The notes below the pieces were generated by a model, which was not told the origin of the DNA, did no database searches, and saw nothing but the letters and a program-made list of their open reading frames with translations. The position numbers and the translations under genes are program-made. From a virus, in IMG/VR virus record IMGVR_UViG_3300045988_049599: a stretch of 37,580 nucleotides of DNA; one strand, written 5' to 3'. Shown piece by piece: positions 1-37,580 of the stretch. Within the stretch, counting starts at the first letter, position 1. The number at the start of each line of letters is the position of its first letter.

Positions 1-47
1 GACTCTTAATCAGGGTGTCCAGGGTTCGATCCCCTGATGGTCCACCA
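1..47 (+). tRNA. 3' portion of tRNA-Lys (anticodon CUU), from the anticodon loop to CCA. The 5' part lies outside the window. Also the attL core.
   Basis: Positions 1-2 (GA) end the 5' anticodon stem. The loop is CTCTTAA (T33, CTT anticodon, A37). The 3' stem is TCAGG and the variable loop GTGTC. T stem-loop is CAGGG-TTCGATC-CCCTG, followed by acceptor ATGGTCC, discriminator A and CCA. Confidence 0.7.
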
Positions 48-58
48 TAACAAAGTTG

Positions 59-90
59 ATAGCCATCGCATTTATGCGGTGGCTATTTTC
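59..90 (+). terminator. Rho-independent terminator just downstream of the tRNA 3' end, supplied by the phage side of attL
   Basis: 12-bp stem 59-70 / 75-86 (ATAGCCATCGCA / TGCGGTGGCTAT, one G-T wobble), a 4-nt loop, then a T run at 86-89. Confidence 0.6.
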
Positions 91-93
91 GTA

Positions 94-135
94 TGACCCC
101 GAAATGTATGGTGTCTTTGACCCCATTTTGACCCC
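94..135 (+). promoter_or_regulatory. Three direct TGACCCC repeats; candidate integrase arm-type binding sites in the P' arm
   Basis: TGACCCC at 94-100, 118-124 and 129-135. The same heptamer occurs twice at 37409-37427 in the other att arm, in the same orientation. Confidence 0.35.
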
Positions 136-173
136 GCCGTATATTCCCCTATTATATTAATCATTATATAAAT

Positions 174-205
174 AAAAGGGCAGCTCATTTCGAGCTGTCC
201 TTTTT
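174..205. terminator. Bidirectional hairpin terminator at the 3' end of the RHH gene
   Basis: Stem GGGCAGCTC (178-186) / GAGCTGTCC (192-200) with one wobble. It is flanked by AAAA (174-177) and TTTTT (201-205), so it has a U-tract in either orientation. Confidence 0.55.
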
Positions 206-391
206 GATTTGTTCCTTGATTTCATCGGCTTTTTCCTTACATGCCTGCTGGATGTAAGACGCCATACTCATGTCGCTGGCGTCAGCCCAAGCCTTAATCT
301 GCTCGCGTGTCCCTTTCGGCACGCGGATTGTGATCGATTCGTAGTTTTTTGCAAGCCACTTTTTATTGGCTTTTTTTCGGCTTTCTTCCAT
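185..391 (-). CDS. Small ribbon-helix-helix (Arc/CopG-like) DNA-binding protein
   Basis: 68 aa. The segment ITIRVPKGTREQIKAWADASDMSMASYIQQAC fits a beta-strand, helix, helix RHH pattern. The N and C termini are basic. Confidence 0.55.
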   Translation of the reverse strand: MEESRKKANKKWLAKNYESITIRVPKGTREQIKAWADASDMSMASYIQQACKEKADEIKEQIKKDSSK

Positions 392-509
392 TGTATTCCT
401 CCTTTAGCAACCCTCAAGTTCTTCATATTACCGCCACGGCGAAAGGGCCGGGTTAAATTTTTTTAGATAATAGCCCCGCCGATTTCTCGACGGGGTCGAC
501 GTAACTGTT

Positions 510-944
510 TTATCTAGCATCTTGTGCCTTGAAAGTCGTTACGGCTTCTTTTAACAGCTCCTTTTTAAACGTTTTCCATTCTCGGTGGTCAATCCACCAC
601 GATGCCGAATTATTTTTATAATATTTATCAGCAAATTCGTTAAGAAATTCTGCGAAATCGTCTCCAGCGCCTTTGCGGATCGCTGGTTTTTCCTTCTCGA
701 ATTCTTCGATTTTTTCTTTCCGGATCTTATTGGCCCACGCGACCTGTTTCTCAGATCCTTTTAATTCCGGAAGCTCACACTTTACAGCGAATTCTTCGGT
801 TTCCTTTTGTTTTTCTACTTTGTAGCAATCAGGGCACAGCCCATATTCTTCAAAATACTTAATTTTTCGTTCTCTTTCTTCGGATTTCCCGAAGACGTTG
901 ATGGTCCCTTGATGTCCGCAGCTGTATGTAATATTTACCTTCAT
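510..944 (-). CDS. Hypothetical accessory (moron) protein with an N-terminal Cys/His zinc-ribbon-like motif
   Basis: 144 aa with SCGH...CPDC near the N terminus. It has its own strong promoter (999-1028) and an SD (GGAGCGG) upstream of the ATG. No family recognised. Confidence 0.6.
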   Translation of the reverse strand: MKVNITYSCGHQGTINVFGKSEERERKIKYFEEYGLCPDCYKVEKQKETEEFAVKCELPELKGSEKQVAWANKIRKEKIEEFEKEKPAIRKGAGDDFAEFLNEFADKYYKNNSASWWIDHREWKTFKKELLKEAVTTFKAQDAR

Positions 945-998
945 TTTTACCGCTCCTTTCGGTTCACTTCCTGGGGTCTATCGCCCCTTTCTTGATTA

Positions 999-1028
999 TA
1001 TTGTACTGTATGTAGTACAATAAGTCAA
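999..1028 (-). promoter_or_regulatory. Sigma70-type promoter for the 510-944 gene, overlapped by a perfect palindrome (candidate operator)
   Basis: On the minus strand: -35 TTGACT (1028-1023), a 17-nt spacer, and -10 TACAAT (1005-1000). The inverted repeat TATTGTACT-N6-AGTACAATA (999-1022) covers the -10 and the spacer. Confidence 0.6.
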
Positions 1029-1084
1029 CCCCTATTTTAGATTTTTTCAGTTTTTTTCTTTTAGTTCTTTGCTCTCTGTCAATC

Positions 1085-1208
1085 AAAAGAAGCAAAAAGG
1101 CTTGCCATGCCGTTTTGGTAGACAAGCCTTTTTGCTTAATCGGGTACTAACGTACTAATCAATTTTACAATTTCAACCCTCGCGGTCAGAATATCTCTGC
1201 CGTGACTT
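1085..1208 (-). ncRNA. Candidate small non-coding transcript: an orphan promoter-to-terminator unit with no ORF
   Basis: A strong minus-strand promoter at 1215-1242 is followed about 120 nt later by the 1094-1133 terminator. There is no ATG-initiated ORF in between. Confidence 0.25.
1094..1133. terminator. Hairpin terminator (11-bp arms)
   Basis: AAAAAGGCTTG (1094-1104) pairs with CAAGCCTTTTT (1123-1133). T-rich tracts follow in both orientations. Confidence 0.5.
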
Positions 1209-1214
1209 GACTAT

Positions 1215-1242
1215 AGTATACCACCTCTAGCAAAATTTGCAA
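1215..1242 (-). promoter_or_regulatory. Sigma70-type promoter with an extended -10
   Basis: On the minus strand: -35 TTGCAA (1242-1237), a 16-nt spacer, TGG, then -10 TATACT (1220-1215). Confidence 0.45.
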
Positions 1243-1280
1243 TAAAAAAATAGCCCCTGGCCACGCTCATGACCAGGGGC
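1243..1280 (-). terminator. Rho-independent terminator ending the lysis and late operon
   Basis: On the minus strand, stem GCCCCTGG / CCAGGGGC (1280-1273 / 1260-1253) is followed by TATTTTTTT (1251-1243). Confidence 0.7.
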
Positions 1281-1312
1281 TTGTTACATTATTATTATGA
1301 TTTTATATAGGC

Positions 1313-1603
1313 TTACGCATTAGTAGATGTAGTGCTAGTGCTCTTGCTAAGTACAAACTTAACTGCCCAAATTGTGCCGTTGATCAAGAGCGGCAAAACA
1401 AATTTATCGCGGATGGCATTCCAGCCGGCTTCGGATGCCGCCTGTGCCTGTACCTGCGTAACAAATTTATCCGCTACCGCTTCGATGGCTTCCATGCCTT
1501 CGCCTGCCAGGCTGTCTAAAATCTGAGTTTTTGCCGCATCTACTGCATCATTAACATCCAATGCAGATACCAAACCGTCACGTACTTCTGTCCATTTGCT
1601 CAT
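1313..1603 (-). CDS. Hypothetical protein with a hydrophobic C-terminal segment, downstream of the endolysin
   Basis: The ORF track gives 1313-1669. Start chosen at MSKWTEV (1603), which is preceded by GGAGGG. The C-terminal segment LPLLINGTIWAVKFVL looks membrane-associated. Confidence 0.5.
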   Translation of the reverse strand: MSKWTEVRDGLVSALDVNDAVDAAKTQILDSLAGEGMEAIEAVADKFVTQVQAQAASEAGWNAIRDKFVLPLLINGTIWAVKFVLSKSTSTTSTNA

Positions 1604-1732
1604 AATTTTCCCTCCAATTTGTCCGGACCTGTCCGATGTTGTCCGGCCAGTCCAAAAATATAAAAACAAAATTTGTTATACTAAAGAGTTAATCATCCCC
1701 TTTCGCAGCACGAAAGATAAATGATCACCTCC

Positions 1733-2308
1733 CTATAACTCAAGATACCATTCGTTCATATCCACGTTGGTGTCCCCGATGTAGCCCTGGTCACTATACT
1801 GCCAGCCAGCCAGTACATGGCCAGGGAATTCGTCTGCAAAGTCGCAATGCTGGCTATACTGTGCTACCCAGTACGGGACATACTCCGCTAGAGACGATAC
1901 ACTAATGACGTCTTCCAGAGTAGACAGGCTGGCATAGATGCCGCACGGGATGCCAGCGGCATTGACTGCATTCAAAAATGCACTGCAAACCGCTGTCGGG
2001 TCATCCGCTTCCAGACAGGCCCGGGATTCAAAATCTAACCATACGCCCATGGGCGGAATCCGCTTGCCCAACAGGTAAAGTACTTCGTTGGCTTCGGATT
2101 CCGCTTCTTCTACGGTGGATGCCTGGCTATAACAATAAACGCCCCACGGCAAATCCCTCGTTTCGCATTCAGAAACATGTCCCCACCAGGTGTCTTCGAT
2201 GCTTGTTCCTTCCGAAATTTTTACGATGACGCCACGGACTCCGTTAGCTATAGCTGTATCGTAATTCAAGTCGCGCTGGTAGTAGCTCACATCAATTACT
2301 TTTGTCAT
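1733..2308 (-). CDS. Endolysin, glycoside hydrolase family 25 (muramidase)
   Basis: The N terminus KVIDVSYYQ and the overall length and pattern (GVYCYS, WLDFE, WQYS) are typical of GH25 lysozymes. It sits directly after a holin. Confidence 0.8.
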   Translation of the reverse strand: MTKVIDVSYYQRDLNYDTAIANGVRGVIVKISEGTSIEDTWWGHVSECETRDLPWGVYCYSQASTVEEAESEANEVLYLLGKRIPPMGVWLDFESRACLEADDPTAVCSAFLNAVNAAGIPCGIYASLSTLEDVISVSSLAEYVPYWVAQYSQHCDFADEFPGHVLAGWQYSDQGYIGDTNVDMNEWYLEL

Positions 2309-2489
2309 TCATTATATCCTCCTTTTTCGTAGTGGCGGTCTTGATATTACCGCCGATGTACCCGAGCAAGCCAGAGGCGATGGACATAGATAGCTCATTT
2401 AAGCCAAAAAAGATCGCTAAAATCAGTGCTGCTACTAGTCCCATGATGACCAGGCAGTCCGCTACGTTAATTTTATCAATCATTGGCAT
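2292..2489 (-). CDS. Holin (two predicted transmembrane helices)
   Basis: 65 aa with hydrophobic helices LVIMGLVAALILAIFFGL and IASGLLGYIGG and a charged C terminus. SD spacing suggests the true start may be the third codon (2483). Confidence 0.65.
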   Translation of the reverse strand: MPMIDKINVADCLVIMGLVAALILAIFFGLNELSMSIASGLLGYIGGNIKTATTKKEDIMNDKSN

Positions 2490-2495
2490 CCCTCC

Positions 2496-2708
2496 TTAAA
2501 CATGTTGCAGTACAGATGTCAGCACTGACGCGAAAATGCCGACGACTGTTACGCTGGTGCCGAGCGTCCAGCAGATGTCACGTTTTAAATCATCGATTCG
2601 ATGATGGGCCGACTTGCCAGAATCGATTGCTTGGACAACTTCGCGGTTGAGATTTGTTAACTGCTGCTCGATTCGATCTAATTTTACTGCCAATTCGCTT
2701 TCATTCAT
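2496..2708 (-). CDS. XhlA-like lysis-associated membrane protein
   Basis: 70 aa with an N-terminal coiled coil (LDRIEQQLTNLNREV) and a C-terminal TM helix (TSVTVVGIFASVLTSVL). It occupies the position of xhlA in PBSX-type lysis cassettes. Confidence 0.6.
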   Translation of the reverse strand: MNESELAVKLDRIEQQLTNLNREVVQAIDSGKSAHHRIDDLKRDICWTLGTSVTVVGIFASVLTSVLQHV

Positions 2709-2862
2709 TGTGCGCCTCGATTCTTTCTTTTAGTGCGTTAATGCGGCTCATCTCTTCTACAAATATGTTTTCCTGGCTAATTTCAGCAGCCATTTCTTTG
2801 ATTAGTTTGCTCTGCATCTTGATGATTTCGCATTGCACATCAATCAGCTCAGTCAGTGACAT
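2701..2862 (-). CDS. Small coiled-coil hypothetical protein (53 aa; below the ORF-track cutoff)
   Basis: Hand translation: MSLTELIDVQCEIIKMQSKLIKEMAAEISQENIFVEEMSRINALKERIEAHNE. Its start overlaps the upstream stop and its stop overlaps the downstream start, suggesting translational coupling. Confidence 0.4.
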   Translation of the reverse strand: MSLTELIDVQCEIIKMQSKLIKEMAAEISQENIFVEEMSRINALKERIEAHNE

Positions 2863-2995
2863 AGTCTTCACCAACAATGGTTTTGTATTCGTCAGTCGTA
2901 ATTTTTTCTTTCACGACTGCATTCTTGACCATTTTTTTCGTCCACCATCCGGCTTCATACCATTCTTTGATTTTCGTGTACCACCACTTACTCAT
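2849..2995 (-). CDS. XkdX-like small phage protein (48 aa; below the ORF-track cutoff)
   Basis: Hand translation: MSKWWYTKIKEWYEAGWWTKKMVKNAVVKEKITTDEYKTIVGEDYVTD. The W-rich N terminus plus the ITxxEY..I.G pattern is characteristic of XkdX. SD GGAGGAG lies upstream. Confidence 0.6.
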   Translation of the reverse strand: MSKWWYTKIKEWYEAGWWTKKMVKNAVVKEKITTDEYKTIVGEDYVTD

Positions 2996-3167
2996 CGCTT
3001 TCTCCTCCTTCCGCAATATTTTTCGTTTCTGCTGTCGACAGGTCTACGCCGCTCATCATTGCGACATATGTCGTTTGTGCTACGCTCTGATTGAGCTGAG
3101 AGCGCAGGGCTCGGTTTGTTGTTTCCGCTTTCTGTAAGCGCTCTTCCATTGTGATTACCTTGAACAT
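2988..3167 (-). CDS. Small coiled-coil hypothetical protein; lies entirely within the 3' end of the RT ORF in another frame
   Basis: The ORF track gives 2988-3242. Start chosen at MFKVITMEERL (3167), 7 nt after GGAGG. The sequence reads as a natural protein, whereas the co-linear RT frame is low-complexity and R-rich. Confidence 0.45.
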   Translation of the reverse strand: MFKVITMEERLQKAETTNRALRSQLNQSVAQTTYVAMMSGVDLSTAETKNIAEGGESDE

Positions 3168-4206
3168 TTGCATCCCTCCATAAATTTCTATAGTATTCAT
3201 ACATCTTTTTGATGATGTTATAATTGTTGCCGTGTGCGGCATGAGCGGCCCAACATCGCAGGCTCACATCGGCTGTATCGCGTGGCAGCTTGCCAGTTTT
3301 GATGAGCTTGACCATCTTCTTGAGCTTTCTGCGCTCGTGATAGATTTTATCCTTACTCAGCGTGACGAGTATCTTGCCGGACGGCTTAACGCGCAGCCTA
3401 AAGCCGAGCCATTTGAAGCCACGCGACACCGGCACTACACGGCATTTTCGTGGGTGCAGCTGTAAGCGGATTTTGTCAAGCTCACGCTCGATAGCTCTGC
3501 GATATTCCGCGGCGTGTTCTTTTCCATCTGTGATGATAATAAAGTCATCCATGTACCGCGCGTAGAATCTTACGTGCAACCGCTCTTTGATAAAGTGGTC
3601 CAGGTCATCCAGCACAGCTAGCTCGATGTACTGCGCCACGTCCGAGCCTAGGCCAATGCCAACATCGCCCGGGAAGCTGTCAATGATCTGATCTACAAGT
3701 CGGCACGCCCAGTCATCACGTACGCGCTTACGGACGGCGGCTTTGGCCACATTGTGCCGCGTACTGCCGAAGAAGCTCCTGATGTCATACGTGTACGCAT
3801 AGACATTATCGCCGTAAAGTCGGTGCGCCTTTTCGAGCATCATCTTGACACGCCGGATTGAGAAACCCGGTCCCTTGCCTACCTGGCCCGCCGCGTTATC
3901 GTAGATAAAGTGGCGCGTCAATTCAGCTGCCAAGTAGTTATATAAGAGCGACCGTTGGGCCTGGCGGTCGCGGAAGCGCATGGCCACGACAGTCCGCTCT
4001 TTGGGCTCATACACTTTAAACTCAATTTGTTTGCCGAGCTTGTACGTACCGTCCAGAAGCTCTTGACGTAACTTCTCAGTGTTTACAAGACCGTTTTGCA
4101 GATACTTGATGACGCTCGCTTTCCAGCGCACGCCATTCGAGCAGTGCTGCATGGCATCGTAGAGATTCCCAAAATTTGATACAATTTCTTTTGCTGATTT
4201 TTCCAT
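2992..4206 (-). CDS. DGR-type reverse transcriptase
   Basis: 404 aa. RT motif 5 is RYMDDFIII. A DGR-clade-like motif is GIGLGSDVAQYIELAVLDDLDHFIKE (compare the LGxxxSQ...LDHF pattern). It sits about 135 nt downstream of a TR. The last ~60 aa are low-complexity and overlap another ORF. Confidence 0.9.
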   Translation of the reverse strand: MEKSAKEIVSNFGNLYDAMQHCSNGVRWKASVIKYLQNGLVNTEKLRQELLDGTYKLGKQIEFKVYEPKERTVVAMRFRDRQAQRSLLYNYLAAELTRHFIYDNAAGQVGKGPGFSIRRVKMMLEKAHRLYGDNVYAYTYDIRSFFGSTRHNVAKAAVRKRVRDDWACRLVDQIIDSFPGDVGIGLGSDVAQYIELAVLDDLDHFIKERLHVRFYARYMDDFIIITDGKEHAAEYRRAIERELDKIRLQLHPRKCRVVPVSRGFKWLGFRLRVKPSGKILVTLSKDKIYHERRKLKKMVKLIKTGKLPRDTADVSLRCWAAHAAHGNNYNIIKKMYEYYRNLWRDANVQGNHNGRALTESGNNKPSPALSAQSERSTNDICRNDERRRPVDSRNEKYCGRRRKR

Positions 4207-4341
4207 AAAATTAAAACCGTGCTGATAGCGGGGCCGGCGTAATCCGCCCGCGTCACGGCATCTTGTTTGCCTCCTTTGGAGGACGGGCTTCGCGCTCCTT
4301 GCATCGGCTCTGATTTCGCTTTCGCTACTTTATCGGGCCCA

Positions 4342-4449
4342 TGTAATCCGGGGCGACGCCGCCCAAGTTGTACGCGTTGTTGTTCCACCAGGTGCGACCG
4401 CCATCGGTGACGTTGCGCACGTTGTACGCATTATCGCAGTTCGGCGACC
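4342..4449 (-). repeat. DGR template repeat (TR)
   Basis: 108 nt aligning without gaps to 4966-5073. All 18 mismatches are T on the plus strand, which is A on the transcribed minus strand. In the VR reading frame it contains seven AAC codons. The following 4207-4341 would be the spacer RNA region. Confidence 0.9.
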
Positions 4450-4458
4450 CTACAGCGC

Positions 4459-4905
4459 TCAGCCCATGCTCTTATATTTCTCGGTATCTGATTTTTTCCA
4501 TGCAAGCAGGAGAGGCTTGACTTTATCGAGCTGTGCCGTCCACGTCGCGATGTTGACACGCTTCTTTGGCTTGCTCGTCGTATCGATGTGGCGTAGCCCG
4601 CTGAAAAGCTTGAAAGCGGTATCCATCGCGGCGCTGAGTGCGGCGATGTCCGCAATAGCTTTCTGCTGATATGTACGCCGTAGCTTTGCGCTCTCGTAGT
4701 CATTGACGTATACCGAGTTGGCTTTTGCGATATGCATCTTGGCCTGTACAGCTGCATCAATAATCTGCTGTGTCAGGCACCAGCGGTAGCGCTTTGGAAA
4801 ACGTCTTTCGTCGGTGCAGATTTGTATTGTGTAGCACGCGAGCGTATCAGCTTCGACAAGCACACTGAGTGGCGTTGTCGTGCGCTTTGATTTTGGTATA
4901 GCCAT
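4459..4905 (-). CDS. avd: Avd-like accessory variability determinant (basic four-helix-bundle-type protein)
   Basis: 148 aa, basic and helical (FPKRYRWCLTQQIIDAAVQAKMHIAKAN...). It sits exactly between the VR-bearing gene and the TR, as in the Bordetella phage BPP-1 cassette. Confidence 0.75.
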   Translation of the reverse strand: MAIPKSKRTTTPLSVLVEADTLACYTIQICTDERRFPKRYRWCLTQQIIDAAVQAKMHIAKANSVYVNDYESAKLRRTYQQKAIADIAALSAAMDTAFKLFSGLRHIDTTSKPKKRVNIATWTAQLDKVKPLLLAWKKSDTEKYKSMG

Positions 4906-4923
4906 TTCTCTTCTCCTCTATCC

Positions 4924-4947
4924 ATCCGCCGCCGTGTGGCGGCGGAT
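4924..4947 (-). promoter_or_regulatory. GC-rich hairpin or cruciform downstream of the VR; candidate DGR target-recognition element
   Basis: Perfect 10-bp stem ATCCGCCGCC / GGCGGCGGAT with a 4-nt loop, 19 nt past the VR 3' end. There is no equivalent after the TR. Confidence 0.7.
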
Positions 4948-4954
4948 TCTTCGA

Positions 4955-6181
4955 TTATTCGATTCTGCAAGCCGGGGCGACGCCGCCCAAGCCGTACGCG
5001 CCGCCGCCCCACCAGGAGCGACCGCCAACGGCGACGCCGCGCACGTAGTACGCATTATCGCAGCCCGGCGACCGTTCCCACCAGGACCATTCGGTTGAGG
5101 TGCCCTGTTTGTATTTGCGGCGGTTATCGTCTTGTTCGGCATTTATTCCTGTCTTGCCGTCACGGCGGAATTTTGTGTAGTAATCCCAGACGACCGCATC
5201 TTCGATGTCCTGCACGGCCGAGCCAGGATTAGAGTAGAAGTTATCGCCGCCGTTGAGGTTGACCATCGCCGGCAGGAAGAAGTAATCCTGTGTCGTTTCG
5301 TGACCGCCGGCGTCACTGATTTTATTGATGTCCGTGATAAGGTTCGACTTCGCGATGACAGCAAGGAAATCGGCATCGAGGTCATTCATAAAGCCCGCCC
5401 ATGTCGCATAATGCTCAGGTCGGTCAAAATCATTGCGCGGGCTCCACCATGCACCCGCGCCTGCTTTGCTGTTGAGCCATTGTCTGAGTCCAGACTGGCT
5501 CCAGCGGTTGTAGCCATAGCAGACGCGCTGCGCATGGTTGACCGTGCCGAGTGTCGCAAGGTCCGTGCCGTTGGTGCCCTCTGTAAGCGTGACCGTCTCA
5601 AGCGCTGTCGTGTCTGCCGGCTTCGAGTAAGTCGCGATACCGAGGGGCGCGAGGCTGGTATCCCAGTCCATGCCTTTTGCAAAATTGATCTGACCGCCGG
5701 CTGGCACATCTTTTGTCGTCGTAAATTGCCAGCTCTTTGTCCAGCCGGATTTGCTAGAATCCGTCCAATTTGGATCCGTGATGCCAGACGTTGAGGTCGT
5801 AAAGTGATACGTGCCGGCCGGCAGGGTCGTCTTTGCGCGGAAAATCGCCTCGCGTGAATCAAACTCCATCGTATCCATCGGCAGGCAGTCATGCGTCTGC
5901 AAGATGACGTAGTTGCCGCCCGTCTCCTCAACATCGCCGATATGTACGATGTCCCATGTCAGCGTCGTATCGCCTTTCTTGCACTGGAGCCGGTCGCCTA
6001 CGCCGTAGTATGTACGTATGCCGCCGGCACGGCAGAGATTCCGGAAGCCTTCCCAGGATCTTACCGCCGATTCTCCGGCCGCTTTAAAATGATTTTTAAA
6101 AATATCGTTTTGCGATTCGATGGCCGCGGCGATGCGCGTGTAGTCTTCACGCCGCGGAAAATTTACAATATCTGTTGCCAT
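4955..6181 (-). CDS. DGR target protein; putative receptor-binding fibre-tip protein with a C-type-lectin-like variable C terminus
   Basis: 408 aa. The C terminus carries the VR on a W-rich scaffold (STEWSWWERSPGC...). It is located directly after the fibre-like ORFs. Confidence 0.85.
   Translation of the reverse strand: MATDIVNFPRREDYTRIAAAIESQNDIFKNHFKAAGESAVRSWEGFRNLCRAGGIRTYYGVGDRLQCKKGDTTLTWDIVHIGDVEETGGNYVILQTHDCLPMDTMEFDSREAIFRAKTTLPAGTYHFTTSTSGITDPNWTDSSKSGWTKSWQFTTTKDVPAGGQINFAKGMDWDTSLAPLGIATYSKPADTTALETVTLTEGTNGTDLATLGTVNHAQRVCYGYNRWSQSGLRQWLNSKAGAGAWWSPRNDFDRPEHYATWAGFMNDLDADFLAVIAKSNLITDINKISDAGGHETTQDYFFLPAMVNLNGGDNFYSNPGSAVQDIEDAVVWDYYTKFRRDGKTGINAEQDDNRRKYKQGTSTEWSWWERSPGCDNAYYVRGVAVGGRSWWGGGAYGLGGVAPACRIE
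4966..5073 (-). repeat. DGR variable repeat (VR) at the 3' end of the target gene
   Basis: Cognate of TR 4342-4449. It encodes SPGCDNAYYVRGVAVGGRSWWGGGAYGLGGVAPAC, where the TR encodes SPNCDNAYNVRNVTDGGRTWWNNNAYNLGGVAPDY. Confidence 0.9.
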
Positions 6182-6192
6182 ATTTCATCCTC

Positions 6193-6627
6193 CTATTGTG
6201 TCGTAATGACGAGGTCTAGGCCGCCGTCTTCGGTGTTGATTGCCAGCTGTACGCTGTCCGTGATCGCTAAAATTTCTTTTTCCTTGATAGCGTTCGCGGT
6301 CGCTTCGGCTTGCTGGGCGTATGTCTGGGCCGCATTTTTCGCGTCTACAGCTGCATTGGATGCTGCTTTTGTGTCTGCAAGATTAGTTTGTAGCTGTTCT
6401 GCTACGCCTTGGTCCCATACGGTGGCGATGTCCTCATATCGGGCGTCGCTGTCTCCGGTGTTTACTTTGACGTTTGTCTTTCCGTCGGGCTTTTTGACAA
6501 AGAGCAATTCGCCCGGGCGGATGGCCGGGTTGTATTTCTCCCAGTCCGCCGCTGCGGCGATAGAGTGCTGGATGCGCGAGTAGCCGCCTTTTGTCGTGGT
6601 TGTCGTATTCGTTGTGGTGTCTGCCAT
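6193..6627 (-). CDS. Fibre-associated protein with an Mtd-N-like / hyaluronidase-N-like N-terminal domain and an Ala-rich stalk
   Basis: 144 aa. RIQHSIAAAADWEKYNPAIRPGELLFVKK...VNTGDSDARYEDI resembles the GT.A.W...NP.L..GE....DT...K.GDG motif. It is followed by an A/N/Q-rich coiled region. Confidence 0.55.
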   Translation of the reverse strand: MADTTTNTTTTTKGGYSRIQHSIAAAADWEKYNPAIRPGELLFVKKPDGKTNVKVNTGDSDARYEDIATVWDQGVAEQLQTNLADTKAASNAAVDAKNAAQTYAQQAEATANAIKEKEILAITDSVQLAINTEDGGLDLVITTQ

Positions 6628-6641
6628 TATTTCTCACCTCC

Positions 6642-7100
6642 TTACATAGCAGCAGGGCCAGCGCCTACTATAAAATGTCCGTTCCCCATTTCTTTTGGGG
6701 GCGGACCGATGATGTCAAAAAGCATAGCGTTGTATGCCGCTTCTACGGCTTCTTTTGTGCCGGCAATGTCATCTTTGTCTTGTGTGGCTATATCTGCCTG
6801 GGCTTTTGCATCGGCAGCGGACTGTTTGGCCTGTGCCGCAGAGTCAGCTGCTTCGCTCAGACTGGGTACATGGACAGAGAAAATATTGCCGTTAATGTCG
6901 GTCATGACCAGGTTATTTTCTGAGTCGGTCGTGACAGATACAATCGTTCCCCGGAGCCATTTATTGACCCAATCCTCTTCCGTGCCCGTGTAGCCGTTCT
7001 GAACAGCTATGTCATAGGCACTATAGCCGCGTTCGCCACGTCGGGCGAAATGGCCGGAAATGCTGCCGCCGCTGCTCAAATGTGCTTTTAATGTCGCCAT
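6642..7100 (-). CDS. Tail-fibre-like protein
   Basis: 152 aa. It has the GERGYSAYDIAVQNGYTGTEEDWVNKWL motif common in phage fibre proteins and an Ala-rich stalk. The C-terminal peptide DIIGPPPKEM..FIVGAGPAAM is shared with 7584-8405. Confidence 0.6.
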   Translation of the reverse strand: MATLKAHLSSGGSISGHFARRGERGYSAYDIAVQNGYTGTEEDWVNKWLRGTIVSVTTDSENNLVMTDINGNIFSVHVPSLSEAADSAAQAKQSAADAKAQADIATQDKDDIAGTKEAVEAAYNAMLFDIIGPPPKEMGNGHFIVGAGPAAM

Positions 7101-7104
7101 CTCA

Positions 7105-7419
7105 TCACCTCGTTACGTCTGCGATGACCCGGAAAAGGGCCGGCCCGACGGTCTGCACTCCGCCGCCCTGGGTCCGGACCTCGATGTCATAAACATAGTC
7201 ACCGGCCTCTAAATCATTCGTCATTTCATGGGTTAGCGACACGACGCCATTTTGGACAGGGGCCTGGAAGACATACGCGTCGTCGGTAATTTTTTTCTTT
7301 ACGCTAAAAACAGCAGTGTAAGGTCCGATGTCCGAACCGTCTTCTTGTGTCAGATTTACGTCAAAGCTGTCCGTATCTCCACGGATATGATAGATGCTTG
7401 TGCCGATTATTTTCAGCAT
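7105..7419 (-). CDS. Small beta-sandwich (Ig-like) fibre-module protein, function unknown
   Basis: 104 aa with an all-beta-looking sequence (IRGDTDSFDVNL...YVYDIEVRT). It has an ATG start and lies within the fibre cluster. Confidence 0.45.
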   Translation of the reverse strand: MLKIIGTSIYHIRGDTDSFDVNLTQEDGSDIGPYTAVFSVKKKITDDAYVFQAPVQNGVVSLTHEMTNDLEAGDYVYDIEVRTQGGGVQTVGPALFRVIADVTR

Positions 7420-7424
7420 TTATT

Positions 7425-7568
7425 TCACCCTTTCTTGCAAATCGTCCAGCCGGTGATGAGCGGATGCGGCCACCATCGGAGACCCGCGCACGCAGTACGC
7501 ATAATCGCAGTGCGGCTACCGCTCCCACCAGCCCCACTCAGTCGAGGCCCCCTGCTTGTATCTGCCAT
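7425..7568 (-). pseudogene. Decayed fragment of a second DGR target C terminus (remnant VR plus scaffold)
   Basis: About 95 nt (7470-7565) align to 5023-5118 of the active target. The homologous frame reads RYKQGASTEWGWWER(stop)PHCDYAYCVRG and has a 1-nt deletion. The distal VR third, including the GC-rich 3' element, is missing. A 47-codon out-of-frame ORF begins MADT like 6193-6627. Confidence 0.6.
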
Positions 7569-7583
7569 GGTCCTTCACCTCCT

Positions 7584-8405
7584 TTAGCTCGATGCCATGG
7601 CTGCCGGTCCTGCGCCGACGATAAAATTAGCCACCGCCATGAACTCGGGGGGCGGTCCTACAATATCGTAGTACATCGCGCGATACATTTTTTCTACGCT
7701 GACCTGCACATCAGCTATCGCGGACTGCGATGCGGCGGCCGCGGCGGCCTGAGTAGATGCGGCGGTGGCACTCGATGCGGCGTCTGTAGCGCTGCTTTTT
7801 GCTTTGCTGGCATAGTCAGCTGCGCTGCTCATCGCGGCCTGAGCGTAGCTATTGCTTGTAGATGCATCAGATGCGCTTTTTGCCGCAGCGGTAGCGCAGT
7901 CGATAGCTTTAGCGGAATTTTCCTGGGCTAGCGCGACGAGCTCTTCGGCGGTCTTCGGCAGTACCAATTCGACCGTTGTTTTGCTGGTCGTGGCGATGCG
8001 CACGTGGAAAACCATCTGTACATTATTACCATCCGTCTTGCATGCTATGTAGCCAGGTGTACTATCGTAGCAAACCCCGTAAAGGATTTCTTTGCCGGCA
8101 CTGTCTTGCGCGAAAATGCCTAGCTCTGTCGCTTCATATCCAGCTTCTACTGCTTCGCTCGTCAGGGATGCAGTGAGTAAGCACGTGCGCACATCGCCGA
8201 CGTCCTCCGTCGTGATGCTCGTAATGATCATTGTATTCTGTGGTGCAAAAAGCGCCGATCGCGCGGCATAATCGTCGATGGTATTTGCCTGCCCACTACC
8301 GAGTTGCATCTTGGTCAGCTTGAGCGTGAGTTTGCCAGCCTCGACGTCCGCCATGAGCTTTGCGCCGGCAGTCGTCAGCGCGTAGCCGCTCGAAAAATTT
8401 GACAT
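7584..8405 (-). CDS. Tail fibre protein (tail-collar-fibre N-terminal domain, Ala/Ser-rich stalk)
   Basis: 273 aa. The N terminus (ALTTAGAKLMADVEAGKLTLKLTKMQLGSG) is paralogous to that of 8420-9385 and resembles the P2 gpH N-terminal type. The C terminus is DIVGPPPEFM..FIVGAGPAAM. Confidence 0.7.
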   Translation of the reverse strand: MSNFSSGYALTTAGAKLMADVEAGKLTLKLTKMQLGSGQANTIDDYAARSALFAPQNTMIITSITTEDVGDVRTCLLTASLTSEAVEAGYEATELGIFAQDSAGKEILYGVCYDSTPGYIACKTDGNNVQMVFHVRIATTSKTTVELVLPKTAEELVALAQENSAKAIDCATAAAKSASDASTSNSYAQAAMSSAADYASKAKSSATDAASSATAASTQAAAAAASQSAIADVQVSVEKMYRAMYYDIVGPPPEFMAVANFIVGAGPAAMASS

Positions 8406-8419
8406 GCTGTGTCACCTCC

Positions 8420-9385
8420 TCATGCTGTGCGATACCATGCATCAACGACGGTGGCGAGCGGCATAATCAACATCCCCGCGCCGCCGCCTGCGTTGTTTGT
8501 TGTGAATGTGTGTGTGTGGTCGCCGTCCGAAGACGTATGACCGTCCACTCTATTGCCATGCCAGCAACCGTCGCCATAGCCTATTGCCTGTGCGTCATTA
8601 TTTCCTTCACACGCATCCCATTGTAAAGCACGCGGCAGCGCGCCACTCGTCCAGTGTCTATGCCTACCGTCCGTATCTGTCGTGCCTCTGTGGCTATGCG
8701 TTGGCATCTCTGGGATAGTAATATTATGCATTTCCTCGCCGGCCGTCTTGCCAGCTGTAAGCGTCTTTCCGGCATAGCTTCCCGACGCCAGCAGGTACGA
8801 CCCTTCAATTTTCTTCCAAGTGCCGCCAAAAGCCGTTGCCGGATCTGCACCACCGATATTCAAATAAACGCTGCCAATCGGGTGTGCGCGGTCTAGAGCT
8901 TTTGTCTCTGCAGCGTCGAGCATCGCTTTTGTAACGTACGTGTCCATTGCGACGGCGATGCTGATACTCGATGCGTTTGATGTCTTGATGTAGACCGTAG
9001 TCAAGATATTGCGTACCAGCGCTCCTGCCTGCTCGGCATTCATCACGTCAGGGTTATTCGCCGTGCTGACAGCAAAAAGCGTCTCGGAGTTATTGTACGT
9101 CGCGTAGACGCCCAGCGTGGCCAGCGTATACGACGCGGACAGGCCGACATTGGTAACGTTGAATTCGAGCTTGACGGTTGTGCTGTCTACTGTAGTGGCT
9201 GATGCCAGTGGGAAGCTCTGTCTTATATCGTCGAGCGATGTGAGCGCTGCAATCGCGCTCTGTGTGTACGTGTGCGAGCTCGTCTTGATGGACGATACCG
9301 TGAAGGTGCCTTTATTAGCGACTGCTTTAGCCAGCAGTGCGCGCCCGGCATCTGTCACTACAAATTGGTTGTAAGTTGCCATCAA
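8420..9385 (-). CDS. Tail fibre protein with a His-rich, tail-collar-like C-terminal domain
   Basis: 321 aa. The N terminus (VVTDAGRALLAKAVANKGTFTVSSIK) is fibre-type. The C terminus has repeated HxH motifs (HSH, HRH, HTHTF) and a PIGSVY...GGTW segment as in tail-collar domains. Confidence 0.7.
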   Translation of the reverse strand: MMATYNQFVVTDAGRALLAKAVANKGTFTVSSIKTSSHTYTQSAIAALTSLDDIRQSFPLASATTVDSTTVKLEFNVTNVGLSASYTLATLGVYATYNNSETLFAVSTANNPDVMNAEQAGALVRNILTTVYIKTSNASSISIAVAMDTYVTKAMLDAAETKALDRAHPIGSVYLNIGGADPATAFGGTWKKIEGSYLLASGSYAGKTLTAGKTAGEEMHNITIPEMPTHSHRGTTDTDGRHRHWTSGALPRALQWDACEGNNDAQAIGYGDGCWHGNRVDGHTSSDGDHTHTFTTNNAGGGAGMLIMPLATVVDAWYRTA

Positions 9386-10020
9386 ATACCTCCTACATAC
9401 AAAGTAAGTCTTTCTGTCGTTGTCATCGCCATAGCAACGTAGAATGTCGATTCTGGGGCGATTTTTTCAACGGCTGCCGGATAAACATCAATGGTTTTTA
9501 CCGTGGATTTCAGCATGGCAATGTGGTTCTCTATGTTTGTATCTGCGTGCGCTTTATACACCTGTCCGATATGAGCTGGGATATATGTACGCACGTCTTT
9601 GGCAATACCAAGTAGGCTCGCTTTATCAACAAGCGGGATGTTGAAATCGGCGCTATACGTTTCAGGATGGTCAGTAACAGCGCCACTTTTGTCGGGTATA
9701 TATTGATTGATTAGCTCCCGAAGGAAGTCTACTGTCACAGCTTTATTTCCTTGCATTTTGCGTATTATCACTTGACGCCTATATTCATTGGTTTTTGTGT
9801 TGTCTACTGGGATGTCTAAAAAATTTTCCCAGTTATCCAACCCCCAAGTGGCGGTCGATACAAATAGCTGACTAATTATATCGATCAATGTTTGCCTTAC
9901 GTCTTCATGCGCTCCTGATTCTACTTCTAATTTTGCGGCAAATTCAGGATCTTTTAGCAAAAATGGCGGCAAATATACGCTTAAATCTACTTTTTTATCT
10001 CTTATAAAATCATTCGTCAT
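9382..10020 (-). CDS. Baseplate protein, XkdU/DUF2313-like
   Basis: 212 aa. YLPPFLLKDPEF...FVSTATWGLDNWENFLDI is the characteristic motif. It lies immediately after the baseplate J gene. Confidence 0.7.
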   Translation of the reverse strand: MTNDFIRDKKVDLSVYLPPFLLKDPEFAAKLEVESGAHEDVRQTLIDIISQLFVSTATWGLDNWENFLDIPVDNTKTNEYRRQVIIRKMQGNKAVTVDFLRELINQYIPDKSGAVTDHPETYSADFNIPLVDKASLLGIAKDVRTYIPAHIGQVYKAHADTNIENHIAMLKSTVKTIDVYPAAVEKIAPESTFYVAMAMTTTERLTLYVGGI

Positions 10021-11071
10021 TTATTGTCACCGTCAATTCTTGCAAGCGAGGCATTTCCTCGTCGGACAGTATTACGTTTTTAGCTTCCCCATTTAGTTGT
10101 AGATTGTCATAATCTGCAACTCCGTCTGTATCCAGTATTGCTTTGCCTATTTTAGCAATCGACACATGTCCCTCCTTAAATGCTTCTATTTGCAAGTATT
10201 TATTAATTGCTATCTGCAAATCTGTTTTATACTCTTTGCCCTTATTCTGTACTACTGTTACTATCGCCGATACCGTACACTGTTTTATGCTCGGCGTCAC
10301 TACGGTTACATTCGCGCCGATGGGCCGTACAGTCTCGATGTAGTCCGCTGTTTTTTTAATCAAAGCCTCCGAGGCCTGGTTATTGTCGCTGTCGGCAATG
10401 ATGACTTTTACTGTCCCATTGCCGTTCCACAGCGGCACAACCTTGGCCGTGCCTACGCCGCCGACCGACAGCGCCCATTCCCGGTAATGGTTCGCATTGC
10501 CCGACGTGATGGGGTTCCGGACATGCAGATACAGCCGGTTCAACAGTGATTCGTCTGATTCCGCATTATAGCCGTCATACGTCGCATTGTTATTGATGAC
10601 GGACGATATACCGGCGATAGTGACGGGAATCTTCGTGATTGTCTTGGCCGCGACGTTGCCCGATGTGCCGGCATCTACGGCACGGACAGGTACGTCGCCG
10701 CTTTTTTCGATTGTCACTGATTTGACCGCTTCAAAAGTGATCCCGTTTTCTGTGGCAAACAGGGAGCCCACAGGGACGACGCCGTTGCCTGTTACGGTGA
10801 CAGTTCCCTGGGCCTGTACGGCGTCTTTGCGGTCAATGCCGTGTTCAGCGGCTCGCATGGTCAGGTATTCGCCCCACGATGTTTCTGCAAAGGCCGCTTC
10901 CATCATCAAATTCATTTCGATGTAGGCTTTTTCAAACTCTACGGCATTGGCTGCCAGGTTGTCGCCGACAAAGGTGCCGGACACGTCGGACAGCGAGCCG
11001 CCGTATAGGTTTTCATATGCGTTCTTTAGCTCTTGTAGTACCCTATCCTGGGTCTTGATTTCAAAGGCCAC
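10010..11071 (-). CDS. Baseplate J-like protein (XkdT-like)
   Basis: 353 aa of typical size, in the typical position. It has the MRAAEHGIDRKDAVQAQGTVTVTG motif. Confidence 0.8.
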   Translation of the reverse strand: MAFEIKTQDRVLQELKNAYENLYGGSLSDVSGTFVGDNLAANAVEFEKAYIEMNLMMEAAFAETSWGEYLTMRAAEHGIDRKDAVQAQGTVTVTGNGVVPVGSLFATENGITFEAVKSVTIEKSGDVPVRAVDAGTSGNVAAKTITKIPVTIAGISSVINNNATYDGYNAESDESLLNRLYLHVRNPITSGNANHYREWALSVGGVGTAKVVPLWNGNGTVKVIIADSDNNQASEALIKKTADYIETVRPIGANVTVVTPSIKQCTVSAIVTVVQNKGKEYKTDLQIAINKYLQIEAFKEGHVSIAKIGKAILDTDGVADYDNLQLNGEAKNVILSDEEMPRLQELTVTINDE

Positions 11072-11074
11072 GGC

Positions 11075-11527
11075 TTACACCTCCGTTTCTATTTCGGCTT
11101 TTCCGTATATCGTCGTGACGGACAATTTCATGATGATCTTTTTCTTGGTCCTGGTTACGCCGGCGGCGGTCACCCGCTTGATGTAGGGATTTACCAGCAG
11201 CCCTTCTTTGATGTATTGGAAAAGCAGCGTCTGAGATATGCCGTCATTCGGCGTTTTCCCCACGAAGCGCTCCAGCTCCATGCCGTAGTCATCAAAATAG
11301 GCCCGGTAGCGGTATCGCTCTACTAAGAGCGCCTTACGTATCCACACTTTCATGGCCTCGTTTTGGGTCAGCACTTTATGCGTCCCGTCGCGGTTATAAA
11401 TAAATTTATTATGCTCGAAGTCCCAGGCCAGCTCTTTAAACTCTGGCAAATCGTCCCGATCTGTCAGGGCTGACGACGGCGTCAATGCCGAAGTCGTTCC
11501 GGCTGTCATAAAAGGATTGGTCGGCAT
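11075..11527 (-). CDS. Baseplate wedge protein, XkdS/DUF2634-like
   Basis: 150 aa. ELAWDFEHNKF...EAMKVWIRKALLVERYRYRAYFDDYGMELERFVG matches the family pattern. Confidence 0.7.
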   Translation of the reverse strand: MPTNPFMTAGTTSALTPSSALTDRDDLPEFKELAWDFEHNKFIYNRDGTHKVLTQNEAMKVWIRKALLVERYRYRAYFDDYGMELERFVGKTPNDGISQTLLFQYIKEGLLVNPYIKRVTAAGVTRTKKKIIMKLSVTTIYGKAEIETEV

Positions 11528-11537
11528 GGTCTCACCT

Positions 11538-11951
11538 CTAATCTAAATAGCGTAATTTACCGAAAACGATGAATTTTTGTCCACCCCGCATGTCCTCTTT
11601 CGTATACAGCGGGATAAGGGCTACCCGGTCGCCCGGCTTCCATGTGTCGGTCAATGTTTCGTCGTTGTTGACCGGGTGGTTGTGGCTCTCATATGCCGCA
11701 TCCCCGGACCCGCCGCCAGTATAATCGGTAGACCCGACGACGTGCCGTGTGTGCCCGGGTATCCAATATTCATCTACTAGTATTTGCTCTTTCGTCAGCG
11801 TCATGCCGTTATAGCTGATTTTGATATCTGGCGGCCCGCTGATGACCAGCCCGACGCTCGCCCCGTTCTGTATCCCATTGCGCTGTGATACGGCCGCTAT
11901 AAGTCCTAATATGCCCTTGTACGGGTCATTGGTATTCTTCATAGCGGTCAT
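11538..11951 (-). CDS. Baseplate protein, XkdR/DUF2577-like
   Basis: 137 aa. Assigned by synteny between the XkdQ-like and XkdS-like genes and the GLVISGPPDIKISYNGMTL pattern. Confidence 0.6.
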   Translation of the reverse strand: MTAMKNTNDPYKGILGLIAAVSQRNGIQNGASVGLVISGPPDIKISYNGMTLTKEQILVDEYWIPGHTRHVVGSTDYTGGGSGDAAYESHNHPVNNDETLTDTWKPGDRVALIPLYTKEDMRGGQKFIVFGKLRYLD

Positions 11952-13966
11952 CCTTTCGACGTCTTGATAATGTAGGCAGGGTATTCGCTACGTCCCATGG
12001 ACGTACTGCCTTGCTGGTGATGCCATTCTGTTGCGGTTGAACTGTTATGCCAGACGCCGCCTTCTCCGTCGTAGGCGCCGACGTGGGCCCAATCGGAGTC
12101 ATCGGCTTCCCGGTAGACGATGGTGTCGCCCTTTTCCAGCTGGCTTTCGTCATACGCAATGACGCTTAGGCCGGCACTCTGTGCGTCCTGGTAGAGCGTC
12201 CCGACGCCCATGGTCCCTTTGTTGTATTCGTTTTTAAGGAATGGCGACCAGTAGGACCCGGCTTGAGTCAATCGGTATACACAGCCGTTTGGCACATAAT
12301 CGCCTTGGGCATTGTACAGGGCTTGGCATCCGGTATCGACGTTCTGGCCAACACTCGACATGTCGATATTGGTATCGGCGGCGGTCCCGGATGTCTTGTG
12401 GCTGCCACTCGATTTGAATACCGGTGTCGCCAGGTTTTCGACTTTGATCGTCGGCGTTTCCGGATTAGCCGGCATGTATTCCAGCGTCAGGTTCATGGTA
12501 TGCATGTTGTTTTCAAATTTGTGCGTGTCGGCTTTGATGTAAAACTTGCCTTTTAGTTGCTGTTCCTGGACAGTCACACAAAAACCGCTGATACAGTTGA
12601 TATTGCCCAGACCGGACAGGCTCGATTCTTCCTTTATCCGCTTCAACTGCGCCTTGGCCGCGGCGACGTTGTCTGTCTGCTGGTCCTTTGGGTTCTGCAT
12701 CTTATAGACGGCCTGTAATGTCCCGTAATGGGTCATGTCGTCCTCGATGCTGTAGACCTGGCAGATATTCCCGACGTCGTCCACGGATTTGACCCGGTTA
12801 ATCATGTCTTCGATGCTTTGGCTGTGTTCGGTGTGCTCAATCTGTACGTCGTCTGACAAAATGTCATTCGTCGCCAGCGTCCCTTTCTGTACGACCTGTA
12901 CTCTATCCAGCTTGCAGTATACGGCAAATTCGCCACCGCCGCCGGTCGTCTCTTCGTTTGTCTGACTGGTGGTGGTATCGCCGTCGCCGGTGTCTTGCGG
13001 GATGGTCTGGGAATTGCTTCGGACGAGTTCTTTGTATCGTTCGGCCGCTGGTCCGGCGCCATTGTAGGCCCGTACGCCTTCCCATACATCGCCGTTTTGT
13101 TCGTCGATTTTGCGTTTGAGGATGTACATGCCGGCCTGGGCGTTCTGCTTGTAGCTGGTCCGCCATTTCGGATACAGCGAGTCGACACCATAGTCGGCGG
13201 CGGTTCCTTCCGTTATCTGCATCAGGCCGCCGTTCTGTCGGTCCATATAGATATTGTTAATGTCGTCGCCGCCTGTTTCTCGTGCCGCCATGCCCAGGGC
13301 GATATGCGGGTCGATGCCGTTTTGACGCGCTGCGTCGATGATGGCCACGCAAAACTTGTTGCCTTCATAGGCTCCGTGTGTCCCGGTGCCGGTCGTCGTT
13401 TTCGACAGCGTCTTTTTCCGCGACTCGCCTTTGAGCATCTGGAATACTTCTGTACAGCTCTTGCCGTCGGCGATAAAAGATACTTTGGCATCCATCTTCG
13501 GGATGTCGTCGGCGACAGGGATGCCGATTTCGGCGCATGTCTGTTTGATGACGTCTGTGATGGCGACGTCGCTAAATTTTAGATAGACCTGCGACTTGGC
13601 TAAAAAGATCATGTCGTCGTAAGCGACATAATCAAAGGTATAGTCGTTCGTGTTGCGCTTGACGTAGAAGATCCGGCCGCTGAAAATCTGCTGGCCGTCA
13701 TAGTAGGCATAAATGAAGCCGCCTAGCTTGAGTAGTACCGCCTGGAACGTGCTGTCGTTGGCGGCCGTATTGTAGGCAATTTTAAACGTAATCTTGCGGG
13801 CGGCGCTGTCCAGGTCCCCGCTCCATTCGACACTAGGTATGTAGTTCGTAACGTCCAGCATGGAGACGGGGTCTGCTACGCTTTTGCCGTTCTTTTTGTC
13901 CTCTTCGGCGGATTTCTTTTCCGCCTCTGTCTGTGGCGGGTCGGAATAAAATACTTGCAGTCCCAC
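11948..13966 (-). CDS. XkdQ-like baseplate hub / tail-associated lysin with SLT lytic transglycosylase and CHAP/NlpC-P60-like domains
   Basis: 672 aa. The centre has MAARETGG...GGLMQITEGTA...AYNGAG (SLT signature). The C terminus has NGCVYRLTQAG...DWAHVGAYDG (Cys/His peptidase pattern). Confidence 0.75.
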   Translation of the reverse strand: MGLQVFYSDPPQTEAEKKSAEEDKKNGKSVADPVSMLDVTNYIPSVEWSGDLDSAARKITFKIAYNTAANDSTFQAVLLKLGGFIYAYYDGQQIFSGRIFYVKRNTNDYTFDYVAYDDMIFLAKSQVYLKFSDVAITDVIKQTCAEIGIPVADDIPKMDAKVSFIADGKSCTEVFQMLKGESRKKTLSKTTTGTGTHGAYEGNKFCVAIIDAARQNGIDPHIALGMAARETGGDDINNIYMDRQNGGLMQITEGTAADYGVDSLYPKWRTSYKQNAQAGMYILKRKIDEQNGDVWEGVRAYNGAGPAAERYKELVRSNSQTIPQDTGDGDTTTSQTNEETTGGGGEFAVYCKLDRVQVVQKGTLATNDILSDDVQIEHTEHSQSIEDMINRVKSVDDVGNICQVYSIEDDMTHYGTLQAVYKMQNPKDQQTDNVAAAKAQLKRIKEESSLSGLGNINCISGFCVTVQEQQLKGKFYIKADTHKFENNMHTMNLTLEYMPANPETPTIKVENLATPVFKSSGSHKTSGTAADTNIDMSSVGQNVDTGCQALYNAQGDYVPNGCVYRLTQAGSYWSPFLKNEYNKGTMGVGTLYQDAQSAGLSVIAYDESQLEKGDTIVYREADDSDWAHVGAYDGEGGVWHNSSTATEWHHQQGSTSMGRSEYPAYIIKTSKG

Positions 13967-13984
13967 GTTATCACCTCCACTGTA

Positions 13985-14791
13985 TTACCATTTTGTCAGC
14001 CACTTGCCATCTTTATAGCGGACGCCGGCTTTGAGGACGTGCATGACCGTCCCGCCTTTGATGGGTCCGCCTTTTAGCAGGGCCTTGGCCATCTTTACGC
14101 GCCGTATGCTCTGCCTGGCAACCCCGACAGTCCGCCGGACGGCTTTGGCTGCCATATCGATACGGTCCATCTGTTTCGGCATGGCCGTCACTTGCTTTTC
14201 AAACTGCTCTACCGACGTCCTCGGGTACAGGCCGCTGGCATAGGTCTTACTACTGAATTTGCTGTAATCGCTGGTAATGATACCCGTACCGTTTGCCGTG
14301 TCCGCCTGTAGCTGTGTAGCCGGCGGAAAATCCCGGTACTCTTTCAAGGACAGGGAAAAATATACGTCCCCAGTCCCGTCCTTTTCGCCGTACGTAAAAT
14401 CTTCGATGCTACATTTCATGCTGACGTCCGTCCCGGATACAGTCAGGCTGCACGGCTCCGCCTCGTCCTGGAATCCTTTAATCGTCGACACATAGCCGTA
14501 TGGGTCTTGCGACGGATACGACACTTCCCAGCCATAGGCTTCGGCCGGGAAAAAGGAAGAAATCTCCAGGGTCCGCAAGCCGGCTTTCCCGAGCATGTTC
14601 ATTTCGCCCAGGGCGTTGATAGTCAGCGTCGAGTTGTTGCGCGGGTTCTTTATCGCATAGCTCGACGGGTTGACCGGGAACGTGACGCTGTCGAAGCCGC
14701 AAGACAGGGTAAACAGAATCTCTTCTCCGCCGAATCCATCGCCGCCGAAAACCGTGGCCAGCGAATCTAAATAACTCAAGAAATCGGCCAT
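13985..14791 (-). CDS. XkdP-position tail protein (distal tail / baseplate)
   Basis: 268 aa. Its start overlaps the tape-measure stop (TAATG). The motif VTFPVNPSSY...ISSFFP...DVYFSLSLKEYR is typical of the protein following the TMP in Xkd-like tails. Confidence 0.6.
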   Translation of the reverse strand: MADFLSYLDSLATVFGGDGFGGEEILFTLSCGFDSVTFPVNPSSYAIKNPRNNSTLTINALGEMNMLGKAGLRTLEISSFFPAEAYGWEVSYPSQDPYGYVSTIKGFQDEAEPCSLTVSGTDVSMKCSIEDFTYGEKDGTGDVYFSLSLKEYRDFPPATQLQADTANGTGIITSDYSKFSSKTYASGLYPRTSVEQFEKQVTAMPKQMDRIDMAAKAVRRTVGVARQSIRRVKMAKALLKGGPIKGGTVMHVLKAGVRYKDGKWLTKW

Positions 14792-17100
14792 TATATCGCC
14801 CCCACGTTCTGGTTGATGGCTCGTGTTTCGAGCTCGAAAAGGATTTGTTCAGCCAGCATCCGGGCCTGCTGTCGGATGTCCTGATTGCTACCCATGTTGG
14901 CCGTACCAATATTGATCGTGATTTTAGCGCCGCCTGTGCCGCTTCCTGCGCGGCCCATGTTGTACGCCTGGTTGATGCTCTGATCGTGCGGGATGACACG
15001 CGTACCGCTGGGCAGGTCGACTATTTCGCCGCCGTACCGGTCGTTGATGACGGCCGGGCCGCCGGTCCAGTTTGTCGTACCTGTGTAGAGGTGGGAAATG
15101 TTAAATCCGATGTGTTTCCCGCCGACGCCAGGCACCCAGTCCGGAATATCGACGTTGATACTGTTGATTCCGTCAATGACGGAATTGATTTCCGCCCGGA
15201 TGTCGTCAAATACGGCCATGACGATGCCTTTCAGGCCGCCAAATATACTGCCGAAGATGTCTACGATGCCCTGCCATGCCAGGCTCCAGTCTCCTGTAAA
15301 GACGCCGGTGATAAACTCGATGAGCCCCGTAAATACCCCGATAGCCTTGTTGACAGCGACCCCGACGATTTCCAGGGCCGTCGTCAGTGCGCCCGTCAGC
15401 ACACTGGCCAGGGCTACAATGGCTGCATAGGCTACGCCACCCAGGACGCCGACGATTAAATCGGACAAGGCGTTTAAAACGCCGAACAGTGTCCCGCCGC
15501 CTCGGTTAAACGCGGCGGTCATCGTGTTCCAGGCCGTTTGCAGGCGCTGGATGGTCGGCATGATGGCGTTTACGACGCCCATAAAAACCCCTTTGATAGT
15601 TTCCCAGAGCTTCGCAAAAAACGGCCCGATTTTGTTCCAGTTGCGATAAATCAGATAAGCCGCCCCGGCAATGGCCAGGACCACAAGGCCAAGCGGCCCC
15701 ATCAAGGCCACGCCAGCGACACGTAACAACCGGAAGGCTTTCAGCGTCCCCGTAACGGCGGCTTGCAGTGCCTTATTTCGGATAGTGTTGCCGTGCAGGA
15801 CAGCTCCAATGTCTCCGTACGTTTTGACTATCGTACCGGATATGGTCAACACTTTCGATGTAGCAAACGCCAGCCCCGTAAATCCTACAATGGCCTCGCC
15901 GATGCCGATGATGATGCTTTTCGCCGCTGGCGACATGTTGGTAAATGCGTCAGCTACGGTTTTGAGCGCCGCCGCGGCACTCCGTATACTTGGTGCCAGG
16001 GCCGACCCGAAAGAGATCCCCAGGGCCTCCAGGGAACTTTTCAGGGCATCGACGGACCCTTTTAAGGTATCCTGCATTTTCAAGTACGCTTCGTGGGAAC
16101 TGCCGGCGCTGTTCGTGATAGCGTCAGACATTTGCTGATATGCTTCCGGGCTGGTTTTAATCAGTGCCAGCAATCCGCTGTAAGCATCTTCGCCAGCGAC
16201 GGCCTTTGCAATCGCCACTTGCTGGGTGTCGCTCAATCCGGCCATTTTACTGCGCAGTAAATCAACAGCGCCAGTCAATCCAATAAAGCTTCCGTCGCCT
16301 TTTTGCAGGTCCGACATGGATATACCTAATTGGTCAAACGCCATCGCCGTCGTCTTAGGTGGGTCGGCTAATCGTGATAATGTCGCGCGTAACGACGTCC
16401 CGATGGTCGATGCCTCGATACCGTTGTTGCTCATGATGCCCATGGCCGTACCCAGTTCTTCGATGTTGATGCCCAGAGCTGCGGCCGGCGCGCCGGCGTA
16501 CTGCATAGCCAGACCAAAATCTGCCATGCCTAATTTAGAGGCATTGGCAGCGGCCTGGACAACGTCGGCTACGTGGGTCGTACTGGCGGCGATGTCGCCG
16601 TTTTTCATGTTCCATATAGACAGGGCTGACGTGACGACGTCTGATGTCGTCGCCATGTCTTCGCCCGATGCGATAGAGGCTTCGATGATGCCCGGCATGG
16701 CCCCGATGGTCTGTTCCGCATCAAAGCCGCCTGCTGCTAGGCGGTCCATGCCTTCGGCGACCTCGCGGGCCGTCGTCGGGAATTTGGCCCCCATCTGGGC
16801 CGCGGCGTCTTTCATTTTCTGCATCTCTTCGGCCGTGGCCCCGGCTTTAACGCCAGCCCCGGTGATGACAGAATCGAAGTCCATGAAGGTCTTGACGCCA
16901 ATCGCCCCGGCCCCGGCGATGCCGGCGGCCAATGGCATCATACTGCTGGCCAGGTTGCCGACGCCCTTGCCGATGCTGTTCAGGTTCCGGCCCATGCCCT
17001 GGTTGGCTTTAGACGTCTGTTCCATTTCACTGCGTATTTTTCGTAGCCCATCGGTCACGTTGTCGGTCAGTCTCATGACGACGTCAATAATTTCTGCCAT
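14791..17100 (-). CDS. Tail tape measure protein
   Basis: 769 aa, Ala/Gly-rich and helical, with hydrophobic central segments. It lies after the chaperone pair. Confidence 0.85.
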   Translation of the reverse strand: MAEIIDVVMRLTDNVTDGLRKIRSEMEQTSKANQGMGRNLNSIGKGVGNLASSMMPLAAGIAGAGAIGVKTFMDFDSVITGAGVKAGATAEEMQKMKDAAAQMGAKFPTTAREVAEGMDRLAAGGFDAEQTIGAMPGIIEASIASGEDMATTSDVVTSALSIWNMKNGDIAASTTHVADVVQAAANASKLGMADFGLAMQYAGAPAAALGINIEELGTAMGIMSNNGIEASTIGTSLRATLSRLADPPKTTAMAFDQLGISMSDLQKGDGSFIGLTGAVDLLRSKMAGLSDTQQVAIAKAVAGEDAYSGLLALIKTSPEAYQQMSDAITNSAGSSHEAYLKMQDTLKGSVDALKSSLEALGISFGSALAPSIRSAAAALKTVADAFTNMSPAAKSIIIGIGEAIVGFTGLAFATSKVLTISGTIVKTYGDIGAVLHGNTIRNKALQAAVTGTLKAFRLLRVAGVALMGPLGLVVLAIAGAAYLIYRNWNKIGPFFAKLWETIKGVFMGVVNAIMPTIQRLQTAWNTMTAAFNRGGGTLFGVLNALSDLIVGVLGGVAYAAIVALASVLTGALTTALEIVGVAVNKAIGVFTGLIEFITGVFTGDWSLAWQGIVDIFGSIFGGLKGIVMAVFDDIRAEINSVIDGINSINVDIPDWVPGVGGKHIGFNISHLYTGTTNWTGGPAVINDRYGGEIVDLPSGTRVIPHDQSINQAYNMGRAGSGTGGAKITINIGTANMGSNQDIRQQARMLAEQILFELETRAINQNVGAI

Positions 17101-17102
17101 GG

Positions 17103-17261
17103 TCAGCGCCCTCCCTTCGTCTTGTCTTCAATTTCTTTCTTCATTCGTTTTTCTTCTTCGATTTCTTTGAGCATAAAGGCCCGCAAAACGATGCGCTCCC
17201 CTGGCCCTGCTACATAGTAGTCTGACGGACGCAGGTTATGCCTGACGTAATGCCAGAACAT
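17103..17261 (-). CDS. Tail assembly chaperone, -1 frame extension ORF (52 aa from its own ATG; below the ORF-track cutoff)
   Basis: Hand translation: MFWHYVRHNLRPSDYYVAGPGERIVLRAFMLKEIEEEKRMKKEIEDKTKGGR. Its frame is -1 relative to 17288-17704 and stays open back through the slippery site. It also has its own SD, GGAGAGGTG. Confidence 0.55.
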   Translation of the reverse strand: MFWHYVRHNLRPSDYYVAGPGERIVLRAFMLKEIEEEKRMKKEIEDKTKGGR

Positions 17262-17287
17262 TTCCTGCACCTCTCCGTCAGAGCTGA

Positions 17288-17704
17288 TTAGTTTTTTACA
17301 GCGTCAACCTGTTCTTCCGTCTTTTTGCTGTCAAAGCCGCACAGCTCGCTGATGATATTGGCAATCTCCTGGATTTCGCCGGCGTTTAACAGCGTATCGA
17401 ACAGGTCTTTTCTCGTAGCTGCGCCGTAGTGTTTCAGGACGTCGCGGTTGTCAAAATCTTTGTTGGCAATGCCGTCACAGAGCAGGCCCATGGTCAACTT
17501 GTACTGGTCGACCGACGTCTTTCCGCCTTCAATTTTCATGCTATCGTCCTGGATTTCGCGTACCCGCTTATTTGGAATCTGTCGAAGATCTAAAACAAAG
17601 GGCTCACCCAGGATAGCCGACAGCCGCTTCACTTCATACGACTTATGCTCTTTCTTGGTGATTTTCCCGGCATCTGCTGCCAGTAATGCATCTGCTAAAT
17701 TCAT
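17288..17704 (-). CDS. Tail assembly chaperone, XkdN-like
   Basis: 138 aa, positioned between the tube and tape measure genes. It ends in a slippery heptamer. Confidence 0.7.
   Translation of the reverse strand: MNLADALLAADAGKITKKEHKSYEVKRLSAILGEPFVLDLRQIPNKRVREIQDDSMKIEGGKTSVDQYKLTMGLLCDGIANKDFDNRDVLKHYGAATRKDLFDTLLNAGEIQEIANIISELCGFDSKKTEEQVDAVKN
17291..17297 (-). other. Candidate -1 programmed ribosomal frameshift heptamer A AAA AAC
   Basis: On the minus strand, GTA AAA AAC TAA ends the XkdN-like ORF. The -1 frame reads AAA AAA CTA ATC and continues into the 17103-17261 ORF. Confidence 0.5.
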
Positions 17705-17715
17705 TGTTTCTCTCC

Positions 17716-18150
17716 TTATTCACTCGCCGAATCGAGGATATCAAAGTCAGTAAAGGTGAAATCGTAGCTGTCTTCGGTCAGCTTCTGGGCTTCCCAGTCC
17801 ATCAACGTCAGCTTATCGAACGTCGCGTCATAGATGACTACCCGTTCGTCGCCAATCGCATCCGGGTCGGACAATTTGCCAATAAGCGTGCATACGGTCT
17901 GATGCCCTTCTTTGATGTTGTCGCTCATTTTGTCGATAAAAAACGACGATACGTGATTCATCTTGAGCGAGCCTTTTCCTTCCCAGCCTGTGACCTTATA
18001 CTGTTTACTGCGCTTCTTGACCTGTTTGACTTCCTGCTTATTGAGGTTAACTTCGGCCTTGAACTGCTCTACCTGGGCCATTTTGGTGCCGTCAATCCAC
18101 AGTTCACCTTCGGTGCCGGACATAACCTGTTGTGCTTTCATCGAATCCAT
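17716..18150 (-). CDS. Tail tube protein, XkdM-like
   Basis: 144 aa. It has the GTEGELWIDG...GWEGKGSLKMNHVSS pattern and lies directly after the sheath gene. Confidence 0.8.
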   Translation of the reverse strand: MDSMKAQQVMSGTEGELWIDGTKMAQVEQFKAEVNLNKQEVKQVKKRSKQYKVTGWEGKGSLKMNHVSSFFIDKMSDNIKEGHQTVCTLIGKLSDPDAIGDERVVIYDATFDKLTLMDWEAQKLTEDSYDFTFTDFDILDSASE

Positions 18151-18163
18151 TGCGCGTCACCTC

Positions 18164-19336
18164 CTAAATATTGATGGGGAAATCGAAATCTTCCATAGCG
18201 TCGAGGATCTTAATATTAGCCGTCAAGAATACTTTCTTTTTCGTGTCCAGCTTCTTGATGGCCAGATCATCCATGTCGGCCAGCTGTTCTTTGGTGTATA
18301 AGCCGTGCTGGAGCTGGTAGTTTTTGACCGCTTCCACGTTGATGTCTACGTTCGAGTAGCCTTTTTCCAGCAGCCGGCCGTCTTCCAATTCTTTGAAATA
18401 GCCGTAGATGGCCGTAATCAGAATCTGCTTATTGTCGTAATCGTTTGTATATTTGCCAATGTACGAGTCTTCCGTGGTCTTGCGCAGGTCGTCATAGATG
18501 GCGTCCATAATGTCTACGCTCTTGATTGTCTGGTATGATTCCTGTTTGCCCTGGGTCGTCGTGACAAGGCTGTTCATGGCGCGGGACAGCTTGAATTTTT
18601 CGCCGTCGTACCAAACGAAGAGTTCGCCTTTATTGACTTTTTCGTCGTTTTCGTCGAGCGTGTATTTGTCGCAGTCGATGACTTCCGACAGCGGCGCATA
18701 AGTCGCTGAAATGGTCAGCGGCGTGCCGGCAATCAGCCCGGCAATACGTGGGATGTACTGGGCTCCTGTATAGGTCTTGCTGGCCGTGACGATGGTTGTA
18801 TTGGAGAAATTAATGATTCCTTCATAATCGCCAGCACAGCCTGGCAGGATGACTTTCGAGCGTTTGTGCTTATTGTCGCGGTTGGTCTTCATCCAGGTGG
18901 CGACGCTTTCGCACTGGGCCGTCGTAATGGTCGGAATAGCCAGGTAGTCCCAGCGGTCTGTAGCCAGTCCTTTCAGGGCGTTGGCAAACTTGTCTTCTTT
19001 AGAGTCGGCCGTTTCGTCCTGGGCCATGAGATAGACTTTGACCCGATACGGCGCTTTTACGTAGCCGATAAGCGCCTTGGTGATATAGTCTTTGTTGTCG
19101 TCCGACAATTCAGACGGAATGTCATCTGTTGTATAGACGGTAAAGGGGTTCTTGATAGCTTTTTCCGTCGTTGTCGTGCCGCCGCTCGTGACTTCGTGGT
19201 CTTTCATCAGGTTGGTAATTGTCGCCTGTGGCTCTTCCAGCAGCAGTGCTACAATGCCACGCTGACTACGGTTAATCGCTTCAATGCCAGCTTCGATGAA
19301 CGAGATGTTAATCGAGGGCATACCTAATTTTGCCAT
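18164..19336 (-). CDS. Contractile tail sheath protein
   Basis: 390 aa. Size and position upstream of the tube gene fit, and the sequence is of the XkdK type. Confidence 0.8.
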   Translation of the reverse strand: MAKLGMPSINISFIEAGIEAINRSQRGIVALLLEEPQATITNLMKDHEVTSGGTTTTEKAIKNPFTVYTTDDIPSELSDDNKDYITKALIGYVKAPYRVKVYLMAQDETADSKEDKFANALKGLATDRWDYLAIPTITTAQCESVATWMKTNRDNKHKRSKVILPGCAGDYEGIINFSNTTIVTASKTYTGAQYIPRIAGLIAGTPLTISATYAPLSEVIDCDKYTLDENDEKVNKGELFVWYDGEKFKLSRAMNSLVTTTQGKQESYQTIKSVDIMDAIYDDLRKTTEDSYIGKYTNDYDNKQILITAIYGYFKELEDGRLLEKGYSNVDINVEAVKNYQLQHGLYTKEQLADMDDLAIKKLDTKKKVFLTANIKILDAMEDFDFPINI

Positions 19337-19339
19337 TGC

Positions 19340-19858
19340 TTATCCTCCTGTTTCTTCTTTAGTGATGGTGTCCGGGAATTTATTTTCTTTGCTGTCTATG
19401 ACGTTCATGTTGACCTCTTCCATCATGTCGCCGCTGCCCTGGCTGACGTTGGTCCGTTCGATGTACGGGATGACGATAGTCATAGCCAGGATGTCGTCTT
19501 CTTCGCCGACGCGGTCGTCTTCGATGGACTCGATTTTCAGGAAGCGGTCACTGGTCTGTATGCCGACAGGGAAAAGCATCTGTACCCGGTCCACTACGTC
19601 CATGTAGGTTATTTCGTTCTTTTCTGCGTCTTTTGGGTAATACACCAGGCGTACGGTCAATTCTTTCTGCATCCAGCTCATCGTCTTCGGCGTCATGACC
19701 GATGTGGCGGCAATAAAAAAGCAAGGTTTCCGGAAGTCTTCACGGACTTCATCGGCATACACCTTGCAGTTAAACTCAGCCGTCAGCATAGCAATGATAT
19801 GTTTCAGCACATCGGCTTGGCGGACAATCTCAGCCAAAATGATCACGCACCTTTTCAT
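19340..19858 (-). CDS. Neck / tail-terminator-region protein (function uncertain)
   Basis: 172 aa, positioned between the HK97 gp10-like gene and the sheath gene. The start is uncertain because it overlaps the upstream gene by 29 nt. Confidence 0.4.
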   Translation of the reverse strand: MKRCVIILAEIVRQADVLKHIIAMLTAEFNCKVYADEVREDFRKPCFFIAATSVMTPKTMSWMQKELTVRLVYYPKDAEKNEITYMDVVDRVQMLFPVGIQTSDRFLKIESIEDDRVGEEDDILAMTIVIPYIERTNVSQGSGDMMEEVNMNVIDSKENKFPDTITKEETGG

Positions 19859-20255
19859 AGAAATTTTTGGACATGGTTTCTTTTACTTTTGGCCAGCTGC
19901 TTTGTACGGTCCTTTCGGCAAATCCGACATGCTTGTTAAGGGGCGCTTTCCATTCTGGTTTCGGCTGCCCGTGTGGGTCTTTCGGATTCTGTACGCCTCT
20001 TTCTACCAGGTGGTAGTGCGGGGCGGCGTTCCTTATATCCGCTTCCGGTGCCCGCCCATAGCGGTCTTTCATCTTGATTTTCCAGCTTTTCGCCAGTTTT
20101 TTCCTATGATTCGTCCGCCCAATCGGCGTGGCTGCTTTTAGTTCCCTGACCATTTTGCGCGCCCCTTTTTGCAGGGCATCGCTGGCGTCGGCCGGGTATT
20201 CTTTGGCAAACTGGTCCAATTTGGCGTTAAATTCGTCAATCGTCACCGGATTCAC
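19830..20255 (-). CDS. HK97 gp10-family head-tail protein
   Basis: 141 aa. It has the pattern ALQKGARKMVRELKAATPIGRTNHRKKLAKSW and fits by synteny. Confidence 0.65.
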   Translation of the reverse strand: MNPVTIDEFNAKLDQFAKEYPADASDALQKGARKMVRELKAATPIGRTNHRKKLAKSWKIKMKDRYGRAPEADIRNAAPHYHLVERGVQNPKDPHGQPKPEWKAPLNKHVGFAERTVQSSWPKVKETMSKNFYEKVRDHFG

Positions 20256-20592
20256 CTGCTTTCCTAATATTGCACATGAGTTCTAGTTTGATATGTGCTT
20301 CATAGGGGTCTACGACAGACGTGATTTTATACGTCTTTTCCCCGTACTGGACCAGCATGTTTTCGTCGATGCCAGGCCGGTAGCGAATGGTGATTTTCGT
20401 AATCAATTCAACCTTATCGCGCATCTGTTCGTAATAGGTCCGCCCCCGTGCCGGTTCTATCCTGGCCCATATGGGATGACCGATGGCATCTTTTAGCTCT
20501 TGGTGCGTCAAGCCGTACTCGTCTTCGGTCTCTACGTACTGTAAGAGGCGGATGCGACGATTGAGCAGCCCTATTTCGTCCATATTTATCAT
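20236..20592 (-). CDS. Head closure / head-tail adaptor protein
   Basis: 118 aa. IRLLQYVETEDEYG...WARIEPARGRTYYE...ITIRYRPGI...YKITSVVD is the typical head-tail joining pattern. Confidence 0.7.
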   Translation of the reverse strand: MINMDEIGLLNRRIRLLQYVETEDEYGLTHQELKDAIGHPIWARIEPARGRTYYEQMRDKVELITKITIRYRPGIDENMLVQYGEKTYKITSVVDPYEAHIKLELMCNIRKAGESGDD

Positions 20593-20897
20593 GTCGCCGC
20601 ATCCTCCTTACTCGGGTACGCCTGCGCCAGGGCAATATGCTTGATGATAGCGTTCAAGCTGTTTGGCAGGTCGTTGACGTTGGTCTTGGTCGTAAAGGGC
20701 GTACGGTTTTCGTACCACAGCAAAACCAGCTGACAAACGGCCATCCGCATCAAGGCGCTTTCATCGTTGTAGGCTTTCCCCGTCGTCTGTTCGAGGTACG
20801 AGACGGCGGCTTCCCCGAGCGATGTGATCAGCACATCGTCTTCGGTAATATCTGCATCAATGCGCAGATAGTCTTTCAAGTCTGTCAGCTCTACCAT
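20589..20897 (-). CDS. gp6-like head-tail connector (DNA packaging) protein
   Basis: 102 aa. It has the LKDYLRIDADITEDDVLITSLGEAAVSYLEQTTG motif. Confidence 0.75.
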   Translation of the reverse strand: MVELTDLKDYLRIDADITEDDVLITSLGEAAVSYLEQTTGKAYNDESALMRMAVCQLVLLWYENRTPFTTKTNVNDLPNSLNAIIKHIALAQAYPSKEDAAT

Positions 20898-20910
20898 CTC
20901 GTTTCACCTC

Positions 20911-22080
20911 CTACGCGGCGGACCCAGTCAGTTTGACAAGGGATGCGCTCAGAATTGGCTTGCCGTCGCAGACCATAATGCTCTTGCGGACAATGTCGTC
21001 GGTGTCATTGTCTTCGTACACCTTCATGCCTACTTCAAAGTTCGTGTTCAACGTGTAGTCGCTGAAATCATAGAGCATGGCAAAGACGTCCGTCGTCTTG
21101 AGTGTGCTGGCGTATGCCGGCAGGTAGTTGGTGAGTACGACGCGGCGGCCGAGCAAGGTCCGTTCCGGTGTGCCACCCATGCCGTAGTTGACGCGGGCAA
21201 TCGGCTGGCCATTGGTATCCGTCATGCCGACAAATTCCATAAACGTCTTTTTGCTCATGACCCAGACGGCGCCGTTTTCGTATTCCATGGGCAAAGCCGC
21301 TTCTGCGCTGACGAGCGTCTTGTAGTCGATAGCTTTTACGGCGATGCTTGCGCCTTTCGTCGTATCTTTCAGGATGCCCGTCGGCTGTCCCTTACCTGTA
21401 CCGGTTAAGATGGCCTGTTCGATGGCTTTGGCCATGGCTTCGGAGATAGACGCTACCAGGCGCGTTTCAAAGGCCGACAGTGCCATGTTGTCGACTTCCA
21501 GGGATACGCTGACCGCGCAGCGAAGCTTGAAATGGCCGAAGGTGATAGACGCATCGAGGTTTTCTTTCTGCTTGTCACTGCCAGCGCCTTCGGCTACCCA
21601 GCTGGCTACCGGTTTGACCGATGCAACAGGGATGTTCATGCCTGTTTTATAGGCCGTACGGGTTACAAGCGGTAAAATCATGCCATAGGCTTCGATTTTT
21701 TCGACGATCTTATTGAGTGTGACCGGCGGTACGACAGCGCCGATGTCTTCGGTCGTCGTATTGGCATCACTGCGGAACTCGGCCGGGATGGCTTCATTGC
21801 GTGTTACATAGCGCATGAAAGCCATACGGTATTCGGCGGAATCATAGGGGTTTTCTGCGCGCTTAGCCGGTGCCTGTGGCGGTTCGACGACCGTAGCCGT
21901 AGTTTTGCCCATGTTGATGCCGTTGGCCATATCCTGGCGACGTTCCAGGTCCGCTTCTTCTTCGTTCAAGGCTCGCAATTCCTTTTCCAGTGCGTCAAGG
22001 TCAATATTCTGCTGTGTATCTTCCTGGAGTGTCTGTCTGATTTCGGCTTTTCTCTTGCGGATTTCTGCTAATCTGTTCAT
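20911..22080 (-). CDS. Major capsid protein, HK97 family, with an N-terminal coiled-coil delta domain
   Basis: 389 aa. An N-terminal coiled coil is followed by a capsid-fold region. It lies after the prohead protease. Confidence 0.85.
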   Translation of the reverse strand: MNRLAEIRKRKAEIRQTLQEDTQQNIDLDALEKELRALNEEEADLERRQDMANGINMGKTTATVVEPPQAPAKRAENPYDSAEYRMAFMRYVTRNEAIPAEFRSDANTTTEDIGAVVPPVTLNKIVEKIEAYGMILPLVTRTAYKTGMNIPVASVKPVASWVAEGAGSDKQKENLDASITFGHFKLRCAVSVSLEVDNMALSAFETRLVASISEAMAKAIEQAILTGTGKGQPTGILKDTTKGASIAVKAIDYKTLVSAEAALPMEYENGAVWVMSKKTFMEFVGMTDTNGQPIARVNYGMGGTPERTLLGRRVVLTNYLPAYASTLKTTDVFAMLYDFSDYTLNTNFEVGMKVYEDNDTDDIVRKSIMVCDGKPILSASLVKLTGSAA

Positions 22081-22090
22081 GTTTTTCCTC

Positions 22091-22687
22091 CTATAATGTG
22101 AGTAATTCCAGGCGGTGACGGCGTTCCCTTAACTTCGCCTCCCGCTCTTCAAAGTAATTTTTTGCCCTGGCCATGATAGATGTATCGTCATAGGCCGGGA
22201 AATTGACAACGGAGACGTCATACAGATTTCCAATTCCCGTGATTTTACGCAGGTATGTGTTTTCTTCGTTGTCTTCTTCGATGGTCTGGCTGGTAATGTC
22301 AAAAGCAAAGCTCATTTTGTCCAGGTCTCCCCGTTTGATGAGCGTGTAAATATCCCGGCCGACACTCGTATCAGCGATTTCAGCCCGGATTTTCAGCCCC
22401 TTGGCGTCGGTTTCCATGGTCAGTGTCTTGCTCCTGGCACTGGCCAGGATTAACGCCGTGTCGCCGTGATTGTAGTTAAAAATAGTGTCGTCCATATTCG
22501 TCTCAGTAAAGGCATTGGGGTCGATCTGTTCCATATACGTTATGCCCGACCAGCTGGATTTCCATAGGACCGTAGGACTGTTGAAGACGGCTGCATAGCC
22601 TTCGACAATCATTCTTTCGTCGCCGGCCGCATCATCATTCGGCAGTGCTGCCCTTACTGTCATGATTCGTTTTACTCGTTCCTGCAT
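22091..22687 (-). CDS. Prohead protease, HK97 family
   Basis: The ORF track gives 22091-22777. Start chosen at MQERVK (22687), 6 nt after GGAGGTG. Motifs EGYAAVFNSPT and NHGDTALILA are present. Confidence 0.8.
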   Translation of the reverse strand: MQERVKRIMTVRAALPNDDAAGDERMIVEGYAAVFNSPTVLWKSSWSGITYMEQIDPNAFTETNMDDTIFNYNHGDTALILASARSKTLTMETDAKGLKIRAEIADTSVGRDIYTLIKRGDLDKMSFAFDITSQTIEEDNEENTYLRKITGIGNLYDVSVVNFPAYDDTSIMARAKNYFEEREAKLRERRHRLELLTL

Positions 22688-23927
22688 CGTCGTCACCTCC
22701 TTCCGCATCGTCGCCATTATCATCACTGCTGCTGTCGCCGTTTTTCCCGGTCTGGTACAAACTTTGATCGTCAGCATTGACGTAATTCAAGCTAACCTGT
22801 CGCTTGTCGCCGCCTTCTACTCCGGCATAGCCGAACATTTCGCGGACTTCGTTGATCGTGATGCAACCGATAGGCGTCAGGGCCTGGCAGACCTTGATTT
22901 TAGATGCGACACTCATATAACTGAGCCGGTTCGTTTCCATGATGATTTCGTTGCCCCATCCCTGTTCCCGCTCAGTAAAGAGCTTGTCTGTCAGTTCCTG
23001 GGACAGCTTCACGGCGACCGGTTCAAGGACCGATTCGTAGAAGGCAATGTATTCGTCTTCCTTGTAATTGCCTTTGACGATGTTCGCATTCAGCCCGTAG
23101 TGCTCATAGATAGTTTCTTTCGTGTACTGCATCTGGTTGGCGTCGAATGTCGTGACCGTCGTGTTGATTTGCTGGAAATCGGCCTTTTTATCTAGTGACC
23201 CGATACCGCTGCCGTTCTTGCCCGAGGCATACGTTTCCACGAATCGCTGCCAGGCTGCCTTTTCGTCTTCCGGCCGCAGTACCTGCGCCCACTTGATGAT
23301 GCCCCGCAAGGCGCCGAAGTTTTTCACGGCGTTGATGATAGATGCCTTGCAGGCCCTAAGCGTCGTCAGGTCCTCTTTGATGACCCGGCAATTATCGTCG
23401 CCGAAAAAGTCGTCCCGGTTATAGTGCCGGCGGACATGCACGATGTCGGTATACGGTACGGTCGTCCGCTTCCCGCCGCCGAAGGTAAACCGGCAAAAGA
23501 TGTCACTGCCCTTCTGTAGCAGTTCTACCATGGAGAAATCCAACGGCCATAACGCAACAACGTCCCCATTTACGTCGCGCTGGATATAAATGAAGGCGTT
23601 GTTGTAGCTGTAATACTGGGCAATGAATTTCTCCAGGAACTCACTGCTTGTCATGAAGTCGTTAGGCTTGGTACTCAGCAGGTAATTGAGCTTGTCTTGT
23701 ACCGTCTCTACGATTTTTCCGTCGCTCCGGCGGATATGCCGTATCCGCATCTTGCCGAAGTGCCTGGCGATGGTGTCGATGCAGTCCCGGACGGTCGAGT
23801 CGTCGTATGCGTTGCCGTCCCACGGCGTGTACACGTTGTTGTAGCTGTTGAGCAGTTTCATCGTGCCGGCGCCGGCATAACTTTTTTCGGATCCGAAAAT
23901 TTTCTGAAATATACTGCGTAATTGCAT
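22635..23927 (-). CDS. Portal protein, HK97 family
   Basis: 430 aa, located after the terminase large subunit. It has an acidic C-terminal tail. Confidence 0.8.
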   Translation of the reverse strand: MQLRSIFQKIFGSEKSYAGAGTMKLLNSYNNVYTPWDGNAYDDSTVRDCIDTIARHFGKMRIRHIRRSDGKIVETVQDKLNYLLSTKPNDFMTSSEFLEKFIAQYYSYNNAFIYIQRDVNGDVVALWPLDFSMVELLQKGSDIFCRFTFGGGKRTTVPYTDIVHVRRHYNRDDFFGDDNCRVIKEDLTTLRACKASIINAVKNFGALRGIIKWAQVLRPEDEKAAWQRFVETYASGKNGSGIGSLDKKADFQQINTTVTTFDANQMQYTKETIYEHYGLNANIVKGNYKEDEYIAFYESVLEPVAVKLSQELTDKLFTEREQGWGNEIIMETNRLSYMSVASKIKVCQALTPIGCITINEVREMFGYAGVEGGDKRQVSLNYVNADDQSLYQTGKNGDSSSDDNGDDAEGGDDDAGTSKTNHDSKGSTAE

Positions 23928-23938
23928 CGTCTCACCTC

Positions 23939-25606
23939 CTATCGCAGGTTGTCATATTCTTCCCGGTTGCGCTCATAGACGACGTAGGCATCCAGCAGAG
24001 ACGCCATGCCGTCAATACGCTGCTTGGCATTTTGGAGCTTACACGGCTGGATGTTGCCGTTGCGGTCTACGTCTACGGACGTGTTGGCCATGCACCACTT
24101 GAGTACCGGGTTGTTGTTGTAAATGATGTGCTTGGCATCCAGTTCAGCTGCTAGGCTCTTCATCGGCCCGCTCAACGTTTTCTTGCCCTGTATGACCGCT
24201 TCCATGACCGGCTCGCCGAAGATTTCTTCCATGTTCTGGACGAAATACTTGGCCGACCAGGCGTCATAGCCGACTTTGTACAGGTAAATGTCATGCCCTT
24301 TCTGCATCTCTTCAAACCACTGGACAATAAGCCGGTAATCAATGCTGTTCCCTGGGCTGGTACGGACAAAGCCGCGCTTTTTCCAGATGTCATAGGGTAC
24401 GCGGTCTTCGCGTACCCGCTTTTCCAGCAGGTCTTCCGGTATCCAGTAGCATTGATGGACATAGAAATTGACGTCGTCTTCCGGCACTTTGAATAGGATC
24501 GTCGCGCACGTCAAGTCGGTCGTCGCTGACAAGTCGACGCCGCCGATGGCGTACCGCGGATGCAGTGCATCCAGGTCAAAGGTGGCTTCGTTGTTCAACT
24601 GCTCGAATGTCAAGAACGCTTCCGTCGCTGTTTCGCGGACGTTGAAGTCTTTACATAGCAGGTTCTTGACCAGCAGCGGATTATGCTGCGCCTGATAGAC
24701 TTTATGGGCCAGCTGCTCTTTATCTTTGACGCTTCCCAGGGCCGGGTTTGCTTTTGCCCAGGCGGCCGGGTCCGTCCATTCTTCCCTCTTGTCCAGCTCG
24801 TAGACCAGGGGAAGGATGGTTTCGTCGTGATAGCCTTCCGGGTCGCCATATCCTGCCACGATCCGGGCGCATTCGTCATACTTCAAGTCGAAAATGTTGT
24901 CCCGGACGGTGCCGGCTGTCGTCGTGATGATGCATACCGGCTGTTCGCGGGCTGTCATGCCGTCGATGAGGACGTCATAGATGTTCTTGTCCTTGATGGC
25001 GTGCAGTTCGTCGATAAGGGCGCCATGAACATTCAGGCCGTCCAGCTTGTCACTGTCAGCCCCCAGCGGTTCAAATACGCCGTCGTTAAATCGGCAGCGG
25101 ATACTGCCTACCAGACATTTGAGATGTTTGTTGAGAGCCGGCGATTTCTTAATCATTCGGCGCACTTCGGTCCATATGATCTTTGCCTGGTCCCGCTTCG
25201 TAGCCGCGGAATAGATTTCCGGCCCCGCTTCGCCGTCAGCGACCAGCAGGTATAGAGCCATGCCGGCGGCCCATGTCGATTTCCCGTTTTTACGGGCCAC
25301 GATAAGGACCATCTGCCGATATTCCCGCAAGCCCGTCCGTTTATCGACGAACCCAAAGAGCGCCGCCGTCGCCGCCTTCTGCCACAGTTCCAGGACTAAG
25401 GGCTTTCCGCCCCACTTGCCCTTACTATGCTTACAAAAGGTCTGGATGAAATCAATGGCAAAGTTAGCTTTGTCGTCGTCATATACATACGCGCTGTCCG
25501 GGTCGTGCATCTTGGCCACCAGGTGCTTGTAAGTCCGTCGAATCTTTTCCGATGTGACGACCTTGCCGCTTTCGATGGCGCCATAGTAGCTTTCTATGTA
25601 GTTCAT
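23939..25606 (-). CDS. terL: Terminase large subunit
   Basis: 555 aa. It has a Walker A-like VARKNGKST motif, and its stop overlaps the terS region (ATGA-type coupling). Confidence 0.9.
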   Translation of the reverse strand: MNYIESYYGAIESGKVVTSEKIRRTYKHLVAKMHDPDSAYVYDDDKANFAIDFIQTFCKHSKGKWGGKPLVLELWQKAATAALFGFVDKRTGLREYRQMVLIVARKNGKSTWAAGMALYLLVADGEAGPEIYSAATKRDQAKIIWTEVRRMIKKSPALNKHLKCLVGSIRCRFNDGVFEPLGADSDKLDGLNVHGALIDELHAIKDKNIYDVLIDGMTAREQPVCIITTTAGTVRDNIFDLKYDECARIVAGYGDPEGYHDETILPLVYELDKREEWTDPAAWAKANPALGSVKDKEQLAHKVYQAQHNPLLVKNLLCKDFNVRETATEAFLTFEQLNNEATFDLDALHPRYAIGGVDLSATTDLTCATILFKVPEDDVNFYVHQCYWIPEDLLEKRVREDRVPYDIWKKRGFVRTSPGNSIDYRLIVQWFEEMQKGHDIYLYKVGYDAWSAKYFVQNMEEIFGEPVMEAVIQGKKTLSGPMKSLAAELDAKHIIYNNNPVLKWCMANTSVDVDRNGNIQPCKLQNAKQRIDGMASLLDAYVVYERNREEYDNLR

Positions 25607-25965
25607 TTCCGCGTCCGCGATTTCAAAAAGGCAAGCATTTCGTCTTCTGCGCCTTTCTGTTCGCTTTCGGGCAAGCAGCCGAGCAGGGTCCGGATGACGG
25701 CGTTGTAGTTCTTGACCATGGTGCTGTAGGCCCTGGACTCGGTCGATTCCTTTTTCCCAGTCTGGTTCTCTCCGTTCTGGTAGATCTCGACAAAGCCCGC
25801 ATCATCGAGCTGACGTGCCAGGTCGACGATGTACAGTTCCATCTTGGCCGCCTGGATCAGCGACGGTTCGATGACTTTCATTTTGTCCGAATCGATAGCG
25901 GAAAAAATCTCTTTCAATTCCTTAATTCGACGATTCAGTATTGTTTTCGGTTGAAGTTTGGCCAT
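25603..25965 (-). CDS. terS: Terminase small subunit, P27 family
   Basis: 120 aa. Size, position after the HNH gene and the sequence type fit. Confidence 0.7.
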   Translation of the reverse strand: MAKLQPKTILNRRIKELKEIFSAIDSDKMKVIEPSLIQAAKMELYIVDLARQLDDAGFVEIYQNGENQTGKKESTESRAYSTMVKNYNAVIRTLLGCLPESEQKGAEDEMLAFLKSRTRK

Positions 25966-26118
25966 GTCATCCCTCCTCTCCTCTTTTTGCTAAATCTTCT
26001 TACGCGTATATATGGACTACACCCCCCTCGGGCGCGGGGTTTGTATTAAAGAAAAGCCCGCCCCCGGCGTCATCCAGCTTTAAGTGGCGGCTTAAAGGTG
26101 GGGGGTGTCAAAGCTTCA

Positions 26119-26436
26119 TCACTTAAAATATAAAAGGTTGCCGTCGGCATCGAACTGACATCGTCGTCCTACGTGGTGCTTGCTGTGCAGCTGGTTGTGA
26201 CACTCAATGCATAAGAACTGCAGGTTGTCCCACCCGTAGGCGATGCGTGGATCGTTGATGTTGTCCGGCGTCAACGGTATCTTGTGATGTACAATCCACC
26301 GTTGCCGTTTTCCGTCATGCCGGACAAACTTGTTGTGGCATCGCTCACAGATATAGAGCTTCGACGCTGCGTATGCCTTGGCACACGTGCGCCATCGTTG
26401 TGAGTTGTAAAAAGCCTTGGCAAAGTCACGGGCCAT
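26119..26436 (-). CDS. HNH endonuclease (packaging-associated)
   Basis: CERCHNKF...VHHKIPL...LQFLCIECHNQLH. The ORF track allows a start at 26493. 26436 (MARDF) is preferred because the longer form runs into a tandem-repeat region. Confidence 0.8.
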   Translation of the reverse strand: MARDFAKAFYNSQRWRTCAKAYAASKLYICERCHNKFVRHDGKRQRWIVHHKIPLTPDNINDPRIAYGWDNLQFLCIECHNQLHSKHHVGRRCQFDADGNLLYFK

Positions 26437-26466
26437 GACGTCGACTTCCTTTCTCTTTTTGCGTTT

Positions 26467-26541
26467 CAGGCATCCCCTGTTTTTCCGAGGCACCCCCTAT
26501 TTTTTCCAGGCACCCCTGTTTTCTCCGGCCCCTCCTTTTCC
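26467..26541 (-). repeat. Three to four tandem ~20-bp repeats upstream of the packaging operon
   Basis: Plus strand: CAGGCATCCCCTGTTTTTC / GAGGCACCCCCTATTTTTTC / CAGGCACCCCTGTTTTCTC / a degenerate CGGCCCCTCCTTTTCC. Confidence 0.7.
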
Positions 26542-26547
26542 GGCATA

Positions 26548-26576
26548 GTAAAAGAGCGCCCTTTGCAGGACGCTCT
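26548..26576 (-). terminator. Hairpin terminator-like element between the late regulator and the late operon
   Basis: On the minus strand, stem AGAGCG / CGCTCT with a 12-nt loop is followed by TTTTAC. Confidence 0.4.
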
Positions 26577-26717
26577 TTCCTTGTGTGCTTTACCTTTGAG
26601 GCATGAGAAGGTGGAATCACCAGAGTTGTCAAGTGTGTGGGATGTGGGACCGCCGCTTCCTATCTGGGCCCCATCATCCCCTCTTTGACTGATTACAGTA
26701 TATCACGTCAAGGTGTA

Positions 26718-27179
26718 TTATTTTGTAACATGTTGATAAGTGACAAGAAATTCGTGATATTTTTTGTCGAAGTGATTGAGTGCGGCAGCTTTCAGGTATC
26801 CTCTAACGTACACATCGGCATAGTTCATTTGCCGGGCCAGTTCTCCCCATGTCATGCCCTGGACATAGTAGCCGTTTAGCAGCGCCCGGTCTTTTCCTTC
26901 GTCCAGGCCGTCAATTTGGTTGATGATCCGCATCATAAAATTGCGCATATCCCTGACCCGGTCTTCCTGCTTGTCCAGCTCGGTCTTGAATTTTTTCAGG
27001 CTTTTCGGGTCCCAGTAGTTCCCCTGGCTGGACCGGCCCAGGCTTCCCGCCATGACCGACGTTATCCGGTCCGATGGCCCGCCGAATATTTCCCTCCCCA
27101 TTGTCCGGATCAGACGCTCTTTCTGTTCCACTTCCGCCCGCATCACTGCATACTGCTTCAAATACTCTTCTGCTGTCAC
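26718..27179 (-). CDS. Putative late-gene transcriptional activator with a sigma-70 region-4-like HTH
   Basis: 153 aa. The C terminus LLNGYYVQGMTWGELARQMNYADVYVRGYLKAAALNHF resembles sigma region 4. It lies directly upstream of the packaging genes, as in RinA/ArpU-type systems. Confidence 0.55.
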   Translation of the reverse strand: MTAEEYLKQYAVMRAEVEQKERLIRTMGREIFGGPSDRITSVMAGSLGRSSQGNYWDPKSLKKFKTELDKQEDRVRDMRNFMMRIINQIDGLDEGKDRALLNGYYVQGMTWGELARQMNYADVYVRGYLKAAALNHFDKKYHEFLVTYQHVTK

Positions 27180-27185
27180 ATCACT

Positions 27186-27575
27186 TCACCCTTTCTCATT
27201 TTCACTATTCTCTTCCTCGTAAATTTCTACCTCGACCCGTGGATTATGCTTGTCTACATAAAAGCGGTCCTCGAAGCCGGTCACCTCGGACCAGCCATCA
27301 TTTTTCAGGATCTTCATTTCTTGCAGGGCATCCAGGATAAATTTCTTTGCAAAGGCAATGTTGTCTTTGTCCCGACGCTGATTCTTTTCATACCACGAGA
27401 AAATAAACCGCCCCCGCTTGATGTGACGGCCGTTGTATTTAATCATACCGGTCTTGCAGATTTCGTGAGCCGCCCGGCTCATCCGGCTTCCCGTGTGTGG
27501 ATTGGCCCGGTTCGCCTTGACGTACTCGTTGAGTCCCGGAAGCGGCCCGGGAATCACTATTTTGAGTGGATTCAT
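27186..27575 (-). CDS. RusA-like Holliday junction resolvase
   Basis: Start chosen at MNPLKIV (27575), with an ATGA overlap with the upstream stop. Motifs PGLNEY and RRDKDNIAFAKKFILDALQEMKILKNDGW fit the RusA D-x-D-N...D pattern. Confidence 0.65.
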   Translation of the reverse strand: MNPLKIVIPGPLPGLNEYVKANRANPHTGSRMSRAAHEICKTGMIKYNGRHIKRGRFIFSWYEKNQRRDKDNIAFAKKFILDALQEMKILKNDGWSEVTGFEDRFYVDKHNPRVEVEIYEEENSENEKG

Positions 27576-28342
27576 GCACTCCCTTCTTTCTTCCTCATTT
27601 TGACAGTCACATGCCAACCTGTCATGTCATTATAGGTTGACATGGCTTCGATGAATTCATACTTGGGATACATAGCTTCCCAGATTTCCCGGCAGTCTGT
27701 CATCCCTGCCAGTTCGTTCAGTTTCTTGTGACTAAAGGCCCAGTCGTTTTTCTTGACAACCGGGTTCTTTAAATTCCGCGAACAAATGTAAGTATTTTCG
27801 TACTTTTCTTTGTCGCGGGCTTCTTTCAGGATGTACTTGCACAACTTCTGCATCAATTCCTGGTCGTGGATGCGCAGACGTCTGGCGTTGCTCAAGCCCT
27901 TCCCCCATATGCTTTCCAATTCGTCCCGGTCCAGGCCGCCGCTGATAATCATGTGGAAATGATAATTTTCTCCCTTGCGTTCGATGGTCCCCATGTATTG
28001 CACGGGTTTCATACCGAGTTTTTTCCGGCGGCGGTTTATCCGTCGTATGAAATTATGAAAGTCCCGTTTAGCAGCCTTTGTGTTTTCTGGCCGATGCATC
28101 AGATCATAGGTCAGCGTAAGGTAAATGTCGTTCGCCGTGAAATTCGTATGCACTTTCTGCAAAAAAGTCCGCGCCGCCCGGTTCCGATTCCGACGTACCT
28201 GGTCAGCAGAGGACAGATTGATTTTCTTGCCCCGCATCTTCCGACCTCGTTCCCGCATGTCGGCCATCTCGAACAGATCCATTTCTACGTATTCTTTTCC
28301 ACAGAAATATTTCACATTGCGTACGAATCCCACATCAGTCAC
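27572..28342 (-). CDS. HUH-type rolling-circle replication initiator-like protein
   Basis: Motif 1 is IYLTLTYD, motif 2 is YHFHMIISGG (HUH) and motif 3 is LCKYILKE (Y..K). SD spacing suggests the start is probably the GTG at 28333. Confidence 0.6.
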   Translation of the reverse strand: MTDVGFVRNVKYFCGKEYVEMDLFEMADMRERGRKMRGKKINLSSADQVRRNRNRAARTFLQKVHTNFTANDIYLTLTYDLMHRPENTKAAKRDFHNFIRRINRRRKKLGMKPVQYMGTIERKGENYHFHMIISGGLDRDELESIWGKGLSNARRLRIHDQELMQKLCKYILKEARDKEKYENTYICSRNLKNPVVKKNDWAFSHKKLNELAGMTDCREIWEAMYPKYEFIEAMSTYNDMTGWHVTVKMRKKEGSA

Positions 28343-28458
28343 CTCTTTTCACTGATTTTTAGAAAAACGGTACTAAATATAACGCCTACTACTAGCCCCT
28401 AAGAGGCCCAGCCTCTTATTTTTATATAATACATATATAAGGCGAAAAGAGACCTTGC

Positions 28459-28683
28459 CTATTTGGCAGTCTCTTCTTCGTCTTTTTTGTATGTGCAGTG
28501 CCAGCATCCCGAATATGTTTCAAAGTGCGGACATGCCAGGCAATGGATCTGGCAGATATCGCCTTCTTTTTTCGGGCAATATATGCAGTTCATGATAGGC
28601 ATCCCGCAAATTTGGCAATATATGTATGCTGGCGTCTTCTCCGTACTATCACGAATCACCATAAGAAAATTATGTAAATACAT
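28459..28683 (-). CDS. Cys-rich small hypothetical protein
   Basis: 74 aa with 10 Cys arranged in CxxC-like pairs. No convincing SD. The start may be at 28662. Confidence 0.35.
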   Translation of the reverse strand: MYLHNFLMVIRDSTEKTPAYIYCQICGMPIMNCIYCPKKEGDICQIHCLACPHFETYSGCWHCTYKKDEEETAK

Positions 28684-28746
28684 GCCACGACCAGAATCCA
28701 GGTTGTTAAGGATATGGCGATCAAGGCCATCAATGTTTTACGTATG

Positions 28747-29166
28747 CTATGCATGGTATCCCTCGATTTCTTCAAGCAAATTCCAGATGTATTGTCGCCG
28801 TACCGGCTGATAATACATTTTTGACGTCAATTCACAGGTCCTTTCCAGCTGCTCTTCTAATTGCTGGCGATTAGTCACAATCGGTATGTTTTTCCGCCGT
28901 GCTTCCTCTACTTCGGCCCGGCATCCTGTGCTTTCCCGCCAGCCTGGTGCTACATAGACAATATCGCATCGCCGCATCAATTCGATAGCATAAGCCAGGC
29001 CGTCCACATAATCGACTTTATTATAGCCGCCGGTCCGTATCGCATGGATGGGCGACACGAAGACGACGTCGTCATAATCTAATTGCAGTTTTGTCGTCTC
29101 TTCATCGGCGTTAATTTCATTTCCTCTTTTGCCACCCCACGGGTGACTCACATAAACCATTAACAT
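28747..29166 (-). CDS. Nucleoside 2-deoxyribosyltransferase-like protein (DUF4406/DUF1937-like)
   Basis: 139 aa. MVYVSHPWGG...N at the N terminus and CDIVYVAPGWRESTGCRAEVEEARRKNIPIV match the family pattern. It has a good SD (AAGGAG). Confidence 0.55.
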   Translation of the reverse strand: MLMVYVSHPWGGKRGNEINADEETTKLQLDYDDVVFVSPIHAIRTGGYNKVDYVDGLAYAIELMRRCDIVYVAPGWRESTGCRAEVEEARRKNIPIVTNRQQLEEQLERTCELTSKMYYQPVRRQYIWNLLEEIEGYHA

Positions 29167-29182
29167 TTTCTTCCACTCCTTT

Positions 29183-29707
29183 TTAGTACCAACTGATTAA
29201 GATCTTATTTTGATTCCGGGCCACTTTGTACCCTTCCGCTTCCATCGTCGTGCAAATAGCCGCGTCGACATGATTGTCGCCGGTCCGCGGTATAATCGTA
29301 TATTGCCGACCCGCTTCACAGGCCCGGTCAATGTCCCGCCGTATCCGGCTCATACTAATATCCAATGGTTTCCCTCCCTTCTTATATGCTTCGTAATCTG
29401 GCAGACTGCTTATCCTTTTCAGGACTGTTTCAACGTCTTGCGGCTCTAACAACTGCCCGAATCCGTTCATAATTTCATCGTTGAGTCGTTGACCATTATC
29501 TAACAGCCAGTAGCCTTCCTTCTTTTTCGTCAGAAAAACAATGTATAGCCACTGTTCTCGGCCTATACCGTCAAGCTCACTTCTTGCCCAAAATGTCCGC
29601 ATAACACAGGCGCCGTGCCCATTAAAAAAACGGAAGTCATATATTTCCCGCTTATCCTCTGTCAGTCTGATATATTCCGGCTCAAAATCTCCGAAGTCCT
29701 CCACCAT
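29183..29707 (-). CDS. Hypothetical protein
   Basis: 174-aa ORF tightly packed in the operon. No motif recognised. Confidence 0.5.
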   Translation of the reverse strand: MVEDFGDFEPEYIRLTEDKREIYDFRFFNGHGACVMRTFWARSELDGIGREQWLYIVFLTKKKEGYWLLDNGQRLNDEIMNGFGQLLEPQDVETVLKRISSLPDYEAYKKGGKPLDISMSRIRRDIDRACEAGRQYTIIPRTGDNHVDAAICTTMEAEGYKVARNQNKILISWY

Positions 29708-29735
29708 GCTATCCCTCCTCTTTAATAGCTATGTT

Positions 29736-30653
29736 CTATAGCATCTTACTAAATATGCTTTCAAAAATTGGTACGGGGATGGAGTTCCCAGCTTGCTTAT
29801 ACAGCGCTCGTCGGGAATTAACACCGGCGGCCGCTTCAAAATCCTTGTCGCTGTATCCTTGTAATCGCCAACATTCTTTTTCCGTCAAGTATCTGTATTT
29901 GCCATTACCTATAGGAAGACAGCCACTTCCTGGCGCTCTGTCTGGTCGCTCCGTGATTGTGTAGCAGTAATCTTTGATAATCGGCAGACGGCGCACAGTC
30001 CCCGTTTTCCCGATTGCCCGCAACATGCTGGGCGCTTTGACGGTATAAAAGTCGTCTACCGGACCGTCCTCTAGATAGTTAGCAATGGGTTGCATAGGCC
30101 TTTGTTTGAGTGCATCAAAGTCAAAATCTTGACCGCCCAACACCGATATAGTGAATATTCGCTGTCTGGCTTGCGGTAAGCCAAAATTTCTAGCATCCAA
30201 CATGCGAAAACTGCTTGTATATCCCAGCTTTTTCAACTCGGTCATGTACCGCTCATGGTTATGTACCATGTATTTTGACCGTACATTCTTCACGTTTTCC
30301 CAGATTATAATTCTCGGTCGCCACAATCCCATGTTTTTGACGATATTTAGCGTTTCCCACATGAGCGACGATCGAGTCCCACTTCCGGGGTCTGCTCCCT
30401 TTTGACGCCCTGCAATGGAAAAGTCCTGGCAAGGGCTGCCGTGAATGAGAATATCCGGCTTTAAATTCCATCCGCGAACGTCCTGCGTTCTATACGGGAG
30501 TTCGCTTGCAAACATGGCATTGTAGCTTCGCACTGCTTTTTCGTCGATTTCTACGTAATCTATCGCTTTGACGGGAATCCCTAAATTCCGCAACGCAACT
30601 CTAGGGCTGCCAATTCCCCCAAATAATTCTAATATTTTCAACAATCGAATCAC
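29736..30653 (-). CDS. DNA (cytosine-5)-methyltransferase, orphan (no cognate endonuclease seen)
   Basis: Motif I is LELFGGIGS, motif IV is HGSPCQDFSIAG, motif VI is IIIWENV and motif VIII is GLPQARQRIF. Confidence 0.9.
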   Translation of the reverse strand: MIRLLKILELFGGIGSPRVALRNLGIPVKAIDYVEIDEKAVRSYNAMFASELPYRTQDVRGWNLKPDILIHGSPCQDFSIAGRQKGADPGSGTRSSLMWETLNIVKNMGLWRPRIIIWENVKNVRSKYMVHNHERYMTELKKLGYTSSFRMLDARNFGLPQARQRIFTISVLGGQDFDFDALKQRPMQPIANYLEDGPVDDFYTVKAPSMLRAIGKTGTVRRLPIIKDYCYTITERPDRAPGSGCLPIGNGKYRYLTEKECWRLQGYSDKDFEAAAGVNSRRALYKQAGNSIPVPIFESIFSKML

Positions 30654-30655
30654 TT

Positions 30656-30862
30656 CTATCCATTTCCATTAGCTCCTTGGTTCCGCTTCAACGCCCGCGT
30701 CCGTGGCTGTTTCTTTGCCTTGGGTTTGTCTCCATGGCAGGTGATGCCTCTGGGCTTGCACTCCCGGTCGTCAGCACAGACAGGCGCTAAATTGCCGGAC
30801 GGGGTGACAACGTAGTGTATCCGTCCGGTCAATTTTTTATGGCAATAATAACAACGCTTCAT
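30656..30862 (-). CDS. Small zinc-ribbon-like basic protein
   Basis: 68 aa with CYYCHKK...C...C and a Lys/Arg-rich tail. Confidence 0.45.
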   Translation of the reverse strand: MKRCYYCHKKLTGRIHYVVTPSGNLAPVCADDRECKPRGITCHGDKPKAKKQPRTRALKRNQGANGNG

Positions 30863-30871
30863 TCATGCCAC

Positions 30872-31039
30872 CTATTTCCGTTTTGCGTGTTCCAGCCGCT
30901 TGCGGATCTTTTCGACAGTCTTAGCCTGGTAGGCCATTATGTCACTGTATTTTTCCCAGTTCCGCTTCGGCTTCTTGGGCCGTGGGTCCGGCTCGATGTA
31001 AGAGATGCGCACCGGCCCCGGCTTGTACCAGTTTTCCAT
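30872..31039 (-). CDS. Small basic hypothetical protein (55 aa; below the ORF-track cutoff)
   Basis: Hand translation: MENWYKPGPVRISYIEPDPRPKKPKRNWEKYSDIMAYQAKTVEKIRKRLEHAKRK. SD GAGGTGG lies upstream. Confidence 0.45.
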   Translation of the reverse strand: MENWYKPGPVRISYIEPDPRPKKPKRNWEKYSDIMAYQAKTVEKIRKRLEHAKRK

Positions 31040-31048
31040 CTGTCCACC

Positions 31049-31585
31049 TCATTCCTTCCTCATGCTTATTTTCTGGGCCATGTACTGTCCGTAGGACAGG
31101 CCGGCGCGCCGGGCTTCTTCGATGCACTGCCCCATACTGCTCAATTCTTTTGTTTCCGGGGTATAGGTTTTTGGTTTCGGCGGGCGATGACCTTTACGGA
31201 ACTGCTTTTTGATTTCTTTAGCAAATTCGGCGTCTTTGGCCTTCTCCTCTTTTTCCCTGACTTTTTCCCGCATCCGCTTGAGCTTCATTATTTTCCGCTT
31301 CTTCCGTTGCCAGCGGTTGCATACGACGTTGACCATTTCCCGACGGCATGTCGGGCTGCACGTATATTTCCGTGTTCGCGGATTGTCTATCTGCTTGCCA
31401 CAGACGATACAGAAATCGGGTGCCGGCTTTTCGCCGCGGTTAAATTCCGCTTCATATTTATCATGCTCTTGCAATATCCGTTCTCGACAAGCTGAGCACG
31501 TTTTCTTTTTTCTCCCTCGTAAGTCCAGTGTAAAGACATGCCCGCAAATCATGCATTTTCTTTCCAGCTCTTCCATTTTTTCCAC
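31049..31585 (-). CDS. Zinc-ribbon-containing basic protein, possibly DNA-binding
   Basis: 178 aa with two CxxC...CxxC pairs, a Lys/Arg-rich centre and a C-terminal AGLSYGQYMA motif. Confidence 0.5.
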   Translation of the reverse strand: MEKMEELERKCMICGHVFTLDLRGRKKKTCSACRERILQEHDKYEAEFNRGEKPAPDFCIVCGKQIDNPRTRKYTCSPTCRREMVNVVCNRWQRKKRKIMKLKRMREKVREKEEKAKDAEFAKEIKKQFRKGHRPPKPKTYTPETKELSSMGQCIEEARRAGLSYGQYMAQKISMRKE

Positions 31586-31588
31586 CCC

Positions 31589-31825
31589 TTAAAACCACGT
31601 TTTATGAATCGGATCATAGTGCCACCACATGCCATTTTGATAGCGTACGCAATAGTAGCCGTTAGCTATAAAAATGGCTTCCGGGTTTCCGTTGCTCCAT
31701 GTCCCGTTTGCCAGTTGTTTATAGACGACGTCTGTCAACAAATCTTGCACGCCGTCCGGCACCAGCTTCCAGCCTTCTTTTCGCCTGAGCATGTTCCTCA
31801 GTGCATCCTTACTGATTGTCTTCAT
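31589..31825 (-). CDS. Hypothetical protein
   Basis: 78-aa ORF packed in the operon. Confidence 0.45.
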   Translation of the reverse strand: MKTISKDALRNMLRRKEGWKLVPDGVQDLLTDVVYKQLANGTWSNGNPEAIFIANGYYCVRYQNGMWWHYDPIHKTWF

Positions 31826-31836
31826 CCCAATCCCTC

Positions 31837-32172
31837 CTATCGGATAATAATGCGTTGCCCTGGTTGCAGGTTGTCGTCTTCCGACAAGCCGTTATTGATT
31901 TGAATTTCGTAGATAGTTTCGCGGATGTCCTGCCCGCGTGCATCGGCGACACCGCGGGCAATGTCCCACAATGTTTCACCGTCTTCTACGACATGTACGT
32001 CTACATCATCGGCGGCCACTGTCGGCCCCTGGCCGATATTCCCGATACCCGTGCCGGCATAGACGCCGATGCCAAAGGCAAGCAAAATCGTCACGGCCAG
32101 GCGGGCCACTTTCCCTTTTTTCGACGTCTGCTTTGCGGCCAGTTGATGGTCATATATTTTCATCGTTTTCAT
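31837..32172 (-). CDS. Membrane-anchored LysM-domain protein with YneA-like architecture
   Basis: 111 aa. It has an N-terminal TM helix (LAVTILLAFGIGVYAG) and a C-terminal LysM domain (HVVEDGETLWDIARG...LQPGQRIIIR). Confidence 0.65.
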   Translation of the reverse strand: MKTMKIYDHQLAAKQTSKKGKVARLAVTILLAFGIGVYAGTGIGNIGQGPTVAADDVDVHVVEDGETLWDIARGVADARGQDIRETIYEIQINNGLSEDDNLQPGQRIIIR

Positions 32173-32183
32173 GTTTTTCCCTC

Positions 32184-32447
32184 CTATGCCAATTCAATAC
32201 CTGGGAAGATGTCGTCATAGACTTCTGTTTTGCGGATCATCCCCGTCCGGTTCACGGCCCGGGCGCGAAGCCAGGCAATCATGCTCGTACGCTCAAAGAC
32301 GTACGTATGCCCTTCCCGGCAACATGGCGCCCCTTCATAGATCCATTGGTCGACGACTTCTTTACTGCGCCCTGTGACTTCCGCCAATTCCTTGCGGTTC
32401 CAAGTCAGTTGGTCGCTCAATTTCATCGGTTCCAGCTTCTTTTCCAT
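32184..32447 (-). CDS. Excisionase/MerR-type HTH DNA-binding protein
   Basis: 87 aa. LTWNRKELAEVTGRSKEVVDQWIYEGAPC...YVF...MIAWL is the typical pattern. Confidence 0.5.
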   Translation of the reverse strand: MEKKLEPMKLSDQLTWNRKELAEVTGRSKEVVDQWIYEGAPCCREGHTYVFERTSMIAWLRARAVNRTGMIRKTEVYDDIFPGIELA

Positions 32448-32461
32448 ACTATCGCCCCTTT

Positions 32462-32611
32462 TTACTTCCCCATCATGAATATTGCAATATGCAAAACGAG
32501 GATTAAGACGTTAATCGCGGTGATTCGCTCCGCTTTTTTATTGATTCGCTCCGCTTTTTCATTAATTTGCTTCATTTCGGCCCATGGCCCGTCATTTATT
32601 TGATTTCCCAT
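32462..32611 (-). CDS. Small protein with a C-terminal TM helix (49 aa; below the ORF-track cutoff)
   Basis: Hand translation: MGNQINDGPWAEMKQINEKAERINKKAERITAINVLILVLHIAIFMMGK. It contains an in-frame 21-nt direct duplication (32521-32538 / 32542-32559). Confidence 0.35.
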   Translation of the reverse strand: MGNQINDGPWAEMKQINEKAERINKKAERITAINVLILVLHIAIFMMGK

Positions 32612-32680
32612 GTGGTTGCCTCTCTCTATTGCGGCTTTCTTCTCTTCGTGCTACAATATCTGTAGACTTATCTTTTTTGT

Positions 32681-33178
32681 TCACTTCCCGCATAAGAGCC
32701 GTTCGGTTGCCGCCGAGCGGTTCTTTTTTTGTGTCCGTTTCGGACATGTCAGATAGAGCGTCAATCCTTTGCCGGCTAAATCAAAGATTTTCTCTACAAT
32801 GGGACTCAGGCCCCTTTCTTCGGCCATGGTGATTTTGTCATCACAGCAGATACGTTCGAGCCGGATGCAGTCGCTGTTCGCATCGGCCAGGGCTACATGA
32901 TACTGCATGGCCCCGGCCGCGACGCCGGGAATTTTTCCGATTTTCGGCAGGATCATCCTGCCGACTGCCGATTCTTTCGACAAATATGCATAGCCGAGAC
33001 ACGGATTTTCAAAGACCTGCATCATGCCGGCAACCATGTCGTCACCTGGCAGAATTTCCCCGCTTTCATACTTTGCGTACGTCCTTACGGATACGTTCAG
33101 CGCTTCCGCTGCCCTCTCCTGCGTCATTCCCGCATCTTTGCGGGCTTTTTTGATTTCAATCCCGAACCGTTTTGTCAT
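32681..33178 (-). CDS. XRE-family HTH transcriptional regulator with an extra C-terminal domain
   Basis: Start chosen at MTKRFGIEIKKARKDAGMTQERAAEALNVSVRTYAKYESG (33178), with AGGAGG upstream. The ORF track gives 33253. Confidence 0.65.
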   Translation of the reverse strand: MTKRFGIEIKKARKDAGMTQERAAEALNVSVRTYAKYESGEILPGDDMVAGMMQVFENPCLGYAYLSKESAVGRMILPKIGKIPGVAAGAMQYHVALADANSDCIRLERICCDDKITMAEERGLSPIVEKIFDLAGKGLTLYLTCPKRTQKKNRSAATERLLCGK

Positions 33179-33215
33179 GGTGTAACGCCTCCTTTCGGCT
33201 ACAATATAAGTAGCC

Positions 33216-33485
33216 CTACAAAATCCAGTCGCCGGCCTGGCGAAAGATGTCATACATCATGGCCGCTGCGTTATCGCAGGCGATGTTGACATACCGTTTA
33301 GATCCAGACAGCAGATCTATAATTTCCACGGTTTCATCGTTCATCAATCGCAAGTAAAAATGCTTGTCCGCTTCTCTTAGCGCTTCTTCAAACGCTCTTA
33401 GCGTCCGTAATTTCTGTTGGAAATCGGCTTTTACGAGTTCATGTTCATTCTTTTCCAACTTCATCGTTATTTTTATGTCTTCCAT
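33216..33485 (-). CDS. Hypothetical protein
   Basis: 89-aa ORF in the early operon. Confidence 0.5.
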   Translation of the reverse strand: MEDIKITMKLEKNEHELVKADFQQKLRTLRAFEEALREADKHFYLRLMNDETVEIIDLLSGSKRYVNIACDNAAAMMYDIFRQAGDWIL

Positions 33486-33488
33486 TTT

Positions 33489-33737
33489 TTACCCTTTCTC
33501 TAATTCAAATGTTTCCTTAGCTCTCTTTTTGACGCTTTCAACGTCCAAGCCTGGGACCAAGTGCCGACAAATTACTTCCGCTTCTTCGGCGGCAAATTCC
33601 GAGACTTGGGCCATGATCCGGGCCTGCTTGCTCTTGTCGTTCTTCATGTTCGCCTGGGTGCGCAAACGCCTTAAATAGTTGAAATACAAGTTATTTTCTA
33701 AAAATTCTTTTTCCTTCTTATTCACAATCTCGTCCAT
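33489..33737 (-). CDS. Hypothetical protein
   Basis: 82-aa ORF in the early operon. Confidence 0.5.
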   Translation of the reverse strand: MDEIVNKKEKEFLENNLYFNYLRRLRTQANMKNDKSKQARIMAQVSEFAAEEAEVICRHLVPGLDVESVKKRAKETFELEKG

Positions 33738-33931
33738 CCTTTCTTAACTGCCAGTTCATCGCAACGTCGTTTTGCTTCATCCCAGGTTGTGCATAACGGA
33801 ACGGATTTCATTCGATGCCAGCCGCCGCCCGTCTTCTTCTGATAGCAAATAGCATATGATTCGCTACCGATGAGCGGTATAGCCGCGTAACACCATCCCC
33901 GTTTATCTACATATTCTCTATATTCTTCCAT
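33722..33931 (-). CDS. Hypothetical protein
   Basis: 69-aa ORF in the early operon, with SD AAGGAG upstream. Confidence 0.5.
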   Translation of the reverse strand: MEEYREYVDKRGWCYAAIPLIGSESYAICYQKKTGGGWHRMKSVPLCTTWDEAKRRCDELAVKKGWTRL

Positions 33932-33943
33932 GGTTTCATCTCC

Positions 33944-34087
33944 TTAGCTTCTGCCGATGAGCAGTAGAAATTCAAAAAACGTCATGTGTTCTTTGAGCAT
34001 CCCGTTGTAGTAAATCCAGTACTCGATGCCCAGGGCCATAATAGCGAGTAGCACAACGACCATAATTTCCATGATTTTTAGCTTCAT
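33944..34087 (-). CDS. Small hydrophobic membrane peptide (47 aa; below the ORF-track cutoff)
   Basis: Hand translation: MKLKIMEIMVVVLLAIMALGIEYWIYYNGMLKEHMTFFEFLLLIGRS. SD GGAGAG lies upstream. Confidence 0.35.
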   Translation of the reverse strand: MKLKIMEIMVVVLLAIMALGIEYWIYYNGMLKEHMTFFEFLLLIGRS

Positions 34088-34123
34088 TCGTTTTTTCTCT
34101 CCGTTACTTTCTATTTCAGCAAG

Positions 34124-34324
34124 TTATTGGGTATAAAAATCATTAATACTACATTTTAGTTTCTTCGCCATTATTGGCAACATATTCGCATCAAACGTAT
34201 AATCCCCATGCTCATATTTCCAGTATGTTGACCCATTTTTTAATCCAAATGCTTTAGCCATTTCATCAATAGTGATTCCTAATGCTTTTCTTCGTTCATG
34301 GATATATGCTAAATTTAATTTCAT
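34124..34324 (-). CDS. Cro-like XRE-family HTH regulator
   Basis: 66 aa (IHERRKALGITIDEMAKAFGLKNGSTYWKYEHG). It is divergent from the CI-like gene. Confidence 0.7.
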   Translation of the reverse strand: MKLNLAYIHERRKALGITIDEMAKAFGLKNGSTYWKYEHGDYTFDANMLPIMAKKLKCSINDFYTQ

Positions 34325-34348
34325 TATATCACCTCATTATTTCTATTT

Positions 34349-34438
34349 TAGAAAGTTTCTATATCTGTAATATACACTTTCCAATTCAGAAAGTCAATGC
34401 TTTAACTTGTTATTTTGGAAATTTTTCGCTTTCCAAAA
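34349..34438. promoter_or_regulatory. Immunity switch region: early promoter plus candidate operators
   Basis: Minus-strand promoter: -35 TTGACT (34397-34392), 17-nt spacer, -10 TATATT (34374-34369). Palindrome TAGAAAGTTTCTA lies at 34349-34361, and half-site AGAAAGT recurs at 34388-34394. Inverted repeat TTTTGGAAA-N8-TTTCCAAAA lies at 34413-34438. Confidence 0.5.
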
Positions 34439-34488
34439 CGGAAATATTATATAATCTAATTATCATTGGAATAAGGGGGTGAACCATA

Positions 34489-34986
34489 ATGACTACAGGC
34501 GAAAGAATCCGGAACATTCGTGAAGATAAAGATATTCTCCAACAAGAATTAGCAGATGCTATTGGCATGAATGTCAGTGTATTAAGTCGAATAGAAAAAG
34601 GAACTCGTCCAATTCGAGACGATGAACTTATTAAAATCGCGAACAAACTATCTGTCTCATCTGATTATCTCTTAGGCATAGCCACTTCCCCTTCGTCCAC
34701 TATTCCCGTTTCCTTGACTACTACGGAAAAAGATATACTTCATTTTTATCGCCAGCTTGATGAACGAGACCAAGGCGCTATTTATGGTGAAATGAAGGGT
34801 ATGCTTCGCGCCGAAAAATATCGTCATAATTTTGATTCTATCCAAGATACCACTACATCTATACATGAAGCGCCTAGTGATTTTTCGATTGCCGCATCAG
34901 GCCTTGATGAAAATATCCAAGCTGGCAATGAAAACATGGAACTCATCAAGAAGCGTGTCAGTGAACTTGTGAAAAAACAAAAATAA
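34489..34986 (+). CDS. CI-like prophage repressor (XRE-family HTH)
   Basis: 165 aa. It has an N-terminal HTH (IRNIREDKDILQQELADAIGMNVSVLSRIEKG) and SD GGGGGTGA. It is followed by the ImmA-like gene. Confidence 0.75.
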   Translation: MTTGERIRNIREDKDILQQELADAIGMNVSVLSRIEKGTRPIRDDELIKIANKLSVSSDYLLGIATSPSSTIPVSLTTTEKDILHFYRQLDERDQGAIYGEMKGMLRAEKYRHNFDSIQDTTTSIHEAPSDFSIAASGLDENIQAGNENMELIKKRVSELVKKQK

Positions 34987-34999
34987 AGTAGGTGACGCC

Positions 35000-35446
35000 A
35001 TGAATTATTGCGATATGTTAGATTTATGCTATCGTGAAGGCATTGTCCTATCAGTCGAAAATTTTAAACCGCCATTAAATGGTATTTATATATCATGTGA
35101 TGGCCTCCACGCCATTATGTTGGCTAACCGTATCCTTGATAATATTCCGCTGCGCAACGTCGTTTTAGCCGAAGAAATCGGCCATCATTTCACATTGGCC
35201 GGCAATAACCTTCCCACAGAACATTGGAATCGACTGAACCGCTGTAATTATAGTAAAGATGAAGCTCGTGCGATTCGATGGGCCGCTATTCATCTCATAC
35301 CGGCTCACGAACTCATGCAAGCATTACGTGACGACATTATAACAGTTCCTGAATTAGCAGAATACTTCCAAGTTACTCCGTCATTTGTGGTTTATCGAAT
35401 GTCCTTGCCCGATGCTCAGCGTTTTCAATATCAATATATTATGTAA
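35000..35446 (+). CDS. ImmA/IrrE-like protein with a non-canonical metal motif
   Basis: 148 aa in the position of ImmA after the repressor. The motif is LAEEIGHHF, where HExxH is expected. Confidence 0.5.
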   Translation: MNYCDMLDLCYREGIVLSVENFKPPLNGIYISCDGLHAIMLANRILDNIPLRNVVLAEEIGHHFTLAGNNLPTEHWNRLNRCNYSKDEARAIRWAAIHLIPAHELMQALRDDIITVPELAEYFQVTPSFVVYRMSLPDAQRFQYQYIM

Positions 35447-35474
35447 ATATTTTTTTAGTAAAGGGAGTGGTATC

Positions 35475-36266
35475 ATGTATACTTTTTTCAATGCCTTGAT
35501 TTTCATTACTTTCATTATGTTTATTGCATCATTAATTAAGCCTAAATGGGGTACATTCGGAAAGCGTCCAGACCTTAAAAGAAAGCAAATCAGTACTGTT
35601 TACTTTATTTTGCTTATGTTATTTACGGCTGCGGCTAATGCAACTACCCCAGAAGATATTAAAATTGCTAATCAAGAGAAGGCGGAACAACAAAGAATCG
35701 AACAAGACCAGAAAAAGTTTGCAGATAATAATGTATTCTGTAAATATTATGGTTTTACAGTTGAACAAGCTAAGGCTATTGATTCTGCACTTGAATCCGT
35801 CGGCATTGCTTCTGTAAAAGATTCGACAAAACAGTCCGATAATGTTTATTATTTATCCGTTTCAGCAAAAGATGACGGTTATTCTCCAGCCGATAATTCC
35901 ATCCACCTTTTTTTAGATAATGATAGAAATGTCACTGCTATTAAACTAAATGCAATCACACTGTATGAAAATGGGGCCCCAGTACATCAAGTTAACGATT
36001 TTCTTTTAAAACCCAGTGAACAAGCTACTATGATAACAAAATCGGAAGAAATGGTTAAAAAAGTTCTTAAAGCTCCAAGTTCTGCAAAGTTTGATTCTAG
36101 TACATATAAATTCTATAAAAAAGATGGTATAGCTACCCTGATAGGCACAGTTGACGCACAAAATAGTTTTGGTGCTATGTTGCGGTCTAACTTTAAAGTC
36201 CAGTTTGATGTTAATAATGATTTCAAACCAATTCATATGACATTTGATGCAAAAGAACTTTTCTAA
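35475..36266 (+). CDS. Membrane-anchored hypothetical protein in the lysogeny module; candidate superinfection-exclusion protein
   Basis: Start chosen at MYTFFNALIFITFIMFIASLI (35475) after AAGGGAG. It has two N-terminal hydrophobic helices followed by a soluble domain. The coding sequence is visibly AT-rich. Confidence 0.6.
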   Translation: MYTFFNALIFITFIMFIASLIKPKWGTFGKRPDLKRKQISTVYFILLMLFTAAANATTPEDIKIANQEKAEQQRIEQDQKKFADNNVFCKYYGFTVEQAKAIDSALESVGIASVKDSTKQSDNVYYLSVSAKDDGYSPADNSIHLFLDNDRNVTAIKLNAITLYENGAPVHQVNDFLLKPSEQATMITKSEEMVKKVLKAPSSAKFDSSTYKFYKKDGIATLIGTVDAQNSFGAMLRSNFKVQFDVNNDFKPIHMTFDAKELF

Positions 36267-36334
36267 TTTTACAGCGATTGATTTAGAATCGGCCCGTATT
36301 CAAAAGATCTGTAAAAGATAGGTGGTGATGACAG

Positions 36335-37411
36335 ATGAAAAAACGACCAGACGGCCGCTATAAGGTTTCCGCTACGATAGGCGGTAAACGGCGCTACTTT
36401 TACGGCCGGACCATCAAGGAAGCGGAACAGCGTCGCGACCAATTCAAAAATGCACTCCACGCTGCGCCTAACGTCGATTATAATATTACCCTGGGTCAAT
36501 GGCTGTCTATATGGCTACGAGGCGCCAGGGCGACTCTGGCAGAGGATACATTTGATTCTTACGTCTTTCAGCTGAGCCGCTACGTACTGCCGACGCTGGC
36601 TAAGGTAAAATTGATTGAGCTACAGCCGCACATGTTCCGCGACCTGATTGCCTCCCTGCTCTCCCAGGGATACAGCAATCGCACGGTACAATATGCGATA
36701 GCCGTGGTCCGAATCGGACTGCGTCAGGCCGTCAATGATGGCATCATCCCGACGTATCCGCTCCGCGGCGTCAAGCTTCCGACTGTAACCCATGACAAAG
36801 TGCTGGCATTGACCAGGGACGAGGCGGCCCGCTTCCTGGCGGCCGTCCCGAATCCCAAGCATCACAACCTGTACTGGGTCGCCCTGTATACAGGCCTGCG
36901 CCGGTCCGAACTGCTGGGCCTCCGCATCAATGACATCGACGTAAAAAATAAAACGCTCACGGTCAATCAAACGGTCCTCAATGTCGGCGGAAACGTCGTA
37001 ATCAGCCAGACGACGAAAAACAAGTCGTCTCATCGGACGATTTCCATTGATGATCAGACGCTGTCCGTCATCCGGAACCAGGAAAAAATAATCTTCAAGG
37101 AGCGCATGGCTTCCATGAACTACGAAAACAATAACTTGCTCTTTGCCCGGCCCGATGGGCGGCCGTATGATCCAAAATACATTTCCCGCCGCACGAAAGC
37201 CTACGGCCGCAAGGCGGGGATGCCGGAAGCTTTCTCTTTCCATACCCTCCGTCATACCCATGCGACGCTCCTGGTCAAAGCCGGCGTCCACTTCAAAGTC
37301 ATCCAATACCGCCTGGGCCATGCCACCTTTGCCCAGACCATGGACACATACAGCCACATCACGCCGGCCATGGAAAGCAGCGTCGTCGACAAACTCCGTG
37401 ACCTCATCTGA
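36335..37411 (+). CDS. int: Tyrosine-type site-specific integrase
   Basis: 358 aa. It has an N-terminal SAM-like domain and catalytic-region motifs RRSELLGLR, HTLRHTHATLL and LGHATFAQTMDTYSH. It lies adjacent to attR. Confidence 0.9.
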   Translation: MKKRPDGRYKVSATIGGKRRYFYGRTIKEAEQRRDQFKNALHAAPNVDYNITLGQWLSIWLRGARATLAEDTFDSYVFQLSRYVLPTLAKVKLIELQPHMFRDLIASLLSQGYSNRTVQYAIAVVRIGLRQAVNDGIIPTYPLRGVKLPTVTHDKVLALTRDEAARFLAAVPNPKHHNLYWVALYTGLRRSELLGLRINDIDVKNKTLTVNQTVLNVGGNVVISQTTKNKSSHRTISIDDQTLSVIRNQEKIIFKERMASMNYENNNLLFARPDGRPYDPKYISRRTKAYGRKAGMPEAFSFHTLRHTHATLLVKAGVHFKVIQYRLGHATFAQTMDTYSHITPAMESSVVDKLRDLI

Positions 37412-37427
37412 CCCCCGTCTTGACCCC
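37409..37427 (+). promoter_or_regulatory. Two direct TGACCCC repeats; candidate arm-type integrase sites in the P arm
   Basis: TGACCCC at 37409-37415 (overlapping the int stop codon) and at 37421-37427. The same heptamer occurs three times at 94-135. Confidence 0.35.
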
Positions 37428-37533
37428 GCGCCTACAGTTTTACTCCGTTTTACTGCGCTCTACAGCGTCTTTCCATCCATTCCCAGTAGCTTAAAATGGC
37501 ATAAATAAGCCATTCCTGCCAATCAAAATTGAA

Positions 37534-37580
37534 GACTCTTAATCAGGGTGTCCAGGGTTCGATCCCCTGATGGTCCACCA
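37534..37580 (+). repeat. attR core: exact copy of positions 1-47 (displaced tRNA-Lys 3' end)
   Basis: 47/47 identity with 1-47. The upstream bases (TTGAA before GA) cannot form the CCTGA anticodon-stem strand, so this copy is not part of an intact tRNA. Confidence 0.9.

Follow-up and report, generated by a model that had tools for sequence, protein, structure and literature searches.

Evidence for a complete diversity-generating retroelement with BPP-1 gene order and a DUF6273 target in a temperate contractile-tailed phage

Diversity-generating retroelements (DGRs) form a well-known, heavily catalogued class whose prototype, that of Bordetella phage BPP-1, is ordered mtd-avd-TR-brt. Among published DGR target domains is DUF6273, which has a C-type-lectin-like fold and whose bearers have been described as tail or receptor-binding proteins (PMC10743442, PMC11792537); in gut Bacillota, DGRs with such targets are carried by Faecalibacterium prophages Lelie, CP11, Roos and Pioen and by phages nd4 and nd12 (target2). 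On the RNA side, a TR-bracketing duplex, a tetraloop stem-loop past TR, and a stem-loop with adenosines have been published for 207 DGRs. Weinberg et al. 2017 gave no function for the RT-2 motif and only speculated on a DGR role for some RT motifs (PMC5737381). Within the 37.6-kb stretch of viral DNA analyzed here (the window), positions 2992-6181 on the minus strand hold what we judge, at a probability of about 90%, to be a complete canonical DGR in BPP-1 gene order, carried by a temperate contractile-tailed phage. The cassette is a member of the known class and not a new kind of element. It runs target-VR, hairpin, avd, TR, spacer and RT, confirming the BPP-1 order claimed by the original prediction; ORF and repeat analysis placed every part on the minus strand as predicted, and the ORF listing gives target, avd and RT without frameshifts or internal stop codons. 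Its components are:

4955..6181, minus: DGR target gene, 408 aa, with Pfam DUF6273 over aa 220-407
4966..5073, minus: VR, a 108-nt repeat of TR covering target codons 370-405; adenine-templated mutable span 4992-5065
4955..4988, minus: VR 3' end, a GC-rich element and then an IMH-like sequence differing from TR
4925..4946, minus: GC hairpin, TCCGCCGCC-ACAC-GGCGGCGGA, with 9-bp stem and 4-nt loop
4459..4905, minus: avd, 148 aa, pI 9.8, predicted four-helix bundle
4342..4449, minus: TR, 108 nt with 25 adenines, beginning 10 nt past the avd stop codon
4194..4342, minus: spacer RNA element, Rfam RF03077 (RT-2)
2992-4206, minus: RT ORF, 404 aa
3163..4206, minus: RT core, 348 codons
2992..3162, minus: RT readthrough tail, 56 codons, Arg-rich, pI 10.8
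2988..3167, minus: small gene 3' of RT, 59 aa, RBS GGAGGG, start ATGTTCAAG

TR (4342-4449) and VR (4966-5073) align over 108 nt without gaps at 83% identity and constitute the single adenine-specific TR/VR pair within the window. On re-alignment, every one of the 18 mismatches (100%) is at a TR adenine (14 A>G, 3 A>T and 1 A>C; 18 of 25 adenines used; hypergeometric P = 3.5e-15), bearing out the predicted specificity. None of the 83 non-A TR positions is mismatched to VR, indicating that the last rewriting of VR was recent. TRs of relatives show 0-5 differences per 101 nt, and their VRs differ at 14-20 positions. Across 77 target homologues, entropy peaks exactly on TR AAC/AAT codons 373, 376, 379, 382, 392-394, 397 and 399; at codon 399 the TR reads GGC here and AAC in relatives, so one variable position has been lost.

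At the VR 3' end, a 17-nt GC-rich element (4972-4988) is identical to TR 4348-4364, and the IMH-like sequence reads CTTGCAGAATCGAATAA in VR and ATTACATGGGCC... in TR. The final two of the 18 mismatches (TR GATTACA, VR GCTTGCA) are fixed IMH*/IMH differences and not products of mutagenesis: GCTTGC on the VR side and GATTAC on the TR side are fixed in all relatives, the IMH/IMH* differences are conserved across 12 relatives, and target residues A404 and C405 are invariant among the 77 homologues. The hairpin starts 9 nt past the target stop codon, and its stem is retained in 12/12 relatives examined (shorter in L038 and L007) with a variable loop sequence; it is followed by no T-run and is not flagged by terminator prediction.

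A decayed second target had also been proposed. The feature is real, and its description can be refined:

7462..7565, minus: fossil second VR, homologous to the last conserved codons plus the first 59 nt of VR1

The fossil shares 82% identity with 5037-5118, carries an in-frame TAG at 7516-7518 plus a 1-nt deletion, and lacks the 3' half of VR, the GC-rich element, IMH and hairpin. Of its 59 nt, 12 are mismatched to TR, adenines accounting for 7 and other bases for 5. No difference separates the window, L001, L003 and L004 in this segment, whereas 8-11 of these 59 positions differ among them in VR1. The second target is a truncated VR fossil, frozen across relatives.

The Avd-like ORF was assigned as predicted through its match to PHROG 3206 'Avd protein of DGR' (8.1e-13), its family and its modeled fold. 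Family members match Pfam bAvd (12/46) and 23S_rRNA_IVP (9/46); the ORF itself had no match in Pfam or in a PDB sequence search and reached only E = 0.068 against NCBIfam DivGenRetAVD. Its AF2 model (pLDDT 84) comprises four long helices, for which Foldseek retrieved 2gsc, 2rld and the Avd chains 8ub8_C and 8ub7_C/E.

The 135-nt TR-RT spacer (4207-4341) matches Rfam RF03077 end to end (model positions 1-222; 48.2 bits, gathering score 40), and L001, L003, L005 and L086 show this match in the corresponding position. From RNAalifold and pair counting across 12 relatives, the following elements emerge:

4454..4465, minus: TR-bracketing duplex, 5' strand, made of the last avd codons plus intergenic bases and pairing with 4285-4296
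4306-4339, minus: stem-loop with GAAA loop directly past TR
4285-4296, minus: TR-bracketing duplex, 3' strand
4270-4282, minus: stem-loop, with an A-rich run next to it (4260-4269)
4216-4259, minus: 3' two-helix domain of the spacer

Overall, 95.8% of cells in the helices are paired, and compensatory changes occur in 14 pairs, compared with 3.9±1.5 in shuffles (0/500). The TR-bracketing helix 1 (10 pairs) is paired in 98% of cells, 3 pairs having compensatory changes (L038, L007). The helices agree with the elements described for the 207 DGRs and for the Bordetella DGR RNA.

Regarding the RT, the reported 404-aa ORF is real, but the family RT spans 348 aa and the remainder is a 56-aa readthrough tail. 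In an alignment with seven relatives, RTs stop at residue 348 (a 348-aa RT in six), and the tail results from change of an ancestral TAA to CAA at 3160-3162. It overlaps, in another frame, the 59-aa gene, whose start contains the ancestral RT stop codon; every relative, even the divergent L038, retains both the start and the frame of this gene. A family search with the 59-aa product gave no match; this gene is not a DGR part.

The cassette had been said to appear fully functional. Its parts are indeed present and its genes uninterrupted, but the RT stop codon and one TR AAC codon are lost. Both losses would fit a DGR inactivated very recently, by the 56 basic residues added to RT or by TR erosion, with VR frozen in its last state. 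Decay is known in the family, the Megasphaera sp. AM44-1BH prophage (L039/L008) having deleted TR and RT codons 1-244, and a single VR allele is known for the window's copy; the window's target allele recurs in just one other contig, at 100% identity across 4741 nt. We nevertheless consider such inactivation unlikely, if worth serious attention, given the uninterrupted reading frames, the retention of all RT catalytic residues (D141 and D220/D221 of YMDD) and the absence of non-adenine mismatches between TR and VR. Two contigs of a sister lineage, distinct from the window's own copy, bear on the same question: L086 and L089, which come from two sequencing runs, are separated by 19 substitutions in 6483 nt, all in VR and 17/19 at TR adenines, their TRs being identical. 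The family is therefore active in nature, even though the RT C-terminus of the L086 lineage is altered as well, in a way different from that of the window. TR-to-VR concerted evolution occurs in every lineage examined: across 20 polymorphic TR positions in seven lineages, VR equals its own TR in 107/107 non-A cells, including 27/27 lineage-specific bases. By analogy with BPP-1, the window's own copy is probably also active at present.

The target matches Pfam DUF6273 (4.8e-13) and PHROG 19280 (2.4e-39) and falls in a 90%-identity cluster of 221 sequences. Its AF2 model reaches a pLDDT of 90.6, with the helical N-terminus poorly modeled, and has Foldseek matches to phage proteins bearing DUF6273 and to IgA peptidase 9qa6 at its N-terminal DUF6273 domain. 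In line with the predicted Xkd/PBSX-like contractile-tailed phage, sheath, XkdM-like tube, XkdN-like chaperone and integrase are encoded. Tail-fibre and baseplate genes border the cassette on one side, and a module of XkdX, holin-like and endolysin genes lies on the other; the target is the last gene of the fibre module. Relatives of the phage were located in Megasphaera and Acidaminococcus genomes; its hosts are gut bacteria of the Megasphaera type. On the basis of this gene position and the known use of DUF6273 targets, target diversification most likely changes receptor binding or tropism. An active DGR could instead diversify an accessory adhesin (for mucus, glycans or other bacteria) or a decoration protein, without switching of host tropism. 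One PHROG hit of the DUF6273 part (2.1e-17) bears the label 'Hoc-like head decoration', the domain also occurs in non-phage proteins such as the gut bacterial IgA peptidase, and the phage already has two fibre proteins with tail-collar-type N-termini. We regard an accessory role as quite improbable, since the target closes the fibre module, with XkdX and the lysis genes coming immediately after it, a sister lineage has the same fibre-gene and DGR block after a GpJ-like tail tip protein, the fossil VR likewise lies within the fibre module, and published DUF6273 DGR targets are called tail or receptor-binding proteins.

Assignment of the RT to the DGR clade, as predicted, draws on several comparisons. 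The translation contains both RYMDDFIII and GLGSDVAQ...LDHFIKE and matches Pfam RVT_1 (1.7e-12) and PHROG 1423 (2e-88). Its best PDB match is the Bordetella DGR RT 8ub7_A (94.9 bits, 4.7e-26, residues 9-339), the best group II intron RT in that search scoring 41.5 bits; 55/83 RT-homologue loci have their own adenine-specific TR/VR pair, compared with 2/83 under the C/G control criterion. An RT of another class (group II intron, retron, DRT/Abi) beside a 108-nt repeat of unrelated origin is vanishingly improbable: generic profiles match weakly (NCBIfam group II RT/maturase 75 bits and Drt3a 67 bits; PADLOC generic RT 90 bits and Drt3a 79 bits), all of them scoring far under the curated cut-offs of 300, 200 and 235 bits, an Rfam search found neither group II intron RNA nor retron msr/msd, and a non-DGR retroelement or defence RT is refuted by the Bordetella RT match, the adenine-only mismatches (P about 3e-15), the presence of Avd, IMH, hairpin and RT-2 spacer, and the homologue loci.

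By analogy with BPP-1, we infer the following biochemical steps, priming site and receptor-binding role for the DGR. The avd-TR-spacer-RT transcript would fold so that the long-range duplex brackets TR, and the spacer stem-loops would bind the RT-Avd complex. RT would then convert TR to cDNA via cis-priming, misincorporating opposite template adenines, and the mutagenised cDNA would replace VR at the 3' end of the 408-aa DUF6273 gene, presumably targeted by the GC-rich/IMH end of VR plus the downstream hairpin. The 14 adenine-containing codons (eight AAC/AAT with 15 outcomes each, six with 4) could yield about 1e13 peptide variants, none of the predicted outcomes being a stop codon. The varied surface most likely alters which cell-surface ligand the phage tail binds.

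Compared with BPP-1, the locus is alike in gene order, in a VR occupying the last ~36 target codons, and in TR/VR differences confined to adenines, the TR being rich in AAC codons that never become stops. Both have, at the 3' ends, a GC-rich element with IMH/IMH*, past VR a GC hairpin whose loop has 4 nt, a basic four-helix-bundle Avd, and a structured spacer with TR-bracketing duplex and tetraloop stem-loop, and in both a temperate tailed phage carries the target within its fibre module. The RTs align over residues 9-339, and the catalytic and template-contacting positions are retained; R71, L186, G187 and Q192 are the counterparts of bRT R74, I181, G182 and Q187, whose roles have been described (bioRxiv 10.1101/2023.10.23.563531). 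Differences lie in the target, here a DUF6273 protein and in BPP-1 Mtd, with no link between the two by PDB sequence search or Foldseek against PDB; in the spacer, RT-2 here and RT-10 in BPP-1 (PMC5737381); and in Avd, which here has 148 aa, an extra loop and only remote similarity to bAvd. Within the motif LGxxxAQ, L186 and A191 replace bRT I181 and S186, and the RT here has the 56-aa readthrough tail. The phage here infects a Negativicute, BPP-1 a Proteobacterium, and the tail here is contractile.

No sequence-level near-relative was found among deposited GenBank phages. DUF6273 had already been described as a DGR target domain and is not new here. In contrast to the Faecalibacterium, nd4 and nd12 systems, which have two live targets, the present DGR combines one live target with a truncated fossil, and its host clade is Megasphaera/Acidaminococcus. 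Finally, the locus places the Rfam RT-2 motif of Weinberg et al. 2017 inside bona fide DGRs, where the functional RNA exceeds the model, reaching the duplex 5' strand upstream of TR.

On sequence, the minus-strand cassette of the window is a complete, canonical diversity-generating retroelement (DGR), in which every defining feature that sequence can test is in place. The six-frame ORF list returned its three genes at exactly the coordinates of the original prediction:

4955-6181, minus strand: target ORF, 408 aa
4459-4905, minus strand: ORF of the accessory variability determinant (Avd), 148 aa
2992-4206, minus strand: reverse transcriptase (RT) ORF, 404 aa

Plus-strand ORFs across the cassette (e.g., 5132-5794) were set aside as putative shadows of the GC-rich minus-strand genes.

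Of the direct repeats that a repeat finder located in the first 9 kb, the largest is the pair formed by the template repeat (TR) and the variable region (VR) (4342-4449 versus 4966-5073), which is 108 nt long, ungapped and 83% identical. BLAST-based self-comparison identified this as the sole adenine-biased repeat pair of the window, and a sliding scan of both strands found no second match to the non-adenine TR positions in the window. The predicted adenine specificity held on re-alignment: all 18 mismatches fall at TR adenines (14 A>G, 3 A>T and 1 A>C on the minus strand), so that 18 of the 25 TR adenines are altered in the VR (hypergeometric P = 3.5e-15). The VR covers codons 370-405 of the 408-codon target ORF, and the TR is non-coding, lying inside the 252-nt avd-RT intergenic region.

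At their 3' ends, the two copies share an identical 17-nt GC-rich block, followed by a VR-specific tail in one and a different, TR-specific tail in the other, a difference fixed in all relatives. This pattern corresponds to a putative GC-rich element and IMH (the 3' element) in the VR and a diverged counterpart, IMH*, in the TR. The last two mismatches (GATTACA in the TR, GCTTGCA in the VR) are likewise fixed in all relatives and encode the invariant A404 and C405; these apparent adenine mismatches are IMH*/IMH differences beyond the GC-rich block rather than products of mutagenesis. Setting them aside leaves 16 mutagenesis-type mismatches at 22 adenines. Located 3' of the target stop codon is the hairpin TCCGCCGCC-ACAC-GGCGGCGGA (4925-4946), with a 9-bp GC stem and a 4-nt loop; the stem is kept and the loop variable across the 12 relatives examined, and no T-run follows the hairpin.

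TR codons 398-399 (window 4362-4366; VR 4986-4990) read TTG GGC, as opposed to TGG AAC or TTG AAC in relatives, and the VR carries the same GGC at codon 399; one variable position is thereby lost. The 14 adenine-containing TR codons that are left could specify ~1e13 peptides, and none of them is convertible to a stop codon. The doubly A>G-changed codon within the TR resembles the outcome of gene conversion from VR to TR, or of homing by cDNA to the TR in place of the VR. We also observed that A>G is by far the commonest change, at 14/18 in the window VR, 10/16 in the related contig L001 and 15/27 in the related contig L006, and that six of the eight Asn-templated codons of the window VR (4992-5065) are now GGC (Gly). 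RT misincorporation bias and selection for glycine are two candidate causes of this excess.

Residues 220-407 of the target match Pfam DUF6273 (4.8e-13), a domain that published work describes as C-type-lectin-like (PMC10743442) and as one that DGRs target, the VR occupying its C-terminal end (PMC10743442, PMC11792537). The AF2 model of the target is confident (pLDDT 90.6), and by Foldseek it matches DUF6273 proteins from uncultured phages as well as the N-terminal domain, also DUF6273, of an IgA peptidase from the gut. Searched against the PDB with Foldseek, the model did not match Mtd, TvpA or another C-lectin DGR target, and the matches to its sequence in the PDB were chance hits. Among 77 full-length homologues, mean column entropy was 0.36 bits for residues 1-370 versus 1.21 bits for residues 371-408, with peaks exactly on the TR AAC/AAT codons (373, 376, 379, 382, 392-394, 397 and 399).

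The RT ORF matches Pfam RVT_1. Its closest solved relative in a PDB search is the Bordetella DGR RT, chain A of 8ub7 ('Diversity-generating retroelement (DGR) ribonucleoprotein reverse transcriptase'; E = 4.7e-26, 94.9 bits, residues 9-339), whereas the second match, a group II intron RT, scored 41.5 bits, in line with the anticipated DGR affiliation. By alignment, the catalytic aspartates are D141 and D220/D221 (YMDD), and R71, L186, G187 and Q192 align with R74, I181, G182 and Q187 of the Bordetella phage RT (bRT), which contact the template base and the incoming nucleotide. Clade membership was further assessed by running a TR/VR detector (minimum repeat length 50 nt; 80% or more of the mismatches at adenines of one copy) on 83 loci encoding RT homologues of 23-92% identity. 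Fifty-five loci passed, with the repeat nearly always just upstream of the RT, as against 2/83 in a control with the same criterion set for C or G. Together, these comparisons point to an intact RT of the DGR clade, encoded beside its TR. A group II intron RT/maturase, the second-ranked identity in the PDB, was rejected on a TIGR04416 score of 75 bits against a cut-off of 300 and on the Rfam search, which found no group II intron RNA in the window. Retron and DRT/Abi identities were likewise rejected, with scores under the curated NCBIfam cut-offs (retron St85 RT, 26 bits versus 235; Drt3a, 67 bits versus 200; Drt2, Drt4 and Drt5 far below theirs), PADLOC scores at the generic RT level only, and no retron RNA in the window by Rfam.

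An RT of 404 aa had been predicted; the ORF stands, but as the family RT this length does not, being 348 aa plus a 56-aa readthrough tail. The RT of relatives is 348 aa and ends in LWRD-NV, its ancestral TAA stop sitting within the start of the next gene (ATG TTT AAA). The window has TTC in place of TTT, a change that leaves the product of the small gene unaltered and makes the RT stop a CAA (3160-3162), so that the RT ORF runs on for 56 Arg-rich codons. Reaching as far as the XkdX start, this tail (pI 10.8) overprints, in another frame, a conserved gene of 59 aa (2988-3167). In the active sister lineage represented by contig L086, the RT C-terminus is also altered, in that case via a 1-nt insertion, and by analogy RT C-terminal tails of this kind are evidently tolerated. 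Two gene-calling matters were settled alongside. An 84-aa ORF at 2988-3242 was rejected as a real gene, the RBS and start conserved in relatives giving the 59-aa version from 3167, and the missing RT gene call in the sister-lineage contig L087 was dismissed as an artefact, its DNA being identical to that of L086.

The accessory gene required a less direct identification. The 148-aa ORF has no Pfam match of its own, and the NCBIfam Avd model remained below threshold (E = 0.068); it matches PHROG 3206 ('Avd protein of DGR') over its full length at 8.1e-13. Within an alignment of 46 homologues, 12 match Pfam bAvd and 9 match 23S_rRNA_IVP, and the Acidaminococcus homologue is named 'four helix bundle protein' by NCBI. 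The AlphaFold model (pLDDT 84) consists of four long helices, with 2gsc, 2rld and the Avd chains of 8ub8 and 8ub7 as best Foldseek matches. PDB sequence searches with the ORF and with the 46-member family profile found no Avd, the link to the solved Avd chains being made via fold comparison only. Sequence family, predicted fold and a pI of 9.83 argue for a basic four-helix-bundle Avd.

The TR-to-RT spacer (4194-4342) matches the Rfam motif RT-2 (RF03077) end to end, at 48.2 bits versus a gathering score of 40; the match spans exactly the spacer and recurs at the same place in the related loci L001, L003, L005 and L086. In the paper that introduced the RT motifs, RT-10 is the BPP-1 spacer, and a DGR role for the others is speculation only (PMC5737381). 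An alignment of the avd 3' end, TR and spacer from 12 relatives, folded with RNAalifold, predicted the following elements:

4454-4465 (just upstream of the TR) with 4285-4296 (spacer), minus strand: long-range duplex bracketing the TR
4306-4339, minus strand: GAAA-loop stem-loop directly after the TR
4270-4282, minus strand: stem-loop, then CAAACAAGA
3' part of the spacer, minus strand: two-helix domain

The predicted RNA comprises six helices and 39 pairs, 95.8% of them standard across the 12 relatives. Compensatory changes support 14 pairs versus 3.9 ± 1.5 in 500 shuffles (0/500 as high), and this number falls to 0-4 on shifting one side of the helices by 1-3 columns. The architecture is that described by Handa et al., and the covariation argues for a structured RNA around the TR that includes both the spacer elements and the TR-bracketing duplex. 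Because the Rfam model begins at the last TR base, it leaves out the 5' strand of this duplex, and the functional RNA unit is, on this alignment, predicted to be larger than the curated RT-2 family. The spacer matches place the orphan motif RT-2 inside bona fide DGRs. RNAduplex pairings between the TR 3' end and the spacer, sought as a cis-priming duplex, were strong but inconsistent among relatives, and we therefore claim no priming site.

Gene content agrees with the proposed PBSX/Xkd-like temperate contractile-tailed phage carrying its DGR between the fibre and lysis modules. The window, a whole contig of 37.6 kb, encodes TerL, portal, an HK97-type capsid, sheath, XkdM-like tube, XkdN-like chaperone, tape measure and baseplate, together with two fibre proteins of the tail-collar type, XkdX, a holin-like protein, a GH25-type endolysin and a tyrosine integrase. 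The stretch 34001-36000, immediately upstream of the gene for this integrase, has 36.5% G+C as against 44-56% in the rest of the contig, and may be a moron or foreign insert.

Relatives were found among uncultivated viral contigs and genomes, with RT identities of 92% (L001), 87% (L002-L004) and 80% (L005-L006), and in an Acidaminococcus fermentans prophage (L038, 70%). No deposited GenBank phage matched 2900-8500 by megablast of 50,697 phage records, and a single metagenome scan returned relatives at 78-86% identity only. Exact-pattern scans of the viral contig collection, with N at every TR adenine or with the window-specific VR tail plus hairpin, both came back empty, so no near-identical copy with a different VR was recovered. 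The one other contig with the target allele of the window is 100% identical over 4741 nt.

Base-by-base alignment showed that L001, L003, L004, L005, L006 and L038 each possess a TR/VR pair of their own, equally spaced, in which the 14-27 mismatches fall nearly all at TR adenines; L002 gave the same adenine pattern in the detector scan. Between lineages, TRs differ by 0-5 per 101 nt and VRs at 14-20 positions. At 20 polymorphic TR positions in seven lineages, the VR equals its own TR in 107/107 non-adenine cells, among them 27/27 lineage-specific bases. This correspondence indicates that information flow from TR to VR has been maintained in every lineage, that of the window included. In the sister cluster, one protein pair is identical over residues 1-370 and different at 15 of the last 38. 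The contigs of this pair, L086 and L089, come from different sequencing runs, and 6483 aligned bases contain 19 differences between them; every one lies in a 79-nt stretch of the VR, 17 of them at TR adenines, and the TRs are identical. This VR-only change between otherwise identical metagenomic contigs shows directly that the DGR family undergoes diversification in nature. From the intact genes, the zero non-adenine TR/VR mismatches and the behaviour of relatives, we infer that the window copy is presently active.

Not every relative has kept its system. The Megasphaera sp. AM44-1BH prophage (L039/L008; NZ_QSFA01000011.1) is decayed: it still has the target, VR included, and the greater part of avd, and it has deleted the avd 3' end, TR, spacer and RT codons 1-244 (equivalent to window 3469-4481), which leaves a disabled DGR with a fixed VR. 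In L006 (5186-5228), a ~21-nt tandem duplication in the VR (GCGTACGGCTGGGGCGGCGTC twice), just before the GC-rich end, would add seven residues to the variable loop. In the Logan contigs L086-L089, a differently composed block of small distal-fibre ORFs precedes the cassette, and upstream lies a protein of 1328 aa that carries GpJ-type domains (FNIII-A_GpJ, Phage-tail_3). This protein is a siphovirus-type tail tip, whereas in the window a myovirus baseplate comes before the cassette; as a module, the cassette appears to be passed between tail types.

The decayed second target expected near the cassette is present at 7462-7565, though in extent it is a truncated VR fossil. It retains 59 nt of VR together with the final conserved codons of the target, carries an in-frame TAG and a 1-nt deletion, and stops before the VR 3' half, and hence has no GC-rich element, IMH or hairpin. 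Its 12 differences from the TR do not all fall at adenines: seven do, and would be traces of earlier mutagenesis, and five, including the C>A that creates the TAG, are ordinary decay. The fossil is identical in the window, L001, L003 and L004, which differ by 10-20% elsewhere, whereas VR1, the intact VR 2.4 kb away, has been rewritten in each and differs at 8-11 of the same 59 positions.

The surroundings of the fossil carry further repeats. The fossil begins where the RBS and ATGGCAGA start of ORF 6193-6627 are repeated, and it follows the fibre gene 7584-8405. Over their final 52 residues, the products of this gene and of ORF 6642-7100 share 52% identity (E = 2e-15), in a C-terminal block ending in FIVGAGPAAM. 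Gene junctions with RBS AGGAGGTG and ATG recur at 6619-6643, 7558-7584 and 8397-8420. These repeated junctions and the shared block would fit duplication or recombination inside the module, from which the fossil arose as well, and the AM44-1BH prophage does not have 6729-7556, the insert carrying it. The simplest history suggested by the sequence is duplication or recombination within the fibre module, then loss of most of one target copy. The frozen fossil, the duplicated C-terminal block, the duplicated gene start and the single-copy arrangement in AM44-1BH together would point to birth-and-death turnover of targets in the fibre module. We put at slightly better than even the chance that the fossil is a natural deletion experiment, reflecting both this turnover and homing that is strictly dependent on the 3' elements in this DGR family. 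A frozen VR without 3' recognition elements beside a live one is in any case a useful by-product.

The cassette is an unusually clean DGR specimen from hosts that have been little studied, namely Negativicutes of the genera Megasphaera and Acidaminococcus. Given a cultured lysogen, the phage would serve as a compact system in which to study tropism switching on a diderm Firmicute. Apart from DGRs, no natural system that hypermutates proteins in a targeted way is known from bacteria, archaea or the viruses that infect them, and the main DGR reservoir is gut phages. The kind is heavily catalogued, the DUF6273 target family has been described as a DGR target before, and the element introduces no new principle. 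Beyond the routine for known DGRs are its covariation-supported RNA architecture tied to Rfam RT-2, a VR fossil that serves as a natural control, and the stop loss of its RT.

What the first reader, a model, noticed from the sequence alone, without database searches (positions are those of the whole stretch)
4342..5073. TR/VR pair with 18 mismatches, all at template adenines
4342-4449 and 4966-5073 align without gaps at an offset of 624. I counted 18 differences by hand, and every one is T in the TR plus strand, which is A in the transcribed minus strand. The changes are to C (13), A (4) or G (1). By my count about 25 adenines are available in the TR. No non-adenine position differs. In the VR reading frame the TR holds seven AAC codons (three of them consecutive), the codon design typical of DGRs. 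TR encodes SPNCDNAYNVRNVTDGGRTWWNNNAYNLGGVAPDY. VR encodes SPGCDNAYYVRGVAVGGRSWWGGGAYGLGGVAPAC. The shared 3' end is a GC-rich block (GGCGGCGTCGCCCCGG on the minus strand), consistent with an IMH-type element.
Basis: seen in the sequence. Interest (0 to 1): 0.85.

Follow-up and report, generated by a model that had tools for sequence, protein, structure and literature searches.

The report
Complete phage diversity-generating retroelement (DGR)
This is a complete but ordinary diversity-generating retroelement in a Megasphaera-type prophage: a reverse transcriptase copies a template repeat with errors at adenines and so rewrites the tip of a tail receptor-binding protein.

Summary
Window 4342-4449 and 4966-5073 align without gaps, with 18 mismatches in 108 positions. 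All 18 fall at plus-strand T, which is A on the transcribed minus strand (p = 3.5e-15). The only slip is the substitution count, which is 14/3/1, not 13/4/1.

The interpretation also holds. All parts lie on the minus strand, in this order:
- Target gene (DUF6273 domain, VR at its C-terminus)
- GC block and IMH-like end
- 10-bp hairpin
- Avd
- TR
- Structured spacer RNA (Rfam RT-2)
- Reverse transcriptase (best solved relative is Bordetella bRT)

The cassette sits between the tail-fibre genes and the lysis genes of a near-complete temperate myovirus-like prophage.

In 10 TR/VR pairs (this window and nine related ones), 161 of 266 TR adenines differ from the VR, against 10 of 814 other bases. 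TRs are conserved and VRs vary. In 44 homologous targets the nine most variable columns are all TR AAC/AAT codons.

Two refinements:
- The last two mismatches are fixed in every relative. They are an IMH/IMH* difference, not fresh mutagenesis.
- This TR has lost one AAC codon (now GGC).

Verdict: a new member of a known kind, modest interest. Activity in this particular prophage is not shown.

The parts
4955..6181 (-). DGR target gene (408 aa), putative tail receptor-binding protein with a C-terminal DUF6273 domain
   Evidence: ORF. Pfam DUF6273 49.8 bits (cutoff 23.5) at residues 220-407. phrog_19280 at 2.4e-39. AlphaFold model pLDDT 88.9. It lies directly after the tail-fibre genes.
4966..5073 (-). 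Variable repeat (VR), encoding residues 370-406; the mutable tract is 4986-5065
   Evidence: In 44 homologues the nine highest-entropy columns are all VR positions that correspond to TR AAC/AAT codons.
4966..4985 (-). IMH-like 3' end of the VR: the GC block CGGCGTCGCCCCGG (4972-4985) followed by CTTGCA, which differs from the TR at two fixed positions (4968, 4971)
   Evidence: Mismatches at TR positions 103 and 106 are present in 10 of 10 pairs. A404 and C405 are invariant.
4924..4947 (-). Hairpin/cruciform-type inverted repeat ATCCGCCGCC-ACAC-GGCGGCGGAT, with 18 nt between it and the VR end
   Evidence: DNA fold -17.2 kcal/mol, z = -6.4, 0 of 200 shuffles as stable. The stem is kept in most relatives, weaker in L038 and with a mismatch in L006, while the loop varies (ACAC, CATC, CCTC).
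4459..4905 (-). Accessory variability determinant (Avd), 148 aa
   Evidence: phrog_3206 'Avd protein of DGR' at 8e-13. Of 31 homologues, 10 hit Pfam bAvd PF22296 and 6 hit PF05635. One homologue is named 'four helix bundle protein' in NCBI.
4454..4465 (-). Upstream strand of the closing duplex (GGGCU..GCGCU). It overlaps the avd stop codon and pairs with spacer 4285-4296
   Evidence: RNAalifold. Helix 1: 10 pairs, 3 with compensatory changes, 98% of cells paired.
4342..4449 (-). Template repeat (TR), non-coding, 25 adenines; the IMH*-like end GGATTACA is at 4342-4349
   Evidence: TRs are conserved in 12 further distinct relatives.
4194..4343 (-). Structured spacer RNA between TR and RT (Rfam RT-2). 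Elements: stem-loop with GAAA tetraloop 4302-4343; invariant AUGCAAGGAGC 4294-4304; closing-duplex strand 4285-4296; short stem-loop 4270-4284; A-rich stretch 4261-4269; long interrupted stem 4216-4259
   Evidence: RF03077 at 48.2 bits (gathering score 40), E = 2.8e-8. 11 pairs with compensatory changes, 98% of cells paired against about 37% in slid controls, 0 of 500 shuffles reach the observed value. Coordinates.
2992..4206 (-). DGR reverse transcriptase, 404 aa, catalytic residues intact (D141, YMDD 218-221)
   Evidence: Pfam RVT_1. phrog_1423 at 2e-88. The best solved relative is 8ub7_A, a 328-aa reverse transcriptase that I identify as Bordetella phage bRT, at 4.7e-26 over residues 9-339. 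Residue mapping.
7440..7568 (-). Relic of a second VR-bearing target gene, truncated, with an in-frame TAG and a 1-nt deletion. Not a functional part, but historically linked to the element
   Evidence: 80-82% identity to 5037-5118. Sequence and translation read. Alignment to the TR. The relic is also present in L001, L003 and L004.

Best explanation
The TR/VR pair belongs to a structurally complete diversity-generating retroelement in a temperate myovirus-like prophage, probably of Megasphaera (Negativicutes).

Inferred mechanism, by analogy with Bordetella phage BPP-1:
1. An RNA spanning the 3' end of avd, the TR and the spacer is transcribed from the minus strand.
2. It folds so that a duplex between the sequence just upstream of the TR and the spacer closes off the TR. 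The other spacer stem-loops bind the Avd-RT complex.
3. The RT cis-primes on this RNA and copies the TR into cDNA, misincorporating at template adenines.
4. The cDNA replaces the VR at the 3' end of the target gene. Directionality comes from the IMH-like end (GC block plus the two fixed TR/VR differences) and the GC hairpin downstream of the VR.
5. The result is variation at the codons templated by the 22 adenines of the mutable tract, at the C-terminus of a DUF6273 receptor-binding protein made next to the tail fibres. This lets the phage change its host-receptor specificity.

Shown here: the anatomy, the adenine-only mismatch pattern, the conservation of TRs against the variability of VRs across relatives, and the covariation-supported RNA structure.

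Inferred only: cDNA synthesis, adenine misincorporation by this enzyme, retrohoming, receptor binding, and the priming nucleotide, which I could not locate.
For: - **Repeat and mismatch pattern.** 18 of 18 mismatches at TR adenines, p = 3.5e-15. All adenines sit at codon positions 1 or 2, and there are seven AAC codons.
- **Gene order.** Target, VR, hairpin, avd, TR, spacer and RT all lie on one strand.
- **RT.** Best PDB hit is 8ub7_A, which I identify as bRT, at 4.7e-26, ahead of group II intron RTs at 8e-10. The bRT nucleotide-site residues are conserved or conservatively changed: R74 is R71, I181 is L186, G182 is G187, Q187 is Q192, and the catalytic aspartates and YMDD are intact (residue roles from bioRxiv 10.1101/2023.10.23.563531).
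- **Avd.** phrog_3206; homologues hit Pfam bAvd.
- **Target.** DUF6273, a domain already reported as a DGR target with the VR at its C-terminus (PMC11792537, PMC10743442).
- **Comparative data.** In 10 TR/VR pairs, 161 of 266 A sites are mismatched against 10 of 814 non-A sites, Fisher p = 2e-105. TRs are nearly identical across 12 further distinct loci. The top nine entropy columns among 44 homologues are TR AAC/AAT codons. Homologues P0223 and P0235 have 0 differences in the 375 residues outside the VR and 11 within the 33-residue VR.
- **Hairpin.**, with stem conservation.
- **Spacer RNA.** Rfam RT-2. The closing duplex, adjacent stem-loop, A-rich stretch and long stem, with covariation, follow the order of Avd-binding stem-loop, cPRT Stop, Thumb Ring and bRT-binding elements described for BPP-1.
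- **Phage context.**
Against: - No direct evidence of activity in this prophage. Two other assemblies (Logan SRR5091564, ENA ERZ773393) are 100% identical to the window over about 6 kb, including the VR. No VR change is seen within this strain, although the independence of those samples is unknown.
- This TR has lost one AAC codon that all 12 other TRs keep.
- The RT has AQ where bRT has the SQ of its IGSLTSQ motif.
- The window's Avd does not itself reach any Pfam threshold and has no sequence match in the PDB, even as a profile.
- Foldseek did not connect the target model to Mtd, TvpA or any other C-type-lectin DGR variable protein. The only hit was the DUF6273 N-terminal domain of an IgA protease.
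- I could not identify a convincing TR:spacer template-primer duplex or a priming adenosine.
- No sigma-70-like promoter was found on the minus strand of the cassette.
Confidence: 0.93

Rival explanations
1. The element is a fossil DGR. It is structurally intact but no longer diversifies in this prophage, so the 16 variable mismatches record past activity only.
For: Three assemblies of this strain have an identical VR. The TR has lost one AAC codon. The same tail region carries a decayed VR relic. Relatives show decay by other routes: a truncated RT in L008/L039 and a VR-TR deletion in L098.
Against: The RT, Avd, TR, spacer RNA, IMH-like end and hairpin are all intact, and catalytic residues are conserved. 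22 adenines remain in the mutable tract. Sister lineages differ only in the VR. Consensus assemblies cannot reveal minority VR variants.
Confidence: 0.25
2. The pair is an ordinary duplication whose divergence reflects a strand-biased mutation process (for example T-to-C drift toward high GC) with no reverse transcriptase involved.
For: 14 of 18 changes are T>C on the plus strand, and the VR copy is GC-richer.
Against: Zero of 83 non-T positions differ. Four changes are transversions. The same adenine-restricted pattern with different substitutions recurs in nine independent relatives, where A>T is 33% and A>C is 12% of changes. The template copy is conserved while the ORF copy varies. A DGR-type RT, Avd and spacer RNA lie between and beside the copies.
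Confidence: 0.01
3. The roles are reversed or bidirectional: 4966-5073 is the master copy and 4342-4449 receives information.
For: One TR codon (4361-4363, GGC) matches its own VR rather than the AAC of all other TRs. L098 shows that VR and TR can recombine.
Against: Across relatives the RT-proximal copy is conserved and A-rich, while the ORF copy is hypervariable exactly at those adenines. The IMH/IMH* differences are fixed. At most this explains one codon, through rare gene conversion.
Confidence: 0.03

Closest known systems
Bordetella phage BPP-1 DGR (mtd-avd-TR-brt)
   Same: Same gene order and same position between the tail-fibre and lysis genes. VR at the C-terminal end of the receptor-binding protein. 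Adenine-only TR/VR differences with AAC codon design. A 14-nt GC-rich block at the 3' end of the repeats with a few fixed TR/VR differences after it. A GC hairpin with a 4-nt loop downstream of the VR. The RT is the closest solved relative. The spacer RNA elements follow the same order.
   Different: The 404-aa RT has about 60 extra C-terminal residues compared with the 328-aa bRT, and AQ in place of SQ. The target is a DUF6273 protein with no detectable sequence or Foldseek similarity to Mtd. The spacer belongs to Rfam RT-2, whereas BPP-1's spacer is RT-10 (PMC5737381). The host is a Negativicutes gut anaerobe.
DGRs of Faecalibacterium prophages (Lelie, Roos, Pioen, CP11) and gut phages nd4/nd12, which have DUF6273 targets
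   Different: A different host lineage (Megasphaera or Acidaminococcus relatives). There is a single intact target here, against two targets in several of those phages, plus a decayed relic of a second. No megablast-level DNA similarity to any deposited phage record.
Rfam RF03077 RT-2 RNA (Weinberg et al. 2017, PMC5737381)
   Same: The TR-RT spacer scores above the curated threshold (48.2 against 40) over the full model.
   Different: The family was described only as 'near RT genes', with no assigned role. Here, and in Adlercreutzia L043, it starts immediately after a TR. That identifies it as a DGR spacer RNA. The window copy lacks two large insertions of the consensus.

Membership tests
Diversity-generating retroelement (DGR) | Template/variable repeat pair whose differences are confined to template adenines | tested here: met
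   18 of 18 mismatches at TR adenines, 0 of 83 at other bases, p = 3.5e-15.
Diversity-generating retroelement (DGR) | Reverse transcriptase of the DGR type encoded next to the TR | tested here: met
   The RT begins 135 nt after the TR. The best PDB hit is 8ub7_A, which I identify as bRT, at 4.7e-26 over the full length. phrog_1423 at 2e-88. The catalytic aspartates and the equivalents of R74, G182 and Q187 are conserved. One deviation: AQ instead of SQ.
Diversity-generating retroelement (DGR) | VR inside the 3' end of a protein-coding target gene, with a non-coding TR | tested here: met
   The VR encodes residues 370-406 of the 408-aa ORF 4955-6181. The TR lies between the avd stop codon (4459) and the spacer.
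Diversity-generating retroelement (DGR) | Accessory protein Avd (in the Avd-containing class) | tested here: met
   phrog_3206 'Avd protein of DGR' at 8e-13. 10 of 31 homologues hit Pfam bAvd and 6 hit PF05635. The window protein itself is below Pfam thresholds and has no PDB sequence hit.
Diversity-generating retroelement (DGR) | IMH at the VR 3' end that differs from IMH* at the TR; GC-rich element | tested here: met
   The identical 14-nt GC block is followed by two TR/VR differences that are fixed in 10 of 10 pairs. The function of the element could not be tested.
Diversity-generating retroelement (DGR) | Hairpin/cruciform downstream of the VR | tested here: met
   10-bp stem, 4-nt loop, z = -6.4. 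The stem is conserved and the loop variable in relatives.
Diversity-generating retroelement (DGR) | Among relatives the VR is hypervariable at TR-adenine codons while the TR is conserved | tested here: met
Diversity-generating retroelement (DGR) | Structured RNA flanking the TR (avd:spacer duplex, Avd-binding and RT-binding stem-loops) | tested here: met
   (11 compensatory pairs). The order of elements matches bioRxiv 10.1101/2023.10.23.563531. The template:primer duplex and the priming nucleotide were not identified.
Diversity-generating retroelement (DGR) | Adenine-mutagenic cDNA synthesis and retrohoming actually occur | not testable with these tools
   This needs read-level or experimental data. 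Three assemblies of the strain share one VR.
C-type-lectin-fold DGR variable proteins (Mtd, TvpA) | VR displayed on a C-type lectin fold | tested here: inconclusive
Pfam DUF6273 (PF19789) | Score above the curated gathering threshold | tested here: met
   49.8 bits against 23.5, residues 220-407.
Rfam RT-2 RNA (RF03077) | Score above the curated gathering threshold, full-length match | tested here: met
   48.2 bits against 40, model positions 1-222.
Group II intron RT, retron RT, and defence RTs (Drt2, Drt3a, Drt4) | NCBIfam equivalog score cut-off | tested here: not met
   75 bits against 300 (group II), 67 against 200 (Drt3a), 26 against 235 (retron); Drt2 and Drt4 also fall far below their cut-offs.

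The most novel reading that the evidence does not exclude
Information may occasionally flow backwards, from VR to TR. This TR alone carries GGC, identical to its own VR, where all 12 other TRs in the family keep AAC. A relative (L098) shows a VR/TR recombination product. If VR-to-TR gene conversion is real, DGR templates would be slowly 'edited' by their own products, freezing positions and shrinking the accessible repertoire.

Separately, the Rfam orphan families RT-2 and RT-14 appear to be DGR cis-priming spacer RNAs. They are shared from Negativicutes phages to Actinobacteria.
Probability: 0.3. Interest if true: 0.45.

Novelty: new member of a known kind. Interest (0 to 1): 0.27.

Why it matters
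The finding is a clean, fully parsed DGR for a host group, Megasphaera and relatives. No paper in the searched library describes DGR prophages for this group.

It comes with a comparative panel that shows which residues of the receptor-binding tip are diversified. That is useful for annotating gut viromes and for choosing a tractable DUF6273 target to study.

It also gives a functional context, the DGR spacer RNA, to the Rfam families RT-2 and RT-14, which had no assigned role.

It does not change what is known about how DGRs work.

Tried and rejected
- **Megablast of the cassette against 50,697 phage records:** no match.
- **Foldseek of the target model against the PDB:** I was looking for Mtd or TvpA. 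Only the IgA-protease DUF6273 domain matched. A C-terminal-domain-only model was poorer (pLDDT 66) and gave the same single hit.
- **Avd against PDB sequences, alone and as a 31-sequence profile:** no meaningful hit.
- **Single-sequence fold of the spacer:** not more stable than shuffles, z = -0.46. The support for structure comes only from covariation.
- **Manual search for a TR 3'-end:spacer priming duplex and a priming adenosine:** nothing convincing or covarying. I rejected a candidate pairing of CUGUAG upstream of the TR with CUAUCAG in the spacer because it does not covary in L038 or L085.
- **Promoter scan:** no minus-strand sigma-70-like site in 2600-6700, and the counts were no higher than in shuffles.
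- **Search for a second intact VR:** none in the window. The 7440-7568 fragment is a decayed relic.
- **Pattern scans of viral and metagenome contigs with the IMH*-containing TR end:** these added only a few new loci.
- **Looking for a same-strain VR variant through exact-RT contigs:** only identical copies were found.
Full report
**1. Observation**

The repeat finder reports 4342-4449 and 4966-5073 as a 108-nt ungapped direct repeat, 83% identical, offset 624. My base-by-base table gives 18 mismatches, all at plus-strand T, which is A on the minus strand. The TR holds 25 such bases. The probability that all 18 fall on them by chance is 3.5e-15. Identity stops sharply at both ends, and no other copy exists on either strand. 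There are seven AAC codons (three consecutive) and one AAT, and all 25 adenines sit at codon positions 1 or 2.

**2. Anatomy**

Everything lies on the minus strand, in this order:

| Element | Coordinates | Evidence |
|---|---|---|
| Target ORF, 408 aa | 4955-6181 | Pfam DUF6273 at residues 220-407, 49.8 bits against a cutoff of 23.5 |
| VR, residues 370-406 | 4966-5073 | |
| GC hairpin, 10-bp stem, 4-nt loop | 4924-4947 | -17.2 kcal/mol, z = -6.4 |
| Avd, 148 aa | 4459-4905 | phrog_3206 'Avd protein of DGR' at 8e-13; 10 of 31 homologues hit Pfam bAvd |
| TR | 4342-4449 | |
| Spacer, 135 nt | 4207-4341 | Rfam RT-2 |
| RT, 404 aa | 2992-4206 | RVT_1; phrog_1423 at 2e-88 |

The RT's best solved relative is 8ub7_A, a 328-aa reverse transcriptase that I identify as the Bordetella phage bRT. 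It matches at 4.7e-26 over residues 9-339, well ahead of group II intron RTs at 8e-10. NCBIfam models for group II, retron and Drt RTs all score far below their cut-offs. The catalytic D141 and YMDD (218-221) are intact. The bRT nucleotide-site residues R74, I181, G182 and Q187 correspond to R71, L186, G187 and Q192. The S of the bRT 'SQ' is A191 here (residue roles from bioRxiv 10.1101/2023.10.23.563531).

**3. Context**

The window is a near-complete temperate prophage with a contractile tail. It encodes:
- integrase, repressors and a replication initiator;
- a methyltransferase;
- terminase, portal and capsid;
- sheath, tape measure and baseplate;
- two tail-fibre genes, then the DGR;
- XkdX-like and XhlA-like genes and a GH25 endolysin.

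The target gene directly follows the fibre genes, as mtd does in BPP-1. Relatives occur in Acidaminococcus fermentans and Megasphaera genomes. One close target homologue is a RefSeq protein of Megasphaera sp. BL7.

**4.

I compared ten distinct TR/VR pairs: this window plus nine relatives with RT identity of about 70-92%.
- 161 of 266 TR adenines differ from the cognate VR, against 10 of 814 other bases (Fisher p = 2e-105).
- TRs from 12 further distinct loci are nearly identical and differ mostly at non-adenine positions.
- In an alignment of 44 close target homologues, the nine highest-entropy columns of the whole protein are VR residues 373, 376, 379, 382, 392, 393, 394, 397 and 399. These are the AAC/AAT codons of the family's TRs.
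- Two homologues of a sister lineage (P0223 and P0235) have no difference in the 375 residues outside the VR and 11 differences within the 33-residue VR. The family has therefore diversified very recently.
- The substitution spectrum at mutated adenines in the family is G 55%, T 33%, C 12%. The window's VR is at the G-rich extreme, with 13 G and 3 T.

**5.

(a) The two 3'-most mismatches (TR GGATTACA against VR GGCTTGCA; plus-strand 4347 and 4344) are present and identical in all ten pairs. The encoded residues A404 and C405 are invariant in 44 homologues. They are therefore a fixed IMH/IMH*-type difference, not the product of recent mutagenesis, which leaves 16 mutagenic differences among the 22 adenines of the mutable tract. 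The GC block itself (CGGCGTCGCCCCGG) is identical in TR and VR, so alone it cannot give directionality.

(b) This TR is unique in having GGC at 4361-4363. All 12 other TRs have AAC there, and that residue (399) is the third most variable position in the family. This phage has frozen one diversifiable position, and the frozen state equals its own VR.

**6. RNA elements**

Rfam's RT-2 model (RF03077) matches 4194-4342 on the minus strand at 48.2 bits against a gathering score of 40. I aligned 11 relatives across the avd 3' end, the TR and the spacer. The consensus fold has 42 pairs in the elements I specified:
- 98% of cells are paired, against 35-46% when partners are slid by 1-3 columns.
- 11 pairs show compensatory double changes, against 0-3 in the slid controls.
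- 0 of 500 shuffles reach the observed covariation.

The elements, 5' to 3', are:
1. A strand overlapping the avd stop codon (4454-4465) that pairs with spacer 4285-4296. Three of these pairs have compensatory changes.
2. A stem-loop starting at the TR end and capped by GAAA (4302-4343).
3. An invariant AUGCAAGGAGC (4294-4304).
4. A short stem-loop (4270-4284).
5. An A-rich single strand, CAAACAAGA (4261-4269).
6. A long interrupted stem (4216-4259).

This order parallels the elements of the Bordetella RNP: the Avd-binding stem-loop, the primer strand, the avd:Sp 'cPRT Stop' duplex with its stem-loop and adenosines, the Thumb Ring and the bRT-binding stem. I could not identify the template:primer duplex or the priming nucleotide.

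**7. Target protein**

**8. What is not shown**

Activity in this prophage is not shown. Two other assemblies (SRR5091564, ERZ773393) are 100% identical to the window over about 6 kb, including the VR. Consensus assemblies cannot reveal minority variants, so this is weak evidence either way.

**9. Verdict**

The element is a canonical Avd-type phage DGR, a new member of a known kind. The points with some novelty value are the assignment of Rfam RT-2 (and RT-14) to DGR spacers, the loss of a TR adenine codon that matches the element's own VR, and the decayed second-target relic.

Noticed in passing
window 7440-7568 (minus strand): Relic of a second VR-bearing target gene between the tail-fibre ORF 7584-8405 and ORF 7105-7419. 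It has 80-82% identity to the last conserved part of the target plus the 5' half of the VR. Against the TR it shows 7 adenine-site changes, at least 4 non-adenine changes, a 1-nt deletion, an in-frame TAG and a truncated 3' end with no IMH. Its start (RBS plus ATGGCAGAYAC) resembles the start of ORF 6193-6627, which suggests an internal deletion in a duplicated fibre/target module. The relic is also present in L001, L003 and L004, but not in L005, L006 or L038.
   Followed up: partly
window 4361-4363 (TR positions 87-89): This TR has GGC where all 12 other TRs of the family have AAC. The GGC equals the cognate VR codon. This could be VR-to-TR gene conversion or two independent A>G changes. Position 399 of the protein is thereby frozen.
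   Followed up: partly
L098, around 1880-2060: The TR-type repeat (IMH* end GGATTACA, followed by the spacer and RT) is fused directly to the target gene body. The VR and avd are gone, and the repeat's 5' part carries a VR-like A-site change (AAC to TTC). This is apparently a deletion by recombination between VR and TR.
   Followed up: no
L006, around 4185-4230: The VR carries a 21-nt tandem duplication (GCGTACGGCTGGGGCGGCGTC, two copies) just before the IMH-like end, which lengthens the variable tip by 7 residues.
   Followed up: no
L039 (Megasphaera sp. AM44-1BH) 5293-6480, and L008: The target C-terminus and VR are present at 87% identity, but the RT match covers only residues 245-404 and no TR was found. 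This is a decayed DGR in a cultured isolate.
   Followed up: no
L043 5563-5924 (Adlercreutzia caecimuris B7) and L014 4730-4980: Rfam RT-2 (130.9 bits) and RT-14 (71.2 bits) begin immediately after TRs whose mismatches to their VRs are 13 of 13 and 11 of 11 at adenines. Both orphan 'RT' RNA families are therefore DGR TR-RT spacer RNAs. Only RT-10 had been linked to a DGR (PMC5737381), and no paper in the searched library links RT-2.
   Followed up: partly
window 6642-7100 and 7584-8405 (minus strand): The two ORFs end with the same motif (DI[IV]GPPP..FIVGAGPAAM), and both are followed by small ORFs. This points to a tandem duplication of a tail-fibre module.
   Followed up: no
protein P0224 (homologue of the target): Its VR reads ...VRNVTDGGRAWWNNNAYNWNGVAPAC, close to the unmutated TR translation. 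It looks like a recently reset or never-diversified VR.
   Followed up: no
L100 and L101 (SRR5091564, ERZ773393): Contigs from two other assemblies are 100% identical to window 1180-7206 and 415-6195 respectively, including the VR. The longest contig recorded for the exact target protein is 37,580 bases, the same length as the window.
   Followed up: yes
window 2992-3170 (RT residues about 345-404): Compared with bRT, the RT has a C-terminal extension of about 60 residues that is basic and low in complexity. It overlaps the start of the next gene (XkdX-like, 2849-2995) by 4 nt. The RT matches in L006 and L038 stop at residues 385-387.
   Followed up: no
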